Of a stretch of 64,000 nt of DNA, positions 1 through 64,000 are shown piece after piece; the stretch's first letter is position 1, and every line of letters begins with the position of its first letter. The position numbers and the translations under genes are program-made. The notes under the pieces are model-generated. The model saw only the letters and a list, made by a program, of their open reading frames with translations. It searched no databases and was not told the DNA's origin. The stretch is from Candidatus Woykebacteria bacterium (GTDB lineage: Bacteria; Patescibacteriota; Microgenomatia; Woykebacterales; RBG-16-39-9b). The stretch spans positions 33,619-97,618 of the forward strand of contig JBBDPM010000001.1 in the NCBI GenBank assembly GCA_040876345.1. Reading direction: 5' to 3'.

Positions 1-2669
1 TTGGGGCCCCAGAGATAATTTTGCGCAATGAAAAAAGAATGCTTCAGGAGGCAGTCGATTCTTTAATTGATTCAACCCAGCGTCCGCAGGGTAGAGTAGC
101 TGCTGGGCAACAACTTCGCTCCCTCTCAGATATGTTAAAGGGGAAACAAGGGAGGTTTCGTCAGAACTTACTAGGTAAAAGAGTCGACTATTCCGGAAGA
201 AGTGTTATTGTTGTCGCTCCGGATATTAAACTAAACGAGTGTAGGGTGCCTAAAGAGATGGCACTAGAGCTCTTCAAACCATATGTGCTCCGTGAGTTGA
301 TTTTTCAAGGTTACGCGCCAAATGTAAAGAGTGCTAAAAACATCTTTGAGAGAAGAGGCGAGGAAGTGTGGGATATCTTAGAGTCAATAACTAAAAATCA
401 CCCAGTACTATTAAACCGAGCTCCAACTCTGCACCGTCTTGGTATTCAAGCCTTCTACCCTATACTAACTGAGGGTAACGCTATTGGTATCCACCCTTCA
501 GTTTGTGCTGGATATGGAGCCGATTTTGACGGAGACCAGATGGCAATTCATATACCACTTTCAAATGCGGCAATTGACGAATCAGCCAGCCTAATGATGT
601 CCACAAAGAACTTACTCAGACCTGCGGATGGTGAGCCCATTATGACTCCAAGGCAAGATGTATTCCTAGGTATATATTATCTGACAAAGATTGAGGGAGA
701 CGAGCCAAAGGGAATTTTTTCCAAAGATGAGGCCATCACCGCTTACCAAGCTGGAAGAATAAATATTAGAGACAGTATTAATGTTTTAATTGGTAAGGAA
801 TCTGCTGTTACCTCTGCTGGACGTATAATGTTTAACGAGCTGTTACCGGAAGAGATGAGGTTTCTTAATAAAGAAATAAAAGGGCCCGAGCTGAAAAATA
901 TTTTAACTTCTTGTCAGAGTCTTTTTGGTGCCGATCGTACCGTAGAGCTTATTGACGCAATTAAAGATTTAGGGTTCTATTTTGCTACGGTCTCCGGTAT
1001 TTCTATGGCTATATCAGATTGTGAGGTAATTCCTGAAAAGGCAGAATTAATCAGCAAGTCAGATGGTAAAGCAGAAGAGATAGAAAACAACTTTAAGAGA
1101 GGGTTAATTACTGAGACTGAAAAAACTCGGCTTATTGAGGAGATTTGGTCTGATGTCACCGCTGATATTGACGAGCGAACCTGGAAAAATTTAAGTGAAA
1201 GTAACCCACTCCGCCTTATGCAAGAATCTGGTTCTCGAGGATCAAGAGACCAGATAAAACAACTTGCGGGCATGAGAGGTTTAGTTGCAGACCCTCTCGG
1301 TAGAATAGTTGAGCTACCATCAAAAAGTAACTTTAGGGAAGGGCTCGATGTTTATGAATACTTCACTTCCACTCGAGGGGCCAGAAAAGGACTTGTGGAT
1401 AAAGCGTTGAAGACTGCCGATGCTGGTTACCTCACTCGAAGATTGGTTGATGTAGCCCATGACGTTTTGGTGCGAGATGAAGATTGCGGCACGAAAGAAG
1501 GTATCGAAATTATAGATGAGCAAAACAGAACTACCCCAATTGCAGATAGGCTTTTTGGGAGGGTTTTAGCTGAAGATTTGGTTGATGATAATGGCAAGAT
1601 AGTTTTCAAAAAAGGGGAACTATTAATAGAGGGAAGCTTCGACACTCTTAAAAAAGTTAAGTTCTCAAAAGTTAAGATACGATCCCCGCTTACCTGTGAG
1701 ACTAAATACGGTGTTTGTATGACTTGTTACGGTGTGGATTTGTCTGTTAAAAAAACGGTCGGAATTGGAACCCCGGTGGGTGTTATTGCCGCTCAGTCTA
1801 TCGGTGAGCCAGGAACCCAACTTACAATGCGTACGTTTCATTTAGGTGGTGTTGTCGGTTTGGACATAACCCAAGGGCTGCCCCGTGTAGATGAAATTTT
1901 TGAAGCACGCTTGCCCAAAACACCGGCGGTTGTCACCGAAATAAGTGGTAAGTTAGAGGTTATTGAGGACGATGAAGTTAGAAAAGTAAGAGTAACCGCC
2001 GAGGATAAATCAGGAAAGCTCGAAAAAGAATACATAATCCCAGTTTCTGTGGAACTTATCGTTAAGGATGGAGAACTAGTTGCGGCTGGCGACCGCCTCA
2101 CCGGTGGTCACCTTGACCTCAAGATAGTATTGGAAACGAGAGGCATTAGGGCAGTTCAGCAATACGTAATATCCGAGCTTCAAAAAGTTTATGAATCACA
2201 GGGAGCTCCAATAAACGATAAGCATTTTGAAGTTATCGTTCGAAAAATGGGAGAAAAAGTTAAGATAGAATCTTCCGGTGATACATCTCTTCTTCCGGGG
2301 GAACTCGTCGACAAGGTCAAATTTGCTGAAGAAAACGCCAAGGTGTTAGCCGAGGGTGGGGAGCCCGCAACCGCCTCAGTGGTTATTTTAGGTATTACGA
2401 GAGCCGCTTTATACACTGACTCAGTACTTTCGGCGGCTAGTTTCCAGGAAACGACTTCTGTTCTTCGGGATGCAGCGATTTCCGGAAAAATTGACTATTT
2501 AAGAGGTCTTAAGGAAAATGTCATAATTGGGAGGCTTATTCCTATCGGTGAAAATGCTAGACTGGATAAAAAGAAGGATTCTCAGGCAATTGAGAAATCT
2601 GTCATAGCAGCTGAAGAGATGAAACTTTCGAAGCTTCGCCTAAAAGAGAAAAAACCAGTCGCGGCTTAG
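1..2669 (+). CDS. rpoC: DNA-directed RNA polymerase subunit beta' (C-terminal ~880 aa; 5' end lies upstream of window)
   Basis: ORF 21..2669 open to window edge; catalytic loop GADFDGDQM and conserved beta' C-terminal domains. Confidence 0.95.
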   Translation, partial: GAPEIILRNEKRMLQEAVDSLIDSTQRPQGRVAAGQQLRSLSDMLKGKQGRFRQNLLGKRVDYSGRSVIVVAPDIKLNECRVPKEMALELFKPYVLRELIFQGYAPNVKSAKNIFERRGEEVWDILESITKNHPVLLNRAPTLHRLGIQAFYPILTEGNAIGIHPSVCAGYGADFDGDQMAIHIPLSNAAIDESASLMMSTKNLLRPADGEPIMTPRQDVFLGIYYLTKIEGDEPKGIFSKDEAITAYQAGRINIRDSINVLIGKESAVTSAGRIMFNELLPEEMRFLNKEIKGPELKNILTSCQSLFGADRTVELIDAIKDLGFYFATVSGISMAISDCEVIPEKAELISKSDGKAEEIENNFKRGLITETEKTRLIEEIWSDVTADIDERTWKNLSESNPLRLMQESGSRGSRDQIKQLAGMRGLVADPLGRIVELPSKSNFREGLDVYEYFTSTRGARKGLVDKALKTADAGYLTRRLVDVAHDVLVRDEDCGTKEGIEIIDEQNRTTPIADRLFGRVLAEDLVDDNGKIVFKKGELLIEGSFDTLKKVKFSKVKIRSPLTCETKYGVCMTCYGVDLSVKKTVGIGTPVGVIAAQSIGEPGTQLTMRTFHLGGVVGLDITQGLPRVDEIFEARLPKTPAVVTEISGKLEVIEDDEVRKVRVTAEDKSGKLEKEYIIPVSVELIVKDGELVAAGDRLTGGHLDLKIVLETRGIRAVQQYVISELQKVYESQGAPINDKHFEVIVRKMGEKVKIESSGDTSLLPGELVDKVKFAEENAKVLAEGGEPATASVVILGITRAALYTDSVLSAASFQETTSVLRDAAISGKIDYLRGLKENVIIGRLIPIGENARLDKKKDSQAIEKSVIAAEEMKLSKLRLKEKKPVAA

Positions 2670-3269
2670 CTAAATTATCATAACTTTTTCTATTACGTCG
2701 CCAATTTGGATTTTATCCACCGCGTCCATTCCCTTAGTAACTTTGCCAAAGATCGTATACTTTTTTGGTAGATCCTTATTATCTGCTAGTAGAATAAAAA
2801 ATTGGCTTCCATTAGTATTTGGGCCAGAATTGGCCATTGCTACAATTCCGCGGTCATAGTTTCTGAGAACCTTTTCGTCTTCAAACTTGTAGCCAGGACC
2901 GCCAGAACCATCTCCTTTTGGGTCTCCCCCTTGGATTACAAAACCTTCTTCTCGGCGGTGAAAGTTAAGGCCGTCATAAAAACCCTCTTTCGCCAAGAAA
3001 ACAAAGTTGCTGACTGTTTTTGGAGCCTCGGCCCCGAAAAGTTCAATCTCAATACCTCCTTTGGCAGTTTTTATCACCGCCTTTTTCGCGTTTAGTTCTG
3101 CCGTTGGTAAAACTCCAGGGAATTTGTCATAAGTTTTTTTGGAAGGTGCAGCACTGCTTGAAGCCTCGTTAGTTGAAGTTGTTTTGTATTCTTCACCAGA
3201 TTGAATCAACACAAATATTGCTCCTCCTATCATCGCTAAAACTATTAAAATATATCCAATATTTTTCAC
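2670..3269 (-). CDS. peptidyl-prolyl cis-trans isomerase, cyclophilin type, N-terminal membrane anchor
   Basis: 199 aa; cyclophilin motifs FHRREEGFVIQGGDP, GIVAMANSGPNTNGSQFFI; N-terminal hydrophobic helix. Confidence 0.85.
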   Translation of the reverse strand: MKNIGYILIVLAMIGGAIFVLIQSGEEYKTTSTNEASSSAAPSKKTYDKFPGVLPTAELNAKKAVIKTAKGGIEIELFGAEAPKTVSNFVFLAKEGFYDGLNFHRREEGFVIQGGDPKGDGSGGPGYKFEDEKVLRNYDRGIVAMANSGPNTNGSQFFILLADNKDLPKKYTIFGKVTKGMDAVDKIQIGDVIEKVMII

Positions 3270-3307
3270 AGACTTTCATATTATATCATGAGAGTAGTTA
3301 AGATATT

Positions 3308-3658
3308 CTATTGACCTTTGAGTTCTTTAAGACGGGAGTCGGAGATGCCGAAGTGGTGGGCGATTTCGTGCTGGACTGTGTCCGTCACTAGTTTTTTTAT
3401 TACGTCTTTGTTTTCATGCGAAACAAGTTCAATTGGCCCTTTAAAAATAGTTATTTTGTCGGGTAGTGCCATTGTGTAGCCAGAGCCTCTTTTTGTTTTC
3501 GGGACACCTTGGTAAAGACCAAGCAATAATCTACTCCCCATTGGATACGAAGGCCACTCTTCCACGACCACATCAACATTATCCAACCGCTCTTTAAAAA
3601 AAGAGGGTAGCTTATCTAAAGATTCGGTTACAAGAAACTCGAATTCTTCGTAAGTCAT
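3308..3658 (-). CDS. zincin-like metallopeptidase (DUF1025-like), HExxH-type
   Basis: 116 aa; motif HEIAHHFGISD near C-terminus typical of small zincin-like proteins. Confidence 0.5.
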   Translation of the reverse strand: MTYEEFEFLVTESLDKLPSFFKERLDNVDVVVEEWPSYPMGSRLLLGLYQGVPKTKRGSGYTMALPDKITIFKGPIELVSHENKDVIKKLVTDTVQHEIAHHFGISDSRLKELKGQ

Positions 3659-3674
3659 GCGGAACTATCTAATT

Positions 3675-3947
3675 TTACCCTTCTCTTGGGGGTCTTGCTT
3701 CGTTAACTACAATTGCCCGACCGTCCATGTCTGAACCGTTGAATTTCTCAATTGCTTTTGCTACATCATCATCGTTTGCCATTTCAACAAAACCAAAACC
3801 GCGAGACCTACCAGTCATTCTATCCGTAATTACGTTTGCAGATGTTACTTCACCAACCTGAGAAAAGAGATCTTTCAATTCATCAGAAGTTGTTGAAAAA
3901 GGTAGGCTTCCAACAAATAATTTTTTAGCCATGAAATTAAACTTCAC
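3675..3947 (-). CDS. RNA-binding protein with RRM domain
   Basis: 90 aa; RNP-2 LFVGSLP and RNP-1 RGFGFVEM motifs. Confidence 0.8.
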   Translation of the reverse strand: MKFNFMAKKLFVGSLPFSTTSDELKDLFSQVGEVTSANVITDRMTGRSRGFGFVEMANDDDVAKAIEKFNGSDMDGRAIVVNEARPPREG

Positions 3948-4118
3948 CCCCTTCGGGTACTTAAAGTTACACTATTCCTTTTTTCTGCAAGGGAAACTTT
4001 CAGAGGAAGGAAACTGTGCTAGATTATAAATAGTACGAGCTAATTTTACTCAACTGAGGCTCAAAAGTCAATTACTTCTTACTTGCACAAACCCCTCTTT
4101 TGAAGTAGCATTTTTAGT

Positions 4119-5246
4119 ATGGATTTTTATGCGGAAGCTATCGCGCAAGCGAAGAAATTGGGTGGAAAAATAGAGATAAAGTCCAAAATCAAGATTCAAG
4201 ATAAGGAAGATTTGTCGATAGCTTACACGCCTGGTGTAGCTGGAGTATCTTTAGAAATAGCCAAAGATAGAAGTAAAGTCTGGGATTTAACAACTAAGGC
4301 AAATTCAGTCGCCGTAGTGTCGGATGGAAGTGCCGTTTTGGGACTTGGGGACATTGGGCCTGAGGCGGCACTGCCGGTAATGGAGGGTAAATGCGTTTTG
4401 TTTAAAGAATTTGCAAATGTTGATGCCTACCCTATTGTTCTAAACACAAAGAGTGTCGATGAAATTGTGTCGACAGTTTCAGCAATTGCTTCAGGTTTTG
4501 GAGGGATAAATCTAGAAGATATTTCTGCGCCACGTTGTTTTGAGATTGAAGACTCACTTCAAGATCTTGGTATTCCAGTGTTTCATGATGACCAACACGG
4601 TACGGCAATTGTGGTACTGGCCGCTTTGCTAAATTCACTTAAAGTGGTAGGTAAAGAATTGGACGATATCAAGGTAGTTATTTTTGGAGCTGGAGCGGCT
4701 GGATTGGCAGTTGCAAGAATTATCAATCCAGCCTCGATTGTCCTCATTGACTCTAAAGGGCCGATAAATTCTGAAAGGAAAGATCTGAATGACTATAAAG
4801 CAGAAATTTTGGCCGGCGAAAATTATCTTCAAGCTTCAACTTTGGAAGAAGCCTTTAGCGGGGCCGATGTTTTTATTGGCGTTTCTGGCAAAGGTAAGAT
4901 AGATCAAGGTCTTATCAAGCGGATGAATAAGAAGCCGATAATTTTCGCTCTTTCTAACCCAGATCCAGAGATTATGCCGGAAGAGGCAAAAAAGGCAGGG
5001 GCCTCTATTGTGGCAACTGGCAGGAGCGATTTTCCAAACCAAATAAATAATGTGCTTGCGTTTCCAGGAATTTTCCGGGGAGCTTTAGATAATAAAATTA
5101 AAAGAATCGATACAAAAATCAAGATAAAAGCAGCTGATGCTTTAGCAGGAATAGTCGAAAAACCAACCTCCGAGCAGATTTTGCCATCTCCATTCTCCAA
5201 AGAAGTTGTTAAGGTAGTAGCCACCGCGGTCAGAAATTATGATTAA
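4119..5246 (+). CDS. NAD(P)-dependent malic enzyme (short form)
   Basis: 375 aa; malic-enzyme signature region AYTPGVA..., Rossmann GAGAAG, ACT-less short architecture. Confidence 0.8.
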   Translation: MDFYAEAIAQAKKLGGKIEIKSKIKIQDKEDLSIAYTPGVAGVSLEIAKDRSKVWDLTTKANSVAVVSDGSAVLGLGDIGPEAALPVMEGKCVLFKEFANVDAYPIVLNTKSVDEIVSTVSAIASGFGGINLEDISAPRCFEIEDSLQDLGIPVFHDDQHGTAIVVLAALLNSLKVVGKELDDIKVVIFGAGAAGLAVARIINPASIVLIDSKGPINSERKDLNDYKAEILAGENYLQASTLEEAFSGADVFIGVSGKGKIDQGLIKRMNKKPIIFALSNPDPEIMPEEAKKAGASIVATGRSDFPNQINNVLAFPGIFRGALDNKIKRIDTKIKIKAADALAGIVEKPTSEQILPSPFSKEVVKVVATAVRNYD

Positions 5247-6354
5247 CCATGACAACCTTGGCCCAGAAAAGTTGTTGGAAGTTTACGATCCAAAAACTGG
5301 CATGAGAGGCCTTTTGGTAATTGATAACACTTGGCTTGGGGTGGGTAAAGGTGGTTTGAGGATGACTCCGAACGTTAGCCTCAAAGAAATTTTCCATTTG
5401 GCGCGGGTGATGACTTACAAAAACGCTTTAGCCGAACTACCATTTGGTGGGGCCAAATCTGGAATAATCGCCGATCCAAAGAAGATTTCCAAGGTAGAAA
5501 AATTTGAGCTTGTGCGGGCTTTCTCCAAAGCCATTAAAGATCTTTGCCCCTCTCTCTATGTTACTGGACCAGATGTTAACACAGGAGAGCGCGAGATGGC
5601 CGAGTTTGTGAGTGCTAATGGATCTCTAAAGTCCGCCACAGGGAAGCCAGCGGATATGTGTGTAAAACCTGGGGTTGAGTGTGGTATTCCCCATGAATTT
5701 GGCTCAACTGGATTCGGAGTGGTTCAAGCCACCTTGGAAGCAATCGAATTTTCAGGAAAAAAAGTCAAAGACATGAAGGTAGCAATTGCTGGGTTTGGTA
5801 ACGTTGGCACCTTTGCGGCAAGTCTTTTAGATAAGGAAGGAGCAAAAATTGTAGCTATATCTGATAGCTCAGGAACAACTTGTAATCCAAGCGGTTTAAA
5901 TGTCCAAAAAGTTTTTGATGTTAAAAAGGAAAAAGGAAGTGCTGGCGAAAATCCGGATGGGGAAAAATTGAGGCCAGAAGAAATCTATGGTTTGGAGGTT
6001 GATATTCTTATTCCAGCCTCTTTAGGCGGGGTTATAAATGAAACTAATGCAGGTGCGGTGAGATCAAAAATAATTGTGGAAGCTGCAAATCTACCAGTTA
6101 GTAAGGAAGCAGAGGAAGAGCTAAACAAGCGCAATATTTTAATTATTCCCGATATTATTGCCAATGCGGGTGGAGTTGTCTCTTCCTACGCCGAGTATCG
6201 GGGTTATAACCCAAAACAAATGTTTAAGCTAGTTGAGAGGAAAATTAAGAAAAATGTTAAAATGATTTTGGAAAAATCAAAAGAAGAAAAAAAGACCCCT
6301 CGCGAAGCTGCGTTAGAAATTGCTACCGAAAGATTAAATAAATCCCGCACCTAG
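5239..6354 (+). CDS. Glu/Leu/Phe/Val dehydrogenase family protein (glutamate dehydrogenase-like)
   Basis: 371 aa; catalytic-lysine motif LPFGGAKSGI, NAD-binding GFGNVG. Confidence 0.8.
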   Translation: MINHDNLGPEKLLEVYDPKTGMRGLLVIDNTWLGVGKGGLRMTPNVSLKEIFHLARVMTYKNALAELPFGGAKSGIIADPKKISKVEKFELVRAFSKAIKDLCPSLYVTGPDVNTGEREMAEFVSANGSLKSATGKPADMCVKPGVECGIPHEFGSTGFGVVQATLEAIEFSGKKVKDMKVAIAGFGNVGTFAASLLDKEGAKIVAISDSSGTTCNPSGLNVQKVFDVKKEKGSAGENPDGEKLRPEEIYGLEVDILIPASLGGVINETNAGAVRSKIIVEAANLPVSKEAEEELNKRNILIIPDIIANAGGVVSSYAEYRGYNPKQMFKLVERKIKKNVKMILEKSKEEKKTPREAALEIATERLNKSRT

Positions 6355-6494
6355 TAATCTGTCGTAATAATCCTAAATTTAAAGTAAGCTACCTACAAAA
6401 CCAATACCCGATACCCATAGTGTAATATTCCAAGTAATTATGATACAATTCGCTCGACTCAGATCCGATAAGTTCAACAAAGAAGGAGGGAATC

Positions 6495-6896
6495 GTGAAT
6501 TACGGTATTCTGCTCAGAATGGAAGAGCGTCCAGGCGGCTCAATGATGAGCGTTGGGCATATCCCGGTAGAAGCCAGGGGACTCTCAGAAGCGACTCGTG
6601 CCGCCTCCCGACTTCTGGCGGAGGGCAAGATCCAAATACCAGCGCCGTTGAAGAGTCTCTGGAAGACAATCTCGATGGGCGGACACATCGTGGAAGCCGA
6701 ACCTGGTGTGTGGGTAGACGCAGATGACTATGAGAAGATCCTTCATTGGACACCTCCGCTGCCCCGCATTCTACTACGGGTTCTTTCCCGATGGATCGAA
6801 CCACAGACGAATCTGAAAAGGAGTCAGATGATGGCGGCACTTGTCGGGACAGGTTGGGGTGACGCAGAACAGGCTTTCGTTTCTATCCTTCGTTAG
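6495..6896 (+). CDS. hypothetical protein, GC-rich, GTG start with strong Shine-Dalgarno (GAAGGAGGG 5 nt upstream)
   Basis: 133-aa ORF; local GC ~58% versus ~40% flanks; consensus SD; antisense ORFs in same span are low-complexity artefacts of GC-richness. Confidence 0.45.
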   Translation: MNYGILLRMEERPGGSMMSVGHIPVEARGLSEATRAASRLLAEGKIQIPAPLKSLWKTISMGGHIVEAEPGVWVDADDYEKILHWTPPLPRILLRVLSRWIEPQTNLKRSQMMAALVGTGWGDAEQAFVSILR

Positions 6897-7017
6897 CCCC
6901 CGCCTTGGGATTATCCAAGATCTTGGTGCCCGAAGAAACCACCTCGGGCGCCACCTTCTCCAGTTGATAATAAAGATCATTTTGTATATAGGATTGTTCG
7001 TAGCCAAATTCATTTAC

Positions 7018-7046
7018 TTGATTTTATTTTTTGAGGTATGTATAAT
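7018..7046 (+). promoter_or_regulatory. sigma70-type promoter of rpsL operon: TTGATT-17-TATAAT, ATG 8 nt after -10 (leaderless or near-leaderless)
   Basis: TTGATT 7018-7023, 17-nt spacer, TATAAT 7041-7046, rpsL ATG 7055. Confidence 0.55.
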
Positions 7047-7054
7047 CCCCAGTT

Positions 7055-7468
7055 ATGCCGACGATAACGCAGCTTGTTCGAAAAGGTAGAAAAAAGGTAG
7101 GCAAAAAAGTTAAGGCCACTGCTTTGCGTGGCTCTTTTAATGCAACGGCCAGGAGAACTACTCCAACTTTTAACCCCCAAAAAAGGGGTGTTTGTGTGGT
7201 GGTAAAGACAATGACTCCAAAGAAACCAAACTCAGCCCTTCGAAAAGTGGCCAGAGTCCGGCTCTCCAATCGGAAAGAAATTACTGCTTACATCCCAGGA
7301 ATTGGACACAGCCTGCAAGAGCACTCAATTGTTTTGGTTCGAGGCGGTAGAGTTAAAGACCTTCCGGGTGTTAAGTACCATGTTATAAGAGGCCATTACG
7401 ATACCGGTGGAGTTGAGGGCAGAAAACAAAGTAGAAGTTTGTACGGGACGAAACAACCCAAAGAGTAA
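7055..7468 (+). CDS. rpsL: 30S ribosomal protein S12
   Basis: 137 aa; [11 protein letters not shown]... canonical S12. Confidence 0.97.
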
Positions 7469-7540
7469 TGAGTTGTGGACTCCAGGTTTTTATCTTATAA
7501 TTAGCAACCCAGAACTCAATCTTAACTTACTAACTAAATT

Positions 7541-8014
7541 ATGCGCGGAAAACGAGCAGAAAAAAGAAAACTTATACCCGACCCAATCTATAATAGTAGG
7601 GTTCTTACTCGATTTGTAAACAGACTGATGCGCGATGGTAAGAAAACAGTCGCTCAGAAAATAGTTTACGATGCTCTGGAAGATATTAAAAAGCAGGATA
7701 AAAATCCCCTTGAAGTTTTTGAGACTGCAATGCGCAATGTAGCCCCTAAAATGGAAGTCCACCCGCGCCGTGTAGGCGGGGCAAGTTACCAAATACCGAC
7801 AGAAGTGAAGGGGGATCGACGTGAAGCTTTAGCAATTCGCTGGATTATAGCCTCTGCGAAATCAAGATCAAGCTCTGAGTATAAAAGTATGAAAGCAAAA
7901 CTCGCCGCTGAGTTCTCCGACGCAGCAGCCGGTACCGGTGCTGCAATCAAGAAAAGAGATGATACTCACCGGATGGCGGAAGCTAATAAAGCCTTCGCCC
8001 ATTTTCGTTGGTAA
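7541..8014 (+). CDS. rpsG: 30S ribosomal protein S7
   Basis: 157 aa canonical S7 N-terminus and length. Confidence 0.97.
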   Translation: MRGKRAEKRKLIPDPIYNSRVLTRFVNRLMRDGKKTVAQKIVYDALEDIKKQDKNPLEVFETAMRNVAPKMEVHPRRVGGASYQIPTEVKGDRREALAIRWIIASAKSRSSSEYKSMKAKLAAEFSDAAAGTGAAIKKRDDTHRMAEANKAFAHFRW

Positions 8015-8065
8015 TTTATAGTCAGATCATCGGCCGCACGTCTAAAATTTTCCCCTCATCCAACG

Positions 8066-8094
8066 TTGACAGCTTGAATGCTTTCTGATATCAT
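8066..8094 (+). promoter_or_regulatory. candidate promoter TTGACA-17-TATCAT in rpsG-fusA spacer
   Basis: TTGACA 8066-8071, 17-nt spacer, TATCAT 8089-8094. Confidence 0.4.
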
Positions 8095-8139
8095 CCTCAA
8101 GTTCCGTCTACGCACAAATTTTTCAGCGAGACAAGTCGA

Positions 8140-8160
8140 ACACCAGTAAGGTGTTTTTTC
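8140..8160 (+). terminator. intrinsic terminator-like hairpin ACACC-agtaa-GGTGT followed by TTTTTC
   Basis: 5-bp GC-containing stem, 5-nt loop, U-tract; lies between candidate promoter and fusA. Confidence 0.45.
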
Positions 8161-8170
8161 ATGCCTAAAA

Positions 8171-8179
8171 TGTTATAAT
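8171..8179 (+). promoter_or_regulatory. extended -10 (TGTTATAAT) upstream of fusA
   Basis: TGnTATAAT at 8171-8179, fusA ATG 8194. Confidence 0.45.
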
Positions 8180-8193
8180 TTAGGTTCAGAGTT

Positions 8194-10311
8194 ATGGCTA
8201 AAGAAGTATCTCTCGAGAAAATTAGAAACATCGGAATTATTGCTCATATTGATGCCGGCAAGACTACCGTTACTGAGCGTGTTCTTTTCTATACTGGTAA
8301 AACTTACAAAATCGGTGAGGTTCATGAGGGGGCAGCGGTTATGGATTGGATGGCCCAGGAAAGAGAGCGTGGGATCACAATTACCTCGGCTGCTACCACC
8401 GCCTTTTGGACTACAGGAAGCGGCCCCTTCAAAGATGAAAGGCACCGAATCAACATTATCGATACCCCCGGCCACGTAGATTTTACGGCTGAGGTTGAGC
8501 GCTCCCTTAGGGTTTTAGACGGGGCGGTAGTTGTTTTTGACGGAAAAATGGGGGTTGAGCCCCAAAGTGAGACTGTCTGGCGACAAGCCGATAAATACAA
8601 AGTTCCCCGGATCTGCTTCATTAACAAACTGGACGCTATTGGTGGGGATTTTTACATGAGCCTCTCTACAATAAAAGAGAGACTTGGTGCCAACGCCCAC
8701 CCGATTCAGATTCCAATTGGCGAGGAGGGCAACTTTAAGGGTGTAGTGGATCTTATCTCTCGTAAGGCGATACTTTTTGCTAGTGAGCTTGGAGATCATC
8801 CTGAGATGGCCGATGTTCCCGCTGAGTCTAAAGACAAAGTTGAAGAATACCGTGCGAAATTAGTTGAGGCTATCGCCGAGCATTCAACCGACACTCTTTT
8901 AGAAAAATATCTTCATGGAGGTGAACTTAGTGAAGATGAATTAAGAGAAGGTTTGCGACAGGCGACTATTGCTACGAAGGTTATCCCGGTAATGGCCGGA
9001 AGCGCTTTGAAAAATAAAGGTGTTCAGCCCTTGCTTGATGCGGTAGTTGATTTTCTACCCTCCCCACTTGACCTACCCCCAGTTGTGGGTATAAATCCAA
9101 AAACAGATCAGGAGGAAGAGAGAAAAACAAGTGACGAAGAGCCCTTTTCCGCACTCGCTTTTAAAGTAATGACCGATCCGTTTGTTGGCAGACTCACCTA
9201 TTTTAGGGTGTACTCTGGAAAACTCGGGGCCGGATCTTATTTATACAATTCTACCAAAGACACAAAAGAAAGAGTCGGTAGAATTCTCTTAATGCACGCA
9301 AACGCTCGGCAAGAACTTCAGGATATTTCTGCCGGTGAAATTGGGGCCGCCGTTGGTTTGAAGCAGACTTTCACTGGAGATACCCTTTGCGATGAGACAA
9401 AGCCGATTGTGCTTGAGTCTATTAAATTTCCGGAGCCGGTTATTTCTTTGGCAATTGAGCCCAAAACAAAGGCAGACCAGGAAAAAATGGGCCTTTCTCT
9501 AGCTAAGCTTTCCGAGGAAGATCCAACCTTTAGGCTCAAAACAGATCATGAAACTGGACAATCAATAATCTCCGGTATGGGAGAGCTCCATTTGGATATT
9601 ATTGTTGATCGAATGAAGCGAGAATTTGGAGTGGAGGCAAATGTCGGTAAGCCCCAGGTTGCTTATAAAGAAACAATAAAGAAAACTGCTAAAGGAGAAG
9701 GTAAATATATTCGCCAAACTGGAGGTAGAGGCCAGTATGGTCATTGTTTCCTAAGAATTGAGCCCAGAGGCAGAGGTGAGGGTAATGAGTTTAAAAACGA
9801 GATCGTCGGGGGTTCAATCCCCAGAGAATTTATTCCCGCTATTGAAAAAGGGGTCAAGTCCGCTCTGGAAAACGGGGTTTTAGCTGGCTACCCAATGGTC
9901 GACATGCAAGTGGCAGTTTATGACGGTAGCTTTCATGATGTAGATTCTTCAGAAGAAGCGTTTAAAATTGCTGGGTCCCTAGCTCTAAAAGAAGCTACCA
10001 AGAGTGCCGACGCCACAATTTTGGAGCCAATAATGAGTCTAGAGGTTATTGCTCCTGAAGAATTTATGGGTGATATAATCGGCGACCTTTCTAGTAAAAG
10101 AGCGAGAATTGAAGGTACAGAGCCTCGCGGTAATGTTAGAGTGATAAAATCCTTGGTTCCCCTCTCGGAGATGTTTGGTTACGCAACAAATTTGAGAAGC
10201 CAAACTCAAGGCAGAGCAAGTTTTAGTTTGGAACCCTCTCACTACGAAGAAGTGCCGCAAAGTGTTTTGAATAATATTGTTAGTGTTAGCAAGGGAAATA
10301 GCAGTTCCTGA
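8194..10311 (+). CDS. fusA: translation elongation factor G
   Basis: 705 aa; G-domain [21 protein letters not shown]; full EF-G domain set. Confidence 0.97.
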
Positions 10312-10416
10312 CTTATAAGATTGATTGGAATCGTTCCGTAATTTGACTTGGTTTGGTAAAATACTAAAGTTAGATTCTGGCTCTTGTTCTAGGATATATG
10401 ATTTAAGTTGGATTCA

Positions 10417-10425
10417 TGATATAAT
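10417..10425 (+). promoter_or_regulatory. extended -10 promoter (TGATATAAT) upstream of tuf
   Basis: TG 10417-10418 + TATAAT 10420-10425; SD GAGGAGG before ATG 10479. Confidence 0.45.
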
Positions 10426-10478
10426 CCTACCCTTAGATCATACATCTTATAACTTAAAACCAAAGTTGAGGAGGTAAA

Positions 10479-11669
10479 ATGGCAGAAGCAAAAAAATTTG
10501 AAAGAAATAAGCCTCACGTTAATGTGGGGACGATTGGTCACGTTGACCACGGAAAAACAACTCTGACGGCAGCGATTACAAAATACCTTTCTGGTAAAGG
10601 GGCCGCTGAGTTTAGAAGTTTTGAAACTATTGATAACGCGCCAGAAGAGCGTCAGCGCGGAATTACTATTGCTCTAGCGCACGTTGAATATGAAACAGAA
10701 AAAAGACATTACGCTCACATTGATGCTCCAGGTCACGCCGATTACATAAAGAACATGATTACAGGGGCGGCCCAAATGGATGGCGCCATTCTAGTTGTAT
10801 CTGCAGCCGACGGACCAATGCCGCAAACAAGAGAGCACATTCTGTTGGCTCGTCAGGTCGGTGTACCGGCGATTGTAGTTTTTATGAACAAGGTAGACAC
10901 TGTCGACGACAAGGACCTTCTTGATCTTGTCGAAGAGGAAATTCGCGATCTCCTTTCCAAGTATGAATACCCAGGAAAGGAGATTCCCGTTATTAGGGGC
11001 AGTGCCCTTAAGGCACTTGAAGGAGACGCCGAGGCTGGAAAGAGTATTGAAGAGCTTTTGAAGGCAGTAGATAACTATATTCCAACTCCTACTCGGGACT
11101 TAGATAAGCCATTTTCCATGCCGATTGAGGATGTATTCTCAATAAAAGGTAGAGGCACCGTAGTTACTGGAAGAGCTGAAAGAGGTAAAGTCAAGGTTAA
11201 CGAAGCGGTTGAGATAGTTGGTATCAAACCTAAGACCCAAGCTACTGTCGTCACTGGTGTTGAAATGTTTAGGAAACAGTTGGATGAAGGTCAGGCCGGA
11301 GATAACGTTGGACTCTTGCTTCGAGGAATTGAAAAAGATGATGTTGAACGTGGTCAAGTGGTAGCTGCTCCCGGTAGTATAAAGCCCCACACTGAATTTG
11401 AAGCCGAAGTTTATGTGTTGACTAAAGAGGAAGGCGGTCGTCATACCCCATTTTTCTCAGGGTACAGGCCTCAGTTTTACCTTAGAACTACTGATGTTAC
11501 CGGTGAAATAACTCTTGCTGAAGGTACAGAAATGATCATGCCCGGGGACAATACTAAGATGAAAGCTAAATTAATAGGTCCAGTTGCTCTTGAAGAGGGG
11601 CTAAGGTTTGCTATCCGAGAAGGAGGGCACACCGTTGGAGCAGGCGTTATCACCAAGATAATCGCTTAA
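10479..11669 (+). CDS. tuf: translation elongation factor Tu
   Basis: 396 aa; [21 protein letters not shown] motifs. Confidence 0.97.
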
Positions 11670-11695
11670 TTTGTGCTCCCCTTCATAATTTATTT

Positions 11696-12004
11696 ATGCC
11701 AAAAGGTCGTATTAGAGTACGTTTAAAATCTTACGACGCAAGGGTTTTGGATGACTCTGCGGAAGATATATTGGATACAGCCATTCGCACTGGTGCGAAG
11801 GTTGTTGGTCCAGTACCTTTACCGACAGAGCGGGAATCTTTTACTGTGACAACTTCTCCTCACGTAGATAAGGATGCTAGAGAACAGTTTGAGATTAGGA
11901 CTCATAAACGTTTAATCGATATTATCGAGCCAACACCAAAAACCCTCGACTCTCTAATGCATTTGGAGCTTCCCGCAGGTGTAGATATTGAGATAAAGAT
12001 GTAG
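11696..12004 (+). CDS. rpsJ: 30S ribosomal protein S10
   Basis: 102 aa canonical S10. Confidence 0.96.
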
Positions 12005-12040
12005 TTAAGAGGTCAAGCATTTAAAAGAGCAACTAAAAAT

Positions 12041-12066
12041 GGACCGGAAGGTCCTTTTTGTTGTTC
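12041..12066 (+). terminator. intrinsic terminator/attenuator hairpin GGACC-ggaa-GGTCC + TTTTTGTTGTTC between rpsJ and rplC
   Basis: perfect 5-bp GC stem, tetraloop, U-rich tail. Confidence 0.5.
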
Positions 12067-12114
12067 TTTATAGGTAAAAAATGGGTACTCCGTTTTTTAC
12101 CCTGAATAACTATT

Positions 12115-12912
12115 ATGGTTAAAGGTTTGATAGGTAAAAAAATAAATATGACGCAAGGGTTCGACTCCCACGGAAGAGCGGCTCCCATAACTCGGGTGTT
12201 AGTTGAGCCAAATTTTGTGATGCAAATAAAGACAGCTGAAGCAGATGGTTATAAGGCAGTCCAGTTGGCGGCGGGGGAATCTAAAAGAGCGCCGAAACCA
12301 CTTTTAGGTCGGATAAAAAAAGCAAACTTAAGTGTAAAACCCACCTCTTTACGGGAAGTCCAATTCGACGGTGATATCAAAACGGGGCAGGAAGTTAGGG
12401 TTGAAGAGGTTTTTGGTAAAGGCAGTCTAGTTGATGTGATTGGAATCTCTAAAGGTAAGGGGTTTGCTGGCGTGGTAAAAAGGTACGGTTTTGCCGGTGG
12501 GCCTCGTACCCATGGTCAATCGGACAGAGAAAGAGCGGGGGGATCAATTGGAGCAACTACCACCCCGGGAAGAGTTTTTAAAGGTACGAGAATGGCCGGG
12601 CACATGGGAGCTGAGAGAGTAAAGATCCAAGGCTTAGAAATTTTAGATATCGATAAAGAAAGTTACATAGTAAATATTAAGGGCTCAGTACCAGGTTCTT
12701 CTGGAAGCCTTGTCCTAATTGAAAAATCAAAGAAAAAGAAAAGAAAGTATCACGAGCCAGAAATTCCGTTGGCCCCGGCCGTCGGTGGGAAAGAGGATAA
12801 GGTAGAATCGTCCGAGGCAGCTGAGGTATCAAGCGGCCAAGAGCAAGCCTCTTCACCGTCAAAGGGGGAAGGGGGAAATGAGGAAAATCATGGAGAAGCA
12901 AACCAAGGTTAA
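12115..12912 (+). CDS. rplC: 50S ribosomal protein L3 with acidic low-complexity C-terminal extension
   Basis: 265 aa; L3 core ~1-205 then K-rich and E/S/G-rich tail. Confidence 0.94.
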   Translation: MVKGLIGKKINMTQGFDSHGRAAPITRVLVEPNFVMQIKTAEADGYKAVQLAAGESKRAPKPLLGRIKKANLSVKPTSLREVQFDGDIKTGQEVRVEEVFGKGSLVDVIGISKGKGFAGVVKRYGFAGGPRTHGQSDRERAGGSIGATTTPGRVFKGTRMAGHMGAERVKIQGLEILDIDKESYIVNIKGSVPGSSGSLVLIEKSKKKKRKYHEPEIPLAPAVGGKEDKVESSEAAEVSSGQEQASSPSKGEGGNEENHGEANQG

Positions 12913-13603
12913 GAAAACAAAAGAGAAAGTTGAAGCAAAGCCTTCAAGGAGTAAAGTTCTTAAGGCGCCACTCTTTAGTGGTGAGGGGGAATTGATCGGT
13001 GAGATAAGTTTAAACACTGAGATTTTTGGTAATAAAGTAAACGAGAAACTTATCGCTCAGGCTCTGCGGGTATACCTAGCAAATCAAAGGTTGGGAGCAG
13101 CCTCTACTAAAACGCGCTCCGAAGTAGAGGGCAGTGGGGCTAAACCTTGGCGGCAAAAGGGGACGGGACGAGCACGAGCTGGTTCTAAAAGAGCTCCTCA
13201 TTGGAAGGGTGGCGGGGTCGCCCACGGACCAAGGCCAAAGTCGTTTAATTTAGAATTGCCTAAAAAAATGAAGAGGAAGGCTCTATTATCGGCACTATCG
13301 GCAAAAGCTTCTGAAAATGAAATTGTCATAATAGATAAGATAGTTTTCAAGGAGCCGAAAACAAAGACAGCGGCAAATCTTCTGGCGAAGATGCGAGTTA
13401 AGGGGAAAAGCTTAGTTATTCTCGAAAGTAAGGATGAAGCAGTAAAAAAGTCTTTTAATAATCTACCCAAAACTAATACCGAACCCGTAGAGAATTTAAC
13501 TACGTATGAGATTTTAAATAACAAGAGTTTGATTTTTACTAAGAGGGCCCTGGAAAAAGCCGACAATTGGTATATAGGAGGAGGCAGCCTTGGAAGTAAA
13601 TAA
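12878..13603 (+). CDS. rplD: 50S ribosomal protein L4 with lysine-rich N-terminal extension (overlaps rplC 3' end)
   Basis: 241 aa; L4 core from ~aa 28; alternative Met at 12890. Confidence 0.92.
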   Translation: MRKIMEKQTKVKKTKEKVEAKPSRSKVLKAPLFSGEGELIGEISLNTEIFGNKVNEKLIAQALRVYLANQRLGAASTKTRSEVEGSGAKPWRQKGTGRARAGSKRAPHWKGGGVAHGPRPKSFNLELPKKMKRKALLSALSAKASENEIVIIDKIVFKEPKTKTAANLLAKMRVKGKSLVILESKDEAVKKSFNNLPKTNTEPVENLTTYEILNNKSLIFTKRALEKADNWYIGGGSLGSK

Positions 13604-13883
13604 GATTATTATAAAACCGACTATTTCTGAAAGAAGTTTGAAGGGGGAAGAGGCTGGAAAGTATGTTTTTGAGGTAGCCAAAGCGGCTACTAAAAAAAGT
13701 ATTGCAAAGGCAATGAAAGAAAAATTCGGTGTTGATGTGGTAAAAGTTCAGACAAGATTGGTAAAAGGACGCTCGAGAAGAATGACTAAAGGCAGATCCA
13801 GAGTTAAGATCGGCCCAATTAAAAGAGCAACTATTCAGTTGGTAGAGGGGCAAAAGTTAGCTATATTTGAAGGTAAAAAGTAA
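13590..13883 (+). CDS. rplW: 50S ribosomal protein L23
   Basis: 97 aa canonical L23. Confidence 0.95.
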   Translation: MEVNKIIIKPTISERSLKGEEAGKYVFEVAKAATKKSIAKAMKEKFGVDVVKVQTRLVKGRSRRMTKGRSRVKIGPIKRATIQLVEGQKLAIFEGKK

Positions 13884-14710
13884 TGGCAATCAAAAAATCA
13901 CCAGGAAAAATAACATCTAGAAGATTTATGACTTCGGTAGCTGAAAAGTTGATAAAGTCGCGGCCCTTAAAGTCTCGCACATCCCCCCTTGTTAAAACCG
14001 GCGGGCGAGACGCCCGAGGTAGGATAAGTGTTCGCCATATTGGTGGCCGGCATAAAAGGCTTTATCGGGAAATAGATTTCAAGCGGGATAAATTTAATAT
14101 TCAAGCCAATGTAGCTTCCATAGAGTATGATCCAAACCGAACTGCTAATATTGCTTTGTTGAACTACGTGGATGGCGAAAAAAGATATATAATTGCCCCG
14201 GAAGGTTTAGAGAGCGGCGATAAAGTAATTTCGGGAGAGAGTGTTGATCTAAGTGTGGGCAACGCCGCACCCCTTAAAAATATACCGATTGGAACTGAAG
14301 TTCACAACGTCGAACTCACTCCCGGTAGAGGTGGGCAGTTTGCTAAATCGGCCGGTGCAAAGGTAGTGTTAATGGCAAAAGAGGGCGGATTTGCGCATTT
14401 AAAAATGCCTTCCGGAGAAATACGCAAGGTTCCGGAAAGGTCCATGGCAACCGTCGGAGTTGTTAGTAAACTGGACTGGAAAAATATAACCTTAGGTAAA
14501 GCCGGAAGGAAGAGACACATGGGTATAAGACCAACCGTTAGAGGAGTTGCAATGTCGCCTCGTGACCATCCCCATGGTGGTGGAGAAGGAAGAAGTGGTA
14601 TTGGAATGAGTTCTCCAAAAAGCCCTTGGGGTAAGAAGACACTAGGTAAAAAAACTAGAAAGAAAAACAAGTCATCGAATAAGCTAATACTTGAAAGAAG
14701 GAAAAAATAA
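13883..14710 (+). CDS. rplB: 50S ribosomal protein L2
   Basis: 275 aa canonical L2. Confidence 0.97.
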   Translation: MAIKKSPGKITSRRFMTSVAEKLIKSRPLKSRTSPLVKTGGRDARGRISVRHIGGRHKRLYREIDFKRDKFNIQANVASIEYDPNRTANIALLNYVDGEKRYIIAPEGLESGDKVISGESVDLSVGNAAPLKNIPIGTEVHNVELTPGRGGQFAKSAGAKVVLMAKEGGFAHLKMPSGEIRKVPERSMATVGVVSKLDWKNITLGKAGRKRHMGIRPTVRGVAMSPRDHPHGGGEGRSGIGMSSPKSPWGKKTLGKKTRKKNKSSNKLILERRKK

Positions 14711-14713
14711 TTT

Positions 14714-14998
14714 ATGGCAAGATCTTTAAAAAAAGGACCATACGTTGACCAAAAATTGCTAAAAAAAGTGAAAACAGCTAAAGGGAGCGGCTCAAGAGAC
14801 CCTATTAAAACCTGGTCGCGAAGATCCCAAATATCACCGGATATGGTAGGGGTTACTTTATCAGTTCACAACGGGAAAAATTTTATTGCCGTTTTTATTA
14901 CTGAGCCGATGGTTGGCCACCGGTTAGGGGAGTTCTCCCCAACCCGGACTTTTAGGGGCCATGGTAACGTGGCAAAAAGGACTTTGTCGGCGACATAA
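14714..14998 (+). CDS. rpsS: 30S ribosomal protein S19
   Basis: 94 aa canonical S19. Confidence 0.96.
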
Positions 14999-15011
14999 GG
15001 ATTAAGGATTT

Positions 15012-15353
15012 ATGGAAGTCGAAGCATCAAGTAACAACATTAGAATATCACCAAGAAAGGTTAGGCTAGTTGCCGAAGGCCTTGCTGGGAAAAGGGTGTT
15101 GGAAGCCCTAGAGACGCTTCGTTTTGTCCCAAAGAAAGCAAGCAGCCCCCTTTCAAAGGTAATAAAATCAGCTCTAAGTAACGCTACGAACAACAATAAA
15201 TTAGACGAGAAGAAAATTGTCATTAAAGAAATAATTGTTAATGAGGGGCCAAGACTGAAGCGTTACTTGCCAAGAAGTAGAGGTATGGCCCATCCAATTT
15301 TAAAAAGAACCACCCACGTTAGGGTGGTAGTTGAAGAAAGGGAGGGTAAGTAG
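15012..15353 (+). CDS. rplV: 50S ribosomal protein L22
   Basis: 113 aa canonical L22. Confidence 0.95.
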   Translation: MEVEASSNNIRISPRKVRLVAEGLAGKRVLEALETLRFVPKKASSPLSKVIKSALSNATNNNKLDEKKIVIKEIIVNEGPRLKRYLPRSRGMAHPILKRTTHVRVVVEEREGK

Positions 15354-15992
15354 ATGGGCCAAAAAGTCCACCCTAAGGCCTTCCGGTTAGCAAAAGATTT
15401 TGGTTGGAGCAGCCTTTGGTTTGCAGAGAGGAAAAGGTATAAGGAGTTTTTAGAGCAAGATGTCAAGATAAGAAGCTACATAATGGCTAGACTCAAAGCA
15501 GCCGGTGTCTCCCACGTTGTTATTGAGCGCTCGATAAATAAATTGAATATCATAATTTATGTTGCCCGGCCCGGTATGGTAATTGGACGCTCTGGCGCTG
15601 GCGTTGAAGATCTAAGAAAATCAATTGATGAGTTAGTCGGTCAGAAAGTTAGTTTGAATATCGAAGAGATTCGAGTACCTGATCTAGACGCTTACCTAGT
15701 GGCCCGTAGCGTCGCCGACCAAATAGAAAGAAGGCTTCCAGTTAAAAAAATTATGGCTACATCAGTGTCTAGAGTGATGAGGTCTGGAGCAGCTGGGGTG
15801 AAAATACTTTGCAGCGGTCGGATTGGTGGTCGGGAAATTGCCCGGAAAGAAAAGTTGGTGGAAGGCAGTATTCCCCTGGCAACCCTCCGAGCCGATATTG
15901 ACTTTGCAGTGGTACCGGCTAGAACAGCCACTGCCGGTGTGGTGGGGGTAAAGGTATGGATTTACAAAAAACCACCAAAAACTAAGGATTAG
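15354..15992 (+). CDS. rpsC: 30S ribosomal protein S3
   Basis: 212 aa; KH + S3-C domains. Confidence 0.96.
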   Translation: MGQKVHPKAFRLAKDFGWSSLWFAERKRYKEFLEQDVKIRSYIMARLKAAGVSHVVIERSINKLNIIIYVARPGMVIGRSGAGVEDLRKSIDELVGQKVSLNIEEIRVPDLDAYLVARSVADQIERRLPVKKIMATSVSRVMRSGAAGVKILCSGRIGGREIARKEKLVEGSIPLATLRADIDFAVVPARTATAGVVGVKVWIYKKPPKTKD

Positions 15993-15995
15993 TAA

Positions 15996-16412
15996 ATGTT
16001 ACAACCAAAAAGAGTAAAATTTAGAAGAGTTTTTAGAGGCAACATGGGTGGTGTTGCTACGCGGGGGGCCACCATTGAGTTTGGGGAATACGCCTTGAAG
16101 GCCCAGGCGGCCGGCTGGCTAACGGCCAGGCAGATAGAAGCGGCGCGAAGATCGATAACCCACTATACAAAAAGGGGCGGTCGACTTTGGATAAGAGTTT
16201 TTCCCGACAAGCCCGTCACTAAAAAACCACCCGAGACTCGAATGGGGTCGGGAAAGGGTGCAGTGGATCACTATATTGCTGTAGTAAAACCCGGCTCGGT
16301 TATTTTTGAAGTTGGCGGAGTACCTAGAAACGTAGCTGCAGAAGCAATGAGATTAGCCGGCAGAAAACTACCATTAGAGGTGCGGTTTGTTGTGAAAGAG
16401 GAAGTTTTATGA
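15996..16412 (+). CDS. rplP: 50S ribosomal protein L16
   Basis: 138 aa canonical L16. Confidence 0.96.
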
Positions 16413-16606
16413 AAAAGAAAAAATTAGAGACCCGAGATTTAAACGAGTTAAAAGAACTTTTATTAAAAGGCCAAAAGGATTTGGTAGATCTTAGAATCCA
16501 AAACACTACTCGCAAACTTAAAAACCCGCACGAGATTAATTTAAAAAGAAAAGAAATTGCAAGAATTATTACAAAAATGAACGAAGGGCACCTGGCGAAA
16601 CCATGA
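16409..16606 (+). CDS. rpmC: 50S ribosomal protein L29
   Basis: 65 aa canonical L29. Confidence 0.92.
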
Positions 16607-16821
16607 TCGGAATAGTTTTAAGAAAAAAATTAGAAAAAACAGTGGTGGTGGAGGTGGATAGATTGGTCGTCCACCCACTGTATAAAAAAAGGATAAAAAG
16701 AAGAAAAAGGTACCTTGCGCACGATAATTTGGGTGTTAAAGAGGGACAAAGGGTGGTTATAAAGCCCACCAAACCAATATCGAAAAGAAAGAAATTTGTT
16801 ATCGCGGAGATATTAAAATGA
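16603..16821 (+). CDS. rpsQ: 30S ribosomal protein S17
   Basis: 72 aa canonical S17. Confidence 0.93.
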
Positions 16822-17186
16822 TACAGAAAAGAACAATTCTTAATGTCGCTGACAATTCTGGCGCAAAAAGTTTAGTGGTTATTGGGATTCCTGGTAGAAG
16901 TAACCAAAGATTTGCAAGACTTGGAGACGTTGTTACTTGTGTGGTAAGGAAGGCAGATCCTTCCGGTAACGTTAAAGATTCTGAAATAGTTAAAGCCTTG
17001 GTGGTACGTACTAGAAAGGAAAAAAGACGCGATGATGGCTCTTACATAAGGTTTGATGATAACGCGGCCGTCGTTATTGATAACTCAGGGGTGCCAAAGG
17101 CCACTCGTATTTTTGGTCCGGTGGGCCGCGAGATAAGAGAAGGCGGGTTTTTGAAAATTGTTTCATTAGCCCCGGAGGTAGTTTAA
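16818..17186 (+). CDS. rplN: 50S ribosomal protein L14
   Basis: 122 aa canonical L14. Confidence 0.96.
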
Positions 17187-17495
17187 ATGAAGATTAAGAC
17201 AGGTGATCAAGTACTCGTTTTGGTTGGTAAAGATAAAGGTAAAAAAGGCAAGGTTGAGAAATCTTTACCTAAAATAAATAAAGTCTTAGTTGGCGGTATT
17301 AATGTTTATAAAAAACACCAAAAGCCGCAAGGCAAGACTTTGCAGGGTGGAATCATCGACCTAGCTAAACCAATTAATGTCACAAACGTTGCTTTGATAT
17401 GTCCAAAATGCAACTTGCCTACTAAAGTTAGTTACCGGACAGGGGATAAAAAAAAGGATAGGATCTGCAAGAAATGTAAGCAGGTAATTGAATAA
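17187..17495 (+). CDS. rplX: 50S ribosomal protein L24 with C-terminal C4 zinc-ribbon-like tail
   Basis: 102 aa; KOW domain then CPKC...CKKC. Confidence 0.93.
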   Translation: MKIKTGDQVLVLVGKDKGKKGKVEKSLPKINKVLVGGINVYKKHQKPQGKTLQGGIIDLAKPINVTNVALICPKCNLPTKVSYRTGDKKKDRICKKCKQVIE

Positions 17496-17501
17496 AAAGC
17501 T

Positions 17502-18029
17502 ATGAAAGAAACTCTAACTCAAAAAAAAGAAGATTTGGCAAAAGAATTGGAAATAAAAAATATCATGGCGATTCCAAGGATTGAAAAGATCATCGTCAAC
17601 GTAGGGTTTGGAGCCCTTTTGGGTGACCAAAAAGCGATTGATAACTGCTTTGAGAATTTGAAAAAAATCACTGGGCAAAAACCAGCTGAAACTAAGGCCA
17701 AAAAAGCGATTGCCTCCTTCAAGATAAGAGAGGACCAAGTAGTGGGTGCCAAAGTTACTCTTAGAGGTAAGAAAATGGTTGATTTCTTTCAAAAATTAGT
17801 TAGTATAGTTCTACCAAGAGTTAGGGATTTTCGTGGTCTTCCAAACACGGCAATGGATGGTAAGGGAAACTACACCCTTGGGTTTAGTGAAATAAATGTT
17901 TTTCCAGAAATTGAATATACCAAAAGCGAGAGACAGACTGGCCTGGAGATAACAATTAAAACTAGCGCCAAGGATAATAACGAAGGAAAAAAACTTCTGG
18001 AATTTTTAGGAATGCCTTTTAAGAAATGA
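17502..18029 (+). CDS. rplE: 50S ribosomal protein L5
   Basis: 175 aa canonical L5. Confidence 0.96.
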
Positions 18030-18039
18030 GGCAAAAATT

Positions 18040-18225
18040 ATGGCTAAGAAAGCATTAATTGAAAAATCAAAAAGAAAACCAAAATTTGCAGTCAGAGCCT
18101 ACAATCGGTGTTTAATTTGTGGCCGTCCTCGGGCTTACATGAGAAAATTTGGTCTTTGCCGAATTTGTTTCAGAAATCTTGCCCACAAAGGTGAACTGCC
18201 AGGTGTAGTTAAATCTAGTTGGTAA
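18040..18225 (+). CDS. rpsZ: 30S ribosomal protein S14, zinc-binding type Z
   Basis: 61 aa; CxxC...CxxC (CLICGRP...CRIC). Confidence 0.95.
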
Positions 18226-18614
18226 TTATGGATACAGTAGCTGATATGTTGACAATAATAAGAAATGGTTACTTGGCGAGAAAGATCCAAGTCGTCTCTC
18301 CTCATTCTAAAGCCAAGGAGGAAATTGCCAAAAAACTCCTAAAGATTGGGTTTTTAGATCACGTGGCAGTTAAAAAGGACGAAAACAGGATCAATCTTAT
18401 TATCAAACTTAAGTACGAGAACGGTGAGCCGGTCCTGACGCATCTCAAAAGGATTTCAAAACCGGGTCTGCGGATTTACAAAGCTAAAAGGGAACTAAAA
18501 CCAGTGCTTGGAGGAATCGGCTTCGCCTTGTTGTCGACCTCTCGGGGAATTATGACTAATAAAGAAGCCCACCAGAAGGGTATTGGTGGAGAAATTGTTT
18601 GTGAGGTATGGTAA
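18219..18614 (+). CDS. rpsH: 30S ribosomal protein S8
   Basis: 131 aa canonical S8. Confidence 0.96.
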
Positions 18615-18617
18615 AAA

Positions 18618-19163
18618 ATGAGTAAAATAGGAAACTTACCAATAAAGATTCCACAAGGAGTGGAAGTTACAATTGAAAAACAGAAAGCCTTAGTTAAGGG
18701 ATCAAAGGGCGAATTAGTAGTATCTGTGCCCAAGGATATTAACATCGAAATGACGCAGGATATTTTGGTAGTTAAAAGGTCCAATGATTTTAAGGAGACA
18801 AAAGCATTACACGGGCTGATCAGAAGCTTAATTAATAACGCCATTTTGGGAGTTTCTGAGGGCTTTAAGAAAACTTTAGAGCTCTCAGGAGTGGGATTTC
18901 GGGCTATTCTGCAAGGAGAAAAATTGACGCTTTCATTAGGCTATTCGCATCCGGTTGAGGTAGAGAAACCTGAAGGTGTGAGTTTTTCTGTTGCCGAAAA
19001 CAAAATAACTGTTTTGGGAATAGATAAAGGGCTTGTCGGTAATACCGCTGCAAAATTAAGGAAAATTAGACCAGCCGAACCCTACAAAGGTAAAGGAATA
19101 AAATACGAGGGCGAGACGATTAGAAGGAAGAGCGGTAAAGCTCAAGCGGCAGGAGGAAAATAA
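18618..19163 (+). CDS. rplF: 50S ribosomal protein L6
   Basis: 181 aa canonical L6. Confidence 0.96.
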   Translation: MSKIGNLPIKIPQGVEVTIEKQKALVKGSKGELVVSVPKDINIEMTQDILVVKRSNDFKETKALHGLIRSLINNAILGVSEGFKKTLELSGVGFRAILQGEKLTLSLGYSHPVEVEKPEGVSFSVAENKITVLGIDKGLVGNTAAKLRKIRPAEPYKGKGIKYEGETIRRKSGKAQAAGGK

Positions 19164-19166
19164 TCT

Positions 19167-19511
19167 ATGGAAAACCTTTCTGGTAGAAGCCTAAGACAAA
19201 AAAGAGTTAGAGCAAAAATAAAGGGTGATCAAGAACGTCCAAGATTAAACGTGTTTCGTTCTAATAAGCATATCTATGGAGCGTTGGTAAACGACCGGGT
19301 TGGCAAAACTTTACTTTCGGCAACCGATAGAGAGATTGGCGAAAAGGGAAAAACAAAAACCGAACTTGCCTTTAATCTTGGGGTTTTGATTGGTAGCAAA
19401 GCAGTCGCAAAAAAGATAAAAAGCGTAGTTTTTGATCGGGCCGGCTACAGATATCACGGCCGGGTAAAAGCTTTCGCTGAGGGTGCCCGAAAGGGAGGTT
19501 TGAAGTTCTAA
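19167..19511 (+). CDS. rplR: 50S ribosomal protein L18
   Basis: 114 aa canonical L18. Confidence 0.95.
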
Positions 19512-20021
19512 ATGGAAGAGTATATACCAGAGGCAGAATTTGAAGAAAAAATTGTTCAAGTAAACCGAGTCTCCAAAAAAACAAAGGGTGGAAACAAGAT
19601 TGGGTTTTCGGTTCTTGTTGTCGTTGGTGATAAACGCGGAAGAGTTGGGGTTGGTCTTGGAAAAGCACCAACTGTGCAAGCTGCAATTAAAAAAGGGGTG
19701 AGCTACGCAAAAAAACACCTCATCAAGGTACCGATGGTTGAAACAACAATACCGCACGAAATTTTTGTTAAAAAAGGGGCTGCCAAAGTGTTTATGAGAC
19801 CAGCTTCGGCTGGGACAGGCGTTATTGCGGGTGGCGCCGTGCGAGCTGTAGTTGAAGCCGCCGGTATAAAAGATATCCTTTCTAAGGTATTGGGTACCTC
19901 CAATCAAGCATCAAATGTCTACGCTACAATTTATGCTCTAGGCAAACTAAAAGAAAAAAAGCACTTTTCTGTTTCAAAGGTCAGTATAAAAAGTGAGACG
20001 GGAGCTGAAAAGATAAAATGA
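19512..20021 (+). CDS. rpsE: 30S ribosomal protein S5
   Basis: 169 aa canonical S5; directly followed by L15 (no L30 gene). Confidence 0.96.
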
Positions 20022-20458
20022 AACTTTCAGAATTAAAAACAATGAACTTAAATAAGAAGAGATCAAAAAGGGTTGGCCGGGGCGAGTCTTCTGGTAAAGG
20101 GAAAACATCTGGTCGGGGAATGAAAGGTCAAAGGGCAAGGGGTTCGGTAAAGACTGAGTTTGAGGGGGGCCAACTACCGATAATTAAAAGATTGCCTTTT
20201 AAGAGAGGCGTTGGTAACACGAGTTTGGTGAGGAAAAGGGCAATTACTCTTGATCAACTAGAAAAATTTGAAAAAGGCTCAACCGTAGACGTCGAATTCT
20301 TAAGAAAAAATAATTTAATCCCCAAAGGAAAAAGATTGTCCGTAAAAGTTGTGGCGTCTGGAGAAATAACCAAGCCTTTGATTGTTAAATTAAGAGTGAG
20401 CAAAAAAGCCAAAATTTTAATTGAAAAAGTAAAGGGTAAGGTGGAGGATAATGCTTAG
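20018..20458 (+). CDS. rplO: 50S ribosomal protein L15
   Basis: 146 aa canonical L15. Confidence 0.95.
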
Positions 20459-21746
20459 AATTTTGCGAGATATTTTAAAAAGTCCAGATTTGCGAGGTAA
20501 GATTCTTTTTACCTTAATGATAATGGTGATTTTCCGCGTCCTCGCTTTCATACCAGTGCCCGGAGTAGATCCTGGAGCACTTCGGGGTCTTTTTTCGACC
20601 AGTGGATCGTTTGAACAAGTTTTACGTCTTCTTGACCTTTTTTCTGGTGGTACACTTCTAAACTTTTCGATTGTGGCCCTTGGCTTGAACCCTTACATTA
20701 ATGCATCGATTATCATGCAGCTTTTAGGGGTAGTTATTCCAAAGCTTGAAGAACTCCAAAAAGAGGGTGATTATGGTCGGCAAAAGATAAATCAGTACAC
20801 CCGGTATATAGCCCTACCGCTAGCTTTGGTTCAGGCTTACGGGGTGATTATTCTAATTCGCCGAAACGCCCCTGAATTTTTAGGAGACTCCAATCCCATC
20901 GCCCTCTTAACAATAATGATTACGATAGCGGCCGGCACGCTGCTTTTAATGTGGCTTGGTGAGCTTATTACAGAGAATGGAATCGGAAATGGTATTTCGA
21001 TGCTTATCTTTGCAGGTATAGTAGCAAGAATCCCGGTGAACTTTGGACAGACCGCTTACATATTTAACCCCCAAAATATATCCAATCTTTTGTTAGTTGT
21101 CGGTCTGGGGTTGGCGGTTATAGTTGTGACTGTTCTTATAAACGAGGGGCACCGGAGAATTTTGATTCAGTATGCGAGAAGAGTTCGCGGAAACAGATTA
21201 TATGGTGGGCAAAGCACCCACTTGCCAATTCGGGTTAACCAGGCTGGCGTTATTCCAATAATTTTTGCGGTGTCGATAATACTATTGCCGGGTATGCTAG
21301 GGGAATTTTTTTCCTCGGCCACCAACCCTTTAATTGCTAATGCAGCGAGTGCAATAAAAGACTTTTTCAGCAACACCTACTACTATTCAGCTATTTATTT
21401 TGTGCTGGTGTTGGTTTTCACATATTTTTACACTGCTGTGAGTTTTAACCCAACAAAAGTAGCCGACGAGATAAAGAAATATGGCGGTTTTGTTCCCGGT
21501 ATCAGACCAGGTAGAGCGACAGCCGAGTATTTAGGGAATATTCTTAATAGAATTACTTTAGTTGGAGGAATATTTTTAGGCGCGATTGCTATTTTACCCT
21601 TCCTGGTACAAGATTTTACTGGTATTAGTACTCTGGCTTTAGGTGGTACGAGTCTTCTAATCGTAGTCTCAGTTATTATTGAAACTACCAAGCAGCTAGA
21701 ATCTCAGCTGATAATGCGCTCGTACGAGGGGTTTCTTTATCAATGA
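20451..21746 (+). CDS. secY: preprotein translocase subunit SecY
   Basis: 431 aa, 10 TM helices, conserved SecY plug/TM2 region. Confidence 0.96.
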
Positions 21747-22288
21747 ATATCTTGATTTTTGGTGTTCAAGGATCGGGCAAAAGCACTATCGGCAAATATA
21801 CCGCTGAAAAATTAAATATACCTTTCATTGCGACTGGAGATATATTTAGGAATCTTCGGGAAGAGGGTTCTTCATTGGGAAAGCTGGTCAAAGAAAAAAT
21901 AGATGAAGGATTCCTTGTGCCAGATGGCCCAACGATGGAAATTGTAAATAAAAGATTGGCCAACGAAGATGCAGAGACAGGATTTGTTTTGGACGGAGCC
22001 CCTCGCAATTTAGAGCAAGTTAAGATGCTCAAAAAATCAGTTGATCTGGCCATAATGGTCGCTCTGGATAAAAACGAAGCTCTAAAAAGACTGTTTTCTA
22101 GAGGTCGGGTCGATGACACTCAGGAGGCAATAAATAAAAGGTTCGCCTGGTATGAGGAACAAACCAAACCAGTAATAAGTTACTATAAAGATAGGGGAGT
22201 AAAAATAATTGAAATAGACAATACTCCTGCTGAAGACACAGTTAGAAAAAACTTAGATGATTTACTTAAAGAGCTCAAAAGAGATTGA
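21743..22288 (+). CDS. adk: adenylate kinase, short form lacking Zn-binding LID insert
   Basis: 181 aa; P-loop GVQGSGKST. Confidence 0.93.
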
Positions 22289-23003
22289 AATAATGAGACA
22301 AGCCGGCAGAATAGCTGCCCAGGCTCTCTCTGAAGTTGAAAAGCACATTAAAATTGGAACAAATATAAAAGAATTAGACGAAATAGCCGAAAAAGTAATA
22401 GATGATATGGGAGCAGAGGCCTCCTTTAAAAAAGTTGCCGGTTACAAATATTGCATTTGTGCTACACCAAACGCTCAAGTTGTCCATGGTATACCAGGTG
22501 ATTACACTTTGAAAGGCGGGGATATTGTCGGTGTTGATTTAGGAGCCTATTATAAGGGTTATCATTCCGACATGGCTCATACTTACTCAGTCGGCAAGGT
22601 AGATTCAAAAAAGGTAAAGTTTCTTGAAACTGGTAAAAAAGCCCTTTTTGAAGCAATAAAAGAGGCAAAAGTTGGTAATAAAATTGGCGATATTGGTAAC
22701 AAAATTCAGACCATGGTTGAGGAGTCTGGTTATTCAGTTGTGAAAGAATTGGTCGGTCACGGCGTTGGCAAAGATTTACACGAGGATCCTTTGGTTCCTG
22801 GTATTGGTAAGAAAGGTACGGGACCAGTGCTTAAAGAGGGAATGGTGCTAGCGATTGAGGTTATTTACAATATGGGCAAGAGAAACGTGGTTTTACTGGA
22901 GGATGGTTGGACTATAACTACTAGAGACGACAGTCTATCCGGTCTTTTTGAGAGAACAATAGCGGTGACTAAAAAAGGGCCTGTAGTATTGACCAAACTT
23001 TAA
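22257..23003 (+). CDS. map: methionine aminopeptidase type I
   Basis: 248 aa; pita-bread fold metal ligands (D, D, H, E, E positions). Confidence 0.93.
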   Translation: MIYLKSSKEIEIMRQAGRIAAQALSEVEKHIKIGTNIKELDEIAEKVIDDMGAEASFKKVAGYKYCICATPNAQVVHGIPGDYTLKGGDIVGVDLGAYYKGYHSDMAHTYSVGKVDSKKVKFLETGKKALFEAIKEAKVGNKIGDIGNKIQTMVEESGYSVVKELVGHGVGKDLHEDPLVPGIGKKGTGPVLKEGMVLAIEVIYNMGKRNVVLLEDGWTITTRDDSLSGLFERTIAVTKKGPVVLTKL

Positions 23004-23036
23004 TTTTAGTGTAAAATTAGTGGGTTTGAAGTTTAT

Positions 23037-23273
23037 ATGCAAAAAGAAAATATTGAAGTCAAAGGTGTAGTAGTTGAGTCGTTGCCCAATACGTTGTTTA
23101 GGGTTGAGGTAGATAAAAGTGCCCCGGAGATGCTTTCTGGTAAGATTCTACTTTGTCATGTAGCCGGGAAAATGCGAATGCACTACATAAGGATTTTACC
23201 CGGGGACAAGGTAAGAGTTGAAGTTACACCTTACGATTTGGATAAGGGAAGGATAGTTTACAGAGACAAGTAA
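23037..23273 (+). CDS. infA: translation initiation factor IF-1
   Basis: 78 aa S1-like OB fold, canonical IF-1. Confidence 0.94.
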
Positions 23274-23304
23274 TATACATAAACACTCTGTGATTTAAGT
23301 TTAA

Positions 23305-23418
23305 ATGAAAGTTCAAGCATCAATTAAAAAACGCTGTAATAAATGTAAAATCGTTAAGAGACGTGGAGTTTTATACGTTATTTGTGATAATCCACGGCAT
23401 AAACAGCGTCAGGGTTAA
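23305..23418 (+). CDS. rpmJ: 50S ribosomal protein L36 (not in ORF track; <60 aa)
   Basis: translated by hand: [38 protein letters not shown]-x2-C...C...H zinc ribbon, canonical position infA-rpmJ-rpsM. Confidence 0.9.
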
Positions 23419-23475
23419 ACCCTGTTTACTGCTTGGGGTCCGGTAAAATCGAGACTAGAGCAGACAAGGAAATTT

Positions 23476-23880
23476 ATGGCTAGAATTGCAGGAATAGAAA
23501 TGCCCGGAAACAAAAAAATATTATTTGCCCTCCCCTATATTTTTGGGATTGGTAGAACTCGTTCGCAGGAAATAATAGCGAAAGCAAATATTGATGAAAA
23601 TAAAAGAGTCCGCGAACTAACTGAAGAAGAGCTTTCTAAAATACAAAAGCTTGTCGATAATTATCCGATTGAAGGAGATTTGAGGCGGCAAATTCAACAA
23701 AATATCAGAAGAATTGAAGAAATAGGAACGTATCGCGGGACAAGACATAAGAAAGGCTTGCCAGTGAGAGGGCAAAGAACAAGAAGCAACGCTCGAACTA
23801 AAAGGGGTAAAAGGGTTACTATCGGAGCAATTAAGAAAGAGCAGCTGCAGAAAATGCAGAAACCCCCTGGAGCCAAATAA
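23476..23880 (+). CDS. rpsM: 30S ribosomal protein S13
   Basis: 134 aa canonical S13. Confidence 0.96.
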
Positions 23881-24251
23881 TGCCAAAAAAGAAAGTTCTT
23901 AAAGAAGTAAAAGAAGGAAAAGTTTTTGTTAACGCTACCTTTAATAATACAATTGTAACCATCACTGACATGGGTGGTAACGCCTTGGGTTGGAGCAGCG
24001 CTGGTAAAGTTGGATTTAAGGGAGCCCGTAAATCCACACCTTACGCGGCCACTACCGCCGTGGAGAATTTAGCCAAGAAGGTTCAAGAGAGGGGCTTAAG
24101 AGAAGTTGAAGTTTATATAAAAGGTCCAGGATCTGGTCGGGACGCTACTATTAAAGCCCTTAAAAATAGTGGCCTATCCATTAGGGCAATAGCGGATGTT
24201 ACCCCCATACCTCACAATGGGCCAAGACCAAGAAAGAAACGAAGGATTTAA
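23880..24251 (+). CDS. rpsK: 30S ribosomal protein S11
   Basis: 123 aa canonical S11. Confidence 0.96.
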
Positions 24252-24253
24252 AA

Positions 24254-24883
24254 ATGGGTAGATATTTAGGACCAAAATTTAAATTAGACCGCCGGGAAGG
24301 TACAAACCTTTTCCTTAAGGGAAAGAGAAGTTTGAGCCCAAAGCACCCAATTGAAAAAAAGGGGGCGGTGCCACCTGGACAACACGGGCAAAGATCCTTG
24401 AGGAGAAAGTTTTCTGATTACGGTCTTCAGCTTCGCGAGAAACAAAAAGTCAAGAGAATGTACGGTCTTTTGGAAAGGCAGTTTAGAAAATATTACAAGG
24501 AAGCGGCTAAGAAAAAAGGGGAAACAGGGGTGGCACTTTTGCAGAAATTAGAAACAAGGCTTGATAACGTGATTTATAGACTTGGATTTACAATGTCAAG
24601 AGCGCAAGCAAGACAACTTGTCTCCCACCGCCATGTTTTAGTTAATGAAAAAAAGGTTAACATCCCTTCTTACGCGGTTAAAATTGGTGAAGTGGTTACG
24701 ATTTCAGATAAAGCTCAGAAGTTTAATTTGGTTAAAGAAGCGCATGAGATAGTGGATAAAGAGTCGCTACCAAAGTGGCTTGAAAAGAAGGGACTTTCAG
24801 GAAAAATGAAAAGGCTTCCCGACCGGGAAGAAATAGGAGCTAATATTAACGATCAATTAATAGTAGAGTTTTACTCCAGGTAG
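24254..24883 (+). CDS. rpsD: 30S ribosomal protein S4
   Basis: 209 aa canonical S4. Confidence 0.96.
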   Translation: MGRYLGPKFKLDRREGTNLFLKGKRSLSPKHPIEKKGAVPPGQHGQRSLRRKFSDYGLQLREKQKVKRMYGLLERQFRKYYKEAAKKKGETGVALLQKLETRLDNVIYRLGFTMSRAQARQLVSHRHVLVNEKKVNIPSYAVKIGEVVTISDKAQKFNLVKEAHEIVDKESLPKWLEKKGLSGKMKRLPDREEIGANINDQLIVEFYSR

Positions 24884-24933
24884 AGAGTAAAATTAATGAT
24901 TCTGACTCCTGTAGGAGTCAAGAAGGAGGTTTT

Positions 24934-25836
24934 ATGGTAGATAAAGTTAGAGTTGCCGTTTCCGGTAACTCAAATGAGGGGACACTTATAATTGAGCCGC
25001 TCCCCCAAAGTTATGGTGTCACACTAGGAAACTCTTTGAGAAGGGTTCTTTTAACTTCCCTTCCAGGAGCAGCTATAACCCAAGTTAAAATGGATGGGGT
25101 TACTCATGAGTACTCCACAGTTAAGGGGGTTAAAGAAGATGTTGTGGAAATATTACTAAATCTAAAAAGGGTTAGGCTAAAAATTGACTCCGACAAACCC
25201 GTAAAGCTCTCTATAGAGGAAAAAGGTCCAAAAGAAGTTTTAGCAAAAGATATAAAGGTTCCCGCTGGTGTTAAAATTTCAAACCCAGATCATCACATCG
25301 CGTCTCTGGCTGATTCAAAAACAAAGATAAATATGGAACTCAAGGCCGAAAACGGATTTGGGTATGTGCCGGTGGAGAGCAGACGAAGTTTGGGAGTAGG
25401 CGTGATACCCCTTGATGCAACTTTCGGCCCGGTTACTAAGGTTAACTACAAGGTTGAAGCTACCCGTGTTGGTCAGATCACAAACTTTGATAAGTTAATT
25501 ATCCACGTCACGACAGATGGTACCGTTTTTCCACAGGAAGCGGTGAAACAAGCGTCAAAGATCTTGACCGACTACTTCGACGTACTAGTTGAACAAAAAA
25601 AGCCGACAAAGGAGGAAAAGGAAGATAAATCAGCCCGGCCAAAGATCGAAAAAGATGCTCTTGTCGAGGAATTGGAACTTTCCACCAGGATTACAAATTC
25701 ACTTCGGAACGCGGGTATTGATACAGTCGAAAAACTCCTAGAAACACCCAAGGAAGAATTAGTCAAGTTAAAAAATATGGGCGCCAAATCAATTAGCGAC
25801 ATTGAAGAAAAGATTAAGGAAAAAGGTTTGTCCTAA
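24934..25836 (+). CDS. rpoA: DNA-directed RNA polymerase subunit alpha
   Basis: 300 aa; NTD dimerisation + CTD. Confidence 0.95.
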   Translation: MVDKVRVAVSGNSNEGTLIIEPLPQSYGVTLGNSLRRVLLTSLPGAAITQVKMDGVTHEYSTVKGVKEDVVEILLNLKRVRLKIDSDKPVKLSIEEKGPKEVLAKDIKVPAGVKISNPDHHIASLADSKTKINMELKAENGFGYVPVESRRSLGVGVIPLDATFGPVTKVNYKVEATRVGQITNFDKLIIHVTTDGTVFPQEAVKQASKILTDYFDVLVEQKKPTKEEKEDKSARPKIEKDALVEELELSTRITNSLRNAGIDTVEKLLETPKEELVKLKNMGAKSISDIEEKIKEKGLS

Positions 25837-25838
25837 AT

Positions 25839-26378
25839 ATGATTCACCGAGTTTCAGCCCGAAAATTAGGTAGAGGAACAAAAGAACGGAAAGCTTTGCT
25901 TAAGAGCTTAGCAAATTCGGTTGTTCTTTACGAAAAAATTACCACCACAGAGGCAAAGGCAAAAGCAGTTAGACCTTTTTTGGAAAAGCTGGTAACCGTT
26001 GCTAAGGAAGACAGTCTAACAGCGAGAAGAAGATTAACTGCTAAACTCGGGTTTGAAAACTCAGTTAGGAAACTACTTGAGGTAGTCGGTCCCACGTTCA
26101 AAGAAAGACCAGGTGGCTATCTTCGCCTCACCAAACTCGGCCCCAGAGCGGGTGATTCAGCCCCAATGGTAGTAGTGGAATTTGTTGAGGCTTTGAAATT
26201 ACCCAAGATCGTAGCCAAGGAGAATGTTAGAGTCAAGAAAAGTGAGACTAAAAAAGTAGAAGTTAAGAAAAGAGCTAGTAAGAAGGTAGAAGAAACAAAG
26301 AAACCTGTTAAAAAAACTAAAACTGCCCTGAAGAAACCGGTAAATGAAAAAGGAAGAAGTAAAAAAACAACAAAATAA
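25839..26378 (+). CDS. rplQ: 50S ribosomal protein L17 with lysine-rich C-terminal extension
   Basis: 179 aa; L17 core then K-rich tail. Confidence 0.94.
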   Translation: MIHRVSARKLGRGTKERKALLKSLANSVVLYEKITTTEAKAKAVRPFLEKLVTVAKEDSLTARRRLTAKLGFENSVRKLLEVVGPTFKERPGGYLRLTKLGPRAGDSAPMVVVEFVEALKLPKIVAKENVRVKKSETKKVEVKKRASKKVEETKKPVKKTKTALKKPVNEKGRSKKTTK

Positions 26379-26817
26379 TATTGGAAAGGCCGAAGGTGCA
26401 ACTTCCATCAAAGAAGCAAGCAGCCGAGGTTGGTATTTAGTTGATGCTCGAAATCAAATTTTGGGAAGGCTCGCCACAAGAGTGGCTAAGCTTTTGATGG
26501 GAAAGGATAAAGTGGCATTTGCTAGATACAAAGATATGGGAGACTCTGTTGTGATAGTTAATTCTTCCAAGGTGGCAGTTTCTGGTGCTAAAGAACAAGA
26601 TAAAAAGTACTATCGTTACTCAGGCTATCCGGGTGGGTTAAAAGAAACCACCTTAGCCAAACTCAGGGAAAAAAAGCCTGAGGAACTTATTTATCATGCA
26701 GTTTCCGGAATGCTGCCAAAAAATCGTTTGGGAAAAAGTATAATAAAAAATCTCTATGTTTATCCAAAAGATAAACACTCCCATGAAGCCCAGAAACCAC
26801 AGGAGGTGGAAATATAA
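26344..26817 (+). CDS. rplM: 50S ribosomal protein L13 with N-terminal extension (overlaps rplQ tail)
   Basis: 157 aa; WYLVDA...LGRLA L13 core. Confidence 0.93.
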   Translation: MKKEEVKKQQNNIGKAEGATSIKEASSRGWYLVDARNQILGRLATRVAKLLMGKDKVAFARYKDMGDSVVIVNSSKVAVSGAKEQDKKYYRYSGYPGGLKETTLAKLREKKPEELIYHAVSGMLPKNRLGKSIIKNLYVYPKDKHSHEAQKPQEVEI

Positions 26818-27296
26818 TGCTCAGGAAAAAAACTCCCCCCGAAGAGGTAGTTGAAGAAAAAGCTGAAAAAACCAAAGAAGTTGTTAAGAAAAGTGATGCG
26901 AAAAAAGCCGAATTTTTTCAAGGTACGGGTAGACGCAAAGAAGCTGTCGCCCGTGTTCGGCTATTTCTTAAAAAGGGAGAACTTTTGATTAATGAGAAAC
27001 CCATAGATGACTATTTCCCAGACGCAGTTGCTAAAAAAATATATGAGGAGCCGCTGCGGGTGGTGAATCGACTCGGACAGCTTTCCGGAACCATAAAAAT
27101 TGAAGGTGGTGGTAAGAATGGCCAAATTGGCGCCGTCTCTCTTGGTATTGCCAGAGCCCTTGTCGATCTTGATGAGAGCTTTCGGCCTATCCTTTCAAGA
27201 AAAAATCTTCTCAGCCGCGATCCAAGGGTAAAAGAACGCCGCAAATTCGGACACGCTGGGAAAGCGCGCAAAATGAAGCAATCCCCAAAGCGTTAG
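26817..27296 (+). CDS. rpsI: 30S ribosomal protein S9
   Basis: 159 aa; C-terminal GKARKMKQSPKR. Confidence 0.95.
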   Translation: MLRKKTPPEEVVEEKAEKTKEVVKKSDAKKAEFFQGTGRRKEAVARVRLFLKKGELLINEKPIDDYFPDAVAKKIYEEPLRVVNRLGQLSGTIKIEGGGKNGQIGAVSLGIARALVDLDESFRPILSRKNLLSRDPRVKERRKFGHAGKARKMKQSPKR

Positions 27297-27298
27297 TT

Positions 27299-27493
27299 CT
27301 AATATTTATTGTGAAAGATAAATTGGTAAAGAAAGAGAACTCCGACCACCCCAGGTAGAAGGGCAAGAAGTTGGAAGAAACGCACAGGTATTTGAGCAAT
27401 TAGAAGGGCCAGTAAAAGAAAGAGAAATCCCCAAACAAAAGTTGGAATTCTTTTTAGCACCAACCAATCAATTTGACGAAACCATTCTCCCAT
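27299..27493 (-). CDS. small hypothetical membrane protein (2 TM)
   Basis: 64-aa hydrophobic ORF, no competing ORF. Confidence 0.4.
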   Translation of the reverse strand: MGEWFRQIDWLVLKRIPTFVWGFLFLLLALLIAQIPVRFFQLLALLPGVVGVLFLYQFIFHNKY

Positions 27494-27528
27494 TTACTAA
27501 GTATATCAGATAAGTTTACTTCGATTTT

Positions 27529-28365
27529 CTATAGTTTAAACTTTCCTCTGTGTTTAATTTCATCGACAACGATTTTTATCATTTCTTTATATTGATAGAC
27601 AGGCAAATCTAACTCCTTCAATTTTCCTAAATCCTCAGTTATTAGTTTGCTGTATTGTTGATCTTCAAAAGACGTAACCTTGATATCAAAAGTAGAAATA
27701 ATGTCCTTGGCTATATCATATCTACTTTTTATCTCATCTACCGCTACTGGTGTTGTTTCTTTATTAATATCGCGCTCTATGGATAAAGATATAACTTCAC
27801 TTAAATGACCAATGTAAGTCGGTTGGTATCTCCTAGTGGATTCGGCGGGAAACTCGTTCAATTGTTTATCGATGCTTTCAATTATATGATTAAAAAAGTT
27901 GTCAGTTTCTGTCTGAGGGCTACAACCAATAATTACCGAAGGTCTAATTATTAGGTATTTATCCACTGTTGATTTAATAATCTCCTCACTTTGCTTCTTT
28001 GTATATCCGTAAAAATAGTCTGGATTGTTTGCAGCAAACGAAGAAATAAAAATAATTTTTGAACCAATACTCTTGGCCGCATCAACGACATATTTAGTTG
28101 CATCTATATTTATTTTCCTGGCTAAATCTTCATGATCTTGGCACCATTTCCTATTTGCATTGGCAGCTGCGTGAATTATTATGCTTGGTTGAACTTTTCT
28201 TATTAGTTCCCTTACGTCATTTTGGTTTGTTGTATCTAATTTGATAAACTCGCTATAAAGGCGGGTTCTGTTATAGGTGCCTACCACCTCAAATTTATTT
28301 CTTAGATCTAGAAAAAGTCTAGCTTCAAGGTACCCACTTGCACCAGTTAGTAGTATTTTTTTCAT
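27529..28365 (-). CDS. NAD-dependent epimerase/dehydratase family protein (RmlD-like reductase)
   Basis: 278 aa; N-terminal Rossmann ILLTGASGYL; leaderless-type promoter TGCTAAAAT 6 nt upstream of ATG. Confidence 0.7.
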   Translation of the reverse strand: MKKILLTGASGYLEARLFLDLRNKFEVVGTYNRTRLYSEFIKLDTTNQNDVRELIRKVQPSIIIHAAANANRKWCQDHEDLARKINIDATKYVVDAAKSIGSKIIFISSFAANNPDYFYGYTKKQSEEIIKSTVDKYLIIRPSVIIGCSPQTETDNFFNHIIESIDKQLNEFPAESTRRYQPTYIGHLSEVISLSIERDINKETTPVAVDEIKSRYDIAKDIISTFDIKVTSFEDQQYSKLITEDLGKLKELDLPVYQYKEMIKIVVDEIKHRGKFKL

Positions 28366-28411
28366 GTTTGGATTTTAGCATTTTAGTGTTAAAATATCAC
28401 TCTAGCGATTA

Positions 28412-28771
28412 ATGTTTCCTCACAGACTCGAAAGGGCACCTATGTTATTATTAATTGAAGATAAAATTTCTGATAAAGATCTAAAAAAGGTCGCTGAGGA
28501 TTTCGACGGTTATGTTAAAGTGGTTGTTGATGTTGATAGAGAAATTCTAACCGCTGGTGGCAAACAACATGTTGAAGGTGAGGAATTGCTTTTGCAGGGC
28601 GGTAGTAGACAAGATAATCTTTGGGGAGGTGGTTTAGATTTGGAGACTGGAGAGATAGATTTTGATTCAATGATAAACCTTCGGCCCAACCAAGATAATT
28701 CTAGTCGTGAAGTCTTAAATCAAAAATTAAGAGAAAAAATTACTGAAATTGTACAAAAGTTGTTGGTATGA
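28412..28771 (+). CDS. conserved hypothetical protein (DUF5674-like); start may be 28442 (MLLLIED) after SD AAAGGG
   Basis: 119-aa ORF; acidic, widespread small CPR-type protein pattern. Confidence 0.5.
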   Translation: MFPHRLERAPMLLLIEDKISDKDLKKVAEDFDGYVKVVVDVDREILTAGGKQHVEGEELLLQGGSRQDNLWGGGLDLETGEIDFDSMINLRPNQDNSSREVLNQKLREKITEIVQKLLV

Positions 28772-29052
28772 ATGCTAAGGATCTAACTTTAAACATTGCC
28801 GTGAATTTAGGTAGACTCGGCCGTTGGGTAGATGAAGGAAAAACCTCTCGAGTAGCTATTTTTTTGGAGGAGACAGAGTTTTATCTGACAAATCTAGAAA
28901 AGGTTGAGAAAAATACACGCTTCCAGAGAACTTTCGAAGCATTTAAAATTAGCTTCCTGGCCTTAAAAAACAATCATGTATACGATCAAAATTGGGCTGA
29001 GGAAGCCTTGACCTGGGCGAATATCCTCCAACATAGAGCAAAATTAGCTTAA
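28768..29052 (+). CDS. hypothetical protein
   Basis: 94-aa ORF coupled (ATGA overlap) to upstream gene. Confidence 0.45.
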   Translation: MNAKDLTLNIAVNLGRLGRWVDEGKTSRVAIFLEETEFYLTNLEKVEKNTRFQRTFEAFKISFLALKNNHVYDQNWAEEALTWANILQHRAKLA

Positions 29053-29104
29053 ATCTGGCTGGCCTTGCTGGAACAATATTGGATTTCACGCTAAAAATGC
29101 TAGA

Positions 29105-29533
29105 ATGACAGCAGTGAAGAACGATTGTCCTTTTTGTGAATTTAATGAAGATAGAGTTTTGAAGGAAGGTAAACACTCCTATGTTATTTTTAGCAATCCG
29201 CGTCTAATGCCCGGACACTTACTAGTGATAACTCGAAGGCACATTCAAAGGCTTTCACAGATGAACAATGAAGAGCGAGACGAGGTTTTAAATTTTGTAA
29301 CAGAATTTGAAGAAAGGATCTTAGAAAAGCTATCTAAAGGCTGTGATATTCGCCAAAATTTTAAGCCTTACGTGGAAAATAGCAAGACGCACATCAAGCA
29401 TTTTCATTTCCACCTAAATCCAAGAGTTTTTGAAGATGAGCTATATGAAAAAGCAGATGTCTACAGAAAACCTTTGTATAAAGAATTGACGGGAGAAGAA
29501 AGAGATAAGATCGCCAAGTTATTGATTGGTTAG
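29105..29533 (+). CDS. HIT-family (histidine triad) nucleotide hydrolase; functional start may be GTG 29114
   Basis: HIT motif HFHFHLNP; CPFCEF zinc-ribbon-like N-term; promoter module TGCTAGAAT overlaps annotated ATG. Confidence 0.8.
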   Translation: MTAVKNDCPFCEFNEDRVLKEGKHSYVIFSNPRLMPGHLLVITRRHIQRLSQMNNEERDEVLNFVTEFEERILEKLSKGCDIRQNFKPYVENSKTHIKHFHFHLNPRVFEDELYEKADVYRKPLYKELTGEERDKIAKLLIG

Positions 29534-30043
29534 ATTTATCCTCAGACTTGCCAAATTAACCCCAATTCGAATATCTATGTAATTGCCGTTGACGTTTCCA
29601 TCACCATTTACCCAAATTTGTTCAGAAATCGCTTTGTAAACTCTTCTCGGCATTGTTCCCAAAAATTGGTTTGGGGTGTGGGATTTTTTGTTCACTCTAC
29701 CATCAAGATACTTAAGGGCGTTCCTCACCTCCTTCTCATCTTTTATCTCGTAGGCTTTTGCTTGGATGTAAACTCCTTCGCCAGCACCTTCTTGCACAGT
29801 TGAGTCATAAATTACCAAAAAGACTTGATTGTTTTCTTTGATGTTTTTTGAATGTTGTGCGTTTTGATCCGAAGCCCAAAAGAAATTGAGATTTTTATCA
29901 TGTGCAGAAAATACAGGAGAGTTCCAAGGAATGTTATTATTAGACACTGACGCAATCGTAATATATCGGATACTTTCAATTATTCTTTTGGCTATTTGTT
30001 CAGGGGTTTCTTGCATATTTTTACCAAGTCTCCTCTGAAACAT
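29519..30043 (-). CDS. pyridoxamine 5'-phosphate oxidase-like FMN-binding split-barrel protein (general stress protein 26-like)
   Basis: 174 aa; split-barrel pattern and length. Confidence 0.5.
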   Translation of the reverse strand: MFQRRLGKNMQETPEQIAKRIIESIRYITIASVSNNNIPWNSPVFSAHDKNLNFFWASDQNAQHSKNIKENNQVFLVIYDSTVQEGAGEGVYIQAKAYEIKDEKEVRNALKYLDGRVNKKSHTPNQFLGTMPRRVYKAISEQIWVNGDGNVNGNYIDIRIGVNLASLRINLTNQ

Positions 30044-30392
30044 CTAAAGGGTTTATCTGCATCTCCTCTTCTGTCACACTATTTGCTAATCCATATTCCA
30101 CTGCTTTTGAGAAGTCATCTTTACCCAAAAGAAACTTCTTTTCAGAAAAGACAACAATAAGCTGTGATTTATTTGGGTCCTCATGGTAAAGATGAGTATA
30201 GTAAGGGTAAATAATCTTCTCCTCAAGTAAATCAGCTAAACTAGGCGCCTCATCTTCCGGTACTTCAACCTTTAACATTCTTGACTCTCTATCCGTTCCT
30301 TCGGCAAACGTGGTTTCAGAAAGAACCTTGTACTTATCCAAGACGTTTTTATCTTTTAGAGAATTCTCAATTATAATCCAACGATAATTCAT
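30021..30392 (-). CDS. hypothetical protein
   Basis: 123-aa ORF, acidic. Confidence 0.4.
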   Translation of the reverse strand: MNYRWIIIENSLKDKNVLDKYKVLSETTFAEGTDRESRMLKVEVPEDEAPSLADLLEEKIIYPYYTHLYHEDPNKSQLIVVFSEKKFLLGKDDFSKAVEYGLANSVTEEEMQINPLDVSEETW

Positions 30393-30445
30393 ACTTCGAA
30401 TTTTACATCAAAAATAATAAAAAGACAGCTGTGGAGAAGGAGAGG

Positions 30446-31396
30446 TTAGTTTTGGGTGTTGGAATTGGTTTCGAGGGCTTCCTGCACCCCGGCCATATCA
30501 ATTTTTGACTTATAAAAGAAATAGCCTACTGTCCCGAAAGTAATTATTGGCGAAACCCAAGGTGGAATGTGAAAGCCAAAGCTGTCCAGTATCATAATTG
30601 TTCCTAAGAACAGAATTGAGTACATGGCTCCATTTTTTAGATATCGGTAACGTTTAATTCTTTCAATGTTACTAACAGTTAACTTTCGAAGTACCAAGGC
30701 ACCCAGACCATTTCCAATCAATATTAGGGGTACCAAAAAAGTGAAAGCAAAAGCCCCAATAACACCATCAATCGAAAAAGTGGAATCCAGAACCTCCAGA
30801 TAGGCAATCTTACTTAAATCCGACATGCTCCCGCTCAGCAATTTTTTTTCCTGTTCTTCTGCAAACTGCCGAAAGCCATGAATGATAAAGAAAGTTGTGG
30901 ATCCAACCACCGCCGCAAAAGCGAGCATTGGACTTTCGCGAAGAGCGAACCAAACGATAATTGTCAGAAGAATTGAAACTACGGCGAAAAACCAGGCCCC
31001 TTGAGCTTGGAAGAAATTTTCTCCCCGAAGACCGAAATTTTTTGGCTCAAGAAAAAGCCAATTAAAGAAGAGAAACACAAGAAAAATTCCCCCACCAAGA
31101 AGTAGCAAGGGGGACGATTGCTCAATTGCTTCCACAATGTGGGGGTCATTTGAAAAAGCAGCGGTAATTACTCCAACTGGACCAATGCTTGGGTTTGCAA
31201 GCCAAACGATAAGAAAAGGTAAAAGCCCTCGAACAACAAAAACAGCAAAAAGAAACCCCCAAAGGAGGAACCAACGACGGGCTTTTTGGCTCATTCCTCC
31301 GAGGACTTCAGCGTTGATAATAGCGTTATCAATACTCGTGATTATTTCAAATAGTGATAAGCCAAGAATAGTAAGTATTAGAAAGCCAATTTCCAT
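30446..31396 (-). CDS. integral membrane protein, TerC/DUF475-like
   Basis: 316 aa; multiple TM helices; SIDNAIINAEVL motif. Confidence 0.55.
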   Translation of the reverse strand: MEIGFLILTILGLSLFEIITSIDNAIINAEVLGGMSQKARRWFLLWGFLFAVFVVRGLLPFLIVWLANPSIGPVGVITAAFSNDPHIVEAIEQSSPLLLLGGGIFLVFLFFNWLFLEPKNFGLRGENFFQAQGAWFFAVVSILLTIIVWFALRESPMLAFAAVVGSTTFFIIHGFRQFAEEQEKKLLSGSMSDLSKIAYLEVLDSTFSIDGVIGAFAFTFLVPLILIGNGLGALVLRKLTVSNIERIKRYRYLKNGAMYSILFLGTIMILDSFGFHIPPWVSPIITFGTVGYFFYKSKIDMAGVQEALETNSNTQN

Positions 31397-31451
31397 AAAT
31401 ACGAATTATATCATATACATAATTAACTGCGGATATGGGATATAATTAAAA

Positions 31452-31616
31452 AATGAAGTTAAAACATCTTTGGTTAATTCTGGCAGCTTACGGTGTATGG
31501 TTTGCTATTTTATCAGGTTTAGTAGAAGCCTCAAACGGTAAATACTGGAAGCTTGTTTTGAGTCTCGTTCTAGGTTTATTAACGTATTGGGTAATTGAGA
31601 AAAAGATGGGTAAGTA
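31452..31616 (+). CDS. small hypothetical membrane protein (54 aa, below ORF-track cutoff)
   Basis: hand translation MKLKHLWLILAAYGVWFAILSGLVEASNGKYWKLVLSLVLGLLTYWVIEKKMGK. Confidence 0.3.
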
Positions 31617-31672
31617 ACAAACGATTTGGCGGGCCTTGTTAGACCATCTCGACTCGATCCGAGGCGGACGAT

Positions 31673-31933
31673 TTAGCTCTTATAGATATCTCTTCTATGC
31701 CCGACTCTTAAGATCTCTTGTATATTATTTTCTAAATAAAAAATTACACGATAGTTACCCACTCGCAGCCTTCGAGCTCCTTTTACTTCAAAATCTTGTA
31801 ATTGGAGAGAGTTTGCTAAGGGGTCTGTTAAAAGTTTAGTTTCAATTGCTTCTTTTATCTTTTTCTTAACAAGATTGTCTAGTTTGGAAATTTCTTTCGC
31901 CGCGTTTTTAGAATACTTGAGTTGGTAACCCAT
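31673..31933 (-). CDS. type II toxin, RelE/ParE family
   Basis: 86 aa; RVGNYRVIFY...ILRVGHRRDIY signature. Confidence 0.8.
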   Translation of the reverse strand: MGYQLKYSKNAAKEISKLDNLVKKKIKEAIETKLLTDPLANSLQLQDFEVKGARRLRVGNYRVIFYLENNIQEILRVGHRRDIYKS

Positions 31934-31936
31934 CGA

Positions 31937-32188
31937 TCAGATGTTACCAAAAACCTCTTCATGAGTGTAGACCTCGCCTCTTTTGATTTGTTCACGAGCC
32001 TCTTTTATAGACTCAGTAAAGGCTTTACTGTTGACAGCTTCAATGTCTTCGAGTAGATCAAGATTGACCACTCCAGCCACGGGATCACCATTTTTGGTTA
32101 CAATTAGAAAATCGTTTTTCTCATTAACCTCTGCGATGGCAGATGCTAAGTTGTTACGTAATTTTGTAGTCTCAATAGATTTTGGCAT
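31937..32188 (-). CDS. type II antitoxin, Phd/YefM family
   Basis: 83 aa from MPKS...; 4-bp gap to toxin gene. Confidence 0.75.
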   Translation of the reverse strand: MPKSIETTKLRNNLASAIAEVNEKNDFLIVTKNGDPVAGVVNLDLLEDIEAVNSKAFTESIKEAREQIKRGEVYTHEEVFGNI

Positions 32189-32199
32189 AACAAAATTAC

Positions 32200-32218
32200 T
32201 GTACATTAACAATGTACA
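32200..32218. promoter_or_regulatory. palindromic operator TGTACATT-aac-AATGTACA upstream of antitoxin
   Basis: perfect 8-bp inverted repeat 12 bp upstream of antitoxin start. Confidence 0.5.
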
Positions 32219-32256
32219 TAAGTCAAGTGGTTTGGTCGACCTTTTGGAAGCCCGTA

Positions 32257-32295
32257 TTAATTAAGTCTTGACTTAATTAAGTATAAGGTTTATCA
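32257..32295 (+). promoter_or_regulatory. palindrome TTAATTAAGTC-tt-GACTTAATTAA overlapping -35 (TTGACT) of leaderless arsR-type promoter (-10 TATCAT 32290-32295)
   Basis: perfect 11-bp inverted repeat; TTGACT-17-TATCAT then ATG 32303. Confidence 0.5.
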
Positions 32296-32302
32296 TGGGC
32301 TC

Positions 32303-32647
32303 ATGAATGTTTTTTCTGCACTTGCGGATCCAACTCGTCGTAGCATCATTGAGATGCTTGCGGCTAGTGGCCAGTTGACAGCCTCCGATATATACGGTAA
32401 ATTTCAGGTCAGTCATCCCGCTATATCACAGCATCTAAAAGTTCTGCGCGAAGCAAGTTTAGTGCAGGTGGAAAAACGCTCTCAGCAACGAATTTACAAA
32501 GTCAATCCTGATAAGATTTCTGAACTGGAAGAATGGGTCCAAAAAATGAAGCAGAATTGGGACGAGCGTTTTGATAGACTTGATAAACTACTTGCAAAAG
32601 AAAAAAAGAGAGAGGGGGTGAGCTTTCGAAAATATGGCAAAAAATAA
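32303..32647 (+). CDS. ArsR/SmtB-family transcriptional regulator
   Basis: 114 aa; w[15 protein letters not shown]...ISQHLKVL. Confidence 0.85.
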
Positions 32648-33158
32648 GCAAAGCTTACGATCTAGCGAGCTAAAAACAAAAATAGTTGCAGAACCTGGTA
32701 AACAAGAGCTTTTCATTACAAGAGAGCTTGATGCTCCCCGAGATCTTGTCTTTAAAGCATATACCGACCCAAAGCTTTACGTTCAGTGGTTGGGACCAAA
32801 GGGTTATAAAATGCATTTGGAGAAATTTGAACCAAGAAGTGGTGGATCATGGCGATATATTCAAACCGATCCAGAGGGTAATAAATGGGCGTTTCATGGT
32901 GTGATTCATGAGGTTCTTAAACCAGAGCGCATTATCGACACCTTTGAGTTTGAAGGGCTCCCGGAGAAAGGACATGTAATCTTGCAGACAGCAACGTTCG
33001 AGGAATTGCCAGGCGGGAGGACAAAAGTGACCGCCCAAGCAGTTTTTCAGTCTGTGGGAGATCGTGATGGTATGATCCAAAGTGGTATGGAGAAAGGTGT
33101 TAATGAAGGCTTTGTTCGCCTTGATGAAGTTTTAGCAAAATTGAAGGAGAAAAAATAA
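32634..33158 (+). CDS. SRPBCC-superfamily protein (AHSA1/Aha1-like domain)
   Basis: 174 aa; typical ArsR-adjacent AHSA1 pattern. Confidence 0.7.
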
Positions 33159-33665
33159 ATGATGGACAAAAATACACTTGTTATTGAAAGAATTTTTGAC
33201 GCCCCTGTTGAGAGTGTTTGGAAATACTGGACAGACTCTGAGATGCTTAAAAAATGGTGGGGGCCGAAAAATTTCACTGCGCCAGTGGTCAATATTGATT
33301 TTCGTGTTGGGGGAAAATACTTAAGCTGCATGCGTGGAGCGCCAGCCGAAGGCGCACCCGCTCAGGACTTTTGGTCAACTGGAACCTACAAAGAAATCAC
33401 CCCGCTGAAGAAAATTGTCGCAACAGATAGTTTTGCCGATGAAAAGGGCAGTATTGTTCCATCATCTCACTACGGCATGGAAGGTTTCCCAATGGAAATG
33501 CTTGTGACATTTGAATTTGAAGAATATCCGCCAGATGGTGGAGGCAAGACAAAGTTGACATTAACCCACGTGGGTATCGAAAATATTCCTGACGAGGCCC
33601 GTGAGGGTATGGATCAAGGTTGGAATGAAAGCTTTGACAAGATTGAAAGGGCCTTGCAAAAATAA
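33159..33665 (+). CDS. SRPBCC-superfamily protein (AHSA1-like), paralog
   Basis: 168 aa; ERIFDAPVESVWKYWTD N-terminus. Confidence 0.7.
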   Translation: MMDKNTLVIERIFDAPVESVWKYWTDSEMLKKWWGPKNFTAPVVNIDFRVGGKYLSCMRGAPAEGAPAQDFWSTGTYKEITPLKKIVATDSFADEKGSIVPSSHYGMEGFPMEMLVTFEFEEYPPDGGGKTKLTLTHVGIENIPDEAREGMDQGWNESFDKIERALQK

Positions 33666-33697
33666 GATAGTCCGCCAACTGGCGGAGAAAGGAAACT

Positions 33698-34207
33698 ATG
33701 CAAAAAATTACCCCATTCTTGTGGTTTGATAAGAATGCCGAAGAAGCAATAAAGTTTTATATTTCAGTCTTTAATGCCGCTCCATGGGGTGGCAAGAACT
33801 CAAAAATAATACACATCGAACGCTACCCAGAAGGAAAACAGATAGGTTCAATGAAAGATATGGAGGGTAAAGTGCTAACGGCTATATTTGAGCTTGCAGG
33901 TCAAAGATTTATGGCACTTGACGGAGGACCAATACTCAAATTTAACGAATCAATATCCTTTTATGTAGAATGCGCCGATCAAGAGGAGGTGGATTATTTT
34001 TGGGGGAAATTCTCCGCCGTTCCCGAATCCGAACAATGTGGGTGGCTCAAGGATAAATTCAGTCTGTCGTGGCAGATTGTTCCCAAACAACTTGGCGAAC
34101 TACTAACTGGCCCGGATAAAGAAAAGGCCGGAAGAGTAATGGACGCAATGCTGCAAATGAAGAAAATTGATATTGCGGGTTTGGAAAAAGCCTTTGAGGG
34201 AAAATAA
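33698..34207 (+). CDS. VOC-family protein, PhnB/3-demethylubiquinone-9 3-methyltransferase-like domain
   Basis: 169 aa; ITPFLWFDKNAEEA N-terminus. Confidence 0.7.
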   Translation: MQKITPFLWFDKNAEEAIKFYISVFNAAPWGGKNSKIIHIERYPEGKQIGSMKDMEGKVLTAIFELAGQRFMALDGGPILKFNESISFYVECADQEEVDYFWGKFSAVPESEQCGWLKDKFSLSWQIVPKQLGELLTGPDKEKAGRVMDAMLQMKKIDIAGLEKAFEGK

Positions 34208-34809
34208 TGAGAAAAATTGTTGTTCTTACATTTTTAACTCTGGATAGCGTTATGCAAGCTCCTGGTGGCCCGGAGGAAGACACGAGTGGTGGATTCAAGT
34301 ACGGTGGCTGGACAGTCTCCTACTCTGATGATTTTCTTGGCGAAGTGATGACTGAGCAAATGAGCAAACCATTTGAATTATTACTCGGCAGAAAAACATT
34401 TGAGATATTTGCAGACTATTGGCCAGATCATGAAGACGACTGGCCTGGTGTGAATAAAACAACAAAATATGTTGTTTCGCACAATGACATAAAACTTCCT
34501 TGGGAAAATTCGGTTTTAATCAAAGACGACGTTGTTTCCGAAATCAAAAAACTAAAAGAAGAGGACGGTCCAGACCTGCAAGTATACGGCAGTGGCAATC
34601 TCGTTCAGACATTGTTGAAACATGATTTGGTAGACCAGTTTTGGCTCAAAACATTTCCAATAACCCTTGGTTCGGGAAAGCGTTTGTTTGGCGAGGGTAC
34701 TGTCCCTGCCGCTTTTAAACTGCTTGAGTCGAAAACTTCTCCTAACGGTGTCGTCATTGCTAATTACGCCCGAGACGGTGAAGTCAAAAATGGCTCTTTC
34801 GGCAACTGA
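34207..34809 (+). CDS. dihydrofolate reductase-family protein (RibD C-terminal domain type)
   Basis: 200 aa; KIVVLTFLTLDSVMQAPGG...ITLGSGKRLF. Confidence 0.7.
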   Translation: MRKIVVLTFLTLDSVMQAPGGPEEDTSGGFKYGGWTVSYSDDFLGEVMTEQMSKPFELLLGRKTFEIFADYWPDHEDDWPGVNKTTKYVVSHNDIKLPWENSVLIKDDVVSEIKKLKEEDGPDLQVYGSGNLVQTLLKHDLVDQFWLKTFPITLGSGKRLFGEGTVPAAFKLLESKTSPNGVVIANYARDGEVKNGSFGN

Positions 34810-34851
34810 GAAAAAACAAAGGAGCTATCCAATTGGAGGAGGTGAAATTAA

Positions 34852-35259
34852 ATGAAAAAAAGTCCTGTTACCCATTTTGAAATGCCTTACAAAGACGGCA
34901 GGAGAGTCAGCGAATTTTATTCCAAAGTTTTTGGTTGGGGAATGAGCGAAACTGGGGAGGAAATGGGCCATTATATACTGGCAACTACTACCGAAACAGA
35001 CGAGAATCGTATGGTGCAGACTCCAGGAAATATAAACGGCGGCTTCTACGATTTGAAGCAAACTCCCGGTTCGACCGAGCCATCAGTCGTGATCGAAGTT
35101 GAGGATCTTGAGCAAAGCATGGAGTCTATCAAACGCTCTGGTGGTGAAATACTTGGTGAGCCTCAAGATATCCCCGGTGTTGGACTGTGGGTTTCCTTTC
35201 GAGACAGTGAAGGCACTCGGGTCAGTATCTTGCAGCCAAAACAGGAAGGTGGATCATGA
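34852..35259 (+). CDS. VOC-family glyoxalase/bleomycin-resistance-like protein
   Basis: 135 aa; two beta-alpha-beta-beta-beta modules. Confidence 0.65.
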   Translation: MKKSPVTHFEMPYKDGRRVSEFYSKVFGWGMSETGEEMGHYILATTTETDENRMVQTPGNINGGFYDLKQTPGSTEPSVVIEVEDLEQSMESIKRSGGEILGEPQDIPGVGLWVSFRDSEGTRVSILQPKQEGGS

Positions 35260-35708
35260 AAAAACTTCATTACTAAATCAAGATAATTGCTCCGGCGGAA
35301 AAAGTCTGGGATAGTATGCTTTCTGATCAAACTTTTCGCGAGTGGACCAAGACGTTTAGTCCTGATCCACATTTCGTAGGTAGTTGGGAGGAGGATTCTG
35401 AAATCCGCTTTTTGGGCTCTGATCCCAAGACTGGTGAGCAGGGCGGAATGTTTAGTCGGATCAGGGAGAATAAAAAATATGAGTATCTGTCTATAGAACA
35501 TCAGGTAATTATTGAGAATGGCCAGGTGGATACGACAAGCGAAAAAGCCAAGAAATGGGCACCATCATACGAAAACTACACTTTCAAAGAAGAGAATGGT
35601 AGCATAGAAGTTACAGTTGATGTAGACGTTGATGAAGAAATTATTTCTGATTTTGAAAAAATGTGGCCCGCTGCCCTAGCAAAATTAAAAGAAATATCCG
35701 AAAAATAA
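35256..35708 (+). pseudogene. SRPBCC-family gene with in-frame TAA at codon 7 (35274-35276); downstream ORF 35316..35708 intact
   Basis: ATGA-coupled start at 35256 gives MKKLHY*IKIIAPAEKVWDSML..., matching SRPBCC N-termini except for the stop. Confidence 0.55.
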
Positions 35709-36082
35709 TGGACAGTAGAAAAGCAAAAGACATCGATGAATATATAAGTGCCTTTTCCAAGGATCTACGGACTATCCTGCAACAAGTTAGACAAACTATT
35801 CAAAAAGCAGCCCCAGAAGCCAAAGAAAAAATTGGTTATGGTATTCCAACCTTTACCTTTCATGGCAATTTAGTCCATTTTGCTGCCTTTGAACATCATA
35901 TCGGTTTTTACCCCGCCCCATCAGCTATAGTCACTTTCAAGAAAGAGCTCGCTCCCTACAAACAAGCCAAAGGCTCAGTCCAGTTCCCCCTGGATAAACC
36001 AATCCCGTTTGATTTGATAACTAAAATGGTGAGGTACAGAGTGGAAGAAAACTCCGAGCGAAAGAGTGGCTATTTAAAATAA
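35708..36082 (+). CDS. DUF1801 (YdhG-like) domain protein
   Basis: start MDSRKAKDIDEYISAF...; DUF1801 pattern. Confidence 0.6.
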   Translation: MDSRKAKDIDEYISAFSKDLRTILQQVRQTIQKAAPEAKEKIGYGIPTFTFHGNLVHFAAFEHHIGFYPAPSAIVTFKKELAPYKQAKGSVQFPLDKPIPFDLITKMVRYRVEENSERKSGYLK

Positions 36083-36126
36083 CTAACTTCATTGCTTTTA
36101 CAGCAGTGATCAAATAAACTTTTCTT

Positions 36127-36594
36127 ATGAGTTCCGGAGAGTCTGAAGGTTTTCCAACAGAGGGAATGGAGACCGAAATCCCCCAAGAAACAGCTGAACC
36201 AGTTACTGACAGCGAACGACTTAGACAGGGGGAATCTGTACAGTTAACTGGCGGTAATATCAAAACTGTTTATCGAGAAGTAAACACAGGCCAGCCCCCG
36301 TTTCAAGCAAAATTTATTCGTGATGGAGATAATATTTGGATAGGTCCTCTGGGTAAAAATCATGATGAAATAGCCAAGGATATAGGTTTAAGAAATCCTG
36401 TCGATGCGGGGTTTTTTGACACCGTCTCTGGTAGGGATACTGTTTCATTATTGGGTGTCTCCCAAGGATATGAGTTACCCCAAAACCTTGGAGATAGAAG
36501 AAGAACAATCGAACTTATGAGAGAAATGGTGAAAGGTCAAAGCCTGCGTGTTGATGATAGCCGGAGCTTTGAAAATCTAGTTTATCTAAAGTAA
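36127..36594 (+). CDS. hypothetical protein
   Basis: 155-aa ORF. Confidence 0.4.
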   Translation: MSSGESEGFPTEGMETEIPQETAEPVTDSERLRQGESVQLTGGNIKTVYREVNTGQPPFQAKFIRDGDNIWIGPLGKNHDEIAKDIGLRNPVDAGFFDTVSGRDTVSLLGVSQGYELPQNLGDRRRTIELMREMVKGQSLRVDDSRSFENLVYLK

Positions 36595-36603
36595 TTCACT
36601 CCA

Positions 36604-36819
36604 ATGAAACAAGAACACATTAAATATCACAAAGACGGGAGCATTTGGGCCAAGGGCCAATTAGTTGTTGGGGTGATGGAGGGATATTGGGAATGGTTCC
36701 GTAAGGAAGGCACCAAAATGCGTTCAGGACATTTTGAAAAAGGAAAGCAAACCGGCGAATGGATCACGTACGACAAGAATGGTGATGTGTACAAGAAAAC
36801 TTTGATAAGTAAAGAATAA
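36604..36819 (+). CDS. MORN-repeat/YwqK-like small protein
   Basis: 71 aa; repeated G-x-W-x-x-Y-x-x-N-G-like units. Confidence 0.45.
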   Translation: MKQEHIKYHKDGSIWAKGQLVVGVMEGYWEWFRKEGTKMRSGHFEKGKQTGEWITYDKNGDVYKKTLISKE

Positions 36820-36821
36820 AA

Positions 36822-37199
36822 ATGAATTTACAGGATTGGGCAATAATTTCTGATATATTCAACAAGGTAGCTATAGGTATAGCAGCATTAATTACGGCTT
36901 ATTTTGGAAGTGCTTATTTTATAGAAGAGCTATCTAGAAAAAGAAGCATAGAGTACTACAGAAAAAAATACCCACCAGAAAAATACAAAAAAACGTTCAA
37001 AATAATTGAGAGCGAAAAAGACCGAGGGGCAATATTTCTTTTAGATTTAGAAAGTCTGCATAAGCATCACATTTGGAATATGAAAACCGTTTATGATTTG
37101 GGTTGGCAGCTTTATGAACGAGAAGCGTTACCAAAGGAAAAATTTCTTTCATATTTACTCGGAGACCCCATCCGTACTAGAGGGGATTTGGGTGAGTAA
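36822..37199 (+). CDS. hypothetical membrane-associated protein
   Basis: 125-aa ORF with N-terminal TM. Confidence 0.4.
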   Translation: MNLQDWAIISDIFNKVAIGIAALITAYFGSAYFIEELSRKRSIEYYRKKYPPEKYKKTFKIIESEKDRGAIFLLDLESLHKHHIWNMKTVYDLGWQLYEREALPKEKFLSYLLGDPIRTRGDLGE

Positions 37200-37308
37200 G
37201 GTTTGAAAGGAGAACTAAATGAGAAAAATTGTTATGTTTAATCCGGTGTCAGGTGACGAGCCTAAAACTTTGGCCAATCCTTTTGGACGATTTGAGGAAC
37301 CCCAAGTG

Positions 37309-37533
37309 CTATAGTTGCAGAAGTTTTAAAACCTCATACACTAAAACTGCTGGCCAAAAGATAGCCTTTACAATTCCCAGTATTACAGCCCAAAAAGAAT
37401 CAGCTCTCTGTAAGAAATAAACGAGAGCTCCGATAATACCCAAACCATAAATAGCCCCCGAACCGCCGTTGTTCACTACCTTCTCGACATGTTGATATTT
37501 GAATAAACTATCTCCGTTTGCCAAAGCAACCAC
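37309..37533 (-). CDS. small hypothetical membrane protein (GTG or internal TTG start)
   Basis: 74-aa ORF, 2 TM; SD AAAGGAGG upstream. Confidence 0.4.
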   Translation of the reverse strand: MVALANGDSLFKYQHVEKVVNNGGSGAIYGLGIIGALVYFLQRADSFWAVILGIVKAIFWPAVLVYEVLKLLQL

Positions 37534-37552
37534 CTCCTTTACTTCAAATAAT

Positions 37553-37571
37553 ACACCAAAAATGCTAGAAT
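37553..37571 (+). promoter_or_regulatory. copy of conserved promoter module ACACCAAAAATGCTAGAAT, oriented toward tRNA-Pro
   Basis: identical to module upstream of cassette genes; ~85 nt upstream of tRNA. Confidence 0.45.
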
Positions 37572-37655
37572 ATCACTATAAAGACGATCGAAGCTGCGGG
37601 GAGTAGTATAAGCAGAGCTTGAATTTTGCTTAGCAAAAAGTAGTGGTAATAATAG

Positions 37656-37730
37656 CGGGGTGTAGTTCATTGGTAGAACGCGGGGCTGGGGGTCCTGATG
37701 CAGGAGGTTCGATTCCTCTCACCCCGACCA
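37656..37730 (+). tRNA. tRNA-Pro (anticodon GGG), CCA encoded
   Basis: hand fold: 7-bp acceptor CGGGGTG/CACCCCG, D-arm GTTC/GAAC, anticodon loop CTGGGGG, T-arm GGAGG-TTCGATT-CCTCT, discriminator A, CCA. Confidence 0.85.
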
Positions 37731-37800
37731 AGGCTATTGATTTCGGAACGTCTTCAAACCCTCAGGAGAATCGAACCTCAAAACGAACTTGACAAAAGTT
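37727..37800 (+). repeat. repeat copy 1 (3' module only, fused to tRNA-Pro 3' end)
   Basis: CCGACCAAGGCTATTGATTTCGGAAC...GAGAATCGAACCTC aligns with 3' half of other copies. Confidence 0.6.
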
Positions 37801-37826
37801 TGAGCGATAGTTAATCTTTAAATAGA

Positions 37827-38150
37827 GTGAGACGCCTACTTATCTACACCGTCTTTTTAGTAATTGCAGTCGTTATTACAGTTGCCACAACAGTTCTTCA
37901 ATCAAGACCATATCCTACACAACAAATACCAGACGCAGATTTTCTATATGTCTCTGGTTACCCATTACATTACTTAATTACTGGCTTTGCTGGGTTTGAA
38001 GAAAAACTTCAGTTCCCCAACCCAAATTTTGCTTGGAAAACTGAAATACTTTGGGGTCATTTGGCTATAGACATTCTTTTCTGGTTCCTAATAATAGTTA
38101 TGCTAGCCAAAGCTTGGGACTTGGTGAAACAGAGCGAAAAGAAATCCTAA
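37827..38150 (+). CDS. hypothetical membrane protein (GTG start)
   Basis: 107 aa, 3 TM. Confidence 0.45.
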   Translation: MRRLLIYTVFLVIAVVITVATTVLQSRPYPTQQIPDADFLYVSGYPLHYLITGFAGFEEKLQFPNPNFAWKTEILWGHLAIDILFWFLIIVMLAKAWDLVKQSEKKS

Positions 38151-38164
38151 CCTGCAAAGTTTAA

Positions 38165-38305
38165 AAATCTCCCTAAATTTGTAATACTAAAATCAAATGA
38201 GTTCATCTGAATCCAGAGGTTCCTGATATCGTCCAACAAGGCCGACCAATATTTTTGAACCTAACACACCCTTTGACCCTAAAATTCAATCGAACTTAAC
38301 CCGGC
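38165..38305 (+). repeat. repeat copy 2
   Basis: ...GAGTTCATCTGAATCCAGAGGTTCCTGATATCGTCCAACAAGGCCGACCAAT + 3' module. Confidence 0.7.
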
Positions 38306-39221
38306 CAAACTTTCAGGTTTTCAGCGTAATCTTTCATTGCTTTTTCAATTGTGAATTCTGGAAAATAATTAAGCTCTGCCTCAGCCTTTGATATATCAAG
38401 TGGGGTGGTTCGTACGGACTGAACTCTTTCTTCACCTAAATCTATGTCAGTTAACTTAACCTCTATGTTAAAGAGGTTCTTCGCACTACGAGCAATGTCT
38501 TCATAAGAAGTTAGTGTCCCAGCACCAACGTTAAAATTTTTTTTTTAATACTTGAACTAGTCACCGCATTTATTATTGCCACTGCTAAGTCTTTCACGTA
38601 AAGTTGCTCACTTTTTTCTGCAAACGGTACTGCCATTTCAAACTCTTTTCCTTCTATTCCAGCTTTTACAATATCGCGGATAATCTCGTTAAAAGTGGAA
38701 GCAGAACCAAGCCAAGGGCCGTAAACTGAAGTTAAACGTAAAATAACTGCTTTGTCGTAAGGTGTTATAAGTTTTTCTGCTTTTAGTTTTGTCTGTGCAT
38801 ATAAAGTTTTTGGTTCTAAGTGAGTTTCTTCCGTAATTGAGGTAGCTGACTCCAAAGCAGTGCCATAAATTGAGTCTGAACTTGTGTAAACTAAAGGAAT
38901 ATTCGCTTGAGAAGATACTTCGACGACTAATTTCGTCCCTTCGACATTAACCAAACTACCTCGAACAGGGTCTGCTTTTACTGCTCTTTGTCTCAGTGCT
39001 GCCGTATGAACAATAACATCAGGAACAAAATCTTTAACTGCTTTTTCAAAATCTTTTTTGTCGGTTATATCTCCAACAATAACTTTATAACTATTCCAAA
39101 CACTTTTAATAGACTTTTCATCAGGATTTACTTCAAAAAGAATTGGAGAAAATCCTTGTTTTTCCGCTTCTAACGCTGAATAAGTTCCGGCTAAACCGCC
39201 ACCGGTAATTAGTACCTTCAT
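38296..39221 (-). pseudogene. NAD-dependent epimerase/dehydratase (UDP-glucose 4-epimerase-like) interrupted by a 1-nt frameshift in a T10/A10 homopolymer (38537-38546)
   Basis: ORF 38511..39221 (MKVLITGGG...) stops at ...IKKKILTLVLGH*; the C-terminal third (NFNVGAGTLTSYEDIA...KAEAELNYFP...) continues in the +1 frame to 38296; 11 As would restore the frame. Confidence 0.6.
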
Positions 39222-39258
39222 AGCTGTCATTCTAACAGCTTTGTTGTAATATAAAAAA

Positions 39259-40284
39259 GTGAACAAAGCATTTATCTATGGAGCAAGAACCTTAGAAAAA
39301 TATACTGATAGAATATTGGTAAAAGGTTTAAAGAATAATTCTTGGGAAATTTCAGAAGAAGCAGAAAATATCGTTTATCAAATCCACGGAGCACCTCAGT
39401 CAGAGGAAGACGACAAGTTAATTCTTGATAATATTAAGCGAAATATTGTTAAAAACGATTCAACCAAGAGAATTATTCTTGTCCACCGTCCCGATGAAAT
39501 ACAACTTCGATTTCCAGAATTAAAAGATATTTTACAAACAGCTCAGAAACCAATCGGACTCACTTTTTTGGGAGATATGCATGTTAATGACAGTTTCTTT
39601 GGTGCTGAAAACCTAATAAAAAGAGTTATTCCCCACGGGTTTTTCGCAATTTCAGAAAAATTACAAATAGAACCATTAGTCGTCGGCAGTCACACTACTT
39701 GGGGAGAAATGCGATCTATCGAGCACATTTTTAAACTTCTAGTCGAAGTGTTCAGGAAAAATAGTTCTATCATCGGTTATGTTGGTGGTAAACCAAAAGA
39801 CCAATTAGAAGAAGGTTACCTAAAAACTGAATGGGCAAAATTAAACCCCAATGTTCAAGCAACATTCTTTGATGCCCATAAAGATAACTTCGACCTATCG
39901 AAGAAAAATGTAATTTTTGTTGATTCAGACAATGTTGAGCCCGAAAACTTTGGTTTATCGTTTAATGTCCAGATGTATTACTTGAATGACTCAGTAAGAA
40001 CTGGGGAAAGTTCAGGTTCTGTTCATTCTAGTGTTGGTGTACCAGTTATTCTGGAAATGAATGGTTCTGAAATTATCGAAGATGTGAAAGTAATAAAAGT
40101 CCCTTACAGTTCAAAAGAAGATATACACTCGATTGATTTTAAAGCTGGAGCAGACTTGATACTTAAATCGATTGAAGATAGTAGTTATCAGGAAATGCTA
40201 AAACACAATTTAGAGCAATCCAAGAAATTTAATTCTACTTTTGTTGGTAGTGAGTACGTTAAATTGTTTCAAGAGTTGGGTTAA
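39259..40284 (+). CDS. hypothetical protein (GTG start)
   Basis: 341-aa ORF. Confidence 0.45.
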   Translation: MNKAFIYGARTLEKYTDRILVKGLKNNSWEISEEAENIVYQIHGAPQSEEDDKLILDNIKRNIVKNDSTKRIILVHRPDEIQLRFPELKDILQTAQKPIGLTFLGDMHVNDSFFGAENLIKRVIPHGFFAISEKLQIEPLVVGSHTTWGEMRSIEHIFKLLVEVFRKNSSIIGYVGGKPKDQLEEGYLKTEWAKLNPNVQATFFDAHKDNFDLSKKNVIFVDSDNVEPENFGLSFNVQMYYLNDSVRTGESSGSVHSSVGVPVILEMNGSEIIEDVKVIKVPYSSKEDIHSIDFKAGADLILKSIEDSSYQEMLKHNLEQSKKFNSTFVGSEYVKLFQELG

Positions 40285-40286
40285 AA

Positions 40287-40437
40287 AACCTAGTTAAGTT
40301 TGTTGAGCTAAAGTTGAAGGAGTTTATCTGAGGCCAGAGGTTCCTGATATCGCCTGCCACGCATAGTTTCAACGAAGTGTGGTCCAACAAGGCCGACCAA
40401 TGTTTTTTGAACCTAAAATTTTATCGGGCCTCTGAGG
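40287..40437 (+). repeat. repeat copy 3, with 30-bp insertion (40353-40382) inside 5' module
   Basis: TGAGGCCAGAGGTTCCTGATATCG[ins]TCCAACAAGGCCGACCAAT...GGGCCTCTGAGGC. Confidence 0.7.
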
Positions 40438-40443
40438 CAAAAG

Positions 40444-40923
40444 TTATGCGTCTTTGAGATTTTCTAAAACTTTTTTAACATCTCCGGTAATCATTACCCA
40501 ATTTTCTATTTCTTCAAACCCAAGCTTTTGGTACCATTTTAATGGGTGTTCGTGTACCCGATGAGTATAAGTATCCCAAGTCACTACTCCATATTTTTCT
40601 TGAGCTTCGGTAAAGAGCTGTTTTATTAACTTCTTTCCCAAGCCTAAATGTTGATAACTCGGATGAATAAATAACTCCCCTTCAATTAAGTGATTGCCAT
40701 CCCACCAAGGGCGAACGCTTGCAACGATTGCTCCTACTGCTTTTCCGTCTACTTCCAAAACAAAAAATAAATCAGACTGGTCTTCAAACATATATTTCAT
40801 TAACTCTAAAGCACTAGAAACATCCCAAGTCTCACCAATATCAATAGAGTTATAAGCTTCTATATAAACTTGGGCTAAAGTTTTTAGGTCTTCTTCTTTT
40901 GCTAGTCTAAAATTAGTATTCAT
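40444..40923 (-). CDS. GNAT-family N-acetyltransferase
   Basis: acetyl-CoA-binding motif region QHLGLGKKLI; start MNTNF at second ATG of promoter module. Confidence 0.75.
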   Translation of the reverse strand: MNTNFRLAKEEDLKTLAQVYIEAYNSIDIGETWDVSSALELMKYMFEDQSDLFFVLEVDGKAVGAIVASVRPWWDGNHLIEGELFIHPSYQHLGLGKKLIKQLFTEAQEKYGVVTWDTYTHRVHEHPLKWYQKLGFEEIENWVMITGDVKKVLENLKDA

Positions 40924-41006
40924 AGCTGCCATTCTAGCACTTTTTTGAGAGCTAGATCAAAAAAAGTGCTGCGCAAGCTAAGCATTTTTGGTGTAAGATA
41001 CAACCA

Positions 41007-41297
41007 ATGATAATTCATATTGCTTTATTTAAATTTAAGCCGGAAGTTTCAAAAGAAGAAGCTGATGATGCGCTAAATGAAGTTAGAGATTTAAAGATTA
41101 AGATTCCACAAATAATTGAAATCTATACCGGAGAAAATTTCTCCAAACACTCAAAAGGTTTCACCCATGCCATAGTCGTAAAATTCAACTCGGGGGAAGA
41201 TATAGATGCTTACAGGGCTCATCCAGCACATAAACCAATCGCTGATAAATTAGATTCGATGGAAGAGGACTCTATCGGAATAGATTTTGAAGTATGA
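41007..41297 (+). CDS. Dabb (stress-responsive dimeric alpha+beta barrel) protein
   Basis: 96 aa; IIHIALFKFKPE...AHPAH. Confidence 0.65.
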   Translation: MIIHIALFKFKPEVSKEEADDALNEVRDLKIKIPQIIEIYTGENFSKHSKGFTHAIVVKFNSGEDIDAYRAHPAHKPIADKLDSMEEDSIGIDFEV

Positions 41298-41833
41298 AAA
41301 TAATGCTACTTGGTAGTTTACCAAAAGGCGACGAGGCGAGAAGAAGTTTCATTGATTGGAAAAAAGATTACGAAGAGAAAATACTCAAAGAAATTCCTGA
41401 TGCTCAAATAGTTCATGGGGATTTAATAAGTGACAAAGAAGGGCCAGAAATTGTTGTTGGCCACGATTTGTGGCTCGTTAAGCACTCTGATGTAATAATT
41501 GTTGATGCAAGAGCCAAAATAGGGGCGGGGACTGCTCAAGAGATGGTTCTAGCAAAATACTTTAAGAAAGCTGTAATTTCAATCCTTCCTAAGAACACTC
41601 ACCACCGCCGTTCAAACGTCATCTTCCATGGAGAAACAGTTGAGGACTGGATTCATCCATTCCTCTATATTTGTTCAGATTTTATTTCTGAAACAATAGA
41701 GGAAGCTATCAAACGGATAAAGGGCTCCTCAGGCAAAAACGTTAAAGATTTTTCCGTCTTCGAGAAAGAGATTAAAACTTTTGAAACTAAACTTCCCGAC
41801 GTTGTAAAAGAATACTTGAAAAGAGGCTGGTAA
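41294..41833 (+). CDS. nucleoside 2-deoxyribosyltransferase-like fold protein
   Basis: 179 aa; SDVIIVDARAKIGAGTAQEMVLAKYFKKAVISI pattern. Confidence 0.45.
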   Translation: MKIMLLGSLPKGDEARRSFIDWKKDYEEKILKEIPDAQIVHGDLISDKEGPEIVVGHDLWLVKHSDVIIVDARAKIGAGTAQEMVLAKYFKKAVISILPKNTHHRRSNVIFHGETVEDWIHPFLYICSDFISETIEEAIKRIKGSSGKNVKDFSVFEKEIKTFETKLPDVVKEYLKRGW

Positions 41834-41839
41834 GCTCTT

Positions 41840-42340
41840 ATGAAATATCAAGAGAAAAAATATCGAGTAGATTCGTTTACTAAAATTTGGAGAATATTAG
41901 AAGAAGCAGGTGCGAAAAAGAAATCAAAAGTCCTTTCAACTCACTATTATGCACAACAAGAAGGCAATAACATTATAAAACTTGTCCAATACGAAAACAA
42001 AAACGAAATACATCTACTCCAAGAGTCACAAGGTAAATATTCTCTAAAGGAAAAAATCCCTGTAGAAACCACCGATGCTGGCCTAAAACGGCTTAAAGAC
42101 GAAGGCTATAAGGCAGTTGAGGTTGTAAAAATGGTTAATACTGATTACGAATATAAAGGCGGAATTGTAGGACTTTACCTAATAAACAACTTTCTTCATT
42201 CGGTAATTCTAGATTTTCCAGAAGGTCACCACGAAACGCTAGAAAAGGAATTTGGTTTAGAGACTGCAGAAGTCATTAGTGTTCCCTATAATAAATACCT
42301 TGAGCAGATTGGCAAACTCCAATCAATAAAACTAAAGTAA
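41840..42340 (+). CDS. hypothetical protein (possible CYTH-like)
   Basis: 166 aa; N-terminal YQEKKYRV resembles CYTH ExExK start; weak. Confidence 0.35.
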   Translation: MKYQEKKYRVDSFTKIWRILEEAGAKKKSKVLSTHYYAQQEGNNIIKLVQYENKNEIHLLQESQGKYSLKEKIPVETTDAGLKRLKDEGYKAVEVVKMVNTDYEYKGGIVGLYLINNFLHSVILDFPEGHHETLEKEFGLETAEVISVPYNKYLEQIGKLQSIKLK

Positions 42341-42364
42341 TACTTTAGTGGTAAAATCCAAGCT

Positions 42365-42697
42365 ATGATTTCTGACGTATTAGCAGTTTACAAGTTTTTA
42401 AAGGAGACCGTAGAGGATATTACAGTGATAGAAGCTTTATTCTCTTATGATGGTATCCTGGTGGAAGGGGATGAAGTTATAAAAATAAGACTGCACGGCA
42501 CTCCTGGTCAAGATAGAGTTTGGTTTTATGAGGTTTTACCCTATGAAGATTACATTTTTGTTCCTTTTCCTGTAAACCCCGCAGTCTATGTCGATTATGG
42601 TAAACAGAACGGTAAAGAAAACCCCAATGCAAAGTTTTTTTTAGGTATGTTGCTAGCCCGCTATCTAAATATTCGCAAGGTGGAGAGGAAAACGTAG
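42365..42697 (+). CDS. hypothetical protein
   Basis: 110-aa ORF. Confidence 0.4.
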   Translation: MISDVLAVYKFLKETVEDITVIEALFSYDGILVEGDEVIKIRLHGTPGQDRVWFYEVLPYEDYIFVPFPVNPAVYVDYGKQNGKENPNAKFFLGMLLARYLNIRKVERKT

Positions 42698-42775
42698 AAT
42701 TAGATTTTATAGTTTTTGGATACAAGCCTACTGATTTGATAAAAGCACGTAAAAATAAGGGCTAAGCCGCTTGGA

Positions 42776-42927
42776 AGAACCTGCTTAAGTTCGTAAGACT
42801 AAAGTCAAAAGAGTTAATTTGAGGCCAGAGGTTCCTTAAATCGTCCAATAAGGCCGACCAATGAAGTTCGTGCCTGAGTTACTATATCTTAACGTATCAG
42901 GGCTGGTGTGTTATCGAACCTCTGAGG
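42776..42927 (+). repeat. repeat copy 4
   Basis: TTGAGGCCAGAGGTTCCTTAAATCGTCCAATAAGGCCGACCAAT...CGAACCTCTGAGGC. Confidence 0.7.
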
Positions 42928-43410
42928 CTAAGTTTTACTGGACGATTGTTTTAGTAGCTTAGGCCAATTTTCAATAACTTCTTCAAGTTTGTCATACTCG
43001 TAGTAAACTACTTCACCACTTTCAATTAGCCCGCGAACAATTTTTCCAATTCTCCTATCAAACTTCTTCCCCTTTATAATTATTATTGGTGTATAAGGTA
43101 AACCCATCCTAGGTTTGTCAATGGCACGTTGAATTACCATTGACCGACCTTCGCTTGGTGCGGATATTTCAGCAAGTAGAAGGTCAGATTCATCAATCCA
43201 TTTTATGTGAACTTCTCTTTGTTCCCTAAACGTAGGCTTTCTGTTCAATCCCAATTCCTTCTGTAGAAATAAATCTGGGTCGGTTGCAAATACGTATTCG
43301 GCTCGGTAAAGTTTGTGACCTTCGTCTTGTAGGAAAGTCATTAGCTTCCTTAGGTTTACATCAGATTCGCCACCACTAACCTCTGGGTCAACACTGAAAT
43401 ATATCTTCAT
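42928..43410 (-). CDS. nucleoside 2-deoxyribosyltransferase-like fold protein (paralog of 41294..41833)
   Basis: start MKIYFSVDPE at second ATG of promoter module; SDLLLAEISAPSEGRSMVIQRAI pattern. Confidence 0.5.
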   Translation of the reverse strand: MKIYFSVDPEVSGGESDVNLRKLMTFLQDEGHKLYRAEYVFATDPDLFLQKELGLNRKPTFREQREVHIKWIDESDLLLAEISAPSEGRSMVIQRAIDKPRMGLPYTPIIIIKGKKFDRRIGKIVRGLIESGEVVYYEYDKLEEVIENWPKLLKQSSSKT

Positions 43411-43523
43411 AGATGCCATTCTAGCATTTTTGGTGTAAAATTCGAACTGATAAAAATATAGTAAAATAAATAAAGGGTCTGTAGTTCCACAGACACCTGA
43501 ACCTATATTAGTTACACAAAAAG

Positions 43524-44666
43524 ATGGAAAAGTTGAGAAATAAACTCGGAAATAAAGTAATTTTTGGAATTGTAGCAATCATAATTTTGCTTGCCCTTTC
43601 GTTTGTTTTCGGCCGTATTTTTACTAAAGAAGCAATAAATCCTTCTCATACAACTAATACAAAAACGGAAAATTGCACTAATCCTGTGTTCACCGAGTAT
43701 TTCGTTGATCCAAAATTCGTGCAAAAGGTTGGGCAAGTTGGAGTGGTTCATGGTTCTGGACTCTATATTGTAGAGCGTTCGTATGTAAGCGTAAAAAATG
43801 AATTTACCGGACAGAAAGTGCCGGTGTATGCCCCAGTTAATATGACGGTTCTCTCCGGCAGCCATTATATCAATCCCGCAGCTTCCAGCACTGCCTTGCC
43901 AGATTGGGCTCTTTGGTTTGACGCTGGCTGCAATGTGGAAGTAAATCTTGCCCATCTTAAGGAAGTTGTAGATCCAATTGCGGTGCAGCTGCCTGAAGCA
44001 AAAAAAGATAGCAGAAGCACCCAACTAAAACCTCAGCAATTCAAAGCGGGGGATCTTATCGGATACTTCATTTATAACCAGGGAGATGTTGCCGGTTTTG
44101 ATTTCATCGTCAGAGATAAAAAGGTGGTTAATCAATTTATCAATCAGGAGAGATATTCTGGCAATAGAGCGTCAAACTTGATTAACGGTGTCTGCCCTTA
44201 TGATTATTACGAATCTAGAAAAAAAGAAACCTACTACAATTTGCTCGGAGGAGGCGGGGGAACCCTGTTTAAGGTCAAAGACTGCGGCAAGTCTTCGAGG
44301 GATGTGGCGGGAACTATTTCAGGGATGTGGTTTTTGGACAAAGAACCGCAGGAAAATATATATGACAGTTATAAAGATGGGCATTACGGTAGTACCTTAT
44401 CTATTGTTGGAGACGAAGAAAGAGTCACCATAGGCAATTTGGGCACGAGCAATGTCTCCTGGACCCTCAGCAAAAATCCAACCTACAAACTCCCGGAAGA
44501 AGTCGCAAACCAACACTGCTACCAGTTAGACGTATTCACACCTGGGGAAACTAGTGGGTGGGTGTATTTAAAGCTCATTTCTGAAGTTGAACTTGATGTG
44601 GTGTTTTCGCAAACAGGAACTTGCCCGTCTGCATTTCCTGGAAACGCAAAGAGATATTATAAGTAG
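43524..44666 (+). CDS. hypothetical secreted/membrane-anchored protein
   Basis: 380 aa; N-terminal signal anchor; GGGGG tract. Confidence 0.45.
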   Translation: MEKLRNKLGNKVIFGIVAIIILLALSFVFGRIFTKEAINPSHTTNTKTENCTNPVFTEYFVDPKFVQKVGQVGVVHGSGLYIVERSYVSVKNEFTGQKVPVYAPVNMTVLSGSHYINPAASSTALPDWALWFDAGCNVEVNLAHLKEVVDPIAVQLPEAKKDSRSTQLKPQQFKAGDLIGYFIYNQGDVAGFDFIVRDKKVVNQFINQERYSGNRASNLINGVCPYDYYESRKKETYYNLLGGGGGTLFKVKDCGKSSRDVAGTISGMWFLDKEPQENIYDSYKDGHYGSTLSIVGDEERVTIGNLGTSNVSWTLSKNPTYKLPEEVANQHCYQLDVFTPGETSGWVYLKLISEVELDVVFSQTGTCPSAFPGNAKRYYK

Positions 44667-44723
44667 GCAACTAAAATCCGGTTTTTAGCCAGCCTTCTAA
44701 AGAGCGATACTAAACTGTAAGAA

Positions 44724-44908
44724 ATCTGTTTAGATTATTTGGAGAGAAGTCAAAACTGTTAAGTCGAGGCCAGGAGTACCTTATATCGTCCAACAAGGCC
44801 GACCAGAAAACTCGTGCCTAGATTTAATCCCTAGAAAATGAAGTTTCGCAAAGCTCGAAGAGATTTATATCAAATAGATCAGGATGAGGAGAATCGGACC
44901 TTGAATCT
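44724..44908 (+). repeat. repeat copy 5 (longer 3' module variant)
   Basis: GAGGCCAGGAGTACCTTATATCGTCCAACAAGGCCGACCAG...GAGAATCGGACCTTGAATC. Confidence 0.65.
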
Positions 44909-44918
44909 AATAGGGAAG

Positions 44919-45635
44919 TCACTTAGATACAATAAGACTTGCGAACATTGTTGAAGCGTGAGCACTACAGTGGTAGTTGTATTGACCTAAAATAGTGAAT
45001 GTTTGGGAAAAAGTTTGTCCCTGAGTCAACTCTCTTGAGTTCTGTTCCTGAAAATAAGTGTGTTCTGGGTGAGTTTCTGTATTAACAAAATGTCCAACAC
45101 TATCTTGATTTATCCAAACAACTTTAGTTCCTGGTGAAATAATTACTTTATCCTCCCCAAACTTAATATCTCTCATATCAATCGCAACTTCTGCTTGACC
45201 TCTTAAATCTTTGTATGAGGATTTTTTTGAGGAATCAATTGTAAATGAAAAATTACCCTCGTGGCAGCTCTCGTCAGGCCAGCAAGCAGAGTATTTTACA
45301 ATATATTCGCCATCAGGCATTTCTCCCTTTAAGGTTCTTTTCAGAGCTGTTTTTGAATCCTCAATTAAAACCTCTCCTTCTGACCACTCTGTATCAGAAT
45401 TATCTCTAACAGATAGGTTACTTGTCTCGGAAAGGTCAAAATCAAAGTTTATTGTCACGTTTATTGGTTGGGCTGCATAGATCTCACTATGTAGTGGGGT
45501 TGAGTCTAGAAAGTGTGGGGTCTTTTTCTGCCCTTGTGAAGAAGTTTTGTCTTGTTTAAGAAAAATTACTATTCCGACCACAACCAAAAGTATAACAACA
45601 GCTAGACAGGTTAAAATTAAATGGTTTAGTTTCAT
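44919..45635 (-). CDS. CopC-like domain fused to cupredoxin (type-1 copper, plastocyanin/pseudoazurin-like), membrane anchored
   Basis: 238 aa; N-terminal TM; YSACWPDESCHEGNF CopC-like; C-terminal H...YHCSAHASTM copper site. Confidence 0.6.
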   Translation of the reverse strand: MKLNHLILTCLAVVILLVVVGIVIFLKQDKTSSQGQKKTPHFLDSTPLHSEIYAAQPINVTINFDFDLSETSNLSVRDNSDTEWSEGEVLIEDSKTALKRTLKGEMPDGEYIVKYSACWPDESCHEGNFSFTIDSSKKSSYKDLRGQAEVAIDMRDIKFGEDKVIISPGTKVVWINQDSVGHFVNTETHPEHTYFQEQNSRELTQGQTFSQTFTILGQYNYHCSAHASTMFASLIVSK

Positions 45636-46117
45636 AGTTTAACCGAGAAACCAAAAGAACCTTGATGGCAGCTCCCATCTGGCCAGCAAGCACTGTAAGA
45701 AACGCTGTAGTTTCCAGTTTGAGCGGCGTTTACGAGAACACTCATATTAAGCTTGTCGGAACTTATTTGCTTTTCTCCCGTAACAACACTAGACCCATCG
45801 CGTGTGACTTCAATAATCGAGTTGTTCGCCAGGTCAAAGTTAAACTGAATTGATACCTGATTTAAACTTGTGATTAAAAGCTCATTATTTGCTGGGGTAC
45901 TAGACACATAGTGCGGGGTCTTAATATTCTGGAAAGTATCCTGGGTAAATTCTGAGTTTGAATTGTTTGTTGGATTTTTTTCTTCAGCTATATTTGTAGA
46001 TGAATTTGATGAGACGGTTGTGTCCTCACTAGTGTTATTGGTTACATAGAGAATAATAACGATTGTTACTATTGCCAGAACCACGATAAAAGCTGAAATA
46101 ATAACTACTTTTTTCAT
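45632..46117 (-). CDS. CopC-like copper-binding protein, membrane anchored (paralog of N-domain of 44919..45635)
   Basis: 161 aa; YSVSYSACWPDGSCHQGSFGF; HY... after signal anchor. Confidence 0.55.
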   Translation of the reverse strand: MKKVVIISAFIVVLAIVTIVIILYVTNNTSEDTTVSSNSSTNIAEEKNPTNNSNSEFTQDTFQNIKTPHYVSSTPANNELLITSLNQVSIQFNFDLANNSIIEVTRDGSSVVTGEKQISSDKLNMSVLVNAAQTGNYSVSYSACWPDGSCHQGSFGFSVKL

Positions 46118-46165
46118 TCTAAGCTATTTTAACACATAAAATTACAATCCCGACTTGAAACGGTT

Positions 46166-46306
46166 TAAATTCTCAGGACTAAAATTAAAGGAGTTGATTT
46201 GACGCCAGAGGTTCCTGAAATCGTCCAACAAGGCCGACCAATTAATTTCGTGCCTAAGTTACTATATCTTACTGTATCAGGGTTGAGGAGAATCGGACTT
46301 CTGAAG
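46166..46306 (+). repeat. repeat copy 6
   Basis: GACGCCAGAGGTTCCTGAAATCGTCCAACAAGGCCGACCAAT...GAGAATCGGACTTCTGAAGC. Confidence 0.7.
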
Positions 46307-46684
46307 CTAATTCTTTACTGCTACCATACTAATTTCAACGTTGGCACCGAGAGGTAATTCTTTTACACAAACTGTTTCACGAGCTGGAAAAGGGTCGGAC
46401 AAGTAACTTCCATATACTTCATTAATTTTTCCATAAACTGACATATCAGTAACATAAATTGTGGATTTAACTACATTGGCAAACGATACATCCGCTGCTT
46501 CAAGTATAGCTTTTAAGTTTTTCATTATCTGATGTGTTTGTTCTTCGATAGTTCCTTCCAGAAGTTTCCCTTCTGTAGTTAAGTAAATTTGACCAGAAGT
46601 ATATACAAAGTTATTAGCAACGATTGCCTGTGAAAAAGGCCCTGTGGCTTTTGGAGCTTTATCTGTTTCAACTTTTGTTTTCAT
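46307..46684 (-). CDS. RidA/YjgF-family reactive-intermediate deaminase
   Basis: start MKTKVE (leaderless, variant module TGGTAGAAT-N7-ATG); conserved RidA core. Confidence 0.8.
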   Translation of the reverse strand: MKTKVETDKAPKATGPFSQAIVANNFVYTSGQIYLTTEGKLLEGTIEEQTHQIMKNLKAILEAADVSFANVVKSTIYVTDMSVYGKINEVYGSYLSDPFPARETVCVKELPLGANVEISMVAVKN

Positions 46685-46745
46685 TACTGACATTCTACCA
46701 TTTTTAGGGCTTTTTATAAATTTAGTCTTTCTGTATAATGTCGTC

Positions 46746-48122
46746 ATGCCTAAATTAGTTTCAACAAATCCCGCTAAAAACTATGAGCTTGTTGGAGAAG
46801 TAAGTGTTTCGACTGCTTCTGAAATAGCAGAGAATGTAAAAAAGGCTCAAGCTACAAAAGAAGCTTGGAAAGAACTGGGCGTTAAAAAACGAGTCGAGTT
46901 GATGAAACCAATAGTCGAGGAGTTTGAAGGACGCCAAGGGGAGGTTGCTCAGATAATAACCAAGGAGGTAGGAAAGCCAATACGGCAGAGTCGTGATGAA
47001 GTTAGAGGTTACATAGGAGATTTTAAGTGGTTTATAGAAAACGTTGAATCTTCTCTCGCTGAGCAAGTAACTTTTGAAGACGAAAAATCATTACATAAGA
47101 TGGTTCATGAACCAAGTGGCGTTGCTGCCGTAATCACACCATGGAATTTTCCCTTTGGCATGGCCGTTTGGGGAATCGTCCCAAATTTATTAGTTGGTAA
47201 TACTGTTGTTTTCAAGACTTCTGAGGAGTGCCCTTTACTTGGAAAGGTAGTTGAAGAAATTTTTCTAAACCATGATTTGCCTGATGGGGTTTTTGCTGAG
47301 GTGTATGGTAACGGGAACGTTGGCGAACAATTGGCCAAGAGTGATATCAATCTAATTTGGTTCACTGGTAGCTCAAAAACAGGTGGATTCTTGTACAAAA
47401 TCGCTGCCGATAAGTTTGTAAAAGTGATTTTGGAAATGGGCGGTTCCAACCCTGGTATTGTTTTTGAGGATGTAGATATAGAAAAGGCAGCAAATATTAT
47501 GGCTGATGCGAGGCTTCTTAATTGTGGTCAAGACTGCTCTGCTGTTAAAAGACTCCTTGTTGAAGAATCAATTTACAAGGAATTCATTCCTCATCTCAAA
47601 AAGACATTTAAGTCAAAAGTTATTGGTAGCCCAGATGATGAAAAAACTGATGTAGGTAGTCTGGTGGCCAAGAGGCAGTTGGAATTATTAGAGGGTCAAG
47701 TTAACGACTCTTTAGATAAAGGAGCGAAAATAGTTTATCAGGCTAAACTTCCAAAAAATCTAAAGGGTGCCTTTTATCCCCTCACAATTTTAAACAACAT
47801 CGATAAGGACATGAGAGTTTGGAGAGAAGAAGTTTTTGGACCAGTTCTTTCTGTGGTTCCATTCAAAACCGAGGAAGAAGCTGTGGAATTTGCTAATGAT
47901 ACTATCTATGGCTTGGGTAGCAGAATAATTTCTAATGATAAAGAAAAAATAGACAGAGTTGCATCGAAAATTGAAGCAGGAACAGTTGAGGTTAATAAAG
48001 GCGACCGATGGCTTCTCTGCAATCCTTATGGCGGTTATAAAAATTCGGGAATGGGTATTGAACATGGAACCAGAGGTTTTCAAGAGCTTTGCAGGGTGAA
48101 AATTATTGCTTACTCGAAATAG
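46746..48122 (+). CDS. NAD(P)-dependent aldehyde dehydrogenase
   Basis: start MPKLVSTNP 6 nt after TGTATAAT; motifs LEMGGSNP, catalytic LLNCGQDCSAV. Confidence 0.85.
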   Translation: MPKLVSTNPAKNYELVGEVSVSTASEIAENVKKAQATKEAWKELGVKKRVELMKPIVEEFEGRQGEVAQIITKEVGKPIRQSRDEVRGYIGDFKWFIENVESSLAEQVTFEDEKSLHKMVHEPSGVAAVITPWNFPFGMAVWGIVPNLLVGNTVVFKTSEECPLLGKVVEEIFLNHDLPDGVFAEVYGNGNVGEQLAKSDINLIWFTGSSKTGGFLYKIAADKFVKVILEMGGSNPGIVFEDVDIEKAANIMADARLLNCGQDCSAVKRLLVEESIYKEFIPHLKKTFKSKVIGSPDDEKTDVGSLVAKRQLELLEGQVNDSLDKGAKIVYQAKLPKNLKGAFYPLTILNNIDKDMRVWREEVFGPVLSVVPFKTEEEAVEFANDTIYGLGSRIISNDKEKIDRVASKIEAGTVEVNKGDRWLLCNPYGGYKNSGMGIEHGTRGFQELCRVKIIAYSK

Positions 48123-48142
48123 GAGTAGTTTAAGATTCAAAT

Positions 48143-49075
48143 ATGAAAATTGTAATCACGGACAGAATTAATTTTCCTGCTGATACTATGGATAGGTTAA
48201 GGAAAGTTCCAGGAATAGAGATTTATGACGATGTGCCTGATAAGGAAATGGTGATCGAAAGAATCAAAGACGCGGATGTTGCAACCGCTTGGTACGTGGA
48301 TATTACTCGAGAAATAATTGAAGCGACGAATATACTTAAATATATTATTGTGCCTGCCGTTGCTACTGATTGGGTTGACAAGGAAGCCGCAAAGGAAAAA
48401 GGTATAAAAGTCCTGAACTGCCCTACCTTTAATTCTCAAGCAGTTGCCGAACACGCTATCGCCTTGATGTTTGCGGTAAAGAGGCAAATTGTGGCCGCGA
48501 ACTTGCAGATTTTGAATGGTGGGTTCAACTCAAAAAACTTTGAAGGAACTGAGGTCAAAGAAAAAACTCTAGTTACTTTCGGATACGGCAATATTGGTAA
48601 AAAGGTTATTGAAATGGCCAAGGGGTTGGGAATGGAAACAGGCTATATAAACACAAAAACAAGTGAGCAAGAAGCCGAACAACTACTCAAAAAAGCAGAC
48701 GTTTTGGTGATGTGCTTATCTCTAAGCGAAAAGTCTAAGGAAATCTTAAACTCTGAAAGACTTTCCCTGCTAAAAACTTCTGCGGTAGTTATCAACGTGG
48801 CAAGAGGGTTGGTGATAGAACAAGACGCTTTTTATAAAGCACTAACTGAAGGAGAACTAGCAGGGGCGGGAATTGATACTTTCCCAAATGACGAAACCAC
48901 TACCACTGATGGTAAAACACCCGAGCACATCCTCAAGTTTGCCAAACTTCCCAATGTTGTAGCTACTCCTCATATGGGTTTTAAGACAAAAGAATCTATG
49001 GAAAGGCTTGGAGATGAACTAATTAAGAATATTGAAAGCTGCATTAAAGGCAATCCCACCAATGTAGTTAATTAG
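48143..49075 (+). CDS. D-isomer-specific 2-hydroxyacid dehydrogenase family protein
   Basis: 310 aa; GYGNIGKKV NAD-binding; catalytic R...E...H (VVATPHMGF). Confidence 0.8.
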   Translation: MKIVITDRINFPADTMDRLRKVPGIEIYDDVPDKEMVIERIKDADVATAWYVDITREIIEATNILKYIIVPAVATDWVDKEAAKEKGIKVLNCPTFNSQAVAEHAIALMFAVKRQIVAANLQILNGGFNSKNFEGTEVKEKTLVTFGYGNIGKKVIEMAKGLGMETGYINTKTSEQEAEQLLKKADVLVMCLSLSEKSKEILNSERLSLLKTSAVVINVARGLVIEQDAFYKALTEGELAGAGIDTFPNDETTTTDGKTPEHILKFAKLPNVVATPHMGFKTKESMERLGDELIKNIESCIKGNPTNVVN

Positions 49076-49107
49076 TTAAGATTGCTATATCAGGCTATAA
49101 TTAGTCT

Positions 49108-49650
49108 ATGACCTTTCTTAAAGTAATACGGCTTGGACATCCTAAATTGAGATCTAAATCAAAACAAGTAAGTAAAAAGGAACTGTCTTCAAAAACTTTT
49201 CAGAAGTTTTTGGACGATTTAGCCGAAACTTGTTTGAAATATAACGGGGCTGGAATAGCAGCCCCGCAGGTTGGGGTAAATAAAAGAGTAATTGTAGTTC
49301 ATGTAGATCCAAAGAACCCCCGTTATCCAAATAAGAAACCGTTTCCCCTTTCCATAGTCATTAACCCAAAAATAGTTAAACGCTCATCTAAAATAACTGA
49401 TGATTGGGAAGGAGATCTGTCCGCTGGTATTATAGGTCTTGTGCCAAGACCGAATGCCTGCACTGTGGTAGGACTTGATAGAAAAGGTAAAGAGGTAACT
49501 TTCAAACTCACTTATGGTTTCCATGCGAAAGTTTTTCAACACGAGATCGATCATTTAAACGGTGTTTTCTTTATTGATAGGGTTAAAAAGAACAACACAA
49601 TCAGTGAGTTGGCAGAATGGGAGAAATATTGGAAGGACAAGAAGATTTAG
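49108..49650 (+). CDS. def: peptide deformylase homolog with Cys-to-Asp substitution in motif II (EGDLS)
   Basis: 180 aa; motif I GAGIAAPQVGV, motif III HEIDHLNG, motif II reads WEGDLSAG. Confidence 0.75.
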   Translation: MTFLKVIRLGHPKLRSKSKQVSKKELSSKTFQKFLDDLAETCLKYNGAGIAAPQVGVNKRVIVVHVDPKNPRYPNKKPFPLSIVINPKIVKRSSKITDDWEGDLSAGIIGLVPRPNACTVVGLDRKGKEVTFKLTYGFHAKVFQHEIDHLNGVFFIDRVKKNNTISELAEWEKYWKDKKI

Positions 49651-49838
49651 TTAGGATAATAATAAACTGCGGTTCCTTTTCTTTCTTTTCTCACTAAACC
49701 TCTTTTAATGAGAGTATCTCGGAAACTGGCAGTATGAGGTTTACCCAATACACGATTTAATTCAGAAGGTCTGATTCCTGGATTATTTTTAATGATTAAA
49801 AGCATTTCCTCCAAAAACTTTTCCCTAAAGCTTTTCAT
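49647..49838 (-). CDS. small winged-helix DNA-binding protein
   Basis: start MKSFREKF at second ATG of promoter module; helix-turn-helix pattern. Confidence 0.45.
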   Translation of the reverse strand: MKSFREKFLEEMLLIIKNNPGIRPSELNRVLGKPHTASFRDTLIKRGLVRKERKGTAVYYYPN

Positions 49839-49877
49839 AGCTGCCATTCTAGCATTTTTGGTGTAAGATACAAACAT

Positions 49878-50417
49878 ATGAAACGTGGTCCGTTTAAAAT
49901 AAAAAGTTCTAAGCTCATTTATAAAAACGATTGGATAGAAGTACGAGAAGATGAAATCATTCGACCTAACGGGAAAGAAGGTGTTTTTGGCATTGTGGAA
50001 GGGGCTTCTGGCTCATCGATTGTCGCTTTGACCAAGGATAATGAAGTTTACCTCACCGAAGAATATCGCTACGCTCAAGATAAAATTACATACGAACTGC
50101 CAAGCGGTGCGATAGATAAGGGGGAGACACCTCTTGATTCGGCAAAAAGAGAACTGAAGGAGGAAACTGGTCTGACTGCAAATAAATGGGCTGATTTGGG
50201 TTATATAAATCCACTTACCGTTATCCTTAAGTCTCTGAACTATATGTTTCTTGCAGAGCAACTAAGGGAAGGTGAGGCTGAAGATGAGGAAAGCGACTTA
50301 ATCGAACTTAAAAAGGTTTCTTTAATTAAGTGTTTAGAAATGATTGAGAAGGGCCAGATAACTCATGCAGCTAGCGTGGTCGCTATACTAAAAGTTGCAA
50401 AATTAAAGGAATTATAA
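49878..50417 (+). CDS. NUDIX hydrolase (ADP-ribose pyrophosphatase-like)
   Basis: Nudix box GAIDKGETPLDSAKRELKEETGL. Confidence 0.8.
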   Translation: MKRGPFKIKSSKLIYKNDWIEVREDEIIRPNGKEGVFGIVEGASGSSIVALTKDNEVYLTEEYRYAQDKITYELPSGAIDKGETPLDSAKRELKEETGLTANKWADLGYINPLTVILKSLNYMFLAEQLREGEAEDEESDLIELKKVSLIKCLEMIEKGQITHAASVVAILKVAKLKEL

Positions 50418-50440
50418 AGTCATACAATTTAGAAATCTAC

Positions 50441-50530
50441 CGAGGTTAGCTAAACTAAAGTCGAACGAATTTAGTGTAGGCCAGAGGTTCCGAATATCGT
50501 CCAACAAGGCCAACCATTGCGTCTAACACG
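50441..50530 (+). repeat. repeat copy 7 (degenerate 3' part)
   Basis: GTGTAGGCCAGAGGTTCCGAATATCGTCCAACAAGGCCAACCATTG. Confidence 0.6.
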
Positions 50531-50604
50531 ACCATTGACAAATAAAGTTTACAAGTTTACAATGTAAGAAGTTTGAAAATTAAACACAATGTTAGGAGTA
50601 TACA

Positions 50605-50886
50605 ATGGAAAATAAAAATCAAGAAAAATGGGTAAAAATACTTGGTAAAGGAATGCTGACTCTTCCTAAAGAATGGAGGGATGAGGCAGGTATTGATACC
50701 GGTGATGTCGTCAAGGCAAAAAAGGAAAGAAATAAGATCGTTATCGAATTAAAAGATCAAACCAAGAAAGTTCCCTATCGTACTTACACCGACTCTGAAC
50801 TAGATGAATTTTTAAAAGAAGATAAGCTTCCTAAAAGCCTTTCCGAAAGAATCGATAGGTTTTTGTCCACCGCCAAAAATAAATGA
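50605..50886 (+). CDS. AbrB/MazE/SpoVT-family antitoxin
   Basis: 93 aa; swapped-hairpin motif GKGMLTLPKEWRDEAGIDTGDVV. Confidence 0.7.
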   Translation: MENKNQEKWVKILGKGMLTLPKEWRDEAGIDTGDVVKAKKERNKIVIELKDQTKKVPYRTYTDSELDEFLKEDKLPKSLSERIDRFLSTAKNK

Positions 50887-51314
50887 GGGTATTTTTTGAT
50901 GCCTCAGTAATCATCGCCGCTTTCCTCTCCCCGGCCGGTGGCTCAGCAAAAACTCTTAAACTTATTAAATCGGGACTGATAAGGGGTGTTACTTCTCAGA
51001 CTGTTATAGAAGAAGCATTGGAAGAAAAGCACCTGCTCAAAATAAAAAGTTCCAAGCAGGATTTAGAAGGGTTTATTGCTAGCAGTGGTTTAATTGTACG
51101 AAGCCAAATCACTCCAGACGAAATTACTCCTTATCAAAACTTAATCGACCCAGATGATGCACATCTTATCGCAGGAGCAAATTTGACAAAGTGTACCCAT
51201 CTCGTAACTCTAGATAAGAAGCATTTACTCCGAGCAGATATAAAAGAAAAATTCTCACCACTTCGCATCGTTTCACCAAAAGAGCTCTTAGAAGATGGGG
51301 TTAGAAGTAACTAA
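50883..51314 (+). CDS. PIN-domain toxin (VapC-like)
   Basis: 143 aa; VFFDASVIIAAF with conserved acidic residues; ATGA-coupled to antitoxin. Confidence 0.7.
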   Translation: MRVFFDASVIIAAFLSPAGGSAKTLKLIKSGLIRGVTSQTVIEEALEEKHLLKIKSSKQDLEGFIASSGLIVRSQITPDEITPYQNLIDPDDAHLIAGANLTKCTHLVTLDKKHLLRADIKEKFSPLRIVSPKELLEDGVRSN

Positions 51315-51351
51315 CGACACTTCTAGCATTTTTTGAGTAGGATACAAAGTT

Positions 51352-52035
51352 ATGAAGAAACCTTCTTTAAATTATGACGCAGGGATCATTCTTGGCGGAG
51401 GTCGTTACGATGAAAATATTTTGACACCATTAAGTAAGATGCGTCTGGATAAGGGGTGGGAACTTTATAATCAAGGTATCATTCCTAAGATTATTTTACC
51501 AGGCTCTAATTATGGTACTTACATTCCAAAGGCAACAAAGTTTGAAAAGACCACCGCTAAATTACGGAAAGAGTATTTGTTAGCTAAAGGAAGTGTAAAG
51601 GACGAAGCTATTATCTTAGCTGAAGAAGGAAGAGATACGATTTATGAGGCATTTGCAGTCCGTAAGAAAGCAAAGGAGCTTGGATTGAAGAATCTCCTAC
51701 TTATTACTTCCGAGCGTCACATGCCTAGAGCCTTTTTTATTTTCAAAAGTATATTCGGTAGTGATTTAAAAGTATACACAAATAAACTGAGTGAGGTTGT
51801 TACTGGGAATATTCTAATAGGTGATGAAGAAAAGGAATATTTATCCTTGGTTAAAGAGCTGTTTAGTTCTATGCCAGAAACTATCCCCCAACCTGATAGT
51901 TGGGAGAATTGGTACTCTGAACATTTAGATTTTTATAGTAACTACAAAAGGATTCATGATAGGTTTCACCCACCGGGAAAAGAATCCCAAGCCTATACTC
52001 TCGGGGCAAAAAAGATTAAACTCATACAACTATGA
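51352..52035 (+). CDS. DUF218/YdcF (SanA-ElyC-like) family protein
   Basis: 227 aa; IILGGG...ITSERHMPRA. Confidence 0.6.
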   Translation: MKKPSLNYDAGIILGGGRYDENILTPLSKMRLDKGWELYNQGIIPKIILPGSNYGTYIPKATKFEKTTAKLRKEYLLAKGSVKDEAIILAEEGRDTIYEAFAVRKKAKELGLKNLLLITSERHMPRAFFIFKSIFGSDLKVYTNKLSEVVTGNILIGDEEKEYLSLVKELFSSMPETIPQPDSWENWYSEHLDFYSNYKRIHDRFHPPGKESQAYTLGAKKIKLIQL

Positions 52036-52583
52036 AAATACCAAAGGAAGCAAAAAGAGTCTTCGAAGGGATTATTTTTGATGTTTATCACTGGAAACAG
52101 AAAATGTTTGATGGTAGTACTACAACCTTTGAAGCTTTAAAAAGACCCGATACTATACAAATAATTCCTGTCTTTGATGGAAAGATTCTACTTTCTTATG
52201 AAGAACAGCCAAACCGACCAGCCACTTATACTTTTTTAGGTGGGCGGCAAGAAAAAGATGAAGACCAATTAGTTACAGCCAAAAGAGAATTACTCGAAGA
52301 AACTGGTTTGGAATCAGATGATTGGGAATTGTTCAAAGTTTACGACGTTGAGGCCAAGATTGAATGGCAAATTTACTTATTTATTGCAAGGAATTGTAAA
52401 AAGACTACTGAACCTTCGCTAGATGCAGGTGAAAAGATTGAGGTAAAAGCAGTAGATTTTGAAGAATTCTTGAACCTCGCCGCCCAAGAAACTTTTTGGG
52501 GAACAGAAATAGCTAATGATATTTTTCGAATGAAAGAGAACAAGGCTAAGTTGGAGGAGTTTAGTAAAAAGCTACTTGGTTAA
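52032..52583 (+). CDS. NUDIX hydrolase
   Basis: Nudix box LGGRQEKDEDQLVTAKRELLEETGL. Confidence 0.8.
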   Translation: MKIPKEAKRVFEGIIFDVYHWKQKMFDGSTTTFEALKRPDTIQIIPVFDGKILLSYEEQPNRPATYTFLGGRQEKDEDQLVTAKRELLEETGLESDDWELFKVYDVEAKIEWQIYLFIARNCKKTTEPSLDAGEKIEVKAVDFEEFLNLAAQETFWGTEIANDIFRMKENKAKLEEFSKKLLG

Positions 52584-52585
52584 AG

Positions 52586-52722
52586 AACCTGTTTAAGTTG
52601 TTAGGACTGAAATCGAAGGAATTCAAAGTTGGCCAGAGGTTCCTTAAATCGTCCAACAAGGCCGACCAATGTATTTGAATTCCGAACTTCTCTGAACCCT
52701 GAGTAGAATCGAACTTCAGAAG
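52586..52722 (+). repeat. repeat copy 8 (near-consensus), followed by T-rich tract
   Basis: TTGGCCAGAGGTTCCTTAAATCGTCCAACAAGGCCGACCAATGTATTTGAATTCCGAACTTCTCTGAACCCTGAGTAGAATCGAACTTCAGAAGC. Confidence 0.75.
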
Positions 52723-52730
52723 CTATTTTT

Positions 52731-53072
52731 TTATTTGAAAGTGTTTTGAATTGAATTTTCCATAAGTATGTTTGCATACACACCTACTAGATAGAAAATG
52801 AGGAACGGTCCAATTAAAAGAGCCAAACTAACAATTAATCCGTAACCAACCTTTACTCCTTGCTTTGACTTTCCTTTCAGAAAAAACCAAAACCACCAAC
52901 TAACAAATGCAAAAAGTAAAAACATAATTACTGGCCAGTATTGTGTTAAAGGGTTTGGCTTATTAATTTCCAAATCAGAATAAAGCGTGTTTATCCGAGA
53001 GGAGATAAAAAGATAAAATAAAATAGCTAACGTGTTTACAATTGCTGCAATCAAAGTGACGATAGAAGCCAT
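52731..53072 (-). CDS. hypothetical membrane protein (3-4 TM)
   Basis: 113-aa hydrophobic ORF. Confidence 0.45.
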   Translation of the reverse strand: MASIVTLIAAIVNTLAILFYLFISSRINTLYSDLEINKPNPLTQYWPVIMFLLFAFVSWWFWFFLKGKSKQGVKVGYGLIVSLALLIGPFLIFYLVGVYANILMENSIQNTFK

Positions 53073-53104
53073 TAACTAAATCATAGCAAAGAAACTTCAA
53101 AAAA

Positions 53105-53255
53105 GCGATTTAGGTTCTGAAGACTAAAATCAAAAGAGTTTAAGGAAGGCCAGAGGTTCCTGTAGTTCGAAAGAACGCAAGATTATAGCTAAGCTAATCT
53201 TTAATCGCTTGCCCTCGCGAAGCCTCGGCGAAGCAGGGTCCAACAAGGCCGACCA
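53105..53255 (+). repeat. repeat copy 9, with 75-bp insertion (53163-53237) at same site as copy 3; lacks 3' module
   Basis: GGCCAGAGGTTCCTG[ins]GTCCAACAAGGCCGACCAG. Confidence 0.6.
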
Positions 53256-53308
53256 GCTCACGTCGCCACACTTGACACGGCCAATTTATATGTTATGCTG
53301 TATACAGC

Positions 53309-53575
53309 ATGAAAAGAACTCAAGTTTACTTCTCAGAAGCAACGATAGAAATTATTAAACGGGAGGCCAAAGAGAATAACACTACGATGGCCGCGGTCAT
53401 ACGCGAGAAAGTAGAAAAAGAGACAAAGAAACCAGCCGAAAAAGGGATAAATGACGCGCTAAAAGCAGTAAAAGAAATCTCCAATCTTAGGTTGCCTACT
53501 ATGCACCCTGCCAAAATGAAGGAGATCCTCGCCGAATCCCACGGAAGGACCTATGACATATTATCTGGACGCTAA
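53309..53575 (+). CDS. ribbon-helix-helix (CopG/VapB-like) antitoxin
   Basis: 88 aa; RTQVYFSEATIEIIKREA N-terminal RHH. Confidence 0.65.
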   Translation: MKRTQVYFSEATIEIIKREAKENNTTMAAVIREKVEKETKKPAEKGINDALKAVKEISNLRLPTMHPAKMKEILAESHGRTYDILSGR

Positions 53576-53969
53576 TATTTTTATTTACGCAAGCAATCCT
53601 GACGATCCCAATTTTGAAACTTGCTCAAGTATCTTAAAAAGAGTTGGTTTAAGAGAAATTAAGGCCGTAACTTCAACTGAGACGATTCAGGAGATTATTT
53701 TCTACTCTCAAAAATTTAAAAATGTAAAGGCAGGAATTGCAATTGCAAGCGGAGCGTTAAAAATCGCCCATCAAATTCTGTCTATTGATCTTAATGTAAC
53801 CCACAGGTATTTAGATCTGGTAGCCTTATACCCAAATATTGACAGCCGGGACAATCTACATACCGCAACTTGTCTGGTTAATAATATAGACACTATAGTC
53901 TCCGCTGATAAATCACTAGACAAAATCAAAGAAATAAAACGGGTGGATCCGAAGATTTTTATTCCTTAA
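53553..53969 (+). CDS. PIN-domain toxin (VapC-like)
   Basis: 138 aa; YYLDANIFIYA start; 23-bp overlap with antitoxin. Confidence 0.7.
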   Translation: MTYYLDANIFIYASNPDDPNFETCSSILKRVGLREIKAVTSTETIQEIIFYSQKFKNVKAGIAIASGALKIAHQILSIDLNVTHRYLDLVALYPNIDSRDNLHTATCLVNNIDTIVSADKSLDKIKEIKRVDPKIFIP

Positions 53970-54000
53970 AACACACATAAACTAACGGGGTGAATAGATT

Positions 54001-54435
54001 ATGAAAAATACCACCAAAAAAACCGCGGCTGGCAAGACATTCACGGACGAGGAACGAGCCGCGATGAAGGAGCGTATCCAAGAGCTGAGGGCGGACAAAA
54101 CGGACGGGGAAAGCGACGTGCTCGCAAAGATCGCCGAGATGCCGGAACCGGATCGCGCCATGGGCAAGCGGCTCCATGCTATCATCAAAGCCAGCGCGCC
54201 AGAACTCTTGCCGAAAACCTGGTACGGGATGCCCGCCTATGCCAACAAGGATGGCAAGGTTGTCTGCTTCTTCCAAAGCGCGCACAAGTTCAAATACAGA
54301 TACGCGACATTCGGCTTCAACGACGCGGCGAACCTAGACGAAGGCCACATGTGGCCGACCTCCTTCGCGCTGAAGGAGTTGACTGCCGCCGAAGAGGCAA
54401 AGATCGGCGCCCTCGTGAAGAAAGCGGTGAGCTGA
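54001..54435 (+). CDS. DUF1801 (YdhG-like) domain protein, GC-rich (foreign composition)
   Basis: 144 aa; local GC ~58%; YdhG-like pattern. Confidence 0.6.
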
Positions 54436-54535
54436 GAACTGAGCGTGCCACTGGGCCCCGCCAACTGTCTGATGAAGAAATGATGTCAACTACAGGTAGG
54501 TTTAAACTTTCAGACCATACTAAATTGTAGAATAG

Positions 54536-54625
54536 AATCTGTTTAGGTCAGTAAAACTGAAATCTAAAGAGTTCATCTGAGGCCAGAGGTTCCTAATACC
54601 GTCTAACAAGGCCGACCAACAAAGG
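54536..54625 (+). repeat. repeat copy 10 (5' module only)
   Basis: GAGTTCATCTGAGGCCAGAGGTTCCTAATACCGTCTAACAAGGCCGACCAAC. Confidence 0.65.
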
Positions 54626-54740
54626 TAGCGCTCCATATAAATCTGTTATTTTTGGGATAGAGCACCTCCAGCAATCTAAATCTGAGTATTCCTATTTTTT
54701 TTATCTTCAAAATTACTTGAAGGAAGTTCAAAAAATGGTT

Positions 54741-55379
54741 TTACTGCAGATTTTCTAAGAAAAGTTGCTTGTCCGCTGGACTAACTTGATCTAATTGTTG
54801 ATCAAATAATTTATAGCCCATCTGCTCAAATGTTTCTAAATTTTCATCTTCCAAAAAAACCATTTTTTCGTTCGGTGTTTCAAGAATAATAATGCAGCCG
54901 ATCTCTCTATTTTTGTATTGTGGGAGCAAGCGATCTACAAATCCTTCGCTTTTGATAAGTGCGAACTCCAAGGCCTTGATGCTCACGTCTTTAGGTTCGT
55001 ATTTGCTAATTAAATCTAACACCTCTGGTTTTTGAAGGACTGTGATTTTACCTTCGTACTCTTCAATCCACGTCCCGTGGCAGAACAAATTTGCTTCATC
55101 AGGATTGACTGGAAGATAATGAGTTTCCCATGTTGAGCCACCCATATGCCCGACTAGCTTTCTTTGTCTTTGGACTTTGATAGGCTTGGAGCAGGCATAG
55201 CCAGCCCCTCCAGGGCTATACTCCGTTACTTCCTTAAATTCAGGCTCGGTTATATTCTCTATCACACTCTTAGGCGTGTACCCGTAGTAGTTATATGTAA
55301 ACCAGCTTACTAATAAAATAGCCGCAAGAATTATTAAAGCGATAAATTTTTTATTCATAAAGTTAAGTTTATTTAACAC
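54741..55379 (-). CDS. hypothetical membrane-anchored protein
   Basis: 212 aa; N-terminal TM. Confidence 0.45.
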   Translation of the reverse strand: MLNKLNFMNKKFIALIILAAILLVSWFTYNYYGYTPKSVIENITEPEFKEVTEYSPGGAGYACSKPIKVQRQRKLVGHMGGSTWETHYLPVNPDEANLFCHGTWIEEYEGKITVLQKPEVLDLISKYEPKDVSIKALEFALIKSEGFVDRLLPQYKNREIGCIIILETPNEKMVFLEDENLETFEQMGYKLFDQQLDQVSPADKQLFLENLQ

Positions 55380-55610
55380 AATTCTATCTTATAAAATCCT
55401 CAATTGAAACCCCAACCCCTTTCCTTACCGCCCCGCCCGAGCGGTTTGGTTTCTGCCGCACCACAGGCACGGCATCATTCAGGATGTTGTTCAAAAAAGA
55501 TTCGAGCAGCGTTCAGTGATCGCGACCATATAGTAAAAGTATAAAGAGTTGCTAGTATCAACTTTTTGTGATACTGTTCAATCAAGACACCCTGCGTCCA
55601 AACTGCCCTT

Positions 55611-56525
55611 ATGGATTTTAACCATCTTATCGCCGAAGCGTATAAAATTACACTGAAAAACAAAGTTCTCTGGATTTTTGGTGTAGTTGTTGCGGTTTTT
55701 GGCGGTTTTCCCCAAGTCTTTACTTACAACTTTAATTTCCCGGTTGGGCCCACAGGCTCTGCAGAAATGGAAAAAAGTGCACAGAATATGCCCAAGGCTA
55801 TGCAGTTTTTGGAGTTTGTAGATCCTTCTAAACTGCTTTTATTAGTGGGGCTAGCCTTGATAATTTTTTTAACCCTGTTTTTAGTTTCAATATACCTGCA
55901 GACATGGGCAACCGCTGCTCTTATCTCCCAAACTCTGGGTGTTTTGAAGGGTGAGTCAATCGACTTTAAAAAAGGAAGTTTGGCCGGGGAGAAATATTTT
56001 TCAAGAATTCTGCTGTTTAGATTTATTCTGATGGCACCACTCCTGCCAATAATCTTAGTTCTTGTCGGCGTCCCTTTAATGTTCTTCTTAGCAGATTTAA
56101 AACTGTTTGCCGCTATTTTTATGATACTAGACATTTTGATTCTTATAATAGGGCTGATAGCTTATTCGGTAGTAGTTGGAATTGTTTCTGAATTTGGATT
56201 TAGAAGAATGATAGAGCGTGATTTAGGAGTAGTCGAATCTGCTAAGCAAGGCTGGGAATTGTTTAGAGAAAATCTGGGAACAAGCCTTACTGTTTGGATA
56301 GTAAACCTTGCCCTAAGTTTTGTGATTAGCCTACCAATCTCAATTTTGGTATTTATTTTTGTGGTTTTGGGTATCCCATTTTTCATGGTTAACCCTTGGC
56401 TTATCGTAGTTCCAGTCCTCGCGTTTTTAGCAGTGGGTACCTTTGTTGGTGGCCTCTGGAATGTGTTTCTCTTCTCCTACTGGAGCCTAGCTTACAACAG
56501 GGTTTCAAGAAAAGGTGAGTCTTGA
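55611..56525 (+). CDS. hypothetical polytopic membrane protein
   Basis: 304 aa; ~6-8 TM helices. Confidence 0.5.
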   Translation: MDFNHLIAEAYKITLKNKVLWIFGVVVAVFGGFPQVFTYNFNFPVGPTGSAEMEKSAQNMPKAMQFLEFVDPSKLLLLVGLALIIFLTLFLVSIYLQTWATAALISQTLGVLKGESIDFKKGSLAGEKYFSRILLFRFILMAPLLPIILVLVGVPLMFFLADLKLFAAIFMILDILILIIGLIAYSVVVGIVSEFGFRRMIERDLGVVESAKQGWELFRENLGTSLTVWIVNLALSFVISLPISILVFIFVVLGIPFFMVNPWLIVVPVLAFLAVGTFVGGLWNVFLFSYWSLAYNRVSRKGES

Positions 56526-56944
56526 GTTGCAGCATCAGAATAATATAGTACCTGCACAATCTGCCAATTGCTAATCAACTGCAAAAGACTTAATGTCCTG
56601 AGCAAGGGTATTTTTCTTCTTATAAGACAGCTCGTTCTTAGTACTTTCCCGAATCAGTTTATTTAGTATCTTTTGGTGTACCTCCCCTCTTTATTTTTTA
56701 TAGGTACAATATTTATTAGTAGGGTCTTTAGCGTAGCGTTTCTTTGTTTCTTCTGAGGTTATTTTTTTGTTTTTCCAGTCATTTATTATGTCAAAAATTA
56801 ATCTCTCCCCTTACTACGTAAGGGAAGAGAGACAAAAAAAATTAGAAAAGTAGCCTCAAAAATCCCTAAAAACTATGGCCGCGCGCGGCCACAAAAGTTG
56901 TGTCTTTTTTACATAGTATTTAGGGTACCTGTCAATTTAACGTC

Positions 56945-56973
56945 TTGACGATGGTGGTCGTTAATACTAAGAT
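56945..56973 (+). promoter_or_regulatory. candidate recA promoter TTGACG-17-TAAGAT
   Basis: hexamers at 56945-50 and 56968-73; SD GAGAGGAGG before ATG 57022. Confidence 0.4.
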
Positions 56974-57021
56974 CTTGGTACTTTAATTTAATCTGCCTTC
57001 CGAGAGGAGGTTTTTTATTTT

Positions 57022-58050
57022 ATGGATACAAAAAAGATTGAAGCGATAAAAGCAGCCATGGGGGAAATTGAGAAACAATTTGGTAAAGGTTCTATTATGC
57101 AGCTTGGTGAAGCAGCCGCCAAAATGGATATCTCCGCAATTCCGACTGGCTCTTTAGGACTAGATCTTGCTTTGGGGATTGGTGGCCTTCCAAGGGGCAG
57201 AATAGTCGAAATCTTTGGTCCAGAAGGAGGCGGAAAAACTACACTAGCACTTCATGTAATTGCAGAGTCTCAAAAAAAGGGCGGAACCGCCGCTTTTATC
57301 GATGCCGAACACGCTTTGGATCCCTCTCGTGCTGAAAAAATCGGCGTAAATATTAAAGACCTTCTTGTTTCACAACCAGATACTGGTGAGCAAGCTCTGG
57401 AAATTGTCGAAACTTTAGTGAGAAGCGGGGCGCTTGATGTAGTGGTAGTAGACTCAGTTGCTGCGCTTGTGCCAAGAGCCGAAGTTGAGGGGGAGATGGG
57501 GGATTCTTTCATGGGAATTCAGGCTCGTCTTATGAGCCAGGCCATGAGAAAACTCGCTTCTGCAATTTCAAAATCTAGGACGTTGGCAATATTTATAAAT
57601 CAGCTCCGCGAAAAAATCGGCGTGATGTTTGGCAACCCAGAGGTTACTCCTGGTGGCCGGGCCTTAAAATTCTATTCTTCCGTTCGAATCGATATCCGTC
57701 GGATAGAATCCATAACTGATGGTCCTACTACTATTGGTAACAGAGTTCGAGCTAAAATCGTCAAAAACAAAGTTGCCCCACCTTTCCGCCAAGCAGAGTT
57801 TGACATAATGTTTGACCGGGGAATTTCGAGGGAAGGCTCGACCTTGGATGCTGCAGTTGAAACTGGCGTGATCAAAAAAACAGGTGGTTGGTTCTCTTAT
57901 GGAGAGCAAAACATCGCTCAAGGAAGAGAAGCTGCGAAGGGGTATTTGGAGGAACATGCTAAAGTAGCTTCCGAAGTTGAGAAAAAGGTAAAAGAAAATT
58001 ACGCAAAAGGTACCTCAGCTCCTCCTTCGAAAGAAGAAGAATCCGAATAG
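57022..58050 (+). CDS. recA: recombinase RecA
   Basis: 342 aa; Walker [11 protein letters not shown]1/L2 loops. Confidence 0.97.
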
Positions 58051-58060
58051 AGTCGGGGCC

Positions 58061-58090
58061 GCCTGAGAAGCGAGAGACTGCTTCTCAGGC
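58061..58090 (+). terminator. strong hairpin GCCTGAGAAGC-gagagact-GCTTCTCAGGC after recA (no U-tract)
   Basis: perfect 11-bp stem, 8-nt loop, immediately 3' of recA stop. Confidence 0.4.
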
Positions 58091-58123
58091 GTTGGCCAGC
58101 ACTCCTTCCCCTAAGCGTTACAA

Positions 58124-58516
58124 CTAGGCGACCAAGATGACATTGGTACTGCGCTTCATACCGAAGACGTCGGTGTGGAGGTTGTACCAATTCTCACTCC
58201 ACTTACCCCCGCCTTGTATGCTTCGACGAACTTGCCTGGCGCCTTTGGTCAGATCTCCAGCCAAGTAGACTTTGCTGTCGCCGTGTAGAACTTTGAAAAG
58301 CTCTCCAAGTTCAAGGTCGGCGAGCTTGAACACCAAGATCATCTTGGTGCCTGGTTCTATGGAAACTGTCTCCCCGTGCTCTTGGGTCTGGAAGATGGCG
58401 GGAGAGCCGTCCGAAGAAGGAGTGGTAAGTGTCCACACCTCGTTACCATCCGCAGCAACCACCCTGGACCCTTCTCTTAGATCTTTGACAGCCGTTGTTA
58501 ATGCTGTCGTTGGCAT
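58124..58516 (-). CDS. hypothetical protein, GC-rich foreign gene inserted between recA and recX (start at ATG after SD AGGAGGTG)
   Basis: 130 aa from MPTTALTT...; GC ~57%; consensus SD 4 nt upstream; upstream part of ORF 58124..58684 judged non-coding. Confidence 0.45.
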   Translation of the reverse strand: MPTTALTTAVKDLREGSRVVAADGNEVWTLTTPSSDGSPAIFQTQEHGETVSIEPGTKMILVFKLADLELGELFKVLHGDSKVYLAGDLTKGARQVRRSIQGGGKWSENWYNLHTDVFGMKRSTNVILVA

Positions 58517-58783
58517 GTGACACCTCCTACTTCCAGAACTCCCCCCCACCGCTTGGGCGGTTTTGGGGGTTGTTGAATGTTGGGCTTTTGGATGGTCAGC
58601 CTTCTCACCTGGTGGCCAGTCACGTTGAAACGCCCACTCCTGGTCATCGACCAAAATTTTGTCGCCAGGCGACAGCTGTCCCACGAACCTTAGTTCCGTT
58701 GGCGGCGTAATCTTACCCCTTTCCCGCGTCTGCGCTGATAGCCGAAACCTCCCCGCCTATGGGCCATCTTATACCACAATTGC

Positions 58784-58792
58784 ATGGTATAA
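58784..58792 (+). promoter_or_regulatory. extended -10 TGGTATAAT, ATG of recX 10 nt downstream (near-leaderless)
   Basis: TGGTATAAT then CAAGCGGAT then ATG 58803. Confidence 0.45.
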
Positions 58793-58802
58793 TCAAGCGG
58801 AT

Positions 58803-59480
58803 ATGAAAATTACTAATATTGAGCCGCAGAAGAAAAAGCAGCGGTTTAATATTTTTTTGAACGGGGAGTTTAGTTTTGGAGTATCGGCTGACGTGTTGTT
58901 TGAGGAAAAATTGAAAGTTGGAAGGGATTTGGATGAAAGTGAAGTATCCAAGGTAATCGAGCAAGATCAGACTAAGCGGCTGCTCGATAAATCCTTGAGA
59001 CTTTTGTCGTATAGGCCCCGCAGTGAAAAAGAAGTTCGTGATTATTTACTCCGCAAGCAAAAAATAAAGGAAATTGAAAAATCTGAAGTAGAAAAAGCCC
59101 AATATGAAAAATCAATTGAAAGAGTTATCAGTCGGCTTAAAGATTTAGATCAGATCGATGATAAAGAATTTGCTCTTTGGTGGGCCGAGCAGAGGAGTAA
59201 GTTTAAACCACTAGGGCAGAGTTTGATAAAGCTAGAGTTACGGCAGAAAGGAATCGATGTGGATATTATTGAGGAGGTAGCAAAAGGGGCACAGGGGACA
59301 GAAGAGACAAATGGTTCTGAAGTAGAACTAGCGAAAAAGGCGGCTCTTAAAAAATTGGGTAGTTACAAAAATTTAGAAAAAGCAGAATTTAGGGTTAAAA
59401 TGGGGCAGTTTTTAGCAAGAAGAGGTTTTAGCTGGGATATCATCAAAAAGGTCGTTGACACCCTTTCTAAAAAGGGGTAA
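58803..59480 (+). CDS. recX: recombination regulator RecX
   Basis: 225 aa from MKITNIEPQKKK; RecX three-helix-repeat pattern; recA-proximal. Confidence 0.8.
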   Translation: MKITNIEPQKKKQRFNIFLNGEFSFGVSADVLFEEKLKVGRDLDESEVSKVIEQDQTKRLLDKSLRLLSYRPRSEKEVRDYLLRKQKIKEIEKSEVEKAQYEKSIERVISRLKDLDQIDDKEFALWWAEQRSKFKPLGQSLIKLELRQKGIDVDIIEEVAKGAQGTEETNGSEVELAKKAALKKLGSYKNLEKAEFRVKMGQFLARRGFSWDIIKKVVDTLSKKG

Positions 59481-59620
59481 AATGAGGCTGAAAGTTTTAT
59501 AAACTTTCTTGTTATATCAATCAATTTCTCCCCATTAGCTAAAGATGGGGGGAGCTCTGCTCCGTTGTTAAATTATTATGGCCAATCTTGATTTAGAAAG
59601 GTTTAAGGTGAAAATTTCTT

Positions 59621-61105
59621 ATGGATCCTGCATTAATGGCAGTCGGAGCCCTGGTAGTTGGGGCGGTGGTAGGGTTTGCATATCAAAACTTTGTTAAGAA
59701 GCAAACCCCGCAAAAATCTTCGGAAAAAGTAAGTTCAACTGAATCTTCCACAAAAGAGATAATAATCGAAGCAAAGGATGAGGCTTATAAAATTAAGCGT
59801 GAAGCTGAGGAAGAAGCCCGTAAAATTCGGGAAGAAGTAATAAAGCTTGAAGCAAGATTAGCCTCTCAAGAAGAAAATATCGAAAGAAAAACGGGTGAAA
59901 TTGAGCAAAAGGAAAAAACTCTAACAAATAATCTAGATGAGGCAGAGAAAACAAGAGCCGAGCTTGTCACAAAATTGGAAAAGGTAGCTGGAGTCACCAG
60001 AGAAGAGGCAAAAAAGCTCATTGTTGATGCCACCGAATCTCACCTGAAAGAAGAAATCTCCAGAAGAATCAAAGAGGCTGAAGAGCAGATAAAGAAAGAG
60101 TCGAGTGAAAAAGCCAAGAACATTCTTATTGATGCGATGCAGCATGGGGCGACAGATTACGTGGCAGAATACACCACAAGTACCATGAAACTTACTGATG
60201 ATGACATGAAAGGCCGAATTATTGGTAAGGAAGGAAGAAATATAAAGGCCTTTGAGGTCGCAACCGGGGTTGATGTTGATCTGGACGATCCTGGTATTGT
60301 GCGGCTTTCTTCATTTGATGGGGAGCGAAGAGAAGTTGCCAAAGTTAGCCTTGAGAAGCTTATGGCTGATGGTCGGATTCAACCAACAAGAATTGAGGAA
60401 GTGGTGGAGAGGGTCCGTAAAGAATTTGAAAGGATACGACGTGAAGAAGGGGAAAAACTTGCAAACGAAGTCGGTGCTCCTAATCTGCCACTTGAGATAT
60501 TAGAAACTTTGGGAAGGTTCAAATGGCGTTTTTCCTACGGACAGAATCTTTGGCTTCACACTTTGGAAGAGACAAAAATCGGTATGGCAATTGCTAGAGA
60601 AGTTGGAGCGGACGTTAACATTGTCCGTCTTGGTTGTCTGTTCCACGATATTGGTAAAGTATTTACCCCAGAGCAAGAAGGTACTCATGTTCAGGTCGGA
60701 GCAGATTTTCTAAAAAAGTTCAAGTTTGACCAAAGAGTTTCGGCAGCCGTCGAAGAACACCATGAGGATAAGCCATTTTCTGGGGTCGAGTCGGTGATTG
60801 TCTGGATCGCTGATGCCATATCTGGTTCTAGGCCAGGAGCAAGGCACGAGGCAATAGAAGATTACATCAAGCGAGTTACCGAGATAGAAAATGTGGCCAG
60901 TTCCTTCCGAGGTGTAGAAAAGTCTTTCGCCATTGCGGCCGGCCGTGAAGTGCGGGTAATCGTCATTCCGGAGCAAATAAGCGATGCCGATCTTACAAAA
61001 CTTGCCCATGATGTTGCCAATAAAATCCACGATTCGATAACTTATCCAGGGCAAGTCAAAGTGACGGTGGTTCGCGAGACCCGAGCTGAGTCAGTAGCCA
61101 GATAG
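59621..61105 (+). CDS. rny: ribonuclease Y
   Basis: 494 aa; N-terminal TM, coiled coil, KH (GKEGRNIKAFE), HD (LFHDIGK). Confidence 0.93.
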   Translation: MDPALMAVGALVVGAVVGFAYQNFVKKQTPQKSSEKVSSTESSTKEIIIEAKDEAYKIKREAEEEARKIREEVIKLEARLASQEENIERKTGEIEQKEKTLTNNLDEAEKTRAELVTKLEKVAGVTREEAKKLIVDATESHLKEEISRRIKEAEEQIKKESSEKAKNILIDAMQHGATDYVAEYTTSTMKLTDDDMKGRIIGKEGRNIKAFEVATGVDVDLDDPGIVRLSSFDGERREVAKVSLEKLMADGRIQPTRIEEVVERVRKEFERIRREEGEKLANEVGAPNLPLEILETLGRFKWRFSYGQNLWLHTLEETKIGMAIAREVGADVNIVRLGCLFHDIGKVFTPEQEGTHVQVGADFLKKFKFDQRVSAAVEEHHEDKPFSGVESVIVWIADAISGSRPGARHEAIEDYIKRVTEIENVASSFRGVEKSFAIAAGREVRVIVIPEQISDADLTKLAHDVANKIHDSITYPGQVKVTVVRETRAESVAR

Positions 61106-61184
61106 ACTGCAGCGTGGGCTCGGCTATGGCTAAGTGCTTTCCTAAATAGATACAAAAATCTTTGGTTTGTAAACGCAGAATTTT

Positions 61185-61976
61185 ATGAAAATCTTATTAA
61201 TCGGAGACATTGTTGCAAAACCTGGTCGCGAAGCGGTTAAAGAAGTCCTTCCAGGGTTAATTAAGAAAGAAAAAATCGATTTGGTGGTCGCTAATATTGA
61301 AAATCTTACTCACGGTAAAGGAGCGACGAAAGAAAAGGTGGAAGAGATGAGGGAGGCAGGAGCTGATATTTTCACTTCCGGTAATCACATCTGGTTTAGA
61401 AAAGAGTTTGTTGAGGTATTAAATAACGACCCAACCGTAATCCGGCCGGCAAATTACCCAGGAGATAACCCTGGATTTGGTTTTACCTATGCAAGTGTGG
61501 GGAAAGAAAAAGTTTTGGTCATTAATTTAATCGGTCGGCAGTGGATTGATGAACCAATCGATGATCCCTACCGGACGATAGACGCTCTATTACTTGATCA
61601 AGTTGAAAAAGAAAAACCCACAGCGATAGTTGTCGATTTTCATGCAGAGGCAACCAGTGAAAAGAACGCCCTTGGTTGGTTTCTTGATGGTAGGGTCAGT
61701 GCTATACTTGGCACCCACACCCATATACCAACAGCCGATCAATGGATTTTACCAAAAGGAACAGCGTTTGTTACTGATGTAGGTATGTCTGGCGCGCTCC
61801 ACTCGGTTTTAGGAGTTGAGCCCTCAATAATAATCGCAAAGCAAAAGAATCCGGGACCTTCTAAATTTGAATGGGTGGAGACTGGGCCAAGAGTGTTCAG
61901 GTCGGTTTTAATAGAGACAGATAAAAAAGGGCTTGCAAAATCAATCAAAAGGGTAGATAAATTATTAGGAGCGTAG
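61185..61976 (+). CDS. ymdB: YmdB-like metallophosphoesterase (TIGR00282 family; 2',3'-cNMP phosphodiesterase)
   Basis: 263 aa; MKILLIGDIVAKPGREAV; conserved rny-ymdB synteny. Confidence 0.85.
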   Translation: MKILLIGDIVAKPGREAVKEVLPGLIKKEKIDLVVANIENLTHGKGATKEKVEEMREAGADIFTSGNHIWFRKEFVEVLNNDPTVIRPANYPGDNPGFGFTYASVGKEKVLVINLIGRQWIDEPIDDPYRTIDALLLDQVEKEKPTAIVVDFHAEATSEKNALGWFLDGRVSAILGTHTHIPTADQWILPKGTAFVTDVGMSGALHSVLGVEPSIIIAKQKNPGPSKFEWVETGPRVFRSVLIETDKKGLAKSIKRVDKLLGA

Positions 61977-62054
61977 CGACCAGAAGGATAGGGTAGATAG
62001 AAATTTCCTGGTCATAAATTGGAACTATTTAACATCGAGGGGAGGTGAAAGAAA

Positions 62055-62330
62055 TTGCTCAAAGCAGATATTATTGAAAAAGTAGCAAAGGAAGCCCACT
62101 TAACTAAAAAAGCTGCCAAAGATGCAGTGGACGCAACTTTTGATACAGTCAACACCGCCCTAAAAAAAGGAGAAAAGGTGGTACTTTCAGGCTTTGGTAC
62201 CTTCATAATCCGGGGTAGAAAAGCTAGAGTCGGTCGAAATCCAAAGACGGGTAGTACAATTCAACTTCCGCAGATGAATACAATTGGGTTTCTTGCCTCA
62301 AAGTCTATGAAGAAATCAGTCCGCAAGTAA
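62055..62330 (+). CDS. hup: DNA-binding protein HU
   Basis: 91 aa; GFGTFIIRGRKARVGRNPKTG arm. Confidence 0.9.
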   Translation: MLKADIIEKVAKEAHLTKKAAKDAVDATFDTVNTALKKGEKVVLSGFGTFIIRGRKARVGRNPKTGSTIQLPQMNTIGFLASKSMKKSVRK

Positions 62331-62334
62331 CTTA

Positions 62335-63528
62335 ATGGGCCTACCGTGCGATTCTCTAAAAGTTATGGCAAAACTTAAATATTTTATTATCACATTTGGC
62401 TGTCAGCAAAATATGGCCGATTCTGAGCGTGTCGCCGGCGCATATGAATCGCGTAATTTTGTGAAGGCGCTTTCTTTAGAAAAGGCAGATCATATCGTAA
62501 TCAATACTTGTATGGTACGCCAACACGCTGAGGATAAGGTCTACGGCATTATGCAGAAATTAAAACCACTGAAAGAGGCGAACCCCAACTTTAAGTTAGT
62601 AGTTACTGGCTGTTTGGTGGGAGCAATGGCCCGTGATCCAAGCGGTAAAATGTATAAAATAATGAAGGCGAGACTGCCTTTGGTAGATGAGTTTTTGCCC
62701 ATAGATGAGGTTGGTTTTGACGTCCCGATAAAAAGAGAAGATAAAGAGCATGCGTGGGTGGTAATTTCCCAAGGCTGCAATAACTTCTGTACTTTTTGTA
62801 TTGTTCCTTTTACCCGGGGGCGAGAAATTTCTCGTCCATGGGCTGACATAATAAATGAGGTCGATGATCTTAAATCTAAGGATTACAAAAGGGTGACTTT
62901 GCTTGGGCAAAACGTGAATTCGTACGGTGCAGATTTTGTAAAAGAGTCTCTCAGAGACGGTTTTTACCAGTTGCCGGATGGCAGAGCAGTCCTTCCAGTT
63001 ATGGTTAAAATGTCCATGGGTCGCAAAAGAATCCCCACCATTTTCCCTTATCTTTTAGAAGAGGTGGTCAAAAAAGGTTTTGAAAAAGTATCGTTTCTTT
63101 CCAGTAACCCTTGGGATTTTTCGGATGAGCTGGTAGATGTTATTTCAAGAAACAACAATATAGATCGTTACATTCATCTGCCGGTGCAGTCTGGAGACGA
63201 TGCTATTTTGCGAAAGATGAACCGCTGGTATACGTCCGAAGAATATAAAGATTTAGTTAGGAGGATTCGGGCGAAAGTCGAAAACGTTGAAATTGGCACA
63301 GATTTGATTGTTGGTTTCCCTGGAGAGACAGAGGAGCAGTTTAATAATACGATGAGACTTGCAAAAGAAATTGGCTGGGCAGTTGCTTATATTGGTATGT
63401 ACTCGCCTCGCTCTGGAACAGCCTCCCACAAAAATTTTCCAGATGAAGTCACACGAGCTGAGAAACTGCGCCGTTTTCACATCCTAGATGACCTAATCAA
63501 CAAACAAAAAGTTGGAGTACCTTCCTAA
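62335..63528 (+). CDS. radical-SAM methylthiotransferase, MiaB/RimO family (start possibly 62365)
   Basis: UPF0004 N-domain FGCQQNMADSE; radical SAM CNNFCTFC. Confidence 0.8.
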   Translation: MGLPCDSLKVMAKLKYFIITFGCQQNMADSERVAGAYESRNFVKALSLEKADHIVINTCMVRQHAEDKVYGIMQKLKPLKEANPNFKLVVTGCLVGAMARDPSGKMYKIMKARLPLVDEFLPIDEVGFDVPIKREDKEHAWVVISQGCNNFCTFCIVPFTRGREISRPWADIINEVDDLKSKDYKRVTLLGQNVNSYGADFVKESLRDGFYQLPDGRAVLPVMVKMSMGRKRIPTIFPYLLEEVVKKGFEKVSFLSSNPWDFSDELVDVISRNNNIDRYIHLPVQSGDDAILRKMNRWYTSEEYKDLVRRIRAKVENVEIGTDLIVGFPGETEEQFNNTMRLAKEIGWAVAYIGMYSPRSGTASHKNFPDEVTRAEKLRRFHILDDLINKQKVGVPS

Positions 63529-63636
63529 GAAAACCTTCAAAGAGGTTTGCTTGGGAAGTGGCCCGATATTGTCAGTCCTTTGAATTGAAATTTAGAGGTG
63601 GGGAAAGTGGGAGTGAACTCGTATAGTCGTGTATTA

Positions 63637-63990
63637 TCACCCCTGACTAATCCTTGATCTCGCAGCCTCAATGAATTCTTTTAAAATCGTTCCTGTTTTT
63701 CCAAAGTCTTCATTATTAAACATCTGATGTATTTCGTTAGTAACCGCTGTGGATCCAGGTACCAGTGCTAGTTCTAACTCTCTAAGCAATCTACCCATAG
63801 TTTCTTTGCTCATCTCCCTTTCAACTAAATTTCCACTCGCATCAGTCCCCATTACATCCTCTACAAATAATTTACTTTGTTTTGCTAAACCTTCTTTAAC
63901 AGTGTGATCTATCGATTTTTCCTTCTTAGGGATTTGTAGGCCCTCATCTGGGAGGTTTACAGCCATTGGTTTCTCAGAGTGCAAACCCAT
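63637..63990 (-). CDS. hypothetical protein
   Basis: 117-aa ORF near window edge. Confidence 0.35.
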   Translation of the reverse strand: MGLHSEKPMAVNLPDEGLQIPKKEKSIDHTVKEGLAKQSKLFVEDVMGTDASGNLVEREMSKETMGRLLRELELALVPGSTAVTNEIHQMFNNEDFGKTGTILKEFIEAARSRISQG

Positions 63991-64000
63991 ATCTTCGGGA

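Follow-up and report, generated by a model that had tools for sequence, protein, structure and literature searches.

The DNA examined here, a stretch of 64,000 nucleotides hereafter called the window, carries on its plus strand recA (57022–58050, 342 aa, Pfam RecA 5e-135), recX (58803–59480, 225 aa, Pfam RecX HTH1/2/3) and rny encoding RNase Y (59621–61105). Of the 160 related loci that we fetched, nearly all keep this recA-recX-rny synteny. RecA is 91% identical to that of the closest relative (locus L003), and alignment places the recX start codon in register with the family consensus. The two genes form the left and right conserved flanks of a 752-nt spacer (58051–58802) with a GC content of 54.5%, confirming the original prediction of a GC-rich segment of about 750 bp, albeit below the ~57% given there. 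Mean GC of the window is 40.7% (sd 3.4% over 752-nt windows); the spacer lies 4 sd higher and is the richest 752-nt window of the whole 64 kb. Nucleotide identity to L003 falls from 70–90% to ~30% directly past the recA stop codon and recovers at about position 58768, delimiting a variable cassette segment (58051–58767) that is devoid of nucleotide similarity to L003 and whose sub-parts range from 53 to 60% GC. A locus identical to that of the window is also present in other assemblies, and the Candidatus Woykebacteria MAG GCA_040903525.1 carries it. Elsewhere in the window, a DUF1801 gene (54001–54435) has a GC3 of 0.76, is 60–73% identical to Deinococcus and actinobacterial proteins, and looks foreign.

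Between recA and a convergent small gene, ORF130, lies a perfect hairpin (58060–58091) whose stem spans 12 bp (58060–58071 paired with 58080–58091), rather than the 11 bp first reported, around an 8-nt loop. A perfect stem of such length arose in none of 2,000 shuffles of the spacer, and its fold has a z-score of -2.6. No U-tract or T-run, as expected of an intrinsic (Rho-independent) terminator, follows the hairpin on either strand. Comparable hairpins occur 3' of recA in most of the 18 loci that we folded, and these too mostly lack a T-run. The hairpin is likely a terminator for both recA and ORF130, though without a U-tract.

ORF130 (58124–58516, minus strand) starts with ATG, encodes 130 aa and has a GC content by codon position of 0.55/0.44/0.60. 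As predicted, the minus-strand frame comes with a Shine-Dalgarno sequence, AGGAGGTG (58521–58528, minus strand), 4 nt ahead of the ATG, and GGAGG-like sites are likewise found 5' of homologues in L085, L092, L163 and L164. The frame stays open over 210 codons, as far as 58756. When the spacer was shuffled, an open frame of 210 codons appeared in 0.5% of cases and a 130-aa ORF in 7.8%, which makes an ORF of this size weak evidence on its own. It is homology that argues for a real gene. ORF130 aligns end to end with an ORF in L003 at 29% identity (Smith-Waterman z = 11.9, a score reached by none of 2,000 shuffles), and it also aligns with ORFs in L085 (z = 8.4) and L004 (z = 6.9). Synonymous sites between the window and L003 genes are saturated (pS 0.81); what similarity the two genes retain therefore lies in the protein. 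When 5.8 billion proteins were searched with a profile, seven were returned in all, members of what we call slot family A. The context could be read for six of them (window, L003, L085, L092, L163 and L164), all six lying in the recA-recX slot convergent to recA, while the seventh, P0125, sits on a 524-nt contig. Including L004, homologues occupy the same site in the same orientation in six relatives (L003, L004, L085, L092, L163 and L164). Between L085 and L163, dN/dS of the family A gene is ~0.4.

The homology search put forward as a check on a foreign origin thus uncovered homologues restricted to the slot and no outside source among 5.8 billion proteins; a set of 1.84 billion cluster representatives likewise held no homologue outside the slot, so that an outside donor cannot be named. 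The only non-self phmmer match among these representatives (E 9e-4) was P0002, an 821-aa repeat protein, which we discarded as uninformative because its five repeats inflate the score and the identity is 27% with gaps. Neither ORF130 nor its family matched Pfam, NCBIfam, PHROGs, PADLOC or PDB sequences (RVT_thumb, at E 0.17, is noise), and none of the seven members matched the anti-phage HMMs of PADLOC.

Upstream of ORF130, its frame continues for 80 codons (58517–58756, minus strand) with a GTG at 58684. We consider this region to be probably a 5' leader and not coding, judging by its GC content by codon position (0.61/0.56/0.55, without periodicity) and by the lack of any alignment with z > 3 to every other slot ORF. 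The 244-nt stretch upstream of ORF130 as a whole is non-coding-like at 57% GC. L003 has no such continuation, with only 94 nt between its ORF and recX. A 'GDKIL' motif resembling slot families D and F raised the possibility that the region extends the N-terminus or is a second cassette in decay; this was rejected for the same want of z > 3 alignments and codon periodicity. The region also contains the predicted C7 homopolymer (58541–58547), part of an element (58541–58569) in which this run and a G5 run flank CCGC-TTGG-GCGG to form an imperfect hairpin; its sole Rfam match (E = 0.93) is noise.

Immediately before recX lies a conserved promoter block (58769–58793) with the palindrome TTATACCA-N8-TGGTATAA. 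Its right arm is the recX extended -10, TGGTATAAT (58785–58793, plus strand), which ends 9 nt ahead of the recX ATG at 58803; read on the minus strand, the left arm is TGGTATAAG. L003, L004, L085, L086, L099, L101, L103 and L138 also have both the -10 and the left arm, a 27-nt block is 93% identical to L003, and TGnTATAAT is found 9–12 nt before the recX start in most long-spacer loci. By motif, distance and conservation this is a putative extended -10 promoter of the sigma-70 type, and recX has, as originally proposed, its own -10, one conserved across the clade. From it, recX would be transcribed separately, probably as a nearly leaderless mRNA, rather than as part of a recA-recX operon. Given the split unit, the strong hairpin after recA and the clade-conserved extended -10, it is reasonable to infer that recX transcription is uncoupled from that of recA. 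The mirror arm (TGGTATAAG, minus strand) is probably the promoter of the small gene, acting divergently. However, the left arm is also present in the 103-nt spacer of L103, which is too short for a gene, and it may be an operator and not a second promoter.

Structure prediction gave confident models for ORF130 (AF2 pLDDT 82.7) and for a single-domain homologue (93.4). ORF130 is predicted to consist of two tandem SH3/KOW/Tudor-like beta-barrels, the shorter homologues of one. In Foldseek, the top matches all belonged to the SH3-like class but were weak (TM 0.3–0.57, with E at best 0.017 in the case of the tandem model and 0.7 in that of the single domain) and came without any sequence-profile match. 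The predicted all-beta barrel topology would be that of small SH3-like barrels such as KOW of Spt5/NusG, the N-domain of EF-P/eIF5A, the tandem SH3-like barrels of kin17, Tudor/PWWP and the uL2 barrel, although neither Pfam, NCBIfam nor PDB gave a sequence match for ORF130. Uncharacterized small SH3-like phage proteins in BFVD, for example A0A1J0MF02 of Pectobacterium phage PP101, are alike in size and in tandem or single barrels (best E 5e-4, TM 0.47–0.52), but sequence identity is only 11–24% and there is no PHROG match; no recognizable phage genes occur among the immediate neighbors of the locus. The N-terminal half of ORF130 matches the C-domain profile with only 9 bits, which is suggestive of an origin of the two halves by internal duplication. 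Our best guess from the model is that ORF130 would bind, in an accessory role, either nucleic acid or a protein partner and would evolve under relaxed or diversifying selection; a role as a housekeeping partner of RecA seems unlikely.

We then considered the spacer across relatives, whose loci were retrieved by a genome scan with alignment (a scan with a single RecX sequence returned none). In more distant Microgenomates (Curtiss-, Shapiro- and other), recA and recX are adjacent, mostly 2–13 nt apart, bearing out the original prediction that the two genes normally neighbor each other and that the segment splits a tight unit. The arrangement expected of a co-transcribed unit, adjacent genes with neither terminator nor promoter between them, is present in these distant relatives and absent from the window. 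Among the listed loci with RecA at least 74% identical to that of the window, 25 of 37 have spacers of 260–855 nt. All but one of these long spacers exceed their locus mean in GC, by up to 10 points, and in 16 of 18 distinct long spacers the minus strand carries the longest ORF. The slot holds one or two genes of 70–136 codons. GC3 of the slot gene exceeds that of the flanks by about 0.15–0.29 in five of seven lineages: window (0.60 vs 0.36–0.38), L004 (0.51 vs 0.22–0.31), L085 (0.63 vs 0.45–0.51), L092 (0.59 vs 0.36–0.47) and L164 (0.48 vs 0.29–0.35). L003 shows no excess (0.44 vs 0.39–0.45), hence the offset is not universal, and that of the window (+14 points) is the most extreme. As host GC varies, so does that of the slot gene, at an offset of 3 to 12 points. 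In most of the long-spacer lineages that we examined, the slot and its genes are characteristically GC-rich, and GC3, being raised family-wide, is no mark of recent import.

Cassettes in the slot replace one another. L086 and L163 encode RecA proteins with 97% amino acid identity, and at the nucleotide level they are 90–100% identical at the recA 3' end and 80–98% identical in recX; in between, their spacers are about 30% identical, the random level, with a family D cassette in L086 and a family A cassette in L163. The same pattern of near-identical flanks around unrelated spacers is seen between L085 (family A) and L005 (family D), whose RecA proteins are 95% identical. These swaps were seen in two backbone pairs only, on short metagenome contigs that could be strain chimeras. 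One breakpoint of the exchange coincides with the recA stop codon, and the other lies some 90 nt ahead of recX. In the RecA tree, based on a small sample, family A falls into two separate clades interleaved with family D, and L085 and L163 differ less at synonymous sites in family A than in recA (pS 0.28 vs 0.69). Slot ORF families B to K showed no relation to family A by phmmer or hhalign, and the same methods found no links among the families other than a short W/R/K-rich tail common to F and K. Neither flanking direct repeats nor terminal inverted repeats were found at the spacer ends, and no integrase or transposase families are among those listed by Pfam for neighboring genes. Replacement would likely proceed by homologous recombination in the conserved flanks, with DNA taken up from other Woykebacteria.

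Taken together, we regard it as probable that the 752-nt segment is the window's copy of a lineage-specific variable gene slot between recA and recX of Candidatus Woykebacteria, the contents of which are replaced. The anatomy of the segment comprises a GC-rich hairpin ending recA, a small convergent gene on the opposite strand and a short conserved block with an extended -10 before recX. We found no paper combining recA, recX and Patescibacteria, and the matches returned for 'recA-recX intergenic' were irrelevant.

The readings that compete with a replaceable slot fare unequally. One could suppose that the spacer was gained once in the ancestor of Woykebacteria and that the present ORFs are diverged descendants of a vertically inherited, very fast-evolving orphan gene that was never exchanged. 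Slot pS indeed matches that of the flanks in most pairs, such as L013/L102 (0.68 vs 0.73–0.81) and L006/L008, as well as L005/L086 (0.73 vs 0.74–0.79 for recA and recX, though 0.43 for rny); pN is high (0.10–0.46) and family A groups with the RecA clade of the window (window, L003, L164 and L004). Some of what appears as one slot with many cassettes could in part be extreme divergence, except where near-identical flanks rule divergence out. The two backbone pairs with unalignable cassettes of different families, the interleaving of family A with family D and the low slot pS of L085/L163 all speak against this account, which we find rather unlikely.

Less probable still is the reading originally given for the segment, as a gene gained recently by horizontal transfer from a GC-rich source and inserted specifically into the recA-recX operon of the window genome. 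It draws on the extreme GC content of the spacer, on the GC3 of ORF130 relative to its neighbors and on the presence in the window genome of at least one other foreign-looking GC-rich gene, the DUF1801 gene. However, six other lineages carry homologues in the same slot and orientation with nothing similar elsewhere, the spacers of relatives are also long and GC-enriched, slot-gene GC tracks that of the host, and the spacer ends lack the repeats looked for. The counter-evidence named in the original prediction was a gene shared by relatives and of native composition: the gene is shared, in position and orientation alike, by six of them, whereas its composition is GC-enriched rather than native. 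Judged by synteny, the recent-acquisition reading is largely refuted. What survives of the foreign insertion is cassette exchange between Woykebacteria lineages; an insertion peculiar to the window genome does not agree with relatives sharing the slot gene.

It is very improbable that the functional element is instead a non-coding RNA or regulatory DNA (a structured leader, a 3' UTR or an RNA antisense to recA or recX), with the ORF a by-product of GC-rich sequence. Structured RNAs often form GC-rich islands in AT-rich genomes, and both the frequency of 130-aa ORFs in shuffled spacers and the non-coding-like region upstream of ORF130 would fit. On the other side, the spacer gave no Rfam match at gathering thresholds or with E up to 1 other than the noise match above (in the whole window, only a tRNA elsewhere), the leader has an ordinary fold energy (z = -0.32), and relatives conserve the protein and not the nucleotide sequence; moreover, the ORF has a Shine-Dalgarno sequence, codon-position GC periodicity and confident AF2 folds from only seven sequences. 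A chimeric assembly, with a GC-rich fragment from a different organism falsely joined into the MAG contig, might explain the sharp compositional step in a metagenome-assembled genome but has a negligible chance of being correct, as three NCBI accessions, on three contigs of up to 469 kb, are of the identical protein, which also has the same neighbors in Logan assemblies of SRR27977662, native sequence flanks the spacer on both sides within a 375-kb contig, and relatives share the architecture.

Returning to the replaceable slot, a further and doubtful idea is that it constitutes a locus under diversifying selection, where small barrel proteins that can stand in for one another would act on the recombination and SOS machinery (the RecA filament, RecX) or on invading DNA or phage, strains carrying them as non-homologous alleles (idiomorphs) physically tied to recA. 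Were this true, the slot would exemplify a new kind of RecA-linked module for conflict or regulation; unless the cassettes act on RecA or phage, its practical importance is modest. Several other points follow from the analysis. It defines a previously undescribed and very narrow protein family (seven members in 5.8 billion proteins) with a confident small-barrel model and no Pfam entry, and, between two recombination genes of a Candidate Phyla Radiation (CPR) lineage, a replaceable gene slot in miniature. CPR organisms have not been cultured and are believed to rely on taking up DNA, and clean swaps between near-identical backbones offer direct sequence evidence of homologous gene replacement in these bacteria. 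With regard to operon evolution, an ancestral recA-recX operon appears to have been split, recX gaining a conserved and apparently leaderless promoter. Finally, there is a lesson of method: a compositional island alone is insufficient evidence of horizontal transfer, and here the foreign-looking gene proved to be a lineage-specific resident of one fixed slot.

The locus can also be compared with known gene arrangements. The recA-recX operon is co-transcribed, with adjacent or overlapping genes, in Mycobacterium, Streptomyces and Xanthomonas. The window has the same two genes in the same order and on the same strand, but here and in most Woykebacteria they are 260–855 nt apart, with an antisense gene between them, a hairpin after recA and a conserved -10 of recX's own. 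Integron gene cassettes are reminiscent of the slot in that an inverted repeat comes after a small ORF and that what occupies the fixed site can be interchanged. In contrast to integrons, there is a single slot and not an array, the stem is simple and perfect and not of the attC type with extrahelical bases, and no GTTRRRY core was seen. We rejected an integron cassette on anatomy alone: there is one slot, the perfect hairpin is simple and the breakpoints fall where conserved genes end, as homologous replacement predicts. Flexible genomic islets are strain-variable slots between conserved genes, known from O-antigen and capsule loci and from replacement islands, whose contents are replaced through homologous recombination in the flanks. 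The recA-recX slot is like them in its conserved flanks, its sharp boundaries, the unrelated contents in near-identical backbones and the restriction of these contents to one site; it differs in being tiny and in lying inside a pair of DNA-repair genes of an ultra-small CPR genome.

In the window, recA (57022-58050, plus strand) and recX (58803-59480, plus strand), both assigned by Pfam like the following rny (59621-61105, plus strand), are separated by a spacer of 752 nt with a GC content of 54.5%, the GC maximum of the whole 64 kb (window mean 40.7%, sd 3.4% in same-size windows). The original prediction had the spacer at about 750 bp, as found, and its GC content somewhat too high, at about 57%. 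The hairpin it placed after recA is present with a perfect stem of 12 bp rather than 11 bp (58060-58071 and 58080-58091), a structure seen in 0 of 2000 spacer shuffles (fold z = -2.6). Its remaining features were recovered as described: a minus-strand ORF of 130 aa (ORF130, 58124-58516) with the Shine-Dalgarno sequence AGGAGGTG 4 bases 5' of the ATG, a C7 run (58541-58547) and an extended -10 of recX, TGGTATAAT (58785-58793), which ends 9 bases 5' of the recX ATG. The ORF130 frame is open over 210 codons. In spacer shuffles, an open frame of 210 codons arose by chance in 0.5% and an ORF of 130 aa in 7.8%, so that ORF130 needs support beyond its length. An assembly artefact was rejected, as the identical protein occurs under three NCBI accessions on three contigs, the longest of 469 kb, and, with the same neighbours, in Logan assemblies. 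At this locus (57022-61105 and the genes downstream) recA, recX, rny, a ymdB-like phosphoesterase gene and HU follow one another in conserved order, and the linkage of recA with rny-ymdB resembles the Firmicutes arrangement.

A single-sequence search with ORF130 against an index of 5.8 billion proteins returned only the query, and no match was found in Pfam, NCBIfam, PHROGs or PADLOC. Searching 1.84 billion representatives with phmmer added solely a repeat protein, which was judged spurious. Synteny proved decisive for finding relatives. In the closest related locus, L003 (identity of 91% for RecA, 87% for RNase Y and 61% for RecX), the spacer ORF aligns with ORF130 from end to end at 29% identity, with a Smith-Waterman score 11.9 sd above shuffles. 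The C-terminal half of ORF130 is matched by ORFs of 73-81 aa at three further loci, L004 (z = 6.9), L085 (z = 8.4) and L092, the last being the top non-member hit of the profile of this family (family A). A profile of these five members retrieved seven proteins in total from the 5.8 billion, none with a Pfam domain, and all six members with readable context returned by the homology search proposed for the 130-aa protein lie in the same slot between recA and recX. Two of the newly found proteins are on usable contigs (L163 and L164), where the slot gene is again convergent to recA; the third (P0125) is on a contig of 524 nt. Between the window and L003 the synonymous sites of the slot gene are saturated (pS 0.81) and the protein alignment is retained, dN/dS is about 0.4 for the slot genes of L085 and L163, and GGAGG-type ribosome-binding sites precede most family A members. 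Homologues in the same slot, conservation at the protein level and ribosome-binding sites together argue that ORF130 is a genuine protein gene, weakly constrained and restricted to the recA-recX slot.

RecX relatives were aligned, and a search of genomes and metagenomes with this alignment supplied 160 loci. Among the 37 listed loci with a RecA at least 74% identical to that of the window, 25 have spacers of 260-855 nt, and all but one of these are richer in GC than their locus on average, by as much as 10 points. In more distant Microgenomates (Curtiss-, Shapiro-, Levybacteria and others) the recA-recX gap is mostly 2-13 nt. Of 18 distinct long spacers, 16 have their longest ORF on the minus strand. 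Spacers of 753-855 nt at L008, L110 and L114 contain two minus-strand ORFs in succession (104-128 aa each), and the slot can therefore carry two cassettes. Several loci (L003, L009, L013, L014, L016 and others) come from MAG records titled 'uncultured Gammaproteobacteria', 'Nanoarchaeia archaeon' or 'Bathyarchaeia'; their recA-recX-rny regions are clearly Woykebacteria- or Microgenomates-like, and these labels are evidently wrong.

The ORFs in the remaining long spacers sort into seven or more additional groups, none of them detectably related to family A. Such unrelated ORFs could represent extreme divergence under vertical descent where the flanks have diverged as well; slot-gene pS matches that of the flanks in most pairs, as vertical descent predicts, with high pN (0.10-0.46), yet two pairs of loci rule out pure vertical descent. 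The RecA proteins of L086 and L163 are 97% identical, with nucleotide identities of 90-100% at the recA 3' end and 80-98% in recX, and identity becomes random from exactly the recA stop codon and returns about 90 nt before recX; the cassettes enclosed differ, a family D gene in L086 and a family A gene in L163. The pattern repeats in the second pair, L085 with a family A gene and L005 with a family D gene, whose RecA proteins are 95% identical. Families A and D are interleaved in the RecA tree, and between L085 and L163 pS is 0.28 for the family A genes and 0.69 for recA. Most simply, slot content would be replaced through homologous recombination within the conserved flanking sequences. Comparison with L003 places the variable segment of the window at 58051-58767. 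Cassettes of families D, F and K (L005, L086, L101 and the second ORF of L114) have similar Trp/Arg/Lys-rich C-terminal tails (such as RPWQFWKR, RWWRFWKRR and LWRGLWRAFKVW), the sole hhalign link between slot families. L099 and L101 are 94% identical in the flanks and 77% in the spacer, and the L099 ORF is truncated (76 aa vs 97 aa; pN 0.28, pS 0.42), which suggests that its cassette is decaying.

The original prediction regarded ORF130 as a foreign gene inserted in this genome. GC3 is indeed 0.60 in ORF130 vs 0.36-0.38 in recA, recX and rny, and the excess recurs at L004 (slot gene 0.51, flanking genes 0.22-0.31), L085 (0.63, 0.45-0.51), L092 (0.59, 0.36-0.47), L164 (0.48, 0.29-0.35) and L163 (0.54, 0.40-0.51), with no excess at L003 (0.44, 0.39-0.45). 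Slot-gene GC tracks that of the host, from which it is offset by 3 to 12 points. With synonymous sites saturated from one lineage to the next, this lasting offset cannot be the residue of an ancient import that has not ameliorated; it must be upheld by a continuing force, be it selection, biased gene conversion or repeated exchange. The comparison with relatives, which carry a family A gene at the same site and convergent to recA, the recurrent GC excess and the lack of an outside donor among the 5.8 billion proteins and 1.84 billion representatives searched all speak against insertion of a foreign gene here. The slot gene of the window is not a one-off import; it is the local cassette in a slot that occurs clade-wide and whose content can be exchanged.

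A far stronger case than ORF130 for horizontal transfer out of a high-GC donor is a DUF1801 gene (54001-54435, plus strand, 144 aa, GC 57.5%, GC3 0.76), 60-73% identical to Deinococcus, Arthrobacter and Streptomyces proteins on plasmid records and directly preceded by a VapBC-like pair (RHH 53309-53575, PIN 53553-53969). Another GC-rich islet (6495-6896, plus strand, 54.7% GC) holds an ORF of 133 aa that starts with GTG, has an AGGAGG site and lacks a Pfam, NCBIfam or PHROG family match; the NCBI annotation has only a 73-aa product there. It is located between a Glu/Leu/Phe/Val-type dehydrogenase gene (5239-6354) and a gene starting at 7056 that resembles rpsL by eye.

The sole conserved part of the spacer is the 35 nt preceding recX. 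TGnTATAAT lies 9-12 nt 5' of the recX start codon in most long-spacer lineages, implying an autonomous recX transcript, and no Shine-Dalgarno sequence was found between the -10 and the start (58785-58805 and relatives). With so short a distance, the mRNA from which recX is translated in this clade probably has no leader or almost none. Comparison of loci thus supports the proposed uncoupling of recX from recA, the unit being split and recX having its own putative promoter conserved across lineages. In many relatives, as in the window, a palindrome, TTATACCA-N8-TGGTATAA (about 58769-58793 in the window), has the recX -10 as its right arm, and its left arm reads as a minus-strand extended -10. 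The palindrome occupies the same position at L003, L004, L085, L086, L099, L101, L103 and L138 regardless of cassette; at L103, which has no slot gene, the left arm persists. The palindrome may serve either as a compact promoter driving the slot gene divergently or as a (repressor) operator. At L005, L100 and L110 an inverted repeat, ATCTCG-N13-15-CGAGAT, stands in its place about 40 nt before recX, its right arm running into the TATAAT box. A GC-rich stretch of 244 nt separates the palindrome block from the ORF130 start; it has no codon periodicity, an ordinary fold (z = -0.32), no Rfam match and no L003 counterpart. At the other end of the spacer, a strong post-recA hairpin was found in most of 18 folded loci, usually without a U-tract. 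A AAGCCGCC-like motif recurs just past the recA stop at L004, L005, L086, L092 and L164, with a similar one at 58057-58064 in the window; it forms the 5' arm of the hairpin across different cassettes, the 3' arm varying, and may either be conserved as an arm of a terminator or mark a recombination boundary.

AlphaFold2, run on only seven sequences, predicted all-beta folds with confidence for ORF130 (pLDDT 82.7, pTM 0.72) and a 75-aa homologue (pLDDT 93.4, pTM 0.80). Foldseek matches were weak yet uniform in kind: in PDB, the tandem model matched tandem or single SH3-like barrels (EF-P/eIF5A, Spt5 KOW-KOW, kin17 and the 53BP1 tandem Tudor; best E 0.017) and the single-domain model matched PWWP, the uL2 barrel and the UvrD Tudor domain (best E 0.7); in BFVD, the tandem model matched uncharacterised small phage proteins (best E 5e-4). 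The N-terminal half of ORF130 marginally resembles the C-domain profile. We read these models as predicted SH3-like binding barrels of a new family, two in the window and L003 and one in the short forms. Our best guess is that ORF130 would be an accessory, strain-variable binding protein, with a possible role directed at RecA or RecX, or in phage conflict. Replacement islets with conserved flanking genes are a known kind of locus; the recA-recX slot is alike, a replacement islet carrying a new small protein family.
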